Virus record (IMG/VR): IMGVR_UViG_2663763286_000020
Location: 1 to 5,281 of that record
Reading direction: 5' to 3' (one strand)
Source of the DNA: a virus
Taxonomy: Duplodnaviria > Heunggongvirae > Uroviricota > Caudoviricetes
Length of the DNA: 5,281 bases
In this document: positions 1-5,281 of the stretch, piece after piece
How positions within the stretch are numbered: position 1 is the stretch's first letter
How the letters are laid out: every line of letters starts with the position of its first letter
Notes under the pieces: generated by a model
Databases searched by the model: none
What the model saw: the letters and a program-made list of their open reading frames with translations, nothing else
Told to the model about the DNA's origin: nothing
Translations under genes and position numbers: made by a program

Positions 1-3
1 CTG

Positions 4-807
4 GTGGTTGTTCAGAATCAGTCTGATGAAATTCCCGTTCTGGAATGGCAGGGAGTGCGTGTAGTGACAACTAAGATCCTTGCTAAGGGGTATGGGACAG
101 ATGCGGATAACATCAAGAAGAACTTTTCCCGTAATGCTGAACGTTTTTGTGAAGGCAAGCATTTCTATAAAGTTATTGGAGATGATTTGAACAATTTGCG
201 GGTGACTTTAAGTAACTCACAAAATCCTATCTCTCCTAAAGCCCGCTCACTCATCCTCTGGACGGAACGCGGCGCAGCCCGCCACGCTAAAATGCTCGAA
301 ACCGATCAGGCATGGGCATTCTTTGAAAAACTGGAAGACAGCTACTTCCGGCAAAAAGAACAGCAACCGGTTGCAATCCCCCAGACGCTTCCAGAAGCTC
401 TGCGCCTGGCTGCCGAACTGGCTGAACAAAAGCAGCTTCTGGAACAGAAAGCCCACCAGCTAAATCAGCAGCTGGTGGCCGCCGCTCCTAAAGTCGATTT
501 TGCCGACCGGGTATCAGTAGCTAAAGGGATCCTGATTGGGAATTTTGCAAAGGTTGTTGGACTTAAGCAAAACGCGCTGTTTGTCTGGTTACGGGAGAAC
601 GGCATCCTGATAGCGTCCGGTGGACGTAAAAATGTGCCGTTCCAGCAGTACATCAACGCGGGGTATTTCACGGTGAAAGAAGTGGTGCTGGATGATGAAG
701 ATGGCTACCAGATACGGTTGACGCCTCAATTAACGGGTAAAGGCCAGCAGTGGTTGACGCGTAAACTGCTCGATGCTGGCTTGTTAAAACCGGTGGCGGC
801 TGAATAA
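4..807 (+). CDS. Antirepressor-family protein, left paralog: N-terminal ORF6N/KilA-N-like module plus C-terminal KilAC-like antirepressor domain. The frame is open from base 1, so the start may be GTG at 4 or lie upstream of the window.
   Basis: 267-codon ORF ending TAA 805-807. N-terminal motifs (LAKGYGTD..NIKKNFSRNAERFCEGKHFYKV..LWTERGAARHAKML..AWAFFEKLEDSYF) and C-terminal motifs (LPEALRLAAE..KGILIGNFAKVVGL..GILIASGGRKNVPFQQYINAGYFTVKEV) fit that architecture by recall, not by a database hit. Bases 1-3 are CTG where the right-hand paralog has ATG. Confidence 0.8.
   Translation: MVVQNQSDEIPVLEWQGVRVVTTKILAKGYGTDADNIKKNFSRNAERFCEGKHFYKVIGDDLNNLRVTLSNSQNPISPKARSLILWTERGAARHAKMLETDQAWAFFEKLEDSYFRQKEQQPVAIPQTLPEALRLAAELAEQKQLLEQKAHQLNQQLVAAAPKVDFADRVSVAKGILIGNFAKVVGLKQNALFVWLRENGILIASGGRKNVPFQQYINAGYFTVKEVVLDDEDGYQIRLTPQLTGKGQQWLTRKLLDAGLLKPVAAE
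256..807. repeat. Left arm of a long inverted repeat (3' about 550 bp of the antirepressor-like gene); partner is about 4478-5029.
   Basis: Spot comparison of segments 241-540 with the reverse complement of 4741-5050 shows 0-4 substitutions per 60 nt (about 95-97% identity), mostly synonymous. Boundaries are approximate; no full alignment was computed. Confidence 0.8.
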
Positions 808-814
808 TGGAAGA

Positions 815-836
815 ATGCCCGGTTGATGCCGGGCAT
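815..836. terminator. Candidate bidirectional intrinsic terminator between the convergent antirepressor-like gene and c1.
   Basis: Perfect hairpin ATGCCCGG-ttgatg-CCGGGCAT (8-bp GC-rich stem, 6-nt loop), 8 nt after the TAA of the plus ORF and 3 nt before the c1 stop. It is followed by AATTTATT on the plus strand; the U-tract is only moderate in both directions. Confidence 0.5.
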
Positions 837-839
837 AAT

Positions 840-1691
840 TTATTGCGCGCTTTCGGGGTTGTCGTTTACTGGCTGCCCCTTCTTGGTTTTACGGCTGCGC
901 GTAACTGATGCGGCTGATTTGACCTTTTTCTCTTCGCGAGTGATGGCAATTTGTTTTTTTACATTTTCAATATCTGCCAGGCGATATATTTTTGCCTGCG
1001 GCCAGCGGTCGCAGATGATCGGTTCTATAGAGTCATAAAGGCTAAATTTTGCTTTCTCGAATTCACCGTTGATGATGATTCCATCACGGAGAGTTTCATC
1101 GCAGATAAACACACCACACAGCGGCACATGGTAACTAACTGATTTACCATCATTGTAGTTAGGGCTACTAGAAATGTAATGGACGCGCAGCATTGTTTCG
1201 CTAAAGCCGTGTACGCGCATACGGAATTTTTCATCCTCCGGGTACTGCTTCATTAGCTCTTTTGTTGCTTCCAGGTTCTCTATGTATTTCGCACTGTGCT
1301 CATTGATCCCCGCGCTTTTTTGGATGCGAATGTCCTTATCAATCAGATGAATAATGCGGCCAGCGGTCATGTTGACGCTGTTCACAGCTTCTGTCTGATA
1401 AGTTGTAACCTTACGCACACCGCGAAGGGTGTTAGGCACTGGATATAAAATAGTCTTTGGGATATTGAGGTCTGGGTACTGTTCCAGTTCCCGCGCCATT
1501 AAAGTCCATTTATCAATTTCAGCCTGAATGCTGTCAGTTTCTTTGAACGGTAGAACGACAACCGGGCGTACAGGACGACCGTCGCTGGCTGTATCAACGT
1601 GTTGGGCGCGTGCAACAGCTTTTTTTAGAAAGAGATCCCTGAAGCTGACGAACTCCTGGTACAGTTGTTCGCCGTAGACATAATTTATCAT
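840..1691 (-). CDS. c1: C1 immunity repressor of phage P1 type.
   Basis: 283-aa product MINYVYGEQLYQEFVSFRDLFLKK... matches recalled P1 C1 in length and sequence. ATG at 1689-1691 (complement) is preceded by a strong SD GGAGGAGG with 4-nt spacing; stop TAA at 840-842 (complement). Confidence 0.95.
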   Translation of the reverse strand: MINYVYGEQLYQEFVSFRDLFLKKAVARAQHVDTASDGRPVRPVVVLPFKETDSIQAEIDKWTLMARELEQYPDLNIPKTILYPVPNTLRGVRKVTTYQTEAVNSVNMTAGRIIHLIDKDIRIQKSAGINEHSAKYIENLEATKELMKQYPEDEKFRMRVHGFSETMLRVHYISSSPNYNDGKSVSYHVPLCGVFICDETLRDGIIINGEFEKAKFSLYDSIEPIICDRWPQAKIYRLADIENVKKQIAITREEKKVKSAASVTRSRKTKKGQPVNDNPESAQ

Positions 1692-1713
1692 TGATCCTCC
1701 TCCAGAATTGACA

Positions 1714-1756
1714 TGGCCAACAACTCACAGCGGATTACACTGGGAGTTGTTGGCCA
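1714..1756 (-). repeat. Perfect 13-bp inverted repeat with 17-nt spacer in the c1 leader, about 23 nt upstream of the c1 start.
   Basis: TGGCCAACAACTC (1714-1726) pairs with GAGTTGTTGGCCA (1744-1756). Not followed by a U-tract on either strand, so not a classic terminator. Function unknown. Confidence 0.6.
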
Positions 1757-1758
1757 CC

Positions 1759-1802
1759 ATTATAGAAGGATCCAACGAAAATAATAGATTTATTAGTGCA
1801 TT
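1759..1802 (-). promoter_or_regulatory. Candidate c1-proximal promoter with a C1 operator-like site at the -35 position.
   Basis: A perfect TATAAT on the minus strand (complement of 1759-1764). 22 bp upstream, at 1786-1802, the minus-strand sequence AATGCACTAATAAATCT matches 14/17 of the P1 C1 operator consensus ATTGCTCTAATAAATTT. The site overlaps the coi stop codon. Confidence 0.45.
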
Positions 1803-2011
1803 TATTGTGAGTCTGGCTGGTTAGTGGCCATGAGATATTCGATTGTGTCAGTGAGATCATCCAGGTCGTCTTGGGTGATGCGGTACTCCTGATTGGATAT
1901 CTTTGAGTAGTGTTCAGCAATGGCGCGGGCAGCGTCGGTTTCGGCGGGGTCTACAGATAAAGCGTTAGAGCAATGTCTAACGTCGTCGATGGTTGGTGGA
2001 ATGAAAGCCAT
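1802..2011 (-). CDS. coi: Coi-like C1 inactivator, a small acidic protein co-oriented with and upstream of c1.
   Basis: 69-aa ORF MAFIPPTIDDVRHCSNALSVDPAETDAARAIAEHYSK... in the position and of the size of P1 coi. ATG at 2009-2011 (complement). Assigned by synteny and size; the sequence was not verified against a database. Confidence 0.8.
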   Translation of the reverse strand: MAFIPPTIDDVRHCSNALSVDPAETDAARAIAEHYSKISNQEYRITQDDLDDLTDTIEYLMATNQPDSQ

Positions 2012-2245
2012 AATTATGCCTCACTGTATTGACAACACAGAGCCTGAAGCTCTGACCTACTGTTTCACCCATGATCCATGCTGGGGTAATCTAACAACAT
2101 TGCGCTGTGTGTAAGATGAGCAATGCATAGCTGTAATGCCGTTGTATAAGGTTTCCCTGTTTGCTCATTTCCTTCTGAGCCGCTCTACAACGCTGAAGAC
2201 ACATTAAATAGTGAATCCAAAGTCGTATTACGAAACGGCGGCAAA

Positions 2246-2272
2246 ACTATAATTTATTAGAGCAATTGTCAA
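2246..2272 (-). promoter_or_regulatory. Minus-strand promoter for the coi-c1 operon with an overlapping C1 operator (the P99a/Op99a-type arrangement of P1).
   Basis: On the minus strand, a -35 TTGACA (complement of 2267-2272) is followed directly by ATTGCTCTAATAAATTA (complement of 2250-2266), a 16/17 match to the C1 operator consensus. A -10-like TATAGT (complement of 2246-2251) follows with 15-nt spacing. Confidence 0.65.
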
Positions 2273-2332
2273 ACAACTATGAAAAACAATCCAGTTTTTG
2301 GCTGGTGGAGTGGGATTTTTCTCTCAAAATTT

Positions 2333-2349
2333 ATTGCTCTAATAATTCT
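2333..2349 (+). promoter_or_regulatory. C1 operator-like site in plus orientation, about 45 bp from loxP.
   Basis: ATTGCTCTAATAATTCT matches 15/17 of the consensus ATTGCTCTAATAAATTT, with the first 13 positions perfect. Confidence 0.6.
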
Positions 2350-2392
2350 TGATTTTTATGCGTAGCTGGACGTAAACTCCTCTTCAGACCTA

Positions 2393-2426
2393 ATAACTTC
2401 GTATAGCATACATTATACGAAGTTAT
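2393..2426. other. loxP: loxP site-specific recombination site (Cre target).
   Basis: ATAACTTCGTATA-GCATACAT-TATACGAAGTTAT: perfect 13-bp inverted repeats around the asymmetric 8-bp spacer. This is an exact match to wild-type loxP (spacer reads ATGTATGC on the other strand). Confidence 0.97.
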
Positions 2427-2498
2427 CTTAAGGGTTATTGAACATGATTAATTTACCTGTAAATCCATACAGTTCAATACCTTATCAGGTCAAATAGT

Positions 2499-2518
2499 GA
2501 TCACTTGATCATTTGATC
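2499..2518 (+). promoter_or_regulatory. Dam-methylation (GATC) cluster in the cre upstream promoter region.
   Basis: Three GATC sites at 2499-2502, 2507-2510 and 2515-2518 (8-bp spacing) inside palindromic TGATCA/TTGATCAA units, with TTGATC hexamers resembling a -35 element. P1 cre is known to have an upstream promoter whose -35 region carries Dam sites. Confidence 0.6.
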
Positions 2519-2523
2519 AAGGT

Positions 2524-2584
2524 TGCGCTACGTAAAATCTGCGAAATGTTGGCAGTGTTAGTGCTCCAGATTTCGCGTAGCGCA
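2524..2584. repeat. Long imperfect inverted repeat between the GATC cluster and the small ORF upstream of cre.
   Basis: TGCGCTACG (2524-2532) pairs with CGTAGCGCA (2576-2584), and AAATCTG (2535-2541) pairs with CAGATTT (2567-2573), with a 2-nt internal mismatch and a 25-nt loop. No U-tract follows. Confidence 0.5.
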
Positions 2585-2615
2585 CTTACCACCACCAATC
2601 AATCAGAGGTGAAAA

Positions 2616-2837
2616 ATGGGATATTCAGCTGCTAAAGTGTCCACTCATATTGAGCTTGAGAAAAACCGTGGTTACTGGCGGGCAAAAGGGTTTGATCGTG
2701 ATAGTTGTCAACTGTCATTATCGCGCGGTGAAGAGAAAATAGAACGCACGCGCGGTCGCTGGCGTTTCTATGACGAGAACCATAAACAGGTAAAGGCAGA
2801 GCCGATCCTGTACACTTTACTTAAAACCATTATCTGA
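2616..2837 (+). CDS. Small basic hypothetical protein (73 aa) immediately upstream of cre, probably co-transcribed with it.
   Basis: ATG at 2616 is preceded by a good SD AGAGGTGA. The product is R/K-rich (MGYSAAKVSTHIELEKNRGYWRAKGFDRD...). Stop TGA 2835-2837 lies 7 nt before the cre ATG. Function not recognised. Confidence 0.5.
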   Translation: MGYSAAKVSTHIELEKNRGYWRAKGFDRDSCQLSLSRGEEKIERTRGRWRFYDENHKQVKAEPILYTLLKTII

Positions 2838-2844
2838 GTGTTAA

Positions 2845-3876
2845 ATGTCCAATTTACTGACCGTACACCAAAATTTGCCTGCATTACCGGTCGATGCAAC
2901 GAGTGATGAGGTTCGCAAGAACCTGATGGACATGTTCAGGGATCGCCAGGCGTTTTCTGAGCATACCTGGAAAATGCTTCTGTCCGTTTGCCGGTCGTGG
3001 GCGGCATGGTGCAAGTTGAATAACCGGAAGTGGTTTCCCGCAGAACCTGAAGATGTTCGCGATTATCTTCTATATCTTCAGGCGCGCGGTCTGGCAGTGA
3101 AAACTATCCAGCAACATTTGGGCCAGCTAAATATGCTTCATCGTCGGTCCGGTCTGCCACGACCAAGTGACAGCAATGCTGTTTCACTGGTCATGCGACG
3201 GATCCGAAAAGAAAACGTTGATGCCGGTGAGCGTGCAAAACAGGCGCTGGCGTTCGAACGCACTGATTTCGACCAGGTTCGTTCACTCATGGAAAATAGC
3301 GATCGCTGCCAGGATATACGTAATCTGGCATTTCTGGGGATTGCTTATAACACCCTGTTACGTATAGCCGAAATTTCCAGGATCAGGGTTAAAGATATCT
3401 CACGTACTGACGGTGGGAGAATGTTAATCCATATTGGCAGAACGAAAACGCTGGTTAGCACCGCTGGTGTAGAGAAGGCACTTAGCCTGGGGGTAACTAA
3501 ACTGGTTGAGCGATGGATTTCTGTCTCTGGTGTAGCTGATGATCCGAATAACTACCTGTTTTGCCGCGTCAGAAAAAATGGTGTTGCCGCGCCATCATCC
3601 ACCAGCCAGCTATCAACTCGCGCCCTGGAAGGGATTTTTGAAGCAACTCACCGATTGATTTACGGGGCAAAAGATGACTCTGGTCAGCGATACCTGGCCT
3701 GGTCTGGACATAGTGCCCGTGTCGGTGCCGCGCGAGATATGGCCCGCGCCGGAGTTTCAATACCGGAGATCATGCAAGCTGGTGGCTGGACCAACGTAAA
3801 TATTGTCATGAACTACATTCGTAACCTGGATAGTGAAACAGGGGCAATGGTGCGCCTGCTGGAAGATGGCGATTAG
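2845..3876 (+). CDS. cre: Cre tyrosine site-specific recombinase (P1 type).
   Basis: 343-aa product MSNLLTVHQNLPALPVDATSDEVRKNLMDMFRDRQAFSEHTWKMLL...GWTNVNIVMNYIRNLDSETGAMVRLLEDGD recognised as P1 Cre. Its cognate loxP lies 418 bp upstream. Confidence 0.98.
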   Translation: MSNLLTVHQNLPALPVDATSDEVRKNLMDMFRDRQAFSEHTWKMLLSVCRSWAAWCKLNNRKWFPAEPEDVRDYLLYLQARGLAVKTIQQHLGQLNMLHRRSGLPRPSDSNAVSLVMRRIRKENVDAGERAKQALAFERTDFDQVRSLMENSDRCQDIRNLAFLGIAYNTLLRIAEISRIRVKDISRTDGGRMLIHIGRTKTLVSTAGVEKALSLGVTKLVERWISVSGVADDPNNYLFCRVRKNGVAAPSSTSQLSTRALEGIFEATHRLIYGAKDDSGQRYLAWSGHSARVGAARDMARAGVSIPEIMQAGGWTNVNIVMNYIRNLDSETGAMVRLLEDGD

Positions 3877-3893
3877 CCATTAACGCGTAAATT

Positions 3894-3910
3894 ATTGCTC
3901 TAATTCATTG
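3894..3910 (+). promoter_or_regulatory. C1 operator-like site between cre and the downstream small ORF (position of P1 Op2-type operators).
   Basis: ATTGCTCTAATTCATTG matches 14/17 of the consensus, with the first 11 positions perfect. Confidence 0.45.
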
Positions 3911-3926
3911 ATATTTATGGTGACAT

Positions 3927-4238
3927 ATGAGAAAGGATTTCAACATCGACGGAAAATATGTAGTGCTGTCTGTAAGCACTAATATTCAGTCGCCAGCCGT
4001 CATTGTCACTGTAAAGCTGAGCGATAGAATGCCTGATATTGACTCAATATCCGTTGCGTTCCCTGTCAAAAGTATGCGTGGTGCTGAACATTTCGTGATT
4101 AACGCCTCCGAGGAAGAAGCACGGCGCGGTTTTGCTAAAGTGATGTCTGAGTTTGGCGAATTTTTGTGGCACGTTGACAAAGCCCTCTCAATCAGTTCAG
4201 CAAGGTCCAAAGCGTTAACAGCTTCCATGATGAAATAA
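3927..4238 (+). CDS. Hypothetical 103-aa protein downstream of cre, in the position occupied by cra in P1. The sequence itself is not recognised.
   Basis: ATG 3927 with a weak SD (GGTGA, short spacing). Residue composition looks protein-like (..SEEEARRGFAKVMSEFGEFLWHVDKALS..). An operator-like site lies 17 bp upstream. Preferred over the overlapping minus-strand ORF 3986-4318, which contains a terminator hairpin. Confidence 0.5.
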   Translation: MRKDFNIDGKYVVLSVSTNIQSPAVIVTVKLSDRMPDIDSISVAFPVKSMRGAEHFVINASEEEARRGFAKVMSEFGEFLWHVDKALSISSARSKALTASMMK

Positions 4239-4262
4239 AAAAGCCTGGCAAGGAGCCAGGCT
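4233..4262 (-). terminator. Intrinsic terminator oriented for minus-strand transcripts.
   Basis: Hairpin AGCCTGG-caaggag-CCAGGCT (4242-4262). On the minus strand it is followed by TTTTTATTT (plus-strand A-tract 4233-4241). On the plus strand it sits 3 nt after the 4236-4238 stop codon but has no downstream T-tract. Confidence 0.6.
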
Positions 4263-4368
4263 GCACAAAAGAGCGGGTTTGTATTCCGCATACAATCAAT
4301 CAAGAAGGAGTATAGCACACAGGTACTGAAGAGAAAAAATGTGATTCGCGATAAATAAAATAGCCACT

Positions 4369-4412
4369 ATTGCTATAATTAATTGTTATAATTGAGTTGT
4401 GGCTTTAGTCAA
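4369..4412 (-). promoter_or_regulatory. Promoter island with a C1 operator-like site: minus-strand promoter TTGACT-16-TATAAC, plus two plus-strand TATAAT boxes.
   Basis: Minus strand: -35 TTGACT (complement of 4407-4412), 16-nt spacer, -10 TATAAC (complement of 4385-4390). ATTGCTATAATTAATTG (4369-4385) matches 14/17 of the operator consensus and overlaps the -10 and predicted start. Plus-strand TATAAT at 4374-4379 and 4387-4392. Confidence 0.45.
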
Positions 4413-4451
4413 CTACGAAGACATTGCCATTATAGACTCCGTGACATCATT

Positions 4452-4475
4452 GGCGGCCGAAAGGCCGCCTTTTTT
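4452..4475 (+). terminator. Rho-independent terminator for plus-strand transcripts, at the inner edge of the right inverted-repeat arm.
   Basis: GGCGGCC-gaaa-GGCCGCC, a perfect 7-bp GC stem with a GNRA-type tetraloop, followed by six T (4470-4475). It lies 2 nt from the stop codon of the convergent minus-strand gene. Confidence 0.8.
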
Positions 4476-4477
4476 AA

Positions 4478-5029
4478 TCATTCAGCCGCCACCGGTTTTA
4501 ACAAGCCAGCATCGAGCAGTTTACGCGTCAACCACTGTTGGCCTTTCCCCGTTAATTGAGGCGTCAGCCGTATCTGATAGCCATCTTCATCATCCAGCAC
4601 CACTTCTTTCACTGTGAAATATCCGGCGTTTATGTACTGCTGAAACGGTACATTTTTACGTCCGCCGGACGCAATCAGGATGCCGTTCTCCCGTAACCAG
4701 GCAAACAGCGCATTTTGCTTAAGTCCAACAACCTTTGCAAAATTCCCAATCAGGATCCCCTTAGCCACTGATACCCGGTCGGCAAAATCGACCTTAGGGG
4801 CGGCGGCCACCAGCTGCTGATTTAGCTGGTGGGCTTTCTGTTCCAGAAGTTGCTTTTGTTCAGCCAGCTCGGCAGCCAGGCGCAGAGCTTCGGGAAGCGT
4901 CTGAGGGATTGCGACCGGTTGCTGTTCTTTTTGCCGGAAGTAGCTGTCTTCCAGTTTTTCAAAGAATGCCCATGCCTGATCGGTTTCGATCATTTTAGCG
5001 TGGCGGGCTGCGCCGCGTTCCGTCCAGAG
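4478..5029. repeat. Right arm of the long inverted repeat (partner of about 256-807).
   Basis: Reverse complement of 4741-5050 aligns colinearly with 241-540 at high identity (see left arm). Boundary is approximate. Confidence 0.8.
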
Positions 5030-5281
5030 AGTGAGGTTTCTGGCGTTCTTACCAACAGAGTTACTAAAAGTAACTCTGTTCTTAAATTCCTTTAATTTTG
5101 AACCAGTTAAAAGAAAGTAGTGTTTACCTTCTTCAAAGCGATCGGAGTTGCAAGACAAATTTTTACGAATATTGCCTTCATCGGTTCCGTACCCCTTAGC
5201 AAGAGTTTCGGTTGTTACGACACGTACTCCCTGCCATTCCAGAACGGGAATTTCATCAGACTGATTCTGAACAACCACCAT
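4478..5281 (-). CDS. Antirepressor-family protein, right paralog (ORF6N/KilA-N-like N-terminus plus KilAC-like C-terminus), inverted relative to the left copy.
   Basis: 267-aa ORF starting with ATG at 5279-5281 (complement), exactly at the window edge, with stop TGA at 4478-4480 (complement). The C-terminal ~180 residues differ from the left copy at only 2 positions. N-terminal motifs RFEEGKHYFLLTGSKLKEFKN and LWTERGAARHAKMI are typical of this domain family. Confidence 0.85.
   Translation of the reverse strand: MVVVQNQSDEIPVLEWQGVRVVTTETLAKGYGTDEGNIRKNLSCNSDRFEEGKHYFLLTGSKLKEFKNRVTFSNSVGKNARNLTLWTERGAARHAKMIETDQAWAFFEKLEDSYFRQKEQQPVAIPQTLPEALRLAAELAEQKQLLEQKAHQLNQQLVAAAPKVDFADRVSVAKGILIGNFAKVVGLKQNALFAWLRENGILIASGGRKNVPFQQYINAGYFTVKEVVLDDEDGYQIRLTPQLTGKGQQWLTRKLLDAGLLKPVAAE

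Follow-up and report, generated by a model that had tools for sequence, protein, structure and literature searches.

The window analysed here (the whole stretch of DNA, 5,281 nucleotides) most probably derives from a P1-family phage-plasmid, of which it covers the immC-loxP-cre-c8 backbone and the distal portions of two accessory operons of the immI type, which would act as independent antirepressor switches. Two convergent ORFs of 267 aa each, at 4-807 (plus strand) and 4478-5281 (minus strand), bracket c1, coi, loxP, cra, cre and c8. Their inverted arrangement is a by-product of the sites at which the modules landed, not a programmed inversion switch. The features of the window are given below with coordinates, strand and basis.

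1-807, plus strand: left ant1/ant2-type antirepressor gene, 3' 807 nt (ORF, domains, contig end, relatives)
61-255, plus strand: hypervariable cassette within ORF6N of the left ant (45-57% identity between arms versus 94-98% on either side)
815-836, unstranded: hairpin with a 9-bp stem between the convergent ant and c1, a candidate terminator (-19.1 and -14.6 kcal/mol; z -2.7 and -3.0)
840-1691, minus strand: c1, primary repressor of lytic functions (98.4% nucleotide identity to the P1 c1 region; annotation)
1786-1802, minus strand: C1 operator, equivalent of Oc1a of the bivalent Oc1ab (operator-like site, position mapped from the P1 annotation)
1802-2011, minus strand: coi, C1 inactivator (ORF, P1 annotation, colinearity)
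about 1977-2204: imcB and imcA, after coi (colinearity with P1)
2250-2266, minus strand: C1 operator, Oc1d equivalent (operator-like site, P1 annotation)
2333-2349, plus strand: C1 operator, Oc1e equivalent (operator-like site, P1 annotation)
2393-2426, plus strand: loxP, the sole copy in the window (sequence)
2616-2837, plus strand: cra (ORF, P1 annotation)
2845-3876, plus strand: cre recombinase (ORF, P1 annotation, PF00589)
3927-4238, plus strand: c8, a putative lysogeny-establishment gene (ORF, P1 annotation)
4242-4262, minus strand: hairpin with a trailing T-run, the first canonical intrinsic-terminator-like site reached downstream of the right ant (also in P1)
4369-4385, plus strand: Oref-type C1 operator in the remnant ref promoter region, now facing the 3' end of the right ant (operator-like site, P1 annotation)
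4452-4469, plus strand: GC-rich hairpin and T6 for plus-strand transcripts, the ancestral P1 ref-leader hairpin (folding, P1 comparison)
4478-5281, minus strand: right ant1/ant2-type antirepressor gene, 3' 804 nt (ORF, domains, contig end, relatives)
about 5030-5221: right-copy counterpart of the ORF6N cassette (arm alignment)

The core follows the order known from P1, with c1, coi, C1 operators, a single loxP, cra, cre and c8, and contains five operator-like C1 sites where 0.05 would be expected. Being colinear with P1 at 96-98% identity (98.4% and 95.8%), it is not rearranged, contrary to the initial annotation, which had viewed the locus as a rearranged P1 variant and had also taken the c8 ORF at 3927-4238 for cra. 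P1 itself lacks both flanking genes, and the difference from P1 amounts to one insertion, between pacB and c1, and one replacement, of ref, the exact boundaries of which were mapped. The left module is flanked by the pacB stop codon and the end of c1, and P1 homology on the right side ends at 4475. Hairpins are present at both edges, at 815-836 and 4452-4469. The left one has no clear U-tract on either strand, and the right one, with its T-run, is oriented for plus-strand transcripts. Since the corresponding P1 spacer lacks the left hairpin, this element arrived with the left module.

The flanking genes are colinear, diverged and mosaic paralogs, as had been proposed. Aligned over their whole length (836 columns), they are 84.7% identical, and their 3' 555 nt are identical at 95%. 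Identity is about 98% in columns 1-60, 45-57% in columns 61-255 and 94-96% in columns 256-810. There are two inverted repeats, one of 569 nt at 95% (250-818 with 4467-5035) and one at 77% (2-166 with 5116-5280). The ORF6N cassettes form discrete alleles, designated classes A to F, which turn up at either position depending on the plasmid, and the left and right copies carry different alleles in all 11 elements compared (the window and 10 plasmids).

Both window ORFs contain Pfam ORF6N and ANT/KilAC domains, with E-values of 3e-31 and 6e-33 for PF03374. Their C-terminal 110 aa are near-identical to P1 Ant1, with 85-87% nucleotide identity to P1 ant over 336 nt. The c4, icd and 5' ant1 parts lie beyond the window, and operon anatomy was therefore deduced from plasmids 97.7-99% identical to it. 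Full ant genes in near-identical plasmids (L001 and L002) measure 1113 bp and encode 370-371 aa; the start codons of the two ORFs inside the window are not the true starts. The N-terminal, Ant1-specific part and the C-terminal KilAC part are close to the P1 and M4 Ant proteins. The central region differs, as the accessory proteins carry ORF6N there, whereas no Pfam domain was found in the central region of P1 Ant. Both flanking modules of L001 retain an internal in-frame Ant2 start, Met84 with the Shine-Dalgarno sequence AAGGAGG, which lies 60 nt upstream of the window ends.

In the modules of the relatives, the C1 operator and promoter are followed by the a1/b1 targets, then by the C4 antisense RNA, the a2/b2 targets and icd, with ant1/ant2 as the last gene. 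The icd gene directly upstream of each ant is 222 bp long and overlaps ant1 by 4 nt, and a predicted C1 operator, a ATTGCTCTAATAAATT-type site, precedes every aligned module. Rfam C4 (RF01695) matches upstream of both flanking icd genes in L001 score 75.9 and 71.7 bits (threshold 45); C4 was matched in all four modules of that plasmid, and c4-a1b1 or isrK-like matches accompany the C4 matches. This operon context, together with end-to-end homology, identifies the flanking genes as immI ant1/ant2 homologues, each preceded by icd and C4 RNA, and corrects the earlier comparison of a KilAC-type gene with kilA. In 21 of 21 modules, C4 loop a' pairs with a1 and a2 and loop b' with b1 and b2, without a mismatch. 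Covariation of loop and target sorts these modules into eight C4 specificity types, which differ from one another by 1-6 mismatches. The a2/b2 targets overlie the icd ribosome-binding site.

The whole window corresponds to a single draft contig (JXWD01000100.1, GCA_000948825.1) of 5281 bp, in which both ant genes are cut by the contig ends at homologous positions within a repeat. These ends would suit an artefact of assembly (for example a contig that is mirrored or chimeric, or a repeat joined wrongly), but the probability of this is negligible. The arms are diverged and mosaic, and the two-arm layout recurs in about 55 complete PLSDB plasmids and 54 complete E. coli genomes. An identical layout is found in closed plasmids of E. 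coli, E. albertii and E. fergusonii, so that complete records already refute an artefact, as the initial annotation had anticipated. The window and NZ_AP027182.1 have right arms that match at 100% identity.

It had been proposed that the arms serve as substrates of RecA-dependent inversion, flipping immC, loxP and cre relative to the rest of the replicon, with inversion either alternating regularly or recurring frequently over evolutionary time. The repeats have properties that would favour this, namely a 3' portion of 555 nt at 95% identity with a longest identical run of 76 nt, and, in full-length plasmids, an inverted repeat of 1354 nt at 92%. Furthermore, ant alleles are shuffled between left and right positions across plasmids; the arms therefore undergo homologous exchange among modules, and occasional inversion is mechanistically possible. 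However, the inverted junction was sought with a probe in which pacB adjoins the reverse-complemented cre/c8 side. At a coverage of 80% or more, this probe matched none of 703 plasmid records and none of 699 E. coli genomes. The native junction probe, used as a positive control, gave 550 matches, including records with the module in between, and two-arm records in native order numbered about 55 (56) among the plasmid records and 54 among the E. coli genomes. Fast flip-flop and a fixed inverted form are thus excluded, whereas rare subpopulations within a culture lie beyond a search of records.

Other evidence also makes this kind of inversion very improbable. With a dS of 0.19, the arms show no sign of having been homogenised recently, and the gene lost on the right side is ref, the RecA-dependent recombination enhancer of P1. 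The single loxP is central, and neither a second loxP nor an invertase crossover site was found in the window; no other short inverted crossover sites were found at the core edges. Inverted repeats do lie at both boundaries, as in an invertible segment. Expression that depends on orientation was not indicated, since no promoter-gene junction was found across the arms. The edges are symmetrical, each with an inward-facing ant and a hairpin that stays with the core, and a flip would alter no promoter-gene connection. As the edges are equivalent and the hairpins remain with the core, there is nothing to switch.

It is comparably improbable that the flanking copies are decaying, functionless immI duplicates carried as junk. 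For two of 20 ant copies in 10 plasmids (the left copy of L009 and the right copy of L013, both of allele class D), the annotation gives no more than short fragments, which favours such decay, but the other 18 are annotated as intact genes of at least 352 aa. Between the two arms of the window, over the C-terminal 182 codons in the KilAC half, dN is 0.0048 and dS 0.194 (dN/dS about 0.025), indicating that the arms are old and under purifying selection. The Ant2 start has been kept along with its Shine-Dalgarno sequence, and compensatory changes preserve C4 loop complementarity to both target copies across the eight types.

Somewhat less remote, yet still unlikely, is an action of the accessory Ant proteins against repressors encoded by other resident prophages, or an ORF6N-linked function in host takeover or defence, with the bracketing position being incidental. 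Because the central ORF6N domain is absent from P1 Ant, a target other than C1 could be envisaged. This domain is hypervariable, while C1 in these plasmids is annotated as one repressor protein, 852 bp in each, and the leader of the left module gives a match to IsrK, which belongs to the antirepressor locus of Gifsy-1 (PMC12197685). Against this, the N-terminal and KilAC parts remain close to those of P1 and M4 Ant, and each module has kept a C1 operator that ties it to the P1 immunity circuit.

In the preferred reading, two independent antirepressor switches, one accessory immI-type operon would have inserted between pacB and c1 and the other would have replaced ref in the opposite orientation, a history that would account for the inverted bracket. 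By analogy with immI of P1 and P7, the C4 RNA of each module would block translation of its icd, and thereby ant, whose expression depends on icd translation. Each module may in addition be controlled by C1 through its operator. A module escaping its own C4 lock would then produce an Ant that inactivates C1, as in immI. Because the modules differ in their C4 loop/target pairs and in the central domains of their Ant proteins, they would be expected to behave as independent switches that do not cross-repress, which could widen the range of P1-like elements that are resisted through immunity or overcome. Directly observed are the gene identities, the operon anatomy of near-identical plasmids, the covarying C4/target complementarity, purifying selection and the lack of the inverted isomer in the records searched, while the binding of Ant to C1, the orthogonality of the modules in vivo and their ecological role are inferred.

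An extra immI-type operon beside c1 occurs in roughly half of P1-like plasmids and a second one across cre, giving the two-arm layout, in about 8%; one examined plasmid has four immI-type modules in total. It is possible, though we put it forward only tentatively, that P1-family genomes hold up to four orthogonal c4-icd-ant locks, in which C4 specificity and the ORF6N cassette are independently reshuffled when modules recombine through the conserved icd and KilAC segments, forming a combinatorial arsenal of immunity and anti-immunity. If so, this arsenal would decide coexistence, exclusion or induction among related elements, with the immC-bracketing pair travelling with c1.

Had the immunity/lox/cre cassette proved invertible, it would have given the best-known phage-plasmid a new regulatory switch, but the data do not support this. 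The remaining result is useful but incremental, concerning unstudied extra immI-type operons with their own antisense-RNA specificities. These could explain patterns of heteroimmunity and coexistence among the resistance-spreading P1-like plasmids of Enterobacteriaceae. They may also offer a natural set of orthogonal antisense-RNA/target pairs.

The flanking modules share with immI of P1 and P7 the gene order, the icd/ant1 overlap, the internal ant2 start with a Shine-Dalgarno sequence, the upstream C1 operator, C4 a'/b' loops complementary to duplicated a/b targets, and homology in the N-terminal and KilAC parts of Ant. They differ in being extra copies at new sites (between pacB and c1, and in place of ref), in their hypervariable central ORF6N domain, in C4 specificities other than that of P1 and in the IsrK-like leader of the left module; furthermore, kilA-repL follows neither accessory module. 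Both insertions have already been mentioned briefly in the literature, and the gene order is not new. In RCS47, which is 97.3% identical to positions 1-2130 of the window, 'ant' is annotated beside c1. An 'ant' between pacB and c1 has been noted in RCS47 and pTZ20_1P, and icd-ant1/2 homologues in RD-1 of pSvP1 (PMC6906374). That paper treats these as separate insertions in different plasmids and describes neither a convergent pair flanking immC nor the C4 RNAs with their specificities.

Programmed invertible segments, such as the P1 C-segment with Cin, the Mu G segment with Gin and the Salmonella Hin system, resemble this locus in being bounded by inverted repeats and, for P1, in belonging to the same genome family. 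In contrast to them, the window has no serine invertase crossover sites, dedicated invertase or orientation-dependent expression, its repeats are whole diverged genes, and the second orientation is absent from about 110 records. In the immI region of P22, the antirepressor Ant is likewise held off by a small antisense RNA, sar, with a further layer of secondary repression; its RNA and protein families are unrelated and it is present in single copy. The left leader also resembles the isrK-orf45-anrP locus of Gifsy-1. Its match to Rfam isrK scores 60.8 bits (threshold 50), and a small ORF and an antirepressor gene lie downstream of it. IsrK governs anrP via translation of a small upstream ORF (PMC12197685). 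Unlike in the Salmonella prophage, the IsrK-like element here, recognised by its sequence match, adjoins a C4 RNA in a P1 backbone.

The bracket around the immC–loxP–cre core is best explained as two accessory immI-type antirepressor operons, each with its own C4 RNA and C1 lock. The layout of the window is as follows.

4–807, plus strand: left ant ORF, 267 aa, convergent with the right one
815–836: left hairpin, which came with the left module
840–1691, minus strand: c1 (ORF call)
1802–2011, minus strand: coi (ORF call)
2393–2426: loxP, single copy in the window
2616–2837, plus strand: cra, a 73-aa ORF (comparison with the annotated P1 genome)
2845–3876, plus strand: cre (ORF call)
3927–4238, plus strand: c8, a 103-aa ORF (comparison with the annotated P1 genome)
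4262–4242, minus strand: terminator-like site, the nearest canonical one on this strand downstream of the right ant
4452–4469: hairpin and T-run oriented for plus-strand transcripts, the ancestral P1 ref-leader hairpin
4478–5281, minus strand: right ant ORF, 267 aa, convergent with the left one

The inverted, convergent paralogs described in the initial annotation are real, with ORFs, repeats, domains and full alignment in agreement. A repeat finder pairs 250–818 with 4467–5035 (569 nt, 95%) and 2–166 with 5116–5280 (77%), and both 267-aa ORFs carry ORF6N (PF10543) and ANT/KilAC (PF03374) domains. Aligned in full over 836 columns, the arms are 84.7% identical in a strongly mosaic pattern, with about 98% identity in columns 1–60, 45–57% in columns 61–255 and 94–96% in columns 256–810; their longest uninterrupted identity spans 76 nt. 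The C-terminal 182 codons show a dN of 0.0048 and a dS of 0.194, which marks the two copies as old, without recent homogenisation, and subject to strong purifying selection.

The window is the entire contig JXWD01000100.1 (5,281 bp) of assembly GCA_000948825.1, and both of its ant genes are truncated. In closed plasmids 97.7–99% identical to the window, including E. coli 98E11 pO26_98E11_1 (L001) and E. albertii pEA24_3 (L002), the full ant genes span 1,113–1,116 bp (370–371 aa) and each is preceded by icd. The inverted repeat in L001 extends over 1,354 nt at 92%, and its two copies agree at about 97% over the 500 nt immediately beyond the window ends, which is why the short-read assembly broke there. 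Positions 1 and 5281 lie in the same homologous ant codon, which differs between the copies (CTG left, ATG right); the contig ends just inside the roughly 500-nt, 97%-identical stretch as seen in L001, fitting a short-read break at a repeat. As a whole contig ending in a repeat, it is by itself uninformative about orientation within the replicon. A mirrored-contig artefact, already doubted in the initial annotation, is rejected: the contig is genuine, its arms are diverged and mosaic, and closed plasmids share the layout. Both modules keep the Ant2 start of P1 (Met84 and its AAGGAGG Shine-Dalgarno sequence) 60 nt beyond the window, and the start codons within the window are not genuine ant starts. 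The 267-aa ORFs are not equivalents of P1 Ant2 (264 aa), whose start corresponds to Met84, located 20 codons upstream of where the window cuts the genes.

The flanking genes are not kilA-like; they belong to full immI-type operons, and annotated records of near-identical plasmids establish their identity. Rfam detects the C4 antisense RNA family (RF01695) ahead of both flanking icd genes (75.9 and 71.7 bits; threshold 45), with a c4-a1b1 target element accompanying the right module and an IsrK-like element in its place in the left. Aligned with the annotated P1 immI, each module runs in the order C1 operator, a1/b1, c4, a2/b2 over the icd ribosome-binding site, and icd, so that both are complete immI-type operons. 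The flanking Ant proteins have ORF6N where P1 Ant1 has no Pfam domain, and a sequence search of the PDB with the right-hand Ant ORF returned no match. The left leader resembles the sRNA of the Gifsy-1 isrK-orf45-anrP antirepressor locus, whereas the right module is of the P1 c4-a1b1 type; judged by sequence, the left module appears chimeric, combining a Gifsy-type leader with a P1-type icd-ant. This leader lies outside the window, at L001 9230–9307, where the Rfam isrK match scores 60.8 bits (threshold 50).

Such operons can be more numerous still. In plasmid NZ_AP027182.1 the c4-icd-ant modules number four, all of them complete and all with an Rfam C4 match of 68–76 bits: the canonical immI beside kilA-repL, two flanking immC, and one downstream of ban (dnaB-like). 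In the two regions of this plasmid, they lie at L003 13640–15160 and at L004 3230–4815, 8486–10060 and 35229–36734. Across 21 modules (18 flanking ones from nine plasmids, the two other NZ_AP027182.1 modules and P1), with c4 loops taken by alignment columns, a1 and a2 are complementary to the C4 a' loop, and b1 and b2 to the b' loop, with 0 mismatches in 21 of 21. The loop/target sequences fall into eight types, any of which shows 1–6 mismatches to another type's targets, a pattern of compensatory covariation at three sites simultaneously. This is evidence for modules that are functional and distinct. In the sampled plasmids two IsrK-leader C4 types occupy the left position and four P1-leader types the right.

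The core is colinear with P1 throughout: window 841–2409 corresponds to the P1 right end at 98.4% identity and 2410–4475 to P1 1–2069 at 95.8%. The C1 operator consensus matches five times in the window against 0.05 expected by chance. The ORF initially called cra is c8, the true cra being the 73-aa ORF. The left module lies exactly between the pacB stop and a 24-nt spacer ahead of the c1 stop, relative to P1, while the right module exactly replaces ref (P1 2070–2628) and is followed by mat. The layout thus does differ from canonical P1, as first noted, by an extra module at pacB/c1 and another in place of ref; the core itself is not rearranged.

The initial annotation further proposed RecA-dependent inversion of the core between its arms, which we examined with two 3-kb probes derived from L001. 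In the native probe, the final 1.5 kb of pacB is followed by the 1.5 kb of core that adjoins the left arm; in the inverted probe, that pacB piece is followed by the 1.5 kb of core beside the right arm, reverse-complemented. At a coverage of at least 80%, the native probe is found in 550 plasmid records, including those with the 1.7-kb module between its halves. None of 703 plasmid records and none of 699 E. coli genomes reached that coverage with the inverted probe. Given the 55 or so two-arm records in each collection, this argues against fast flip-flop, which would show both orientations among the assemblies; low-frequency inversion within cultures may occur below their reach. The anatomy, too, speaks against a switch: the two edges are alike, an inverting core would take both hairpins with it, there is neither another loxP nor any other crossover site, and no promoter-gene junction spans an arm.

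The ant alleles have clearly moved between the inverted positions, though no record shows the core inverted. The 5' (ORF6N) part of ant falls into discrete classes A to F, which sit at the left position in some plasmids and at the right in others; the classes assort independently of C4 type, and no element has matching left and right alleles. The window's own alleles are class A on the left and class B on the right. Its right arm matches the one in NZ_AP027182.1 at 100% identity, and the left arms of L002, L008 and L011 are 99% identical to its own. This movement would be explained by patch-type gene conversion or by cassette exchange through the conserved flanking icd and KilAC segments. A pair of consecutive inversions whose intermediates were lost could produce the same exchange but is less parsimonious.

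In P1 and P7 immI, heteroimmunity arises from differences in C4/target pairing. The accessory modules would converge on immC owing to their insertion sites. Carrying several orthogonal modules would increase the number of incoming relatives whose ant a prophage silences, and the number of resident relatives that an incoming genome overcomes; we infer a wider immunity and anti-immunity range. This multi-lock immI idea is the part of the finding worth pursuing. Heteroimmunity through C4/target pairing in P1/P7 immI is summarised in PMC12197685.

Among P1-like PLSDB records, a left junction probe (ant/c1) is found in 384 of 705 and a right junction probe (c8-Pref/ant) in 56 of 706, the latter also in 54 of 5,426 complete E. 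coli genomes. The bracketed form is thus a recurrent minority layout, about 8% of P1-like plasmids, and is present in E. coli, E. albertii and E. fergusonii. Coverage of at least 80% of the window retrieves 242 plasmid records and 260 genomes, left-arm-only elements included; these figures were rejected as a two-arm count, positions 1–4475 alone making up 84.7% of the window. An ant between pacB and c1 in RCS47, which matches the window in sequence searches, and in pTZ20_1P was noted previously, as were icd-ant homologues in the pSvP1 res-mod region (PMC6906374). In the literature searched, these passing mentions are the only ones of multiple immI modules or an inverted pair, with none in PMC9603915 or PMC13596339, and no description of the convergent pair or its C4 RNAs turned up. 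The modules add to a known operon kind, recurrent in public sequences and briefly mentioned in the literature.

Several smaller features accompany these elements. The left module brings a C1 operator that overlaps the stop codon of pacB (L001 9130–9150) and alters the PacB C-terminus from ...WLNE* in P1 to ...WLNEYLL*. The stretch directly outside the right module is a hot spot of variable cargo: at L001 16400–23431 it comprises mat, a gene of the SIR2 family and type III restriction-modification genes, and in L002 it has EAL-domain and HTH genes instead. The left ant at L009 1195–2307 and the right ant at L013 5974–7086 are the sole flanking ant genes annotated as short fragments and are presumably frameshifted; both are ORF6N class D, at opposite positions in different plasmids. 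Between cre and c8, at 3894–3910, is a C1-operator-like site (ATTGCTCTAATTCATTG, 3 mismatches); P1 (NC_005856, about 1485–1501) has no annotated operator there. The loxP region (2384–2426) has 33–43-nt near-exact matches in records of Lactococcus phage Q33 (within the portal gene) and Cronobacter phage JK004, which may be engineered scars or contamination. In L012 (NZ_CP027443.1), an additional 396-nt ORF at 4360–4755, absent from the window and P1, lies between cra and cre and overlaps the cre start.

Follow-up and report, generated by a model that had tools for sequence, protein, structure and literature searches.

The window, i.e. the whole stretch of 5,281 nt that was analysed, corresponds, from gene identity and context, to the immC-loxP-cre core of a P1-like plasmid prophage. 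Its c1, coi, loxP, cra, cre and c8-like sequences showed 96–97% DNA identity to P1, P7 and their relatives. The ends of the window are occupied by two ant ORFs that point inward and are inverted around c1-coi-loxP-cra-cre-c8, each of them with an ORF6N domain followed by a KilAC domain. The features of the window are the following:

1–807, + strand: left ant, c1-side ant1/ant2-like antirepressor gene, last 268 codons and stop, with cassette allele C (ORF listing; Pfam ORF6N and KilAC; phrog_63)
37–294, + strand: ORF6N domain (PF10543) of the left copy, residues 12–97 of the 267-aa ORF (Pfam, 68.6 bits versus a cut-off of 27.8)
57–261, + strand: variable cassette of the left copy, allele C, codons 19–87, around residues 122–190 of the full protein (codon alignment and allele typing)
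250–348, + strand: conserved 3′ junction SLILWTERGAARHAKMLETDQAWAFFEKLED, a likely recombination joint that is common to ant genes outside the P1 group
466–771, + strand: KilAC/ANT domain (PF03374) of the left copy, i.e. the conserved arm (Pfam, 108.4 bits versus a cut-off of 25.3)
815–836, + strand: terminator-like hairpin between the convergent left ant and c1 (terminator scan)
840–1691, − strand: c1, primary repressor, 283 aa (96.5–97% DNA identity to the P1/P7 immC region, annotated c1)
1802–2011, − strand: coi, C1 inactivator, 69 aa (annotation in RCS47, P7 and phiW39 beneath the match)
2393–2426, unstranded: loxP ATAACTTCGTATAGCATACATTATACGAAGTTAT (direct reading of the letters; annotated loxP in P1 record X03453)
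2616–2837, + strand: cra, 73 aa (P1 and P7 record annotation beneath the match)
2845–3876, + strand: cre recombinase, 343 aa (P1 and P7 record annotation beneath the match)
3927–4238, + strand: c8-like lysogeny-establishment gene, 103 aa (“c8” or “lysogeny establishment protein” in relatives; phrog_1968 match)
4452–4469, + strand: intrinsic terminator GGCGGCC-GAAA-GGCCGCC plus T6, between c8 and the convergent right ant (terminator scan)
4478–5281, − strand: right ant, c8-side ant1/ant2-like antirepressor gene, last 267 codons and stop, with allele E (ORF listing; Pfam ORF6N 71.6 bits, KilAC 113.9 bits)
4514–4819, − strand: KilAC/ANT domain of the right copy, residues 155–256 (Pfam)
5024–5227, − strand: variable cassette of the right copy, allele E (codon alignment and allele typing)

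The two ant genes belong to a family already known (P1 Ant; ORF6N plus KilAC), whose members are routinely annotated as antirepressors. In both copies the ORF6N match, well above the Pfam cut-off of 27.8 bits, covers positions 3–86 of the 86 in the profile, and the family phrog_63 (“anti-repressor Ant”) aligned end to end with the c1-side gene, with E 4e-133 over residues 1–371 of P0001, which is 99% identical to the left copy; P1 Ant1 matched the same family with E 3e-91. A PDB sequence search with the Ant proteins gave no match and no model for them was found in NCBIfam.

At least 80% of the window was covered in 242 PLSDB plasmids and in 260 of 5,426 complete E. coli genomes, the best PLSDB matches being E. 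albertii pEA24_3 (100% coverage, 97.7% identity) and E. coli pO26_98E11_1 (97% coverage, 99.0%). The two ends of the window interrupt a multi-copy repeat at one and the same codon, and their terminal 55 nt are perfectly reverse-complementary, as might be expected if the copies, or their identical ends, came from assembly collapse at a repeat or from a chimeric contig. We reject this explanation as extremely unlikely, because the arrangement is collinear in complete circular plasmids (pEA24_3, pO26_98E11_1) and across the PLSDB records and complete E. coli genomes just mentioned; besides, the 56 nt at the window start that are identical in the two copies are the commonest natural haplotype in the population, common to 15 copies with allele A of the cassette.

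Both ant ORFs are cut by the window ends, and their upstream C4, icd and Ant1-specific N-arm are known from relatives only. In close relatives (97.7–99% identity) the complete ant gene encodes around 371 aa, with its start located 309 nt outside the window at either end, which means that the divergent block is located mid-protein (approximately residues 122–190 of 371); the N-terminal position that the sequence-only reading had given it was thus an artefact of the window. Likewise, the ATG at 5281–5279 is not conserved as a start, since the left copy reads CTG at that codon. The module order in relatives is pacB-C4-icd-ant-c1...cre-c8-ant-icd-C4, with the stop of the icd-like gene overlapping the ant start and C4 situated 55 nt upstream of the icd-like gene. 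The Rfam C4 model (RF01695) was found with 72–77 bits (gathering score 45) upstream of the two copies, and likewise in 19 out of 20 additional c1-side modules that were scanned; the scan of the window itself gave no Rfam match, the C4 RNAs being located beyond it. In close relatives, each of the window paralogs closes a full immI-type module, in the order C4 antisense RNA, icd, ant. The internal start of Ant2 is also preserved: P1 Ant2 begins at Ant1 codon 84 (..EAHRM..), and both M84 and the AAGGAGG Shine-Dalgarno, which is encoded by RKEA, are invariant in the family, at a position that is 20 codons outside the window.

One of the closest known systems is the immI operon of P1 and P7, with which the relatives share the module order c4-icd-ant1/ant2 and the internal Ant2 start with its embedded ribosome-binding motif. 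Both Ant proteins belong to phrog_63, and the identity to P1 Ant is around 50% in the Ant1-specific N-arm and 71–86% in the KilAC arm. They differ in that the window copies have an ORF6N middle, whereas P1 Ant1 has a P1-type domain in this place. In addition, the putative antirepressor modules described here are extra copies, located between pacB and c1 and downstream of c8, inverted around immC-loxP-cre, that exist besides the canonical immI, with up to four modules on one plasmid. For example, pO26_98E11_1 holds the canonical immI beside kilA-repL, one module near dnaB and two flanking immC, and all four differ in the Ant middle domain and in the combination of C4 loops. Extra ant or icd-ant copies in the pacB-c1 interval and downstream of c8 have been mentioned in passing for RCS47, pTZ20_1P and pSvP1 (PMC6906374), as well as for D6-like phages (PMC6799933), and we found no analysis of their mosaic structure in the literature on these extra copies.

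A codon-aware alignment divides the left and right copies into three segments. Codons 2–18 (nt 4–54) are identical at 51 of 51 nt and, after position 1, the first mismatch appears at nt 57, in agreement with the earlier observation that nt 2–56 are the same in both copies. Over codons 19–87 (nt 55–261) only 116 of the 192 aligned nt are identical (60.4%), with 55% amino acid identity and two indels (+2 and −3 codons); the sharp drop that had been noticed at approximately nt 58–255 is therefore real, as are the peptide strings quoted for it, but its depth had been underestimated at roughly 70% identity. The block has a dN of 0.335, and its synonymous sites have reached saturation (pS 0.82). Identity returns to 95.6% (525 of 549 nt) over codons 88–268 (nt 262–804), with 22 synonymous and two non-synonymous changes (L101I and V197A), exactly the two replacements (L to I, V to A) that had been read for the remaining ca. 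550 nt at 95–97% identity. For this last segment dS is 0.19 and dN/dS 0.025, and the probability of at most two non-synonymous changes out of 24 under neutrality is 2.8e-12; per segment, then, the proposed purifying selection on both copies holds in the conserved arm. The two-breakpoint maximum chi-square was 211, versus a maximum of 36 in 200 permutations, and GC content is 0.39–0.41 in the variable blocks (0.41 in the left one) versus 0.53 in the arms.

Two mechanisms of programmed variation were rejected. A diversification similar to that of diversity-generating retroelements (DGR-like) does not fit the 76 mismatches, which affect each of the four bases (A 19, C 18, G 17 and T 22 in the left copy) and of which 46 are at third codon positions; a reverse transcriptase was also absent among the window ORFs, all of which are accounted for. 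A programmed inversion between the ca. 1.3-kb inverted repeats, or shufflon-type switch, such as that of the P1 Cin C-segment, was not observed: none of 52 pacB-linked loci had c8/cre beside the pacB-side ant.

From a sample of 79 IMG/VR loci plus annotated plasmids we extracted 76 alignable ant copies, in which the block appears as nine discrete types, seven of them ORF6N-like (A to F, and I) and two unrelated and P1-Ant-like (G and H). Block nucleotide identity is 99% within types versus 64% between types. The seven ORF6N-like types show 44–82% amino acid identity to one another, and ORF6N-type and P1-type blocks 8–19%; unlike the window copies, P1 Ant1 and types G and H gave no ORF6N match. 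A comparison of homologs had been suggested as a way to look for the same breakpoints, and it returned the same block as an island of diversity among orthologous copies: in 46 unique c1-side orthologs, the island spans window nt ~76–261, and nucleotide diversity (pi) was 0.27–0.37 at nt ~106–261 versus 0.01–0.05 in most of the flanks. Since these are discrete alleles carried on backbones that are 96–99.8% identical, local divergence was rejected as the source of the pattern.

The conserved C-arm follows genomic position, whichever allele the block has. On the c1 side, the C-arms found with alleles A, B, C, D or F are 98–99.8% identical to the left one of the window, and those of c8-side E copies are 99–100% identical to the right one, whereas paralogous C-arms are ca. 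95% identical to each other. The N-arm, on the other hand, is not structured by position, with a mean identity of 0.960 both within and between positions. The sequence-only reading had put forward segmental recombination or gene conversion; of these, recombination is borne out by the discrete alleles on near-identical backbones, whereas recent conversion between these paralogs, as the cause of the conserved C-arm, is discarded because this arm tracks position. Recombination also reaches below the level of the block, since allele D is a chimera with 91% identity to A over codons 34–58 and 83% to C over codons 59–87.

The same alleles were found at several genomic positions, including the c1 side, the c8 side, near dnaB and others; in PLSDB, and at a block identity of at least 95%, 50 of about 745 plasmids have allele C and 12 have allele E. 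No linkage was detected between the block allele and 13 C4 sequence types, which are situated ca. 0.8 kb upstream and whose two specificity loops themselves vary combinatorially. For this typing, C4 sequences were obtained with the Rfam model and by extraction at a fixed offset, as typing by BLAST had missed many variants. The existence of discrete alleles on a near-constant backbone, the chimeras, and the lack of linkage to either C4 or position indicate cassette exchange by homologous recombination, and we consider it highly probable that ant contains an allelic mid-protein cassette exchanged in this way.

The alleles are old, because dS is 0.45–0.9 even for the closest allele pairs. In these pairs dN/dS is 0.07–0.38, and it is lower than 1 in every related pair, so the block carries no signature of diversifying selection, and neutral mosaicism would yield an identical pattern; individual alleles are under purifying selection.

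ORF6N homologs with 50–71% amino acid identity appeared in 352 phage records, mostly from lambdoid Stx phages. The ORF6N module of Ant from Stx phage vB_EcoS_P27 shows around 71% amino acid identity to allele C, and P27 ant is 83–92% identical in nucleotides to this allele over window nt 181–348, i.e. over the second sub-block and the junction, and random after nt 349. Identity is lost exactly where the C-terminal domains differ, because P27 Ant consists of ORF6N plus P22_AR_C. KilAC is found in another P27 protein, Roi (pRha plus KilAC), where it is 60% identical to that of the window; unlike here, P27 thus has ORF6N and KilAC on separate proteins (Ant and Roi), in the nin region and without C4/icd control. 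Yersinia phages likewise show 85% nucleotide identity over window nt 249–348, and the left KilAC arm has 86.6% nucleotide identity to P1 ant1/2 over nt 457–791. As the identity to P27 ant extends up to nt 348 and then disappears, the junction (…LWTERGAARHAKMLETDQAWAFFEKLED) looks like a cross-family recombination joint, and the ORF6N cassette and the KilAC arm look as if they circulated independently. Exchange of cassettes by homologous recombination would occur via the conserved flanks, of which the 3′ one retains ca. 90% DNA identity even to P27 ant.

The block had been proposed to lie in a recognition-type module, and the Pfam search places it inside the ORF6N domain. A domain-only AlphaFold model of ORF6N reached a mean pLDDT of 80.5 and a pTM of 0.71, with one of five models confident, and predicts the order b1-b2-a1-a2-b3-a3-loop-b4-a4-a5; the full-length model was poor (mean pLDDT 50), and Foldseek comparison with the PDB gave at best E≈0.1, to SKI/Dachshund domains. 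In the seven ORF6N alleles, b1, b2, a1, a4 and a5 are conserved, and a2, b3, a3 and the indel-bearing loop are variable, with invariant residues at i and i+3 inside a2. The variable block thus maps, in the model, to a variable face of the ORF6N domain, whose predicted fold is winged-helix-like. Within a winged-helix frame, this pattern would mean that the scaffold is conserved and that the recognition helix and the wing vary.

A function of this face in recognizing the phage's own repressor was implied by the sequence-only reading, and is disfavoured by our data. In P1, Ant1/Ant2 inactivates C1, and acts as an Ant1/Ant2 heterodimer (PMC8546580); this known activity, and the left copy directly adjoining c1, would suit a block that tunes recognition of C1 and co-evolves with it. 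However, the 52 c1-side loci contain nine C1 protein variants that differ by 1–3 residues in all but one case, and the commonest identical C1 (283 aa) adjoins Ant alleles A, B, C, D, F and I. We found no linkage between block allele and C1 variants in these 52 loci and, moreover, unrelated P1-type and ORF6N-type middle domains fill the same slot beside the same C1. With C1 essentially invariant across alleles, the block does not track the phage's own repressor, and we consider co-evolution with C1 very unlikely. It is more likely that the variable face is aimed at something other than the phage's own C1, or else that its variation is functionally neutral.

The coexistence of several modules suggests another role, in which divergent middles would prevent cross-assembly among the two to four co-resident paralogs, or would interrupt the ca. 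1.3-kb inverted repeat, making it harder for immC-cre to be inverted or rearranged. Consistent with it are the heterodimeric nature of P1 Ant, the absence of any pacB...c8 inversion in 52 loci and the finding of different alleles in every multi-module genome sampled. Nevertheless, the chance of seeing no repeated allele under random assortment is P≈0.16, which is not significant, comes from only about 11 genomes, with low power, and is confounded by position-specific allele frequencies. Furthermore, either side of the block still has ca. 550 nt of 95–97% identity, amply sufficient for RecA, and the sharing of alleles with lambdoid phages would be left unexplained, so that we regard such a role as highly improbable.

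A neutral origin deserves more consideration, although we also find it unlikely. Here, a tolerated equivalent domain would be imported repeatedly from diverged phages, and its alleles would persist by drift and hitch-hiking without differences in specificity. This would agree with the block dN/dS below 1 in every related allele pair, with exchange via conserved linkers being the normal state of temperate-phage genes, with the presence of ORF6N modules in many phage backgrounds and with an invariant C1 whatever the allele. It does not account so well for the sharp boundaries inside the domain, with core elements b1, b2, a1, a4 and a5 untouched, for the concentration of variation on the putative recognition helix and wing loop, or for the many discrete alleles at low to intermediate frequency. 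The different alleles of all sampled multi-module genomes (e.g. four in pO26_98E11_1) also point away from it, though without statistical significance.

The explanation that we prefer as a whole, with a probability of around 0.6, is that of cassette exchange together with a swappable ORF6N recognition module. The constant parts, i.e. the Ant1-specific N-arm and KilAC, would carry a generic activity, and the ORF6N module would set the partner engaged, be it protein or DNA; that the cassette is a specificity module for partner choice is, on its own, a tentative proposal by analogy. As in P1 immI, every module would presumably be silenced by a C4 RNA of its own; once it is expressed, Icd and an Ant1/Ant2 complex would be made, as deduced from P1 (PMC8546580). 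Candidate targets might be the repressors, or the DNA, of other elements, either co-resident or competing. For the ORF6N versions, we infer an antirepressor role from the homology of the arms, because biochemical characterisation is confined to P1 Ant, whose middle domain is not ORF6N. A core activity in the constant arms and partner choice in ORF6N are suggested by the architecture and by the precedent of the Listeria regulator AriS, in which KilAC provides a generic host-directed activity and the alternating N-domain is phage-specific (Azulay et al. 2022, PMC9043618).

What is shared with the AriS-like KilAC regulators of Listeria and other Firmicute prophages is only the architecture, a conserved C-terminal ANT/KilAC with an alternating N-terminal domain. 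In that group, KilAC inhibits the SOS response of the host. Their N-terminal domain alternates between Pfam families (AntA/B, Bro-N and pRha) across phages, whereas here the alternation is mostly among diverged ORF6N alleles, within one phage population and even one genome, and there is an additional Ant1-specific N-arm. The shuffling of N-modules onto KilAC is an established theme: Iyer, Koonin and Aravind reportedly described in 2002 the shuffling of KilA-N, Bro-N and ORF6N in regulators of DNA viruses, with predicted DNA-binding N-modules recombined with C-modules such as KilAC. The principle is the same, but that shuffling is deep in evolution, and here we observe a shallow population-level series with mapped breakpoints and sub-domain chimeras. 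At present, the mosaic structure of ant documents an ordinary outcome of phage recombination, in a gene family that is already annotated. Its novelty lies in the clean allelic series, resolved at the population level and with mapped breakpoints, which is useful experimentally and not surprising.

This series comprises nine or more middle domains, carried by proteins that are nearly identical elsewhere, in approximately 5–14% of complete E. coli genomes; around 2,300 ant copies are present in 779 E. coli genomes. If the cassette sets partner specificity, it would constitute a natural allelic series to map the target choice of KilAC-type antirepressors, and it would bear on the interplay of P1-like phage-plasmids with co-resident Stx and other prophages. 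P1-like phage-plasmids often carry resistance genes in E. coli and E. albertii. A wider reading, which we consider rather unlikely, is that the genome of a P1-like plasmid prophage joins two to four C4-icd-ant modules in a multi-locus, combinatorial system for immunity and counter-immunity, in which C4-loop and Ant-cassette specificities would assort independently, the cassettes would be drawn from a pool shared with lambdoid phages, and different alleles would hit the repressors or DNA of different prophages. If this combinatorial reading were true, the modules would be a programmable arsenal for cross-induction and not redundant copies of an antirepressor.

In both ant genes, the variable block (window 58-255 and 5024-5227) is lower in GC content (0.39-0.41) than the conserved arms (0.53), and the recombination boundaries of the ant blocks coincide with this GC step. 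Both genes are cut at codon 104 by the ends of the window (1-3 and 5279-5281). This codon is ATG at the right end and CTG at the left, so the start codon seemingly present at the right edge is a chance effect of the position of the cut.

Five sites in the window match ATTGCTCTAATAAATTT with three or fewer mismatches, against a chance expectation of 0.05, and are by sequence C1-operator-like:

C1-operator-like sites in the window
1786-1802
2250-2266
2333-2349
3894-3910
4369-4385

One of them falls in the gap that separates c8 from the end of the right ant gene; in P1, by contrast, the place downstream of c8 where the window has an ant module is occupied by ref. Additionally, loxP (window 2384-2426) has matches of 95-100% identity within the records of unrelated phages, namely Lactococcus phage Q33, where the match is annotated as 'portal protein', and Cronobacter phage JK004; in these two records, loxP is possibly a remnant of engineering or cloning.

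Among the ant-bearing loci collected, rearranged ant copies occur in L067 (3001-4451) and L073 (3001-4935; IMGVR_UViG_2698536372_000019). In a rearranged copy, ant is cut off at residue 245 and followed at once by a second partial ant from residue ~30; in another case, a truncated ant precedes a second icd-ant start. Unequal recombination between modules appears to have produced the rearrangements in L067 and L073. Upstream of modules of the c8-side type, a hypothetical gene takes either of two orientations relative to ant and lies at one of two distances from it, pointing to a local inversion or some alternative arrangement outside the window:

Hypothetical gene, locus coordinates
~1045-1683, plus strand, in L038, L045, L059 and L021
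~1877-1239, minus strand, in L015, L022 and L023

In L003, the stretch 13098-17278, just beyond the c8-side module, contains a SIR2-family gene together with a type III restriction-modification system, and from this gene content the flank looks like a defence-gene hotspot.

A single P1-like plasmid, NZ_AP027182.1, contains four icd-ant modules, and every one of them has a C4 RNA to itself:

icd-ant modules of NZ_AP027182.1
L085, 13640-14904
L086, 20030-21282
L003, 5474-6804
L003, 10475-11805

All four differ from each other in the middle domain of Ant and in the combination of C4 loops. Across loci L003-L084, each ant1 start is preceded, at a distance of about 360-272 nt, by the C4 antisense RNA (e.g. 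L003 5332-5419 and 11853-11938). Directly upstream of C4, c1-side modules show a match to isrK (Rfam RF01394, 56-63 bits; L003 5230-5307, and at equal offset in 19 other c1-side loci), which is replaced at the equivalent position by a match to c4-a1b1 (RF03163) in c8-side modules and in P1. The C4 RNAs of these loci comprise 13 sequence types, in which two loop elements vary combinatorially, with, for instance, CCTTTTGC or CCTTTGAC paired with GTCTCAAC or GTTCCAAC. This combinatorial variation suggests that the population holds many immI immunity specificities.

Follow-up and report, generated by a model that had tools for sequence, protein, structure and literature searches.

The inverted repeat that lies directly upstream of the repressor gene c1 in P1-type phages is best read, from comparison of related leaders, as a selected RNA structure on the c1-sense strand, in which selection acts on the pairing and not on the sequence. 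The hairpin that it forms is very probably a functional element that acts at the RNA level on c1 expression. The repeat was found in a 5,281-base stretch of DNA, referred to here in its full length as the window, which is a phage P1-type immC/lox/cre region. Positions 1600-2100 of the window are 100% identical to positions 93991-94491 of P1 (NC_005856), and the positions of promoters and operators were transferred through this identity from the P1 RefSeq annotation. The features of the region, in window coordinates, are as follows.

840-1691, minus strand: c1, the primary repressor of lytic functions, 283 aa (P1 annotation, PF27008)
1689-1691, minus strand: ATG start codon of c1
1695-1703, minus strand: Shine-Dalgarno sequence of c1, GGAGGAGGA
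1693-1703, minus strand: Shine-Dalgarno region of c1, GGAGGAGGAUC, the predicted partner of the upstream AUCCUYY block (RNAalifold, folding energies)
1713-1757, minus strand: stem-loop of the c1 leader, on the c1-sense RNA (folding; conserved with covariation)
1759-1764, minus strand: -10 hexamer TATAAT of Pc1 (former P99a; sigma-70), transferred from P1 RefSeq and invariant where C1 is at least 71% identical
1765-1772, minus strand: conserved block GAUCCUUC, consensus AUCCUYY, abutting the -10 hexamer on its 5' side (alignment, RNAalifold)
1783-1788, minus strand: -35 hexamer of Pc1 (P1 annotation)
1775-1802, no strand assigned: Oc1ab, the bivalent C1 operator (former Op99a,b), overlapping Pc1 (P1 annotation; operator match at 1786-1802)
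1802-2011, minus strand: coi, the C1 inactivator, which ends 30 nt upstream of the AUCCUYY block
about 2243-2272, minus strand: P1coi promoter (former P99d) with operator Oc1d (transferred from the P1 annotation, locus coordinate + 99; operator match at 2250-2266)
2393-2426: loxP
2616-2837: cra
2845-3876, plus strand: cre

P1coi is the source of a read-through imcA-imcB-coi-c1 transcript. C1 is produced from both P1coi and Pc1, and Coi is produced from P1coi alone (PMC8546580). Between the -10 hexamer of Pc1 and the start codon of c1, no feature is annotated in the P1 record, which lists 535 features, or in the P7 record.

The two arms of the repeat, TGGCCAACAACTC (1714-1726) and GAGTTGTTGGCCA (1744-1756), are complementary at 13 of 13 positions across a 17-nt gap, as a sequence-only reading of the window had first noticed, and they can be extended to 17-nt arms (1714-1730 and 1740-1756) with one mismatch and a 9-nt gap. 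The window harbors two perfect 13-bp inverted repeats with a loop of 3-40 nt, this one and loxP; no such repeat appeared in 1000 shuffled windows, and the analytic expectation is 0.003. The minus-strand TATAAT that had been pointed out at 1759-1764 is there, the reverse complement reading TATAAT, and it is the annotated -10 hexamer of Pc1. The distance to the c1 Shine-Dalgarno sequence, then put at about 23 nt, needs correction: the hairpin ends 10 nt before the Shine-Dalgarno sequence and 22 nt before the ATG.

On the c1-sense RNA the repeat folds into a hairpin of 14 + 5 pairs, which agrees with the stem-loop that had been proposed for the c1 mRNA leader. The outer stem comprises 14 pairs between 1744-1757 and 1713-1726 (from G1757.U1713 to C1744-G1726) and is separated by a 1x1 mismatch of C1743 and U1727 from an inner stem of 5 pairs (1738-1742 with 1728-1732), which carries the loop UAAUC (1733-1737). 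The predicted energy of the hairpin is about -33 kcal/mol, and the surrounding 91 nt of c1-sense RNA fold at -38.8 kcal/mol (z = -6.2). A scan of the whole window with the Rfam 15 covariance models gave nothing at 1713-1757, its two weak and unrelated matches being located at 4235-4484. We searched P1-like phage genomes for a second copy or a trans partner of the hairpin, and the self-match alone was returned on both strands. A stem-loop in the c1 leader is not mentioned in the searchable full-text literature; this does not include the founding papers on P1 immC, in which an early mention of dyad symmetry is possible. The hairpin is new to the P1 and P7 annotations and to Rfam; in kind it is a leader stem-loop, which is a familiar class.

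We compared the c1 upstream regions of 140 loci, which came from annotated phages and plasmids, from IMG/VR, from metagenomes, and from contigs with a gene for a more distant C1. Among lineages whose C1 is 71-100% identical to that of the window, the operator, the TATAAT, the Shine-Dalgarno sequence and the start codon are almost invariant. Between the -10 hexamer and the Shine-Dalgarno sequence, each lineage has a sequence of its own. We observed at least eight types of arms, unrelated in sequence, which form equivalent hairpins in the same position with respect to the -10 hexamer and the Shine-Dalgarno sequence.

P1: 5' arm GGCCAACAACUC, 3' arm GAGUUGUUGGCC
RCS47: 5' arm GGUCAGUAAUG, 3' arm CGUUAUUGACC
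JK004 and Klebsiella: 5' arm ACAUUCCCCG, 3' arm CGGGGGAUGU
Salmonella types: 5' arm CACACCCCC or UGCACCCCC, 3' arm GGGGGUGUG
L125: 5' arm ACACCCUCC, 3' arm GGGGGGUGU
L131: 5' arm AUAUGGCAGUA, 3' arm UACUGCCAUAU
L133: 5' arm AGCGCACAUCC, 3' arm GGAUGUGCGCU
L135: 5' arm AACGCACACCC, 3' arm GGGUGUGCGUU

Folded singly, the leader of each lineage gives a two-tier hairpin of -22 to -38 kcal/mol directly past the -10 hexamer. The covariance model found no match in L126-L129, whose C1 is 53-58% identical and whose upstream layout differs. Scanning of GTDB genomes returned near-identical loci only, and tblastn with the protein P0012 against plasmids returned no intermediates. The C1 homologue of a Citrobacter plasmid (L011, 25% identity) was left out as not comparable. 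In the gene calls of L133 and L134, the start of the c1 homologue is placed 63 nt too far upstream, giving a protein of 304 aa; this miscalled start is located inside the leader hairpin, right after the TATAAT, and the conserved ATGGTCAACTAT start lies downstream of it.

Covariation was scored on a sequence-only MAFFT alignment of 17 distinct leaders, from which RNAalifold recovers the hairpin. When the P1 structure is imposed on this alignment, 84% of the cells are paired, versus 43-51% when the partners are slid by 1-3 columns, and double-sided changes are present in 11 of the 19 hairpin pairs. The covariation score is 0.378, compared with at most 0.156 for the slid structures, and none of 500 shuffles reaches it; an Infernal alignment gives 0.438 against at most 0.147. 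The stems of L131, L133 and L135 are offset by 2 nt and were scored as unpaired, and Infernal did not re-register them, so that the pair counts from both alignments understate the pairing; for these three lineages the per-sequence folds are the better evidence. Pairwise comparisons display the same pattern at closer range. The P1 and RCS47 hairpins are related by three double compensatory changes and two G.U wobbles, and the L133 and L135 hairpins differ at 4 of 43 bases, which are exactly two compensatory pairs. Conservation and covariation of the arms in related phages had been named as the check on the stem-loop; the pairing is kept, with abundant compensatory change, in at least eight lineages.

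The same comparisons bear on a second role that had been offered for the repeat, that of a binding site for a dimeric protein. As a DNA palindrome it would be such a site, or a cruciform, at the start of Pc1 and would control initiation. The perfect 13-bp arms do overlap the expected Pc1 start, and in the Salmonella types and L131 the antisense strand folds about as stably as the sense strand. However, the sense fold is the more stable in six of nine lineages (-26.5 versus -13.5 kcal/mol in RCS47), and in several lineages the pairing is kept by G.U wobbles alone, which would be mismatched both in DNA and in the fold of the opposite strand. The P1-type and RCS47-type hairpins differ at 19 of 42 bases, and their 13-nt arms at 7 of 13 positions, although their C1 proteins share 99% identity; the remaining lineages of the sample have yet other sequences. 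Arms of 13 bp set 17 nt apart are also unlike usual dimer sites. We searched the window for the asymmetric 17-bp C1 operator (ATTGCTCTAATAAATTT, up to 3 mismatches), and none of the five matches overlaps 1713-1757. Different arms despite 99% identical C1, the lack of an operator match and the strandedness of the fold together argue for an RNA structure and against a protein-binding palindrome, and we regard control at the level of DNA as very unlikely. The five operator matches, where 0.05 would be expected by chance, are located at 1786-1802 and 2250-2266 on the minus strand and at 2333-2349, 3894-3910 and 4369-4385 on the plus strand; two of them lie downstream of cre and c8, adjoining the right-hand antirepressor gene.

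The difference between the P1-type and RCS47-type (L004) hairpins forms an island that is bounded exactly by the -10 hexamer and the end of the 3' arm. The flanks of the two types differ at 10 of 360 bases upstream and at 7 of 450 bases downstream (about 2%), and the synonymous divergence of c1 and coi is 0.09, which the hairpin exceeds five-fold (P ~2e-9). By contrast, the L133 and L135 hairpins, with their four differences, accompany c1 genes that differ at 0.56 of synonymous sites. No donor of the island was found among the other sampled lineages. The excess divergence could have arisen by exchange of a cassette, by template switching at a quasi-palindrome, or through selection for diversity that involves a sequence-specific partner. 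Such divergence is unusual for a constrained element, and it would be compatible with a palindrome that has no function and persists through quasi-palindrome template-switch repair. That explanation is extremely improbable in view of the similar-sized hairpin at the same place in at least eight lineages, including pairs of lineages whose c1 synonymous sites are near saturation (pS 0.56-0.75), and of the compensatory nature of the few changes between L133 and L135.

The repeat had been placed at the 5' end of the c1 leader. A leader stem-loop is indeed present, but its stem begins 2-4 nt past the -10 hexamer in every lineage, before the expected start of Pc1 transcription. Transcription by sigma-70 polymerase normally starts 7-8 nt past the -10 hexamer. 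The first 3-5 pairs would thus be absent from Pc1 RNA, which would carry a truncated stem only, and the complete hairpin should be able to form only in the P1coi read-through RNA, with the Pc1 start placed from the position of its -10 hexamer. These first pairs covary or wobble: a C-G pair of P1 is U-A in RCS47, a G-C pair of L133 is A-U in L135, and between L009 and L010 an A-U pair becomes G.U and a C-G pair becomes U.G. Since the first pairs are maintained and compensated, selection appears to act on an RNA that contains them, which is the P1coi read-through transcript.

With assumed starts 6-8 nt past the -10 hexamer, the truncated stem has a predicted energy of -13 to -23 kcal/mol and would, in almost every lineage, be preceded by 0-2 unpaired nucleotides; the hairpin is followed by an A/U-rich single-stranded spacer and a strong Shine-Dalgarno sequence. 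This arrangement is what one would expect of a 5'-terminal stem-loop that serves as a stabilizer only, capping the Pc1 transcript and slowing its 5'-end-dependent decay by RppH and RNase E, so that steady amounts of C1 are made from a weak, autorepressed promoter; the AUCCUYY block would then be unrelated to it. We consider this explanation unlikely: the first 3-5 pairs lie upstream of any likely start and are nevertheless maintained and covarying, and the invariant ATCC block 5' of the -10 hexamer is left unexplained.

The full duplex should exist only in the read-through RNA, where a processing site would make sense, and RNase III cleavage in the coi-c1 RNA could separate coi from c1 and alter stability or free the ribosome-binding site of c1. 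A substrate of RNase III would usually be a nearly uninterrupted duplex of some two turns (20 bp or more). The P1 hairpin, with 14 + 5 pairs and a single mismatch (19-20 pairs), and that of the variant L064, with 20 perfect pairs, speak for such a site. The stems of other lineages have 15-19 pairs and are shorter or interrupted, with bulges of 4-5 nt in the Salmonella types, which puts them at or below the usual substrate length, and we hold processing by RNase III to be decidedly unlikely.

The sequence-only reading had set aside a classic terminator for want of a U-tract, and rightly so: the tail of the hairpin is UGUCAAUUCUGG, and a terminator scan of 1500-2500 did not call it. A strong GC-containing hairpin between coi and c1 might all the same act as a terminator or attenuator that stops P1coi transcripts past coi, so that c1 would be expressed from Pc1 only, and L135, one of eight lineages, does have a U-rich tail (UUUAGUUUUUU). 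The hairpins of P1, RCS47, L131 and L133 have no U-tract, no terminator is annotated at the site in P1 or P7, and in the published model c1 is transcribed from P1coi too (PMC8546580), all of which makes attenuation highly improbable. The only terminator-like match of the scan, at 1982-1963, is a hairpin on the minus strand within coi; it contains the core of Oc1c, ATTGCTCTAA, and probably arises incidentally from the operator sequence.

All eight lineage types with C1 at least 71% identical have, immediately 5' of the Pc1 -10 hexamer, an invariant ATCC with pyrimidines after it. The five bases that precede ATCC vary freely, which leaves ATCC invariant within an otherwise variable stretch of 12 nt. 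The same bases are present at the same position in L003, L009, L010, L125, L131, L133 and L135. The block lies outside the annotated operator and corresponds to no known sigma-70 element. It is complementary to the Shine-Dalgarno region, in P1 as GAUCCUUC (1765-1772) with GGAGGAUC (1693-1700) and in L131 as UCCUUUUA with UAAAAGGA, and, lying 5' of the -10 hexamer, it would be present only in RNA started upstream of Pc1. A possible role of the block and the Shine-Dalgarno sequence as Dam sites was considered and rejected, as their GATC is not conserved in the Salmonella or L135 lineages.

Folding predictions connect the block with the Shine-Dalgarno sequence. RNAalifold, unprompted, closes the hairpin with UCCUUC:GGAGGA, and the helix between block and Shine-Dalgarno sequence is part of the minimum free energy structure of the long RNA in nine of nine lineages. 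The Shine-Dalgarno sequence has a predicted probability of 0.38-0.59 of being unpaired in the short RNA and of only 0.04-0.23 in the long RNA, and the predicted energy needed to open the stretch from the Shine-Dalgarno sequence to the AUG is 4.0-6.1 kcal/mol in the former versus 9.2-12.9 kcal/mol in the latter. Blocking the 9 nt before the -10 hexamer brings the opening energy back to 5.2-7.0 kcal/mol in 7 of 10 sequences.

The controls on this predicted fold-back are only moderate. The block is the best partner of the Shine-Dalgarno sequence within 400 nt upstream in three of nine lineages and ranks in the top 10% in the rest. When the 112 nt upstream of the presumed start are shuffled, opening energies are still 5.7-8.6 kcal/mol; the native value is above all or nearly all shuffles in four of nine lineages, and in the remaining five 5-17 of 60 shuffles exceed it. 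Shuffling just the 12 nt before the -10 hexamer is an uninformative control, because the shuffles retain the CCU composition. In L010 and L133, the role of the block is taken over by different pyrimidine tracts further upstream, and in a few rare natural variants that carry GATCAC (L007, L061, L109) the predicted effect is abolished. The helix itself is almost invariant and therefore offers no covariation test, and the conservation of the block could instead serve the promoter spacer or the binding of C1 or Lxc.

Taken with the position of the stem, these predictions suggest that the c1 leader folds differently depending on the promoter from which it originates. In imcA-imcB-coi-c1 transcripts from P1coi, the whole hairpin and the AUCCUYY block would be present, the hairpin would juxtapose the block and the c1 Shine-Dalgarno sequence, and the two would pair. 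This pairing would hold c1 translation down, and the P1coi RNA would yield mainly Coi. Transcripts from Pc1 would begin inside the 5' arm and lack the anti-Shine-Dalgarno block, leaving the Shine-Dalgarno sequence open; their remaining 8-10 + 5 pairs would give a stem-loop that starts right at the 5' end and that should also shield the Pc1 mRNA from 5'-end-dependent decay. We infer the Pc1 start site, the pairing and all effects on translation and stability, the pairing being a thermodynamic prediction. Promoter-dependent fold-back repression of c1 translation, combined with a 5'-terminal hairpin on Pc1 transcripts, is accordingly offered as a tentative model, to which we give somewhat less than an even chance. 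The 45-nt hairpin is not needed for the fold-back itself, so that it may have a separate primary role.

A further-reaching possibility joins this model to the divergent island. Within the lysis-lysogeny switch of P1, the hairpin might be the hinge of a riboregulator that senses the promoter of origin, with P1coi RNA translationally silent for c1 and giving Coi only and Pc1 RNA giving C1. At the same time, the excess divergence between the P1 and RCS47 hairpins might stem from diversifying selection instead of drift, with a partner such as a nuclease, an RNA or a competing phage that recognizes the sequence. That both hold together is rather unlikely. If the riboregulator were real, the same DNA would encode a pro-lytic and a pro-lysogenic message.

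The predicted behavior is reminiscent of the transposase genes of IS10/Tn10 and IS50/Tn5, whose read-through mRNAs are reportedly subject to fold-back inhibition, as described by Davis, Simons and Kleckner in 1985 and by Schulz and Reznikoff in 1991. In IS10 and IS50, the complement of the ribosome-binding site is located shortly before the start of the gene's own transcript, and only the longer RNA folds back on the Shine-Dalgarno sequence; the transposase genes are thereby protected from outside transcription and their own transcript remains translatable. The AUCCUYY block, located directly 5' of the Pc1 -10 hexamer and predicted to pair with the c1 Shine-Dalgarno sequence, would share this layout. 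Unlike in IS10 and IS50, the partners in P1 are about 60 nt apart and are joined by a large, independently conserved hairpin, and the upstream RNA is not fortuitous but a programmed operon transcript that encodes Coi, the inhibitor of the repressor; the fold-back here is a prediction.

The leader of ompA is said to carry a 5'-terminal stabilizing stem-loop, reported by Emory, Bouvet and Belasco in 1992. The c1 stem-loop would resemble it in lying 0-2 nt from the predicted 5' end, under the assumed start, and in being followed by an A/U-rich spacer and a strong Shine-Dalgarno sequence; it differs in that the c1 stem runs several pairs upstream of the expected start and that those pairs appear to be under selection. 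Lambda int is retroregulated by sib, an RNase III site that is located 3' of the gene and is dependent on antitermination. Both systems would have one gene with two promoters and different expression, as only the longer RNA forms the duplex, whereas the c1 element is a structure in the 5' leader, with no implicated nuclease. Within the immunity circuitry of P1, RNA-level control is represented by c4 of immI, a trans-acting processed antisense RNA that targets ant (Citron & Schuster 1992, as cited in PMC8546580); the c1 leader hairpin differs from it in being a cis structure in immC. If the model proves true, an RNA layer would be added to immC, beside the c4 antisense RNA of immI.

Phage-plasmids related to P1, a classical model phage, are very common in E. 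coli, Salmonella and Klebsiella, and this locus is present on over 700 plasmids of PLSDB. Quantitative models of P1 lysis-lysogeny assume equal c1 expression from P1coi and Pc1 RNA and subtract coi from c1 mRNA counts (PMC8546580). Were c1 translation or stability to depend on the promoter, the reading of coi and c1 mRNA counts would change. The element is small and well delimited and has natural variant alleles, and the simple refinement of the C1/Coi decision model that it suggests is directly testable with reporter fusions.

Other features of the window and of the more distant loci were observed. The region about 100 nt upstream of c1 in L126-L129 contains a palindromic operator, CTCTAAAAAA..TTTTTTAGAG, and lacks a large hairpin. 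In these lineages the Shine-Dalgarno sequence pairs, through a short stem (AUGCUC/GAGCAU or UGCUC/GAGCA), with bases just past a TACTAT -10-like hexamer, and this stem may be a simpler form of the same promoter-dependent masking. Between loxP and cra lies an 18-nt inverted repeat (2524-2541 and 2567-2584, 89% complementary, 25-nt gap) that may be another leader structure. The whole c1-coi-lox-cre module is flanked by two antirepressor genes in inverted orientation, at 4-807 on the plus strand and 4478-5281 on the minus strand, each encoding a 267-aa ORF6N + ANT/KilAC protein; in P1 itself, pacB adjoins c1. The repeat arms (250-818 and 4467-5035) are 569 nt long and 95% identical, whereas the N-terminal parts of the two antirepressors are only 77% identical. 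Inversion of the immunity/lox/cre segment could result from homologous recombination between the arms. In PLSDB, 242 plasmids match 80% or more of the window in a single place; the best of these matches are mostly from E. albertii, with one from E. coli, and both antirepressor genes are present in them.

Follow-up and report, generated by a model that had tools for sequence, protein, structure and literature searches.

Which parts of its own DNA does the C1 repressor of a P1-like phage-plasmid control, and does that control extend beyond cre? This question is raised by a 5,281-nt stretch of viral DNA (here called the window, meaning that whole stretch), in which the sequence-only reading had pointed out five C1 operator-like matches, two of them downstream of cre, and from which it had concluded that C1 autoregulates and also represses the genes and promoters that follow cre. 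Given that P1-like phage-plasmids often carry resistance genes in E. coli, maps of their immunity circuits are of some practical value. We consider it about 75% probable that the three sites in immC, together with the half-sites Oc1b and Oc1c, are autoregulatory, that the site at 4369-4385 is a decaying relic, and that 3894-3910 represents a genuine but unannotated C1 operator at which C1 would act as a roadblock on c8.

Identity of the window and its genes

Judged by sequence identity, the window comes from a P1-like phage-plasmid, of which it represents the immC-loxP-cra-cre-c8 region. Megablast analyses showed 95-97% identity between the window and P1, P7, phiW39 and SJ46; moreover, 745 PLSDB plasmids were matched by the window, and 242 of the 745 hold at least 80% of it. 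The features are collected in Table 1. Because the C1 protein encoded in the window is identical to P1 C1.100 at 280 of 283 positions (3 residues differ), a cognate C1 of P1 specificity appears to be encoded on the same element. C8 was found to share 94 of 103 amino acids with P1 C8, and in the annotation c8 is a putative lysogeny-establishment or lytic-regulator gene. When the context was examined in plasmid NZ_AP027182.1, the module with the second antirepressor gene (4..807) was found to be inserted between pacB and c1, and an ant insertion at this place has been described (PMC6906374).

Table 1. Operator sites and other features of the window. Scores are from the PWM; P1 coordinates are those of the aligned P1 sequence.
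Feature	Position	Strand	Sequence	Matches to consensus	Score (bits)	Remarks
Second antirepressor gene, C-terminal 267 codons	4..807	+				Pfam match
c1	840..1691	-				Primary repressor C1, 283 aa; annotated c1 or phage repressor protein C1 in matching records
Oc1b ortholog	1775..1791	+	ACGAAAATAATAGATTT		-5.4	P1 94166-94182, annotated protein_bind C1
Oc1a/Op99a ortholog	1786..1802	-	AATGCACTAATAAATCT	14/17	23.34	P1 94177-94193; overlaps Pc1 -35
coi	1802..2011	-				C1 inactivator; 69/69 aa identical to P1 Coi
Oc1c/Op99c ortholog	1958..1974	-	ATTGCTCTAACGCTTTA		9.04	P1 94349-94365; inside coi
Oc1d/Op99d ortholog	2250..2266	-	ATTGCTCTAATAAATTA	16/17	25.07	P1 94641-94657
Oc1e/Op99e ortholog	2333..2349	+	ATTGCTCTAATAATTCT	15/17	24.61	P1 94724-94740; abuts P4cre -35
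loxP	2394..2427	+	ATAACTTCGTATAGCATACATTATACGAAGTTAT			Read directly; maps to P1 lox annotation
cre	2845..3876	+				2/343 residues differ from P1 Cre; Pfam Phage_integrase 2.8e-32
cre-c8 site, candidate C1 operator (Oc8)	3894..3910	+	ATTGCTCTAATTCATTG	14/17	17.94	-33 to -17 relative to c8 start codon
c8	3927..4238	+				Annotated c8 in P1, P7 and phiW39 records
Oref/Op2a ortholog, degenerate	4369..4385	+	ATTGCTATAATTAATTG	14/17	17.64	Aligned with P1 1962-1978, which reads ATTGCTCTAATTGATTG
ref-leader hairpin and T-run	4452..4475	+	GGCGGCCGAAAGGCCGCC TTTTTT			Terminator scan; aligned with P1 2046-2069
Antirepressor gene, C-terminal 267 codons (Ant2-like part)	4478..5281	-				Pfam ORF6N and ANT/KilAC

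Five sites exceed the expectation from shuffled DNA

The C1 operator consensus is ATTGCTCTAATAAATTT (PMC8546580). When the window was searched with this consensus, allowing at most 3 mismatches, the five operator-like matches were recovered with the very coordinates and mismatch counts given by the sequence-only reading, and no sixth window site was found at this threshold. In comparison, 200 dinucleotide shuffles of the window yielded a mean of 0.05 matches and a maximum of 1. The C7-containing core GC(T/A)CTAAT is present in four of the five sites, including 3894-3910, and is absent at 4369-4385. The PWM scan that the sequence-only reading had called for was performed with a matrix built from 14 P1 operators lacking a homolog in this DNA; five sites reached at least 14 bits, versus 0.0385 expected per shuffled window. 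For the best score in a shuffled window, the 99th percentile was 15.9-17.1 bits, and the five sites scored 17.6-25.1 bits; at every pseudocount tried, the fraction of shuffled windows containing any site that matched the two weakest was 0.005-0.009. When the P1 genome (94.8 kb) was scanned with the same PWM, all 18 of the sites scoring at least 17.9 bits were annotated operators, and the known strong P1 operators ranged from 17.9 to 28.1 bits. By orthology, four of the five sites are already known as P1 operators, namely Oc1a/Op99a, Oc1d/Op99d, Oc1e/Op99e and Oref/Op2a. These combined data suggest that the five are most likely 17-bp asymmetric binding sites for the element's own C1 repressor.

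The immC sites correspond to the operators of P1

The sites at 1786-1802, 2250-2266 and 2333-2349 are base-for-base equal to P1 Oc1a, Oc1d and Oc1e, respectively. Two half-sites that were absent from the earlier list, Oc1b and Oc1c, were also found in the window, and all five immC half-sites (Oc1a-Oc1e) are identical in sequence to those of P1. Oc1b provides the weak half of Oc1ab (former Op99ab), a bivalent operator, and since it scores so low on its own it is recognisable by orthology only; the score of Oc1c was reached by 37% of shuffled windows and by itself is not separable from chance. Across 69 relatives, the minor-allele fraction was 0.002 at Oc1d and 0.013 at Oc1e.

The promoter assignments made from the sequence held up as well. 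The first site had been placed at the -35 of a c1-proximal TATAAT, and P1 mapping identified this promoter as Pc1, whose -10, TATAAT, is located on the minus strand at 1759-1764. The second, placed between the -35 and -10 of the coi-c1 promoter, coincides exactly with the spacer, 17 bp in length, of P1coi (former P99d), whose -35 TTGACA lies at 2267-2272. C1 bound at Oc1a would be expected to occlude the -35 of Pc1, C1 at Oc1d would fill the P1coi spacer and thereby shut off coi-c1 transcription, and C1 at Oc1e would adjoin the C1-sensitive cre promoter P4cre. The annotation of P1 94724-94740 is worded 'may control expression of cra and cre'. In P1, C1 represses Pc1 and P1coi (PMC8546580). C1 binding to the P1 orthologs and C1-dependent repression are taken from GenBank annotation and published work. 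With Oc1a, Oc1d and Oc1e identical to P1, and with C1 99% and Coi 100% identical, the proposed autoregulation by C1 is upheld; it is a rediscovery of established P1 biology, from which nothing new is inferred. The window shares with the P1 immC cluster Oc1ab/Oc1c/Oc1d/Oc1e (former Op99a-e) not only the half-site sequences but also their order, spacing, orientation and placement on Pc1, P1coi and P4cre, and loxP and the LexA box are common neighbours. The two show no functional difference; the window's element has an extra C4-icd-ant module between pacB and c1. The bulk of the present result is the re-identification of classical P1 immunity operators, which adds little. The modest gain is the prediction that in most P1-like phage-plasmids c8 is preceded by a conserved C1 operator, which P1 and P7 carry in mutated form.

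A candidate C1 operator lies between cre and c8

As had been noted from the sequence, 3894-3910 lies just upstream of the open reading frame that follows cre; it ends 16 bp before the c8 start codon. No operator is annotated at this place in the P1, P7 or phiW39 records. The orthologs in P1 (1485-1501) and P7, likewise unannotated, read ATTGCTATAATTATTTG, with C7 of the core changed to A. The score of the site equals that of P1 Oref and lies at the bottom of the known-operator range, and position 13, where A is preferred in known operators, is usually C. The site contains the 11-mer ATTGCTCTAAT, for which the expectation in the window is 0.003 occurrences; in P1, 11 of 11 occurrences of this 11-mer are annotated operators, versus 0.06 occurrences expected.

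Conservation of the site was surveyed in 80 loci that had been retrieved by similarity to C8. In all 80 it lay at -33 from the ATG, and the core ATTGCTCTAAT was intact in 71 of them (about 90%), 19 of these 71 scoring 21.8-24.7 bits. Among 69 distinct aligned sequences, ATTGCT, T8, A10 and T11 were invariant, and positions 12-14 were variable among loci. The minor-allele fraction was 0.009 in the core compared with 0.185 in the 17-nt spacer after the cre stop codon, these counts being drawn from closely related sequences rather than from independent events. By this measure, purifying selection on Oc1d, Oc1e and the cre-c8 core exceeds that on flanking non-coding DNA. The conserved block begins exactly at operator position 1, and conservation continues through the 16 nt that separate the site from the c8 ATG (minor-allele fraction 0.035).

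A promoter scan revealed no sigma-70-like promoter overlapping 3894-3910. The nearest promoter is a predicted Pc8, with its -10 about 60 nt upstream, and the site is located downstream of all cre promoters. Since no promoter overlaps the site, a mechanism of repression must be assumed: C1 bound here may act as a transcriptional roadblock, possibly aided by looping to neighbouring operators. As a result, c8 would be off in the lysogen, and cre, which is needed by the plasmid prophage, would still be expressed. Operators annotated without promoter overlap are found in P1 at Oc1c, which lies within coi, at Orlf, which precedes PrlfA by about 110 bp, and at OpmgRb, which follows PpmgR, and the cre-c8 site, as with these, would serve as a roadblock or auxiliary operator. 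Unlike them, it is a candidate only and is missing from curated records, and its target c8 is not known as C1-controlled.

Taken together, these data suggest that 3894-3910 is most likely a genuine but unannotated C1 operator, and a role as the operator for c8 is plausible. We give somewhat better than even odds to the fuller proposal that Oc8 is a genuine, unrecognised C1 operator in about 90% of the sampled P1-like elements, that it represses c8 by stopping transcription that reads through from the cre promoters, and that it escaped notice because P1 and P7 carry the weakening C7-to-A change. If this is true, c8 regulation in the laboratory phages P1 and P7 is atypical of the family. The c8 gene is poorly understood and is tied by annotation to lysogeny establishment; the candidate operator would offer a handle on when it is expressed. 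In addition, C7 versus A7 at this site provides a natural allele pair for the requirements of C1 operators.

The Oref homolog after the loss of ref

The site at 4369-4385 had been described as overlapping promoter elements, and it was found to lie between the -35 and -10 of P2ref (TATAAT at 4387-4392). As with P1 Oref (former Op1/Op2a) and P2ref, it is located between the same -35 and -10, after a CGATAAA H-NS motif and before the same leader hairpin. Unlike P1, the window carries core changes (C7 to A, G13 to A) and is without ref, and sister haplotypes have decayed further. The site reads ATTGCTATAAT, in which C7 of the core is changed to A; in 19 of the 20 half-sites annotated in P1 this position is C, and it is on this count that the proposed weakening of binding rests, the PWM penalising C7 to A only mildly. 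In P1, C1 represses ref (PMC4713147); attenuator control of ref is indicated by a title only, that of Windle et al. 1988, a reference in PMC4713147.

Blast analyses against ref and ant, together with the context in NZ_AP027182.1, revealed that ref is absent from this element and that a convergent C1-operator/C4/icd/ant module, to which the antirepressor gene at 4478..5281 belongs, is in its place. Homology to P1 stops at the ref-leader hairpin, which now has the P2ref remnant on one side and the 3' end of ant, running convergently, on the other. In loci that have retained ref, C7 was present and the core intact in 63 of 63; when ant was in place of ref, core mutations (A7 or T5) were found in 7 of 12 loci. 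The C7-to-A change was seen only in loci without ref, and in some ref-less haplotypes the P2ref -10 was changed to CCATAAT. Given that the core and -10 changes are confined to the ref-less lineage, selection on the Oref site appears to be relaxed. Because ref has been replaced and C7 is changed to A, no downstream gene would remain under the control of 4369-4385, and the strength of C1 binding there is doubtful. We conclude that the site is most likely a relic in decay that C1 binds weakly or not at all and that has no protein-coding gene as its target. The claim that C1 represses genes and promoters beyond cre is therefore only partly sustained: 4369-4385 is indeed the Oref/Op2a ortholog and 3894-3910 may control c8, but ref is gone and the Oref core carries C7 to A.

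Alternative explanations for the sites downstream of cre

The two weaker sites could be chance matches in AT-rich intergenic DNA, unrelated to C1, as each has 3 mismatches and their scores are the lowest of the five. We regard this as very improbable, given that any site this good occurs in only 0.5-0.9% of shuffled windows, that 4369-4385 is the positional ortholog of an annotated operator, that no unannotated P1 site scores as high, and that the core of 3894-3910 is fixed next to a diverged flank; a chance origin is essentially refuted by the shuffles, the Oref orthology, the P1 scan and the core conservation. A more serious alternative, though still an unlikely one, is that 3894-3926 is the 5'-untranslated or translation-initiation region of c8, or another cis element of this gene, and that its likeness to a C1 operator is coincidental, without C1 binding. 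Such a region would be consistent with conservation that runs from the site to the c8 ATG, with the missing promoter overlap, with the tolerance of A7 in P1 and P7 and variation at positions 12-14, and with the lack of an operator mark in the richly annotated records of these two phages. It does not account as readily for a conserved block that starts exactly at operator position 1 or for the presence of ATTGCTCTAAT, rare by expectation in the window and confined in P1 to annotated operators, and a drift toward the C1 consensus, as seen in the stronger versions of many relatives, is hard to explain without C1.

For 4369-4385, the alternative is a still working C1-controlled promoter-operator that upon derepression would yield a short leader RNA or, if the hairpin is read through, an antisense transcript into ant, and would so add a C1-dependent layer of antirepressor control. 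The P2ref -10, leader and hairpin are kept up to the exact start of the ant module, the transcript would run antisense to ant, the site still scores 17.6 bits, and in 5 of the 12 ant-type loci the operator core is fully intact, with some at 20-23.6 bits. Nevertheless, the core changes (A7, T5) and -10 changes occur only in the ref-less lineage (7/12 versus 0/63), a strong hairpin with a T-run stands between the promoter and ant, and the only sRNA matches from an Rfam scan of the window were two weak ones below threshold, spanning 4235-4484 (22-23 bits, versus gathering thresholds of 47 and 75). We regard continued function as doubtful, though a little less so than the c8 leader explanation of 3894-3926. 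If 4369-4385 is a decaying relic, as we prefer, the decay of Oref after the loss of ref would represent a clean, small case of operator erosion after replacement of the cargo gene. The ant segments at the two ends of the window form an inverted repeat (250-818 and 4467-5035, 95%).

Identity and gene content of the window

The sequence identifies the window as the immC-loxP-cra-cre-c8 region of a P1-like phage-plasmid. In megablast searches, P1, P7, phiW39, SJ46 and their relatives matched it at 95-97% identity, and 745 PLSDB plasmids matched it as well, 242 of them covering at least 80% of its length. Over 283 residues the encoded C1 has 3 differences from P1 C1.100, and the Coi proteins are identical, so that knowledge of the P1 operators transfers directly to this element. 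Coordinates were mapped as P1 - 92391 to the left of lox and as P1 + 2409 from lox to the end of cre. The LexA box over P2coi is kept as annotated in P1 (P1 46-65), and the SOS input to coi is thus conserved. Of the nine differences between this C8 and that of P1, six fall in residues 79-86 (window 4161-4184; L79F, G81W, K82H, N84D, N85K and V86A), a small hypervariable patch in a 103-aa protein of unknown mechanism that is otherwise conserved.

Genes, C1 sites and other elements of the window (window coordinates; PWM, weight-matrix score)
Feature	Position	Strand	PWM (bits)	Remarks
Antirepressor gene	4-807	+		C-terminal 267 codons, ORF6N+KilAC
c1	840-1691	-
Oc1b	1775-1791			Weak partner in bivalent operator Oc1ab; identical to P1
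Oc1a (Op99a)	1786-1802	-	23.34	Overlaps -35 of Pc1; identical to P1
coi	1802-2011	-
Oc1c/Op99c	1958-1974		9.04	Inside coi; next best score in window; identical to P1
Oc1d (Op99d)	2250-2266	-	25.07	Entire 17-bp P1coi spacer, TTGACA to -10; identical to P1
Oc1e (Op99e)	2333-2349	+	24.61	Adjoins -35 of P4cre; identical to P1
loxP	2394-2427	+
LexA box	2457-2472			CTGTAAATCCATACAG; overlaps P2coi
cra	2616-2837	+
cre	2845-3876	+
cre-c8 site	3894-3910	+	17.94	ATTGCTCTAATTCATTG; candidate operator
c8	3927-4238	+
Terminator-like hairpin	4242-4262	-		AGCCTGGCTCCTTGCCAGGCT + T-run
CGATAAA motif	4349-4355
Oref homolog	4369-4385	+	17.64	ATTGCTATAATTAATTG
ref-leader hairpin	4452-4475
Second antirepressor gene	4478-5281	-		C-terminal 267 codons, ORF6N+KilAC

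C1 operators in the window

Operator definitions were taken from the annotation of the P1 record AF234172, from which all 20 annotated C1 half-sites were extracted; a position weight matrix (PWM) was built from the 14 without a homolog in the window. For Omat, the plus-strand consensus match CATGCACTAATAAATAT was used in place of the annotated minus-strand 18 nt (2628-2645); the strand given in GenBank looks like a slip of annotation.

A sequence-only reading had listed five C1 operator-like sites across the window. When the consensus ATTGCTCTAATAAATTT was searched with up to 3 mismatches, exactly these five were returned, with the same coordinates, strands and mismatch counts, compared with 0.05 matches on average in shuffled windows. 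The PWM scan, which that reading had itself named as a refutation test, placed the five sites far above shuffled frequency (5 observed at 14 bits or more versus 0.0385 expected per shuffled window). The best score per shuffled window averaged 8.45 bits, with a 99th percentile of 15.9 (2,000 dinucleotide shuffles), and a match at the level of the two weaker sites appeared in only 0.5-0.9% of shuffled windows at pseudocounts from 0.1 to 2. In the P1 genome, all 18 sites scoring at least 17.9 bits are annotated operators, as are 11 of 11 occurrences of the conserved 11-mer core ATTGCTCTAAT (0.06 expected).

These tests confirm the five-site observation. It is established that C1 represses Pc1 as well as P1coi (PMC8546580); the proposal of C1 autoregulation is correct, with Oc1a, Oc1d and Oc1e all unchanged from P1, and it is textbook knowledge. 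Two immC operators, Oc1b and Oc1c, had been missed, Oc1c being, by its score alone, inseparable from chance in shuffled windows.

A candidate operator between cre and c8

The site between cre and c8 is the sole part of this finding that is absent from curated records: no operator is annotated between the two genes in the P1, P7 or phiW39 records. It is a candidate new member of the C1 operators, and the other sites are new instances of known ones. In the window, the 11-mer core is complete and the PWM score is the same as that of P1 Oref, whereas the P1 and P7 orthologs read ATTGCTATAATTATTTG, with A at position 7 (15.85 bits). This P1 sequence is the second-best unannotated PWM match in the whole P1 genome.

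Conservation was assessed in two sets, 34 contigs that matched a flank-anchored pattern and 80 loci retrieved by C8 similarity (84-97% amino acid identity); one further scan of genome contigs with the flank-anchored pattern gave no matches. In both sets the site always lies at -33 relative to the c8 ATG. The core is intact in 71 of the 80 loci; the stronger ATTGCTCTAATTATTTG (21.8 bits) is present in 18, and ATTGCTCTAATTATTTT (24.7 bits) in a single locus. The P1-type A7 allele was found in 6/80 and an A-to-G change at position 9 in 3/80. Among 69 distinct aligned sequences, ATTGCT, T8, A10 and T11 are invariant, and the minor-allele fraction of the core (0.009) is close to those of Oc1d, Oc1e and loxP, in a sample made up of close relatives. 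The 17 nt that separate the cre stop codon from the site are scrambled (0.185), without conserved columns beyond TAGCC, and the 5′ edge of the conserved block is exactly operator position 1; the 16 nt between the site and the ATG are conserved too, and positions 12-14 of the site vary. Per-position conservation was uncorrelated with PWM information content (Spearman rho 0.04), a comparison that is uninformative because nearly all positions are conserved. Taken together, these data make 3894-3910 a well-supported candidate C1 operator for c8.

Neither a promoter scan nor manual inspection revealed a promoter overlapping 3894-3910; TTGATA at 3908-3913 is a good -35 element, without a -10 at 15-18 bp beyond. 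All four cre promoters, and also the predicted Pc8 (-10 about 60 nt away), are located upstream of the site. C1 bound there would act as a transcriptional roadblock, which may uncouple c8 from cre transcription, such that a lysogen would continue to produce Cre and not C8. P1 likewise has operators annotated away from promoters (Oc1c, Orlf and OpmgRb). C1 is able to loop DNA between Op99 operators; the 475 bp that separate the cre-c8 site from the Oref position (range among contigs, 471-479 bp) would permit cooperation with Oref where Oref is intact.

The Oref homolog and the loss of ref

Alignment identifies 4369-4385 as the positional ortholog of P1 Oref (Op2a). In the P1 annotation, Oref sits between the P2ref -35 and -10 elements; it controls the lytic gene ref in P1 (PMC4713147). 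P1 Oref reads ATTGCTCTAATTGATTG, whereas the window homolog has A in place of C at position 7, a position at which 19 of the 20 annotated P1 half-sites have C, the sole exception being the very weak Oc1b. ref is absent here: P1 homology ends after the ref-leader hairpin, directly followed by the 3′ end of the convergent ant gene. In NZ_AP027182.1, the closest complete plasmid (99% identity across the window), a full ant module fills the place of ref and reaches as far as an Omat-like operator; its parts are, in order, a C1 operator of perfect consensus sequence, the C4 target sites, a C4 antisense RNA (Rfam RF01695, 71.7 bits), icd and ant. The proposal that C1 represses genes downstream of cre holds only in part: 3894-3910 is retained as a candidate operator for c8, and 4369-4385 is an Oref ortholog, orphaned and mutated.

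Among the 80 related loci, Oref has C7 in 63 of 63 that carry ref, and a core mutation (A7, T5 or both) in 7 of the 12 in which ant replaces ref; the P2ref -10 is also altered in some ref-less haplotypes. We read these mutations as probable relaxed selection on an operator without its cargo gene, which in turn supports functional maintenance of the intact core where ref is present. A residual role of the Oref homolog, for instance C1-controlled transcription antisense to ant, is a less likely alternative. The idea that C7 at the cre-c8 site was gained as compensation for its loss from Oref was rejected, since the commonest haplotypes have C7 at both.

The CGATAAA upstream of the orphaned Oref is kept despite the loss of ref; H-NS bound the P1 ref regulatory region containing this motif (PMC4713147). 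The terminator-like hairpin just after c8 is oriented against leftward transcription, and together with the ref-leader hairpin it separates the Oref remnant from its neighbours on either side. An Rfam search of the window gave only two matches, both sub-threshold.

Antirepressor modules around immC and in the wider element

Window positions 250-818 and 4467-5035 form an inverted repeat at 95%, and the window ends fall inside the two ant genes. In NZ_AP027182.1, two complete immI-type modules, inverted relative to each other, flank the immC-lox-cre-c8 segment (4139-5804 and 9475-11139 in the reverse complement of 49012-64289; window parts 1-818 and 4467-5281), each with a C1 operator, a C4 antisense RNA (RF01695, 72-76 bits), icd and ant. 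Since the arms are 95% complementary, the 3.6-kb immunity/cre segment could be inverted by homologous recombination; the sampled loci, of which only two have both ant modules and outer flank, showed no inverted isomer.

Four such modules are present in NZ_AP027182.1 (C4 genes at 14952-15037, 53352-53437, 59871-59958 and 86529-86614): the canonical module beside kilA/repL, the pair around immC and a further one close to ban/dbn. A strong C1 site (22-28 bits) precedes each of them. Their C4 RNAs are mutually different, the most divergent being the one between pacB and c1, whose module has an isrK-like element (RF01394) instead of the a1b1 target element. This pattern suggests that one element combines several immI specificities. 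PMC6906374 mentions an ant insertion between pacB and c1; no description of the fourfold arrangement was found.

Outside the window, the divergent darB/prt region of P1 contains an unannotated C1-like site, ATTGCCCTAATGTATTT (17166-17182, 16.6 bits). A much stronger site, ATTGCACTAATATATTT (23.4 bits), occurs at 45268-45284 of NZ_AP027182.1 in a gap beside a portal-size gene, which looks like the counterpart of that region. The darB/prt-region site is another candidate unrecognised operator.

Follow-up and report, generated by a model that had tools for sequence, protein, structure and literature searches.

A Cre-loxP module in its P1 context between inverted ant genes: the immC-lox-cre segment of a probable P1-like phage-plasmid of Escherichia

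The stretch of DNA analysed here (5,281 nucleotides; hereafter the window) comes, with very little doubt, from a natural phage-plasmid of Escherichia that resembles P1, of which it is the immC-lox-cre segment, and the inverted ant genes at its two ends are read as parts of two extra c4-icd-ant operons. A reading made from the sequence alone (the sequence-only reading) had described a complete wild-type Cre-loxP module placed in a non-canonical neighbourhood, away from its P1 neighbours. The comparison with P1 set out below shows that the immediate neighbourhood of Cre-loxP is canonical for P1.

To align the window with the P1 reference (NC_005856), we joined the end of that record to its start and so rebuilt the circular junction. 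Window positions 841-4475 gave a single alignment to this junction, 3638 columns long and 96.9% identical, with two gap openings (three gapped positions) and, counting mismatches and gapped positions together, 122 differing positions over 3.6 kb. The gene order of this core, c1-coi-imcB-imcA-loxP-cra-cre-c8 followed by the ref promoter region, is that of P1 (Table 1), and P7, phiW39, SJ46 and other P1-like phages have this core block too. In relatives of the window, c1 carries the annotation "phage repressor protein C1". The window thus shares with P1 the genes c1, coi and imcBA to the left of the module and c8 with the ref promoter to its right, and the claim that the neighbours known from reference P1 are absent was not upheld: the flanking genes are those of P1 for about 1.55 kb on the left side of loxP and for 2.05 kb on its right side.

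Table 1. Features of the window, with their relation to P1
Feature	Position	Strand	Remarks
ant-like antirepressor gene, left	1-807	+	3' 804 nt; cut by the left end of the window
Terminator-like hairpin between convergent ant and c1	815-836	+	Consensus scan; P1 homology from 841
c1, primary repressor of lytic functions	840-1691	-	283 aa; 280/283 identical to P1 C1.100
Oc1ab, bivalent C1 operator overlapping Pc1	1775-1802	-	0 differences from P1
coi, C1 inactivator	1802-2011	-	69/69 aa, 0 nt differences from P1
imcB	1977-2072	-	Identical to P1
imcA	2091-2204	-	1 aa difference from P1
Region with Oc1d, Oc1e, P1coi and P4cre	2250-2378		P1coi identical; P4cre 1 nt off P1
Oc1d	2250-2266		Identical to P1
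Oc1e	2333-2349		Identical to P1
loxP	2393-2426	+	Exact match
LexA box, inside P2coi	2455-2474	+	Identical to annotated P1 site; P2coi also identical
GATC cluster (2499, 2507, 2515)	2499-2538	+	Overlaps P3cre
P3cre	2513-2538	+	Identical to P1
cra, Cre-associated small ORF	2616-2837	+	73 codons; 71/73 aa identical to P1 Cra
P2cre, inside cra	2692-2721	+	1 nt off P1
P1cre, inside cra	2809-2833	+	Identical to P1
cre, tyrosine recombinase	2845-3876	+	343 aa; 341/343 identical to P1 Cre
c8, putative lysogeny-establishment gene	3927-4238	+	103 aa; 94/103 identical to P1 C8
P1 ref control region remnant: P2ref with Oref, P1ref, hairpin	4364-4469	+	P1 homology stops at 4475
Oref	4369-4385	+	2 differences from P1
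GC-rich hairpin, then T-run	4452-4469	+	ref control region
ant-like antirepressor gene, right, inverted	4478-5281	-	3' 804 nt; cut by the right end of the window

The perfect 34-bp loxP that had been claimed survived re-inspection, with 0 mismatches to ATAACTTCGTATAGCATACATTATACGAAGTTAT at 2393-2426. This sequence had a single match in the window and none in 200 dinucleotide-preserving shuffles. The site is built of 13-bp inverted arms, ATAACTTCGTATA, around an asymmetric 8-bp spacer, GCATACAT, and transfer through the alignment places it at 94784-94800 plus 1-17 of P1 (NC_005856). The distance of 418 bp given between loxP and the cre ATG is also correct (2845 - 2426 - 1 = 418), and the small ORF said to lie between them is cra, at 2616-2837.

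Other lox-like sites with which this loxP might pair were sought on pO26_98E11_1 (NZ_AP027182.1), the nearest relative among the complete replicons that were read from end to end. An arm-N8-arm scan of all 99,281 bp, allowing up to 3 and up to 8 mismatches, found no second lox site: the replicon has one perfect loxP, and the next candidates, at 8 mismatches, are noise, so that no credible partner emerged. P1 likewise has one loxP per genome, and a second lox site is not expected. Elsewhere on NZ_AP027182.1, a lone 13-bp lox arm with 1 mismatch lies at 6607.

As had been reported, the cre ORF is intact, encoding 343 amino acids without a frameshift. Its product differs from P1 Cre by two substitutions, A178S and A252S, both conservative and both away from the catalytic residues, and 27 of the 1032 nucleotides of the gene differ. 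The label "wild-type" therefore fits the loxP site, which is exact; for Cre, which carries these two substitutions, it is only nearly right. The catalytic residues R173, E176, K201, H289, R292, W315 and Y324 are all unchanged. Over its full length the protein can be aligned with P1 Cre chains of known structure (1nzb and others; E about 1e-229); it also matches the Pfam family Phage_integrase (PF00589; E 2.8e-32) and is identical to the product translated from plasmid pE2865-1, where it is annotated as WP_000067535.1. With an exact loxP, a Cre identical to that of P1 at 341 of 343 residues and a collinear core, the identification of the module as P1 Cre-loxP is secure. From this identity, the catalytic residues, the site, the control elements and the context, we infer that Cre is active as a recombinase.

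A promoter consensus scan was uninformative (5 sites, against 8.3 in shuffled sequence), and the P1 promoters, operators and Dam sites were instead placed by transferring the P1 annotation through the alignment. The annotated P1 features map over with 0 to 1 differences, the exceptions being Dam site 1, which reads GATT here (2446-2449), and Oref, which has 2 differences. Oc1c, placed in the same way, is identical to P1. The GATC-rich promoter stretch that had been noticed between loxP and cre is real: it holds five GATC sites (2499, 2507, 2515, 2694 and 2804), the last four of which are conserved with P1. Those at 2507 and 2515 are the annotated P1 Dam sites 2 and 3, and the one at 2499 is additional. 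The window therefore resembles the P1 Cre-loxP system (NC_005856) in loxP, the catalytic residues, cra, the four cre promoters, Oc1e, the LexA box and two of the three Dam sites, and it differs from P1 in A178S and A252S of Cre, in the loss of Dam site 1 and in the gain of one GATC. A further difference from P1 lies in what adjoins the core, namely an inverted ant gene where P1 has ref and a c4-icd-ant operon between pacB and c1. An Rfam scan at gathering thresholds found no structured RNA inside the window; all matches lay in the flanks of relatives.

The ORFs at both ends encode proteins with the Pfam domains ORF6N and ANT/KilAC (KilAC, PF03374; E 3e-31 and 6e-33), in agreement with the antirepressor-like genes that the sequence-only reading had placed beside the module. 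In NZ_AP027182.1 and NZ_AP018809.1 (pE2865-1) the full ant coding sequence spans 370 aa. The C-terminal 177 residues of window ant have 75% amino acid identity to P1 Ant1/Ant2, and the N-terminal ORF6N part of the window proteins gave no blastp alignment to P1 Ant. In P1 the two genes are nested (ant1 48688-49731, ant2 48937-49731), and both edges of the window fall at the codon that matches the in-frame P1 Ant2 start, an ATG at the right edge and a CTG at the left. The right ant is 100% identical at the amino acid level to residues 104-370 of the ant located right of c8 in pO26_98E11_1, and the left ant is 83% identical, over the whole ORF, to the left ant of that plasmid. For window 1-255, blastn returned no match to pE2865-1. 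In its N-terminal (ORF6N) part the left ant is thus another allele than the one in pE2865-1 and pO26_98E11_1.

We regard the two ends as belonging to two additional immI-like operons because in relatives an icd-like gene and a C4 RNA precede each ant. This is the case for both ant genes of NZ_AP027182.1, where the two C4 RNAs score 75.9 and 71.7 bits in Rfam, above the gathering score; a match to the c4-a1b1 target, which lies beyond the window, was found there for the right module only. The ant genes at the ends of the window are accordingly read, on sequence grounds, as distal genes in two additional operons of the c4 RNA-icd-ant type. One operon would have been inserted between pacB and c1, genes that are 24 bp apart in P1. 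The other would lie just after c8, at the position of ref in the P1 reference; it begins 3 bp past the end of P1 homology, just before the P1 ref start. The window has no ref gene, and the relatives have no ref-sized gene after the module; beyond the right module they carry a small ORF, in some also a SIR2-family gene, and then res/mod. With the extra left operon the pac-lox distance is about 5.7 kb, an estimate based on where pacA lies in pE2865-1, versus 3995 bp in P1.

These modules are like the immI operon of P1 and P7 (c4 RNA, icd, ant1/ant2) in having the KilAC C-terminal domain, in the order seen in relatives, where ant follows icd and a C4 antisense RNA, and, for the right copy, in an in-frame ATG at the Ant2 position. 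They differ from immI in being extra copies elsewhere in the genome, without kilA-repL after them. Comparable arrangements have been published. According to Venturini et al. 2019 (PMC6906374), pTZ20_1P and RCS47 have an ant inserted where pacB and c1 adjoin, pJIE250-3 has additional ORFs separating c8 from mat, and pSvP1 has homologues of icd-ant1/2 in its res-mod region of difference (RD-1). On P1-like plasmids with several immI modules, the literature search gave only passing mentions.

The sequence-only reading had placed the module inside a cassette bracketed by inverted repeats. The repeat itself exists: the arms at 250-818 and 4467-5035 (569 nt) show 95% complementarity, those at 2-166 and 5116-5280 (165 nt) show 77%, and positions 2-56 are the exact reverse complement of 5226-5280, a match of 55 nt at the extreme ends. 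The identity profile along the arms is mosaic (98%, then about 52%, then 90-100%), a pattern that shows sequence exchange between the two ant genes. Long inverted arms, the exact match at the ends and the mosaic profile are what might be expected if the 5.3-kb segment were a discrete unit bounded by inverted repeats that inverts or moves with Cre-loxP and immC. We therefore searched plasmids with a synthetic 3-kb query for the inverted form, in which the 3' end of pacB is joined to reversed c8-cre, and with a control query in which pacB is joined to c1-coi. Of 703 plasmids, none had the inverted query joined in one place; for the control, which represents the observed configuration, 550 of 704 did, a count that includes plasmids with a 1.7-kb ant operon in between. 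The two arms also occur independently: counting PLSDB plasmids that cover at least 80% of each junction, the left one (ant next to c1, window 1-1700) is present in 319 and the right one (c8 next to inverted ant, window 3900-5281) in only 39. Moreover, the arms are coding genes whose operons, in relatives, run outward past the window, and both the inner block and the flanks outside the arms of relatives consist of P1 backbone arranged as in P1. Among the matches listed that span the core, all were annotated with P1-type context (c1, Cre/integrase, terminase). The cassette, of which no inverted form was found among the plasmids searched, is thus largely refuted and in our view highly improbable, and the inverted repeat is better read, from the sequences of its arms, as the homology of the two ant genes than as the terminal repeats of a mobile unit.

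Two other origins of the arrangement are less probable still. The inverted ends could be an artefact of assembly, a contig closed on a repeated k-mer, so that the second ant would not in truth be adjacent to c8. Assemblers commonly use a k of 55, the length in nt of the terminal match, and on each side the window ends one base past the repeat. Against this, the arms are not collapsed copies, since they differ by 5-48% along their length, and the two-armed arrangement occurs in many finished circular plasmids, including NZ_CP117623.1 and NZ_AP027182.1. Because it is confirmed in finished plasmids, we do not take the arrangement for an artefact and give that explanation hardly any weight; the exact identity of the 55-nt ends could reflect the way the window or contig was cut. 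Equally hard to credit is a laboratory source for Cre-loxP, whether vector contamination or an engineered construct. A perfect loxP and a near-perfect Cre are ubiquitous in vectors, and several database records bear a name in the style of vectors, "GST-loxP-cre recombinase fusion protein". However, cre is 27 nt, and the 3.6-kb block 122 aligned positions, away from laboratory P1, the module is surrounded by its native c1-coi-imc and c8 context, and the identical Cre is encoded by a plasmid from a field isolate, pE2865-1 of bovine E. coli.

The natural P1-like phage-plasmid favoured here has many close relatives. At least 80% of the window is covered in 242 PLSDB plasmids and in 260 of 5426 complete E. 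coli genomes, a threshold that can be reached without the right arm, as the left arm and the core alone make up 85% of the window. STEC and E. albertii account for most of the records that have both arms. The phage-plasmids pO26_98E11_1, pE2865-1 and pEA24_3 of STEC and E. albertii have the whole arrangement, including both inverted ant arms, at 97.5-99% identity over 97-100% of the window: pEA24_3 (NZ_CP117623.1) matches at 97.7% over 100% in one piece, pO26_98E11_1 (NZ_AP027182.1) at 99.0% over 97%, and in pE2865-1 (NZ_AP018809.1; bovine E. coli, Japan) the part corresponding to window 2410-5281 is 99.97% identical. No exact copy of the whole window was found in the three collections searched. 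Beyond the arms, the relatives are flanked by phd/doc, lpa, pacA and pacB on the left and by type III res/mod on the right, all P1 backbone. As these relatives are 95-99% identical to the window, a P1-like backbone probably continues beyond its ends. No data contradicting the reading as a P1-like phage-plasmid were found.

P1 Cre is a tyrosine recombinase with Tyr324 as its nucleophile, and it recombines two loxP sites through a Holliday intermediate. A Cre dimer binds the 13-bp arms, synapsis of two loxP sites takes a tetramer of Cre, and cleavage by Tyr324 and strand exchange take place within the 8-bp spacer. In P1 the partner loxP is supplied by the ends of the injected virion DNA, which are terminally redundant, or by the other half of a plasmid dimer. 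By analogy, Cre of the window would act as it does in P1, cyclising injected DNA and resolving dimers to monomers before partition, and the two recombining copies of loxP would not reside on one plasmid circle. The P1-type promoters P1cre to P4cre would drive the expression of cre, controlled by C1 (through Oc1e) and by Dam methylation.

The Cre-loxP module is a known system in a known, common and published variant of P1, and it is neither novel nor surprising. Cre-loxP is among the best-characterised recombination systems and stands here in its normal P1 context, so that its presence is of little consequence. The impression of a non-canonical neighbourhood came from a comparison with the single reference P1 and not with the hundreds of P1-like plasmids that have been sequenced.

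One lead for specialists is peripheral to the module: plasmids of this kind carry several c4-icd-ant immunity modules, and the recognition loops of their RNAs co-vary. Plasmid pO26_98E11_1 carries four c4-icd-ant modules, and from one of these to the next the a'/b' loops of the C4 RNA change together with their targets in the mRNA. It is possible, though we consider it rather doubtful on the sequences at hand, that the inverted operons bracketing immC and the two further copies on the plasmid all function as immI loci and differ in the specificity of their C4 RNAs. Homology between the arms could also allow the immC-lox-cre core to be swapped between plasmids through a double crossover. If the modules do differ in specificity in this way, one P1-like plasmid could resist several P1/P7-type rivals and break their immunity.

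The two inverted ant arms at the ends of the window were compared over positions 1-830 and 4452-5281, and we observed a mosaic of identity: the initial 50 nt are 98% identical, identity drops to about 52-54% at 101-250, and it is 90-100% between 251 and the stop codon. The nearest relative, pE2865-1, differs from the window in the N-terminal allele of the left ant arm. Together, this mosaic and the differing allele point to recombination or gene conversion, through which the ant copies would have exchanged sequence. At the outer edges, the 55 nt at 2-56 and those at 5226-5280 are exact reverse complements of each other. The window extends one base past this match at either end (1-56 and 5226-5281) and stops there at the Ant2-equivalent start codon, which is CTG in the left copy and ATG in the right. 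The 55-nt match and the end points may reflect the cutting of the contig or window.

Next to the right arm, the P1 ref promoters and Oref operator (2 mismatches) are retained at 4364-4469, but the ref ORF is absent downstream of them in the window and no ref-sized gene is annotated at the same place in relatives. These promoters now face the convergent ant gene and point into its 3' end, with a retained GC hairpin and T-run in between. The stretch of NZ_AP027182.1, the closest complete relative, that separates the right c4-icd-ant module from the type III res/mod genes contains two genes, one hypothetical and one of the SIR2 family (L001 14400-16402 of that record). This pair may represent defence-type cargo carried at the ref/mat hot spot.

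The cre control region differs from that of P1 at its Dam sites: P1 Dam methylation site 1 reads GATT in the window (2446-2449), and a new GATC at 2499-2502, 8 bp upstream of Dam site 2, brings the count to three GATC sites in 20 bp. In the pE2865-1 record, coi lacks 121 nt (window 1844-1964), which are found at the extreme end of the record, so that loxP is split exactly at the record's origin. This displacement appears to be an artefact of how the record was edited or rotated, not biology.

Coordinates within stretches of NZ_AP027182.1 (L005, L006) and NZ_AP018809.1, pE2865-1 (L007, L008).
Feature	Location	Strand	Record
C4-RNA/icd/ant module	L005 14952-15037	-	NZ_AP027182.1
C4-RNA/icd/ant module	L006 3453-3538	+	NZ_AP027182.1
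C4-RNA/icd/ant module	L006 9972-10059	-	NZ_AP027182.1
C4-RNA/icd/ant module	L006 36630-36715	-	NZ_AP027182.1
Displaced 121 nt of coi	L008 8379-8499 / L007 1		NZ_AP018809.1, record ends

Four C4-RNA/icd/ant modules are present in NZ_AP027182.1. In its pacB-c1 module, C4 is far more diverged, an isrK-like match lies upstream and a c4-a1b1 match is absent. When modules were aligned (alignment A1), the b'/a' loops of C4 and the a1/b1 and a2/b2 target sites co-varied from one module to the next: GTTAGTG pairs with CACTAAC in P1, GATTGTG with CACAATC in canonical immI, and TTAGCAG and GTACATG with CATGTAC...CTGCTAA in the module right of c8. Because loops and targets change together between modules, their sequences suggest that the modules would have distinct immunity specificities.

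Follow-up and report, generated by a model that had tools for sequence, protein, structure and literature searches.

In lambda-type xis-int modules, a small basic directionality factor is encoded immediately upstream of a tyrosine recombinase. Cre, the tyrosine recombinase of phage P1, needs no accessory protein for recombination at loxP in vitro. For pairs of co-directional genes, termination-reinitiation was reportedly described as a mode of translational coupling by Huber et al. in 2019. In E. coli, reinitiation is strongly distance-dependent, partly surviving at short positive distances (Huber et al. 2023; PMC10666635); in the gene pairs of that work, 5–70% of reinitiation was lost at +2 nt, and the loss was variable and partial at +2 and +14 nt and 80–100% at +38 nt (PMC10666635). 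The P1 locus itself (X03453, AF234172) has the order loxP-cra-cre, with cra placed on the cre strand. In X03453, the small gene is entered as 'pot. ORF1 (aa 1-73)', with putative rRNA-binding sites already annotated before both ORF1 and cre; of its three putative promoters, pR1 precedes ORF1, whereas pR2 and pR3 lie within it. The P1 genome entry (AF234172/NC_005856) names the gene cra, 'putative cre associated function', calls the promoters P3cre (pR1), P2cre (pR2), and P1cre (pR3), and has Dam sites annotated around P3cre. Our literature search on cra function and the cre promoters returned annotation-level mentions only, with no functional assignment for Cra, and found nothing tying cre to translational coupling.

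The window analyzed here (the whole stretch of 5,281 nt, positions 1 to 5,281 of the IMG/VR record IMGVR_UViG_2663763286_000020) corresponds to the immC/lox/cre region of a P1-like plasmid-prophage. At the DNA level, it is 95.6–97.2% identical to the P1, P7, SJ46, and phiW39 records, and E. coli complete plasmids such as NZ_AP018809.1 match at 100% over the segments tested. The features relevant to this work are listed below, with promoter positions taken from GenBank feature tables and coordinates transferred from AF234172 (offset +2409); the strength of Shine-Dalgarno (SD) sites, here and throughout, is the predicted pairing with the 16S 3′ end in kcal/mol.

840–1691, minus strand: c1.
1802–2011, minus strand: coi.
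2393–2426, plus strand: loxP, 34 bp, identical to the canonical ATAACTTCGTATAGCATACATTATACGAAGTTAT and annotated in X03453 and AF234172.
2499–2518: GATC (Dam) cluster of three sites (at 2499, 2507, and 2515), overlapping the P3cre -35.
2513–2518: -35 of P3cre/pR1, TTGATC, annotated.
2524–2584: inverted repeat with 18-nt arms (2524–2541 and 2567–2584; 89% complementary) and a 25-nt loop, spanning the P3cre -10.
2533–2538, plus strand: -10 of P3cre/pR1, TAAAAT, annotated.
2605–2612, plus strand: SD of cra, AGAGGTGA, pairing with the anti-SD at -7.1 kcal/mol; labeled 'put. rRNA binding site' in X03453.
2616–2837, plus strand: cra coding sequence, 73 aa (P1 ORF1/Cra, PHROG 804).
2692–2721, plus strand: P2cre/pR2, inside cra; -35 TTGATC at 2692–2697 (containing a GATC) and -10 CATTAT at 2716–2721.
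2809–2833, plus strand: P1cre/pR3, in the last cra codons; -35 TGTACA at 2809–2814 and -10 CATTAT at 2828–2833.
2835–2842, plus strand: weak ribosome-binding site of cre, TGAGTGTT, overlapping the cra stop; -2.5 kcal/mol (TGAGTG).
2838–2844, plus strand: 7-nt spacer from the cra stop to the cre ATG, GTGTTAA, invariant in length and variable in sequence.
2845–3876, plus strand: cre coding sequence, 343-aa tyrosine recombinase.
3927–4238: c8.

The small ORF at 2616–2837 is the known P1 gene cra, which is long annotated and not new. Gene order and strand are those of P1, and cra has the same 73 codons, SD, stop, and 7-nt gap as in P1; the window allele carries three substitutions in cra, and its GATC pattern upstream is slightly different. 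At the protein level, two of the 73 residues differ from P1 ORF1, a PHROG 804 profile matches residues 3–73 (E = 7.9e-35), and database clusters match at 95–97% identity. The downstream product carries a Phage_integrase domain (E = 2.8e-32), and about two non-synonymous sites separate it from P1 Cre. An initial annotation of this DNA had described a 73-aa ORF with a strong SD and a stop 7 nt before the cre ATG, all of which we find at these positions, and had left the ORF without a P1 name; that name is cra (ORF1), in the record since X03453. The same annotation called the product Arg/Lys-rich, in agreement with its composition (15 K+R against 10 D+E, net charge +5, pI 9.6), and proposed that it may bind nucleic acid. 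The latter is a guess from net charge, the one property behind it; no known binding domain or fold was detected.

Cra is a real, conserved protein-coding gene product under purifying selection. Four divergent loxP-type lineages (Klebsiella, Salmonella, Enterobacteriaceae, and Cronobacter), whose Cra is 58–67% identical to that of the window, were used for comparison. In this comparison, cra pN was 0.21–0.29 against a saturated pS of 0.70–0.81, with a dN/dS of 0.07–0.34 where dS was computable, and cre gave a dN/dS of 0.04–0.09. The conserved C-terminal codons of cra differ at synonymous positions among the lineages, which indicates conservation at the protein level and not only of the DNA. Among 5426 complete E. 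coli genomes, the cra-cre junction is present in 693, nearly all of which carry an intact cra. A lack of conservation, such as frame-disrupting variants in close relatives, would have spoken against the proposal of the initial annotation; the ORF is conserved, and frameshift alleles are rare. An AlphaFold model built on a 39-sequence alignment was confident (pLDDT 87) and predicts a kinked helix at the N-terminus, a sheet of four strands, and a second helix at the C-terminus; an earlier model from 11 sequences (pLDDT 65) was too weak for use. A Foldseek search of the PDB with the model gave no significant match (best E = 0.47) and no excisionase among the matches, and a BFVD search matched only uncharacterized small phage proteins. 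Searches of Pfam, NCBIfam, and PADLOC with Cra returned no informative match, and a sequence-profile search of the PDB reached E = 0.12 at best, with unrelated proteins.

At the junction itself, the cra SD lies 3 nt before the ATG at 2616, and the TGA stop of cra (2835–2837) is followed by a spacer that is exactly 7 nt long at 95 loci from five lineages and in phage JK004, i.e., in six divergent P1-like lineages. Its sequence varies by lineage (GTGTTAA, CTAACTT, GCAGACA, TTAAGCT), and the cre-c8 spacer of the same genomes is variable at 50–80 nt. Each of the five lineages scored combines a strong cra SD (-7.1 to -12.0 kcal/mol) with little or no SD before cre (+0.7 to -2.5 kcal/mol). The SD contrast and the 7-nt gap pointed out in the initial annotation are therefore real and evolutionarily constrained across lineages. 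A hairpin masking the cre start was considered and rejected (z = -0.59, with no conserved local structure at the junction); given the lack of a masking structure, any coupling would proceed by reinitiation and not by ribosome-driven unfolding. In the non-P1 lineages, the leader is conserved, with a GATC cluster, a P3cre-like region, and an inverted repeat, and this lox-proximal leader feeds a 68-aa gene, then a 356-aa gene whose stop overlaps the cra ATG (ATGA), and then cra, which suggests a longer, densely packed operon that has cra-cre at its distal end.

We lean, with somewhat better than even confidence, toward a partial coupling of cre to cra by reinitiation, combined with an autonomous Cra protein. 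On transcripts from P3cre/pR1, the sole annotated cre promoter upstream of cra, cra would be the first cistron and would carry the only good ribosome-binding site. Ribosomes ending Cra at the UGA would be released 7 nt from the cre AUG, and a fraction of them may re-initiate there; this would yield small amounts of Cre in step with Cra translation, even though cre has next to no SD itself. Weak promoters inside cra would give rise to cra-less cre transcripts and to basal, coupling-independent Cre, and Cra would be an autonomous small basic alpha/beta protein, neither a mere leader peptide nor a Cre-specific accessory. A hand-over of ribosomes from cra to cre is plausible and would not be the sole route to Cre. 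Our data show the identity of the gene, selection on its product, the conserved geometry of the junction, and the SD asymmetry, and we infer reinitiation and its quantitative contribution. In favor of coupling are the invariant 7-nt gap, the SD asymmetry, and the presence of an SD in the cra-less Dre lineages described below.

The cra-cre pair resembles termination-reinitiation pairs (PMC10666635) in having a strong upstream SD, a weak or absent downstream SD, and no predicted masking structure. Its stop-start distance is very short and evolutionarily fixed, yet at +7 nt it departs from the -4/-1 overlap that dominates among such pairs, and the pair also differs in that promoters are annotated inside the upstream gene. 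Coupled pairs are also enriched for subunits of one complex, whereas nothing links Cra and Cre physically. Given the published distance dependence, a 7-nt gap would lie within the plausible range without being optimal (PMC10666635).

It is possible, though less probable, that there is no functional coupling at all and that cre is translated independently and inefficiently from its weak site and A/U-rich surroundings, mostly on mRNAs with short leaders that start at the promoters inside cra, with the 7-nt gap reflecting genome compaction and a fixed geometry of P1cre -10, transcription start, and cre ATG. The annotation of two of the three cre promoters, pR2/P2cre and pR3/P1cre, inside cra speaks for this account, since part of the cre mRNA would then lack the cra start and be unable to couple; the same placement argues against any strict form of the dependence on the upstream ORF that the initial annotation suggested for Cre. 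Between the end of the P1cre -10 and the cre ATG there are 11 nt, the P1cre transcript would be expected to start about 5 nt before that ATG, and in an alignment of divergent lineages -10-like hexamers (TATAAT, GATAAT, TACAAT, AACAAT) occupy the same position, so the conserved 7-nt spacing could instead mirror the geometry of the P1cre promoter and its start site. The fast drop of reinitiation with distance (PMC10666635) points the same way. Against this, the -10-like hexamer is largely dictated by conserved Ile-Ile/Thr-Ile codons, the Klebsiella-type lineage, by reading of the sequence, lacks the P2cre -35, and the annotated cre promoters are non-canonical with spacers of 12–14 nt, none of them passing a simple sigma-70 scan. 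That scan, run over 2380–2900, returned no promoter-like site, and the annotated promoters were thus not corroborated from sequence. No terminator-like site was seen between cra and cre, which, together with the annotated P3cre upstream of cra, would be in keeping with a shared transcript.

Natural cra alleles bear on both accounts. Two independent 1-nt deletions, one in an A4 run and the other destroying the GATC in the P2cre -35, each truncate Cra to 41 aa and end its frame 102 nt upstream of cre. These alleles occur in many independent assemblies in which c1 and cre are intact, the junction is unchanged, and no compensating SD is present, indicating that Cra is dispensable, at least in the short term. 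That cre and the junction are left untouched favors independent translation and again weighs against strict dependence. The alleles are nevertheless rare, as a search for the two found them in only about 3 of the 693 junction-bearing complete E. coli genomes, and in IMG/VR one of them occurs once and the other not at all, against at least 80 wild-type copies; this rarity is a point against the absence of coupling, and it would be compatible with a mild cost. Two compensated frameshift variants, P0016 and P0019, were considered as signs of selection to restore the native stop and were discounted, given that P0016 is a lone 905-nt contig and that c1 and cre, too, are broken on the P0019 contig, a sign of low assembly quality.

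The Dre-type loci provide the comparison that independent translation leaves unexplained, namely a good SD where cra is missing and none in the cra-bearing lineages scored. In phage D6, whose Dre shares 42% identity with Cre, cra is missing between rox and dre. In 35 Dre-type loci without cra, the recombinase gene lies directly behind a cra-like leader, which has a TTTCGCGTAGCG block and AGAGGTGAAAT, and has an SD of its own (-3.9 to -7.1 kcal/mol). In D6, a 3-codon ORF overlapping the dre ATG, AGAGGTGAAATGGTTTCATGA, was considered as a collapsed cra that is still coupled; it was rejected because ATA replaces its ATG in most of the 35 loci, with only the SD conserved. Taken together, the comparative data strengthen the coupling suggested in the initial annotation, a reasonable hypothesis, and limit it to a partial and non-obligatory role.

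Beyond P1-like elements, a profile search identified PHROG 804 homologues of 65–81 aa with 28–49% identity to the window Cra, and a pI of 9.3–10.0 is kept throughout the family. The homologue of SSU5-like phage-plasmids closes a run of small genes and faces the replication gene, and no recombinase gene was found after it at these loci. Two further plasmid-like contigs carry it alone beside umuDC, without an adjacent recombinase. In ~270 genomes of virulent Ackermannviridae, it lies between the genes for an acyl carrier protein and endonuclease V, with no recombinase adjacent to it. The SSU5-like 'putative Cre-associated protein' and the Ackermannviridae hypothetical protein (e.g., gp058 of Salmonella phage dinky) are homologous small basic proteins of 70–81 aa that share with Cra the motif E-[LI]-x-K-x-x-G-[YF]-[WL]-R-A-K-G-F, an invariant Trp, and an LLK-x-I helix at the C-terminus; they differ from it in the 28–49% identity given above and in having no recombinase gene behind them, so their 'Cre-associated' label is inherited by homology only. 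Among the Cra-family loci examined, adjacency to cre is limited to loxP-type P1-like elements, where the pair is kept in all lineages, even with two extra genes inserted upstream. Cra is not Cre-specific, and 'Cre-associated' describes its position in P1-like elements and not a general functional link.

This distribution also bears on the idea that Cra serves the lox-cre module as a DNA-binding regulator or an accessory factor, which we consider unlikely. Such a factor might autoregulate P3cre via the inverted repeat at 2524–2584 or bias Cre toward dimer resolution, by analogy to the small basic Xis-type proteins encoded just upstream of their recombinases. The size and basic character of Cra, the pI range of its family, and the retention of the cra-cre pair across loxP-type lineages despite the inserted upstream genes are all in keeping with it, as is the inverted repeat, which overlaps the promoter and whose arms are conserved and loop variable in four other P1-like lineages. 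The likeness to lambda-type xis-int is one of a basic ~72–73-aa protein directly upstream of, and presumably co-transcribed with, a tyrosine recombinase gene. However, excisionases show no sequence or predicted-fold similarity to Cra, and Cra homologues also occur without any recombinase, commonly so given the SSU5-like, umuDC-linked, and Ackermannviridae loci; the consistent pairing with a cognate recombinase expected of an excisionase is not seen in the Cra family. No winged-helix (Xis/HTH_17-type) fold or domain was found in Cra with Pfam, NCBIfam, the PDB profile search, or Foldseek, and the Pfam, PDB-sequence, and PDB-fold searches showed no likeness to DNA-binding folds in general. The Dre lineages work without cra, and Cre itself recombines loxP in vitro unaided. 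A related and equally improbable proposal is that Cra, as the founding member of a family of small, basic phage proteins of no assigned structure, PHROG 804, is wired to Cre by the 7-nt reinitiation junction and acts on lox/cre or on incoming or replicating DNA. If this were true, each burst from the Dam-site promoter would deliver Cra together with a set fraction of Cre, and Cra may, for example, bias Cre toward cyclization or dimer resolution or autoregulate P3cre through the inverted repeat.

The view that cra is non-coding, or a leader ORF with a purely regulatory role in which the sequence of the peptide does not matter, is highly improbable and, judged by dN/dS and family distribution, effectively refuted, for although a few database entries tolerate in-frame deletions in the middle of Cra (residues 26–46) and genome-wide CRISPRi found cra knock-down to be without effect on P1 plaque formation (PMC10695390), cre was likewise non-essential in the same plaque assay (PMC10695390), meaning that this result says little, and against it stand the strong purifying selection on the amino-acid sequence, the confident fold prediction, and stand-alone homologues of 30–40% identity in unrelated phages.

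Cre/loxP is among the most widely used genetic tools, and the control of Cre level in P1 itself is still incompletely described. The gene feature was already known; what we add, modestly, is the comparative evidence and the breadth of the Cra family. Should the Cre dose be set by reinitiation from cra, this would explain a cre gene without a ribosome-binding site of its own, and the junction would be a natural and compact means of keeping recombinase expression low and ratio-locked. Cra is carried by ~13% of complete E. coli genomes via P1-like plasmids, as well as by SSU5-like phage-plasmids and by the Ackermannviridae, which include therapeutic-phage candidates, and is a reasonable target for functional study.

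The annotated −10 element of P3cre, the cre promoter upstream of cra, sits within an inverted repeat, and GATC sites cluster just ahead of it:

2524–2541 / 2567–2584: 18-nt inverted repeat, arms TGCGCTACGTAAAATCTG ... CAGATTTCGCGTAGCGCA, 25-nt loop
2499, 2507 and 2515: three clustered GATC sites around the P3cre −35

In four other P1-like lineages, the arms of this repeat are conserved and the loop is variable, with thin evidence of covariation (a single pair altered on both sides). The repeat could act as an operator or a leader hairpin. The GATC at 2499–2502 is new relative to P1, while the annotated P1 Dam site 1 (AF234172, 37–40) has been lost in the window allele (GATC to GATT, 2446–2449); the annotated LexA box (2455–2474) matches that of P1 exactly.

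The 3′ arm block of the repeat, TTTCGCGTAGCG, is also present upstream of dre, the recombinase gene of phage D6. D6-type elements (D6 itself, locus L189, 2283–2440, and loci L191–L226) lack cra, yet the leader ahead of dre keeps both a cra-type SD (AGAGGTGAAAT) and this block, which suggests that cra was either deleted or never inserted exactly between its translation-initiation region and the recombinase gene.

In loxP-type lineages from Klebsiella, Salmonella, Cronobacter and Enterobacteriaceae (loci L003–L012 and L190), two extra genes, both absent from P1, separate cra from the conserved lox-proximal leader (e.g., 1698–3004 in L004):

First extra gene: 68 aa, PHROG 19934, not called in loci L009–L011
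Second extra gene: 356 aa, PHROG 7674

This 356-aa gene ends in a stop codon that shares bases with the cra start, in the sequence ATGA. Regarding nomenclature, many NCBI records name the 73-aa Cra (window 2616–2837) and its 71-aa relatives "creatininase", a label with no domain support; the symbol cra was probably misread. In more recent RefSeq annotations the entry is "hypothetical protein".

The entire c1-coi-loxP-cra-cre-c8 module is enclosed by inverted antirepressor-like gene copies:

4–807 (+): antirepressor-like gene, left copy, 267 aa, ORF6N and KilAC/ANT domains
4478–5281 (−): antirepressor-like gene, right copy, 267 aa, ORF6N and KilAC/ANT domains
250–818 / 4467–5035: inner inverted repeat arms, 569 nt, 95% complementary
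2–166 / 5116–5280: further inverted repeat arms

Whereas ref comes next after c8 in P1, an antirepressor-like gene copy occupies this position in the window. The right-hand junction is real: no fewer than 10 complete E. coli plasmids have it at 100% identity, and it is covered in 54 of 5426 complete E. coli genomes. An inversion of the immunity/lox/cre segment is possible through homologous recombination of one arm with the other.

Within cra itself, we noted two independent, recurrent 1-nt deletions (~2581 in locus L097 and ~2569 in locus L099, equivalent to window ~2696 and 2684–2687, respectively). One abolishes the GATC of the −35 of P2cre, one of the two promoters annotated inside cra; the other takes a base from an A4 run. 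For each deletion, the public assemblies that carry it number in the tens to hundreds and have an intact cre. These alleles are natural mutants, ready for use on the question of whether cre translation is coupled to cra by ribosome reinitiation.

Follow-up and report, generated by a model that had tools for sequence, protein, structure and literature searches.

The ref gene of phage P1 is repressed by C1, whose binding site occludes one of the ref promoters, and it is induced during the lytic cycle (PMC4713147). According to the same paper and to the titles of Windle 1988 and of Schaefer and Hays 1990, P1 ref is subject both to repression by C1 (with Lxc/Bof) and to attenuation at a hairpin. 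In P1 and P7 (GenBank AF234172 and AF503408), the working parts of this control region are the extended -10 promoter P2ref, overlapped by the C1 operator Oref, then the weak promoter P1ref, and then a GC-rich hairpin with a T-run in front of the ref start codon. P1 further carries the immI operon, which comprises the C4 antisense RNA, icd and ant1/ant2. Insertions are known from P1-like plasmids: ant was inserted between pacB and c1 in pTZ20_1P and RCS47 (Venturini et al. 2019, PMC6906374), while pJIE250-3 carries five ORFs between c8 and mat, with an AT-rich junction beside four ATTG repeats at P1 1957-1982 (PMC6906374). These repeats coincide with the Oref/P2ref site.

We analysed a window of 5,281 nt, that is, the whole stretch of DNA under study. 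Its segment 4265-4451 (35.3% GC versus 46.6% across the whole window) had been singled out in a preliminary description as an orphan promoter island between two opposing terminators. With a probability of roughly 80%, we consider this island to be the known regulatory region of P1 ref, orphaned in a P1-like plasmid lineage without ref. That is, the island is an ordinary evolutionary leftover and no new kind of element: a known element, orphaned and decaying.

An island orthologous to the ref control region of P1

Window positions 4200-4475 correspond to P1 1791-2069, which spans the end of c8 and the c8-ref intergenic region (90.7% identity over 276 nt; 18 phage records). The idea that the island might be a vestigial ref promoter was supported by this similarity: the segment corresponds base by base to the stretch between c8 and ref in P1 and to the ref leader, with the annotated Oref, P2ref and P1ref inside it. 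As in P1 and P7, the region lies directly after c8, and each of its elements aligns base for base with its counterpart: the operator 17-mer, the TGnTATAAT -10, both P1ref hexamers, and the leader hairpin together with the T-run. Pairwise alignment placed Oref at 4369-4385, P2ref at 4387-4392 and P1ref at 4424-4450 (Table 1). Identity to P1 was 100% in T1, 96.9% in 4263-4360, 80.4% in 4361-4451 and 84% in T2. Across promoter and leader, identity to P1 is only 80%, versus 97-100% for the part adjoining c8. A difference from P1 and P7 lies downstream, where the window has no ref and a convergent ant abuts the T-run.

The gene upstream of the island had been taken for cra, which proved to be wrong. 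The gene ending at 4238 is c8, and cra is annotated in P1 as a 73-codon ORF upstream of cre, found here at 2616-2837. For the c8 protein, no Pfam family match was obtained.

A terminator pattern scan confirmed that the AT-rich island is bracketed by T1 on the minus strand and T2 on the plus strand. Within 3800-4600, three terminator-like sites were found versus 0.7 expected. The hairpin energies of T1 and T2 are about -15 to -16 kcal/mol, and in both hairpins the T-run is confined to one side, so that the orientations given before were correct. Like intrinsic (Rho-independent) terminators, both predicted sites combine a GC-rich stem of 7-8 pairs and a short loop with at least five T on one strand. 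In the pattern scan, the T1 stem (4262 to 4242) has eight pairs, six of them GC, followed by TTTTTTATTTC; its flanks read TTTTTATTTCAT on the minus strand and GCACAAAAGAGC on the plus strand. T1 is 100% identical to P1, and its 21-mer was the same in 87 of 93 loci (pi 0.006). The T2 stem (4452-4469) consists of seven GC pairs closed by a GAAA loop, where P1 has ATTA. T2 is the orthologue of the P1 and P7 ref-leader hairpin, with which it shares an identical stem and which ends 8 nt before the P1 ref ATG (P1 2077). Across 19 distinct leaders the stem was unchanged and the loop free (GAAA, ATTA, GCAA, TAAA, ATCA), and the stem was kept in 18 of the 19 ant-linked loci. From its position in the ref leader and from the paper title, T2 is probably the ref attenuator of Windle et al. 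1988, 'attenuator' being a word in that title as cited in PMC4713147.

The other contents of the island, namely plus-strand TATAAT boxes and a C1 operator-like 17-mer without a credible ORF, were also confirmed. ORFs overlapping 4265-4451 are only short, cross a terminator hairpin or run antisense to c8 or ant, and none of them is credible. Likewise, every small ORF found in 4239-4477 (20 codons or more) either traverses a hairpin or lies antisense to c8 or ant. With 39 codons open past the TAA in the window, read-through of the c8 stop codon was considered. It was rejected because the number of A residues following the stop differs between loci, from 5 to 9, and thereby alters the frame. The idea of a leader peptide read in the ref frame was discarded as well, because a 1-nt indel between P1 and the window changes the frame of the shared leader block and the length of the T-run varies between loci (frames judged by eye).

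Table 1. Features at the c8-ant side of the window, with their P1 counterparts where mapped
Feature	Position	Strand	Basis and remarks
c8 gene, 103 codons	3927-4238	+	ORF list; corresponds to P1 annotation c8 1518-1829, 'establishment of lysogeny, putative'
T1, intrinsic-terminator-like hairpin, stem 4242-4262	4233-4262	-	Pattern scan; -15.6 kcal/mol; T-run overlaps c8 stop codon
Conserved non-coding block	4263-4345		pi 0.029; no feature annotated in P1 1830-1956; no credible ORF
Hypervariable spacer just upstream of operator	4346-4368		pi 0.20
Oref orthologue (formerly Op1/Op2a), C1 operator-like	4369-4385	+	Mapped from P1 1962-1978; reads ATTGCTATAATTAATTG
Second extended -10 motif TGCTATAAT, inside operator	4371-4379	+	Sequence reading; created by C-to-A
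P2ref -10 with upstream TG, TGTTATAAT, rightward extended -10	4384-4392	+	P1 P2ref -10 at 1980-1985; expected start about 4399
Minus-strand promoter candidate: TTGACT (4412-4407), 16-nt spacer, TATAAC (4390-4385)	4385-4412	-	Sequence reading
P1ref orthologue, predicted weak promoter (TTGCCA, 15-nt spacer, CATCAT)	4424-4450	+	Mapped from P1 2017-2044
T2, GGCGGCC-GAAA-GGCCGCC then TTTTTT	4452-4475	+	Pattern scan; alignment to P1 2046-2069; -15.8 kcal/mol
Junction of P1 ref-leader homology and inverted ant module	4476-4477		Join in or beside T/A run
Convergent antirepressor gene ant, 3' 804 nt, cut by window end	4478-5281	-	Pfam ANT 5.7e-33, ORF6N 6.8e-20 (ORF6N and KilAC domains)

Absence of ref and the junction with ant

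Identity to P1 drops from 84% in T2 to 36% past 4475, and the similarity ends two bases before the convergent ant stop codon (4478-4480), so that T2 lies 2 nt past the end of ant. One possibility raised before was a promoter cut off at the right arm of an inverted repeat. Homology indeed stops after the T-run at 4475, but T2 belongs to the ref leader and is no trapping boundary. The junction, TTTTTTAATCA, was identical in all 19 ant-linked loci that were fetched. In about 600 of the 707 matching plasmid records, the similarity ends at query position 237 (window 4475), as it does in P1, and in only 56 does it run on into ant. Plasmid pE2865-1 is 100% identical to the window over 4239-4600, and a tblastn search of this whole plasmid with P1 Ref found no ref homologue (best E = 1.8). 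In this lineage, ref was probably replaced by an inverted c4-icd-ant immunity module that was joined immediately after the T-run.

The ant gene at 4478-5281 forms the right arm of an inverted repeat with 4-807 (repeat 250-818 / 4467-5035 at 95%). In pE2865-1 the full gene has 370 codons, and upstream of it lie an icd-like gene, a C4 RNA (71.7 bits) and its a1b1 target (53.2 bits), with a perfect C1 operator upstream of the whole module. These are the parts of P1 immI, in the order C1 operator, a1b1 target, C4 RNA, icd-like gene and ant, and P1 ant1/2 is about 80% identical to the 3' 420 nt of the module's ant. In contrast to immI, the module is an extra, inverted copy; pE2865-1 has four icd-ant modules, one of them at the canonical immI position. 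The island itself differs from immI in having no C4-like RNA. A search for C4-type antisense RNA (RF01695 / RF03163) gave no match in the window; matches were confined to the neighbouring module, in front of its icd (L003 3447-3532 and 3601-3653).

Other ant copies end in TGA, followed by an A-run and a hairpin of their own. The two copies most similar to the c8-side one are followed by a GCCCGG...CCGGGC hairpin, which the c8-side copy lacks. T1 would then stop leftward read-through from ant, whose own terminator would have been lost at the join, and T2 would stop rightward transcripts from c8 or from the ref promoters. Judged from sequence, both hairpins probably continue to serve as terminators where two transcription units converge. 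Compared to the P1-like plasmids of PMC6906374, the join lies after the leader terminator and not at the ATTG repeats, and the insert is an inverted immI-type module. We found no description of such an arrangement, an inverted immI-type module joined after the ref leader, in the literature searched.

Decay of the operator in ant-linked loci

The operator reads ATTGCTATAATTAATTG in the window and ATTGCTCTAATTGATTG in P1. Of the 17 positions of the window form, 14 agree with the C1 operator consensus ATTGCTCTAATAAATTT; five such sites were found in the window versus 0.05 expected by chance. We fetched and compared 93 related loci, among them 68 ref-linked and 19 ant-linked ones; in all, about 700 PLSDB plasmid records match. 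The operator core ATTGCTCTAAT was intact in all 68 ref-linked loci and substituted in 11 of the 19 ant-linked loci, including the window (C7 to A), a contrast that rests on few mutational events and not on 19 independent trials, the 93 loci being phylogenetically non-independent. In the ref-linked loci, pi of the core was 0.000 beside a spacer with pi 0.18. In the 19 ant-linked loci it was 0.118, in a set that is more diverse everywhere (pi 0.055 versus 0.020 in ref-linked loci for the block 4263-4345). Lesions of at least three types occur in the ant-linked loci, namely C7A, C5T and a 13-bp deletion in which the -10 is lost. Since no gene is left under its control, the operator would no longer be maintained.

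Core position 7 is C in P1 and P7, in all 68 ref-linked loci and in the other operator copies examined (window, L002, L003), but A at the Oref of the window. The island had been called C1-controlled. What stands is an operator-like site at the orthologous place; control by C1 is doubtful here, because an invariant position of the core is mutated. The same exchange makes a second TGCTATAAT, at which promoter activity is predicted from the motif. At the cre-c8 operator site, the same change from operator core to TGCTATAAT was present in eight other loci.

The plus-strand TATAAT boxes at 4374-4379 and 4387-4392 are each preceded by TGn. At P2ref, TGnTATAAT was found in 65 of the 68 ref-linked and 15 of the 19 ant-linked loci. 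The annotated weak -35 of P2ref maps from P1 to 4364-4369, which reads CCACTA here, and the P1ref spacer is one base shorter in the window than in P1. A transcript from 4384-4392 or from the new TGCTATAAT would be about 75-90 nt long and stop at T2, and read-through of T2 would give an RNA antisense to the 3' end of ant; the transcripts of the island are expected from sequence throughout.

Of the 19 ant-linked loci, 15 retain an unaltered TATAAT hexamer, and the same junction occurs in lineages that are about 12% apart in the island. The promoter therefore outlived ref for some time. Its survival without ref could reflect residual function instead of slow decay.

Alternative readings and implications

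We considered whether the facing terminators create an overlap of 3' ends. Transcripts of c8 would pass T1 and end at T2, those of ant would pass T2 and end at T1, and the resulting complementary 3' UTRs of about 240 nt could couple the stability of both, for example through RNase III. This appears unlikely to us. The T-runs, one per hairpin, do face outward from the island, the scan detected no plus-strand terminator between the c8 stop and T2, and the join left the c8-side ant copy with no terminator of its own. However, the argument is purely structural, and P1-type genomes have the same T1/T2 arrangement without a convergent gene, so it arose for no such purpose. Moreover, C4 of P1 immI holds down ant transcription in the lysogen, and by analogy it should do so here.

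The conserved part of the region requires separate consideration. In 4263-4345, pi is 0.029, versus 0.15 at four-fold sites of c8 and 0.067 at those of cre. Together with T1 and the last 38 nt of c8, this block forms a conserved stretch of about 145 nt (4201-4345), for which the reading of the island as the ref control region does not account. AAGGAG occurs in the block at 4305-4310, with no start codon after it. The sequence GTATAGCACAC (4310-4320) resembles the loxP core and was tried as a lox half-site, which we rejected, as its flanking 13-mer agrees with the Cre-binding arm at 7 of 13 positions (by eye). T1 and 4201-4345 might form an unannotated element of all P1-like phages, either the 3' part of a minus-strand regulatory RNA or an element in the c8 3' UTR that influences c8 or ref expression. 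Transcription in both directions might then be under the operator at 4369-4385, and in ant-linked plasmids the element might also couple c8 to the extra antirepressor copy via overlapping convergent transcripts. We regard this as quite unlikely.

The preliminary description offered, as one possibility, a C1-repressible small RNA of 120-145 nt transcribed from a good minus-strand promoter. The hexamers TTGACT and TATAAC are present at a distance of 16 nt, but 'good' is an overstatement: the -10 ends in C and not in the near-invariant T, and a scan requiring that T did not call the promoter. Few promoter bases matter as much as this last T of the -10. In 87 of 87 ref- and ant-linked loci this base is C, and the fifth base is A, G or T, so that other loci read TATAGC, TATATC or TATGGC. 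Both features are explained by the overlapping plus-strand TGnTATAAT: the last base is C because it corresponds to the G of the P2ref TG motif, and the fifth base varies because it is the free 'n' of TGn. The -35 core TTGAC was found in 86 of 87 of these loci, but it sits within a near-invariant block of 15 nt, GTCAACTACGAAGAC (4408-4422), that is also part of the plus-strand leader. By eye, no alternative minus-strand promoter, that is, no TAnnnT hexamer with a usable -35, was seen nearer to the conserved block, where the stretch is hypervariable.

An RNA from this promoter would start at about 4378, be blocked by C1 at 4369-4385 and end at T1, giving 140-145 nt in all P1-like phages. Some observations would fit. 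The T-run of T1 is on the minus strand only, in a hairpin with pi 0.006, and the P1 annotation has no gene on that strand downstream of T1 until res. The block 4263-4345, which would be the RNA body, varies less than the synonymous sites of c8 and cre do, and two linked substitutions in one small hairpin keep pairing by G-U wobble on the minus strand only. However, the conserved stretch does not match the proposed RNA: conservation runs 30 nt past the terminator into c8, and the 5' third of the RNA (4346-4378) falls in the most variable part of the region (pi 0.20). The folding z-score was only -2.0, and in an alignment of 20 sequences one of 26 predicted pairs showed changes on both sides, a pair that is broken in five sequences. 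No Rfam family matched the candidate at the gathering score (best 22.9 bits versus a threshold of 75). The small RNA was thus not supported, neither by its -10 nor by an Rfam family or covariation, and we judge it very unlikely. A permissive Rfam scan of 3800-4700 returned sub-threshold matches only, driven by both terminator hairpins. When consensus structures were folded from 19 sequences of the plus-strand leader and from 20 of the minus-strand candidate, only the terminator hairpins were robust. In the P1 transcriptome papers searched, we found no strand-resolved transcript data for the region.

Co-option of the orphan promoter, active when C1 falls or, with the operator mutated, constitutively, to make a terminated leader of about 77-90 nt as a small RNA or a read-through antisense RNA that lowers expression of the extra ant copy, is the least probable reading and in our view hardly to be expected. 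Several observations would agree with it: among the 19 ant-linked loci, 15 keep TG and TATAAT and 18 keep the T2 stem, C7A creates the second TGCTATAAT, one junction persists across lineages about 12% apart, and the plus-strand leader folds better than shuffles (z = -3.4, almost all from the terminator hairpin). However, no other part differs as much between ant-linked loci as the leader (pi 0.18), unlike a conserved small RNA, the -10 is deleted in one ant-linked lineage and reads CATAAT or TACAAT in others, the terminator hairpin is the only consensus structure, with no pair changed on both sides, and T2 is predicted to be strong (-15.8 kcal/mol, six T), so that read-through should be low.

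Taken as the orphaned ref control region, the odd-looking 'promoter island' is a remnant of a well-studied regulatory unit, which is of low interest alone and not worth pursuing as a new type of element. The comparison of ref-linked with ref-less lineages is a natural experiment, in which the Oref core was held constant only while ref was present. In addition, a single C-to-A change is enough to make the extended -10 promoter motif TGCTATAAT out of a C1 operator core, TGCTCTAAT. P1-like plasmids can carry as many as four icd-ant antirepressor modules, of which two flank c1-lox-cre-c8 as an inverted repeat, and this may affect immunity and genome stability.

The island and its counterpart in P1

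Its ORFs and the P1 annotation identify the window as the immC/lox/cre region of a P1-like phage-plasmid. At either end lies the 3' part of an antirepressor gene, present here as two inverted copies (arms 95% complementary over 569 nt), and 4239–4600 is 100% identical to the E. coli plasmid pE2865-1 (NZ_AP018809.1). The gene preceding the island (4265–4451), called cra in the preliminary description, is c8; the P1 annotation places cra upstream of cre. Strong inverted repeats were also seen between c1 and coi (1714–1730/1740–1756, 17-nt arms, 94%) and between lox and cra (2524–2541/2567–2584, 18-nt arms, 89%).

All of the elements first ascribed to the island were recovered. Its flanking terminators T1 and T2 are opposing, with T-runs on the minus strand only and on the plus strand only, respectively, and hairpin energies of about -15 to -16 kcal/mol for both. 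The 187 nt between the hairpins are AT-rich (35% GC versus 47% for the whole window) and contain two plus-strand TATAAT boxes as well as the C1 operator-like site ATTGCTATAATTAATTG at 4369–4385, one of five matches to the C1 operator consensus in the window (0.05 expected by chance). As had been stated, no credible ORF was detected in the island.

The suggestion that the island is a vestigial ref promoter was borne out by alignment: window 4200–4475 corresponds to P1 1791–2069 at 90.7% identity, and P7, SJ46, RCS47 and others align equally well. In the P1 record this interval comprises the c8 end and the c8–ref intergenic region. The P1 counterpart of T2 (2046–2069) ends 8 nt before the ref start codon, and therefore T2 lies inside the ref leader; P7 also has T2. 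It is the obvious candidate for the ref attenuator that the title of Windle et al. 1988 names. One ref promoter is occluded by a C1 site, ref expression is turned on during the lytic cycle, and the AT-rich 5' region is bound by H-NS (PMC4713147). By sequence orthology, the island is classed as a member of the P1 ref control region, from which it differs only in that ref does not follow the leader; its operator is doubtful. It is not a C4-type RNA.

Features of the window and of related records (window positions unless stated)
Feature	Position	Strand	Identity to P1	pi	Remarks
antirepressor gene 3' part, left arm (icd-ant module)	4–807	+			ORF6N + KilAC domains
c1	840–1691	-			ORFs, P1 annotation
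coi	1802–2011	-			ORFs, P1 annotation
loxP	about 2393–2426				ORFs, P1 annotation
cra	2616–2837				small ORF upstream of cre, P1 annotation
cre	2845–3876				ORFs, P1 annotation
c8	3927–4238				ORFs, P1 annotation
last 38 nt of c8	4201–4238			0.028	
T1	4239–4262		100%	0.006	
T1 hairpin	4242–4262	-			T-run TTTTTTATTT
segment	4263–4345			0.029	
segment	4263–4360		96.9%		
segment	4346–4368			0.20	
segment	4361–4451		80.4%		
Oref	4369–4385				transferred via P1 alignment
P2ref -10	4387–4392				transferred via P1 alignment
P1ref	4424–4429 and 4445–4450				transferred via P1 alignment
T2	4452–4475		84%		differences: three loop bases, one T-run indel
T2 hairpin	4452–4469	+			GGCGGCC-GAAA-GGCCGCC, then six T
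downstream of T2	after 4475		36%		
antirepressor gene 3' part, right arm (icd-ant module)	4478–5281	-			ORF6N + KilAC domains
P2ref	P1 1957–1985				annotated
Oref (formerly Op1/Op2a)	P1 1962–1978				annotated
P1ref	P1 2017–2044				annotated
ref ATG	P1 2077				annotated
icd-ant module	L003 (ant-linked plasmid) 2069–3733				
perfect C1 operator ATTGCTCTAATAAATTT	L003 3717–3733				upstream part of c8-side module
icd-ant modules	NZ_AP018809.1 42197–43461, 69901–71153, 96566–97896				

Promoter, operator and conserved flank

We compared 93 retrieved loci, made up of the window itself, 12 from annotated records and 80 from IMG/VR contigs; the island is followed by ref in 68, by ant in 19 and by other DNA in 6. 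TGnTATAAT occurs in 65 of the 68 ref-linked loci and the annotated P2ref -35 is poor and lies within a hypervariable stretch; the term extended -10 promoter suits P2ref better.

The preliminary description had also proposed a minus-strand small RNA starting from TTGACT-16-TATAAC, which we consider improbable. Both boxes are present, but 'good' overstated the promoter: its -10 ends in C and the pattern scan did not list it. TATAAC is the reverse complement of GTTATA, that is, the G of the P2ref TG, the free base n and TATA. In all 87 ref- and ant-linked loci the sixth base of this -10 is C, and the fifth is A, G or T, the pattern expected if selection acts on the plus-strand promoter only. The -35 core TTGAC is conserved, but inside a near-invariant 15-nt block, GTCAACTACGAAGAC (4408–4422), that is also plus-strand leader. 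Covariance and structure analysis of the candidate RNA gave essentially no covariation and a fold that beat shuffled sequences by only a modest margin (z = -2.0); no Rfam family matched it, and its 5' third is hypervariable. On the other side, T1 is minus-oriented and almost invariant although in P1 no minus-strand gene requiring it is annotated between c8 and res, and a 5-bp hairpin has two linked substitutions that preserve pairing on the minus strand only. The island does not qualify as an sRNA gene.

The block GTCAACTACGAAGAC itself hardly changes across the ref- and ant-linked loci, within a leader that varies around it, and its start persists in L008 and L009, two related loci whose homology stops a few bases on. 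Candidate roles are as an element of the leader RNA or of a promoter, or in protein binding.

For the ref promoter–operator, ref-linked and ant-linked loci differ. The operator core ATTGCTCTAAT is invariant in the 68 ref-linked loci (pi 0.000), where no part of the region varies more than the adjoining spacer (pi 0.18). Its pi is 0.118 in the 19 ant-linked loci, a contrast that, because the 93 loci are related, represents few mutational events rather than 19 independent trials and involves a set that is more diverse throughout. C7 is changed to A in nine of the 19 (two of them also C5T) and C5 to T alone in two. The window operator is one of the C7A cases; the other operator copies that were examined (window and the ant-linked plasmids L002 and L003) have C at position 7. 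C7A also converts TGCTCTAAT to TGCTATAAT and so creates another extended -10 motif, 13 bp upstream of P2ref. One further ant-linked locus, NZ_CP058750.1, has lost one copy of the 13-bp repeat ATTGCTCTAATTG/ATTGCTATAATTG, leaving TCTAAT in place of TATAAT. These changes are evidence that the promoter–operator is vestigial in the window lineage. The T2 stem is retained in 18 of 19 ant-linked loci, which fits a continuing terminator role.

In the window, operator and P2ref -10 form an imperfect 13-bp tandem repeat (ATTGCTATAATTA/ATTGTTATAATTG, 4369–4394); its P1 version, ATTGCTCTAATTG/ATTGCTATAATTG, corresponds to the 4x ATTG repeats, an insertion hot spot according to Venturini et al. 2019 (PMC6906374). 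A further C1 operator-like site, ATTGCTCTAATTCATTG (14/17 match), lies in the cre–c8 gap at 3894–3910. Most of the 93 loci carry the core ATTGCTCTAAT there, including P1 (ATTGCTCTAATTCTTTG), where no operator is annotated; eight loci have ATTGCTATAAT, the same operator-to-TGCTATAAT change as at Oref. Elsewhere this gap is highly variable (pi 0.16).

Upstream of the operator, about 145 nt (4201–4345: the final 38 nt of c8, T1 and a further 83 nt) are conserved at pi 0.006–0.029, compared with 0.10–0.14 per site in 4111–4200 and 0.15 at c8 four-fold sites. For 4263–4345 the value is less than half that of cre four-fold sites (0.067). The P1 annotation has no feature over this stretch, and a strong Shine-Dalgarno-like AAGGAG at 4305–4310 is followed by no start codon. 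The stretch could be a recombination-homogenised mosaic linker, a c8 3'-UTR element or part of an RNA.

An inverted immI-type module in place of ref

The island is the ref promoter–operator with its probable attenuator, without ref, in a lineage where an inverted immI-type module has been attached directly behind the leader terminator. Two bases past the T2 T-run, the convergent ant has its stop codon. ant comprises 370 codons in pE2865-1 and pO26_98E11_1, and upstream of the c8-side copy there follow an icd-like gene, the antisense RNA C4 (Rfam, 71.7 bits), its a1b1 target (53.2 bits) and a perfect C1 operator; the set is a complete immI-type module in inverted orientation. In the two copies most similar to the c8-side ant, TGA or TAA is followed by an A-rich stretch and an own hairpin, GCCCGG-TTGAT-GCCGGGC. 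Because the c8-side copy is without this hairpin and continues directly into the T2 complement, the join probably lies within the A/T run. The junction is identical in all 19 ant-linked loci, whose islands are up to about 12% apart.

Using P1 Ref, tblastn gave no match in the whole of pE2865-1, so the promoter there is truly an orphan. The plasmid has four icd-ant modules (c8 side, canonical immI position, downstream of dnaB, and pacB–c1 gap), two of which form a ~95% inverted repeat flanking c1-coi-lox-cra-cre-c8. In all six ant-linked plasmids examined (L002–L007) the c8 side faces the P1 mat region, which is occupied by an annotated mat, a hypothetical gene or another one; an unsystematic look revealed no inversion of the c1-to-c8 segment among them.

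Among 707 plasmid records matching window 4239–4600, the match ends at 4475, as in P1, in about 600 and runs on into ant in 56; smaller groups break at about 4432 or 4415. Venturini et al. 2019 reported ant inserted between pacB and c1, and c8–mat insertions at ATTG repeats (PMC6906374), which are Oref/P2ref; this makes the locus an already recognised hot spot for replacement. Beyond the c8-side module lie mat, a SIR2 gene and then res/mod. The SIR2-family and mat-like genes between module and res/mod (L003 3994–5996, downstream of the window) are another sign that the c8-to-res interval gathers accessory and defence genes.

From this arrangement, we infer that rightward transcripts from 4384–4392, and perhaps also from 4371–4379, would end at T2 after about 75–90 nt, with C1 control weakened or lost. 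T2 would stop rightward transcription from c8 and Pref, and T1 any leftward transcription running on from ant, which presumably lost its own terminator at the join; promoter and operator appear to be in decay. Elements of this kind have been known since 1988, with annotation in GenBank; the orphaned state of the island, like the four-fold antirepressor modules, is a lineage-specific detail.
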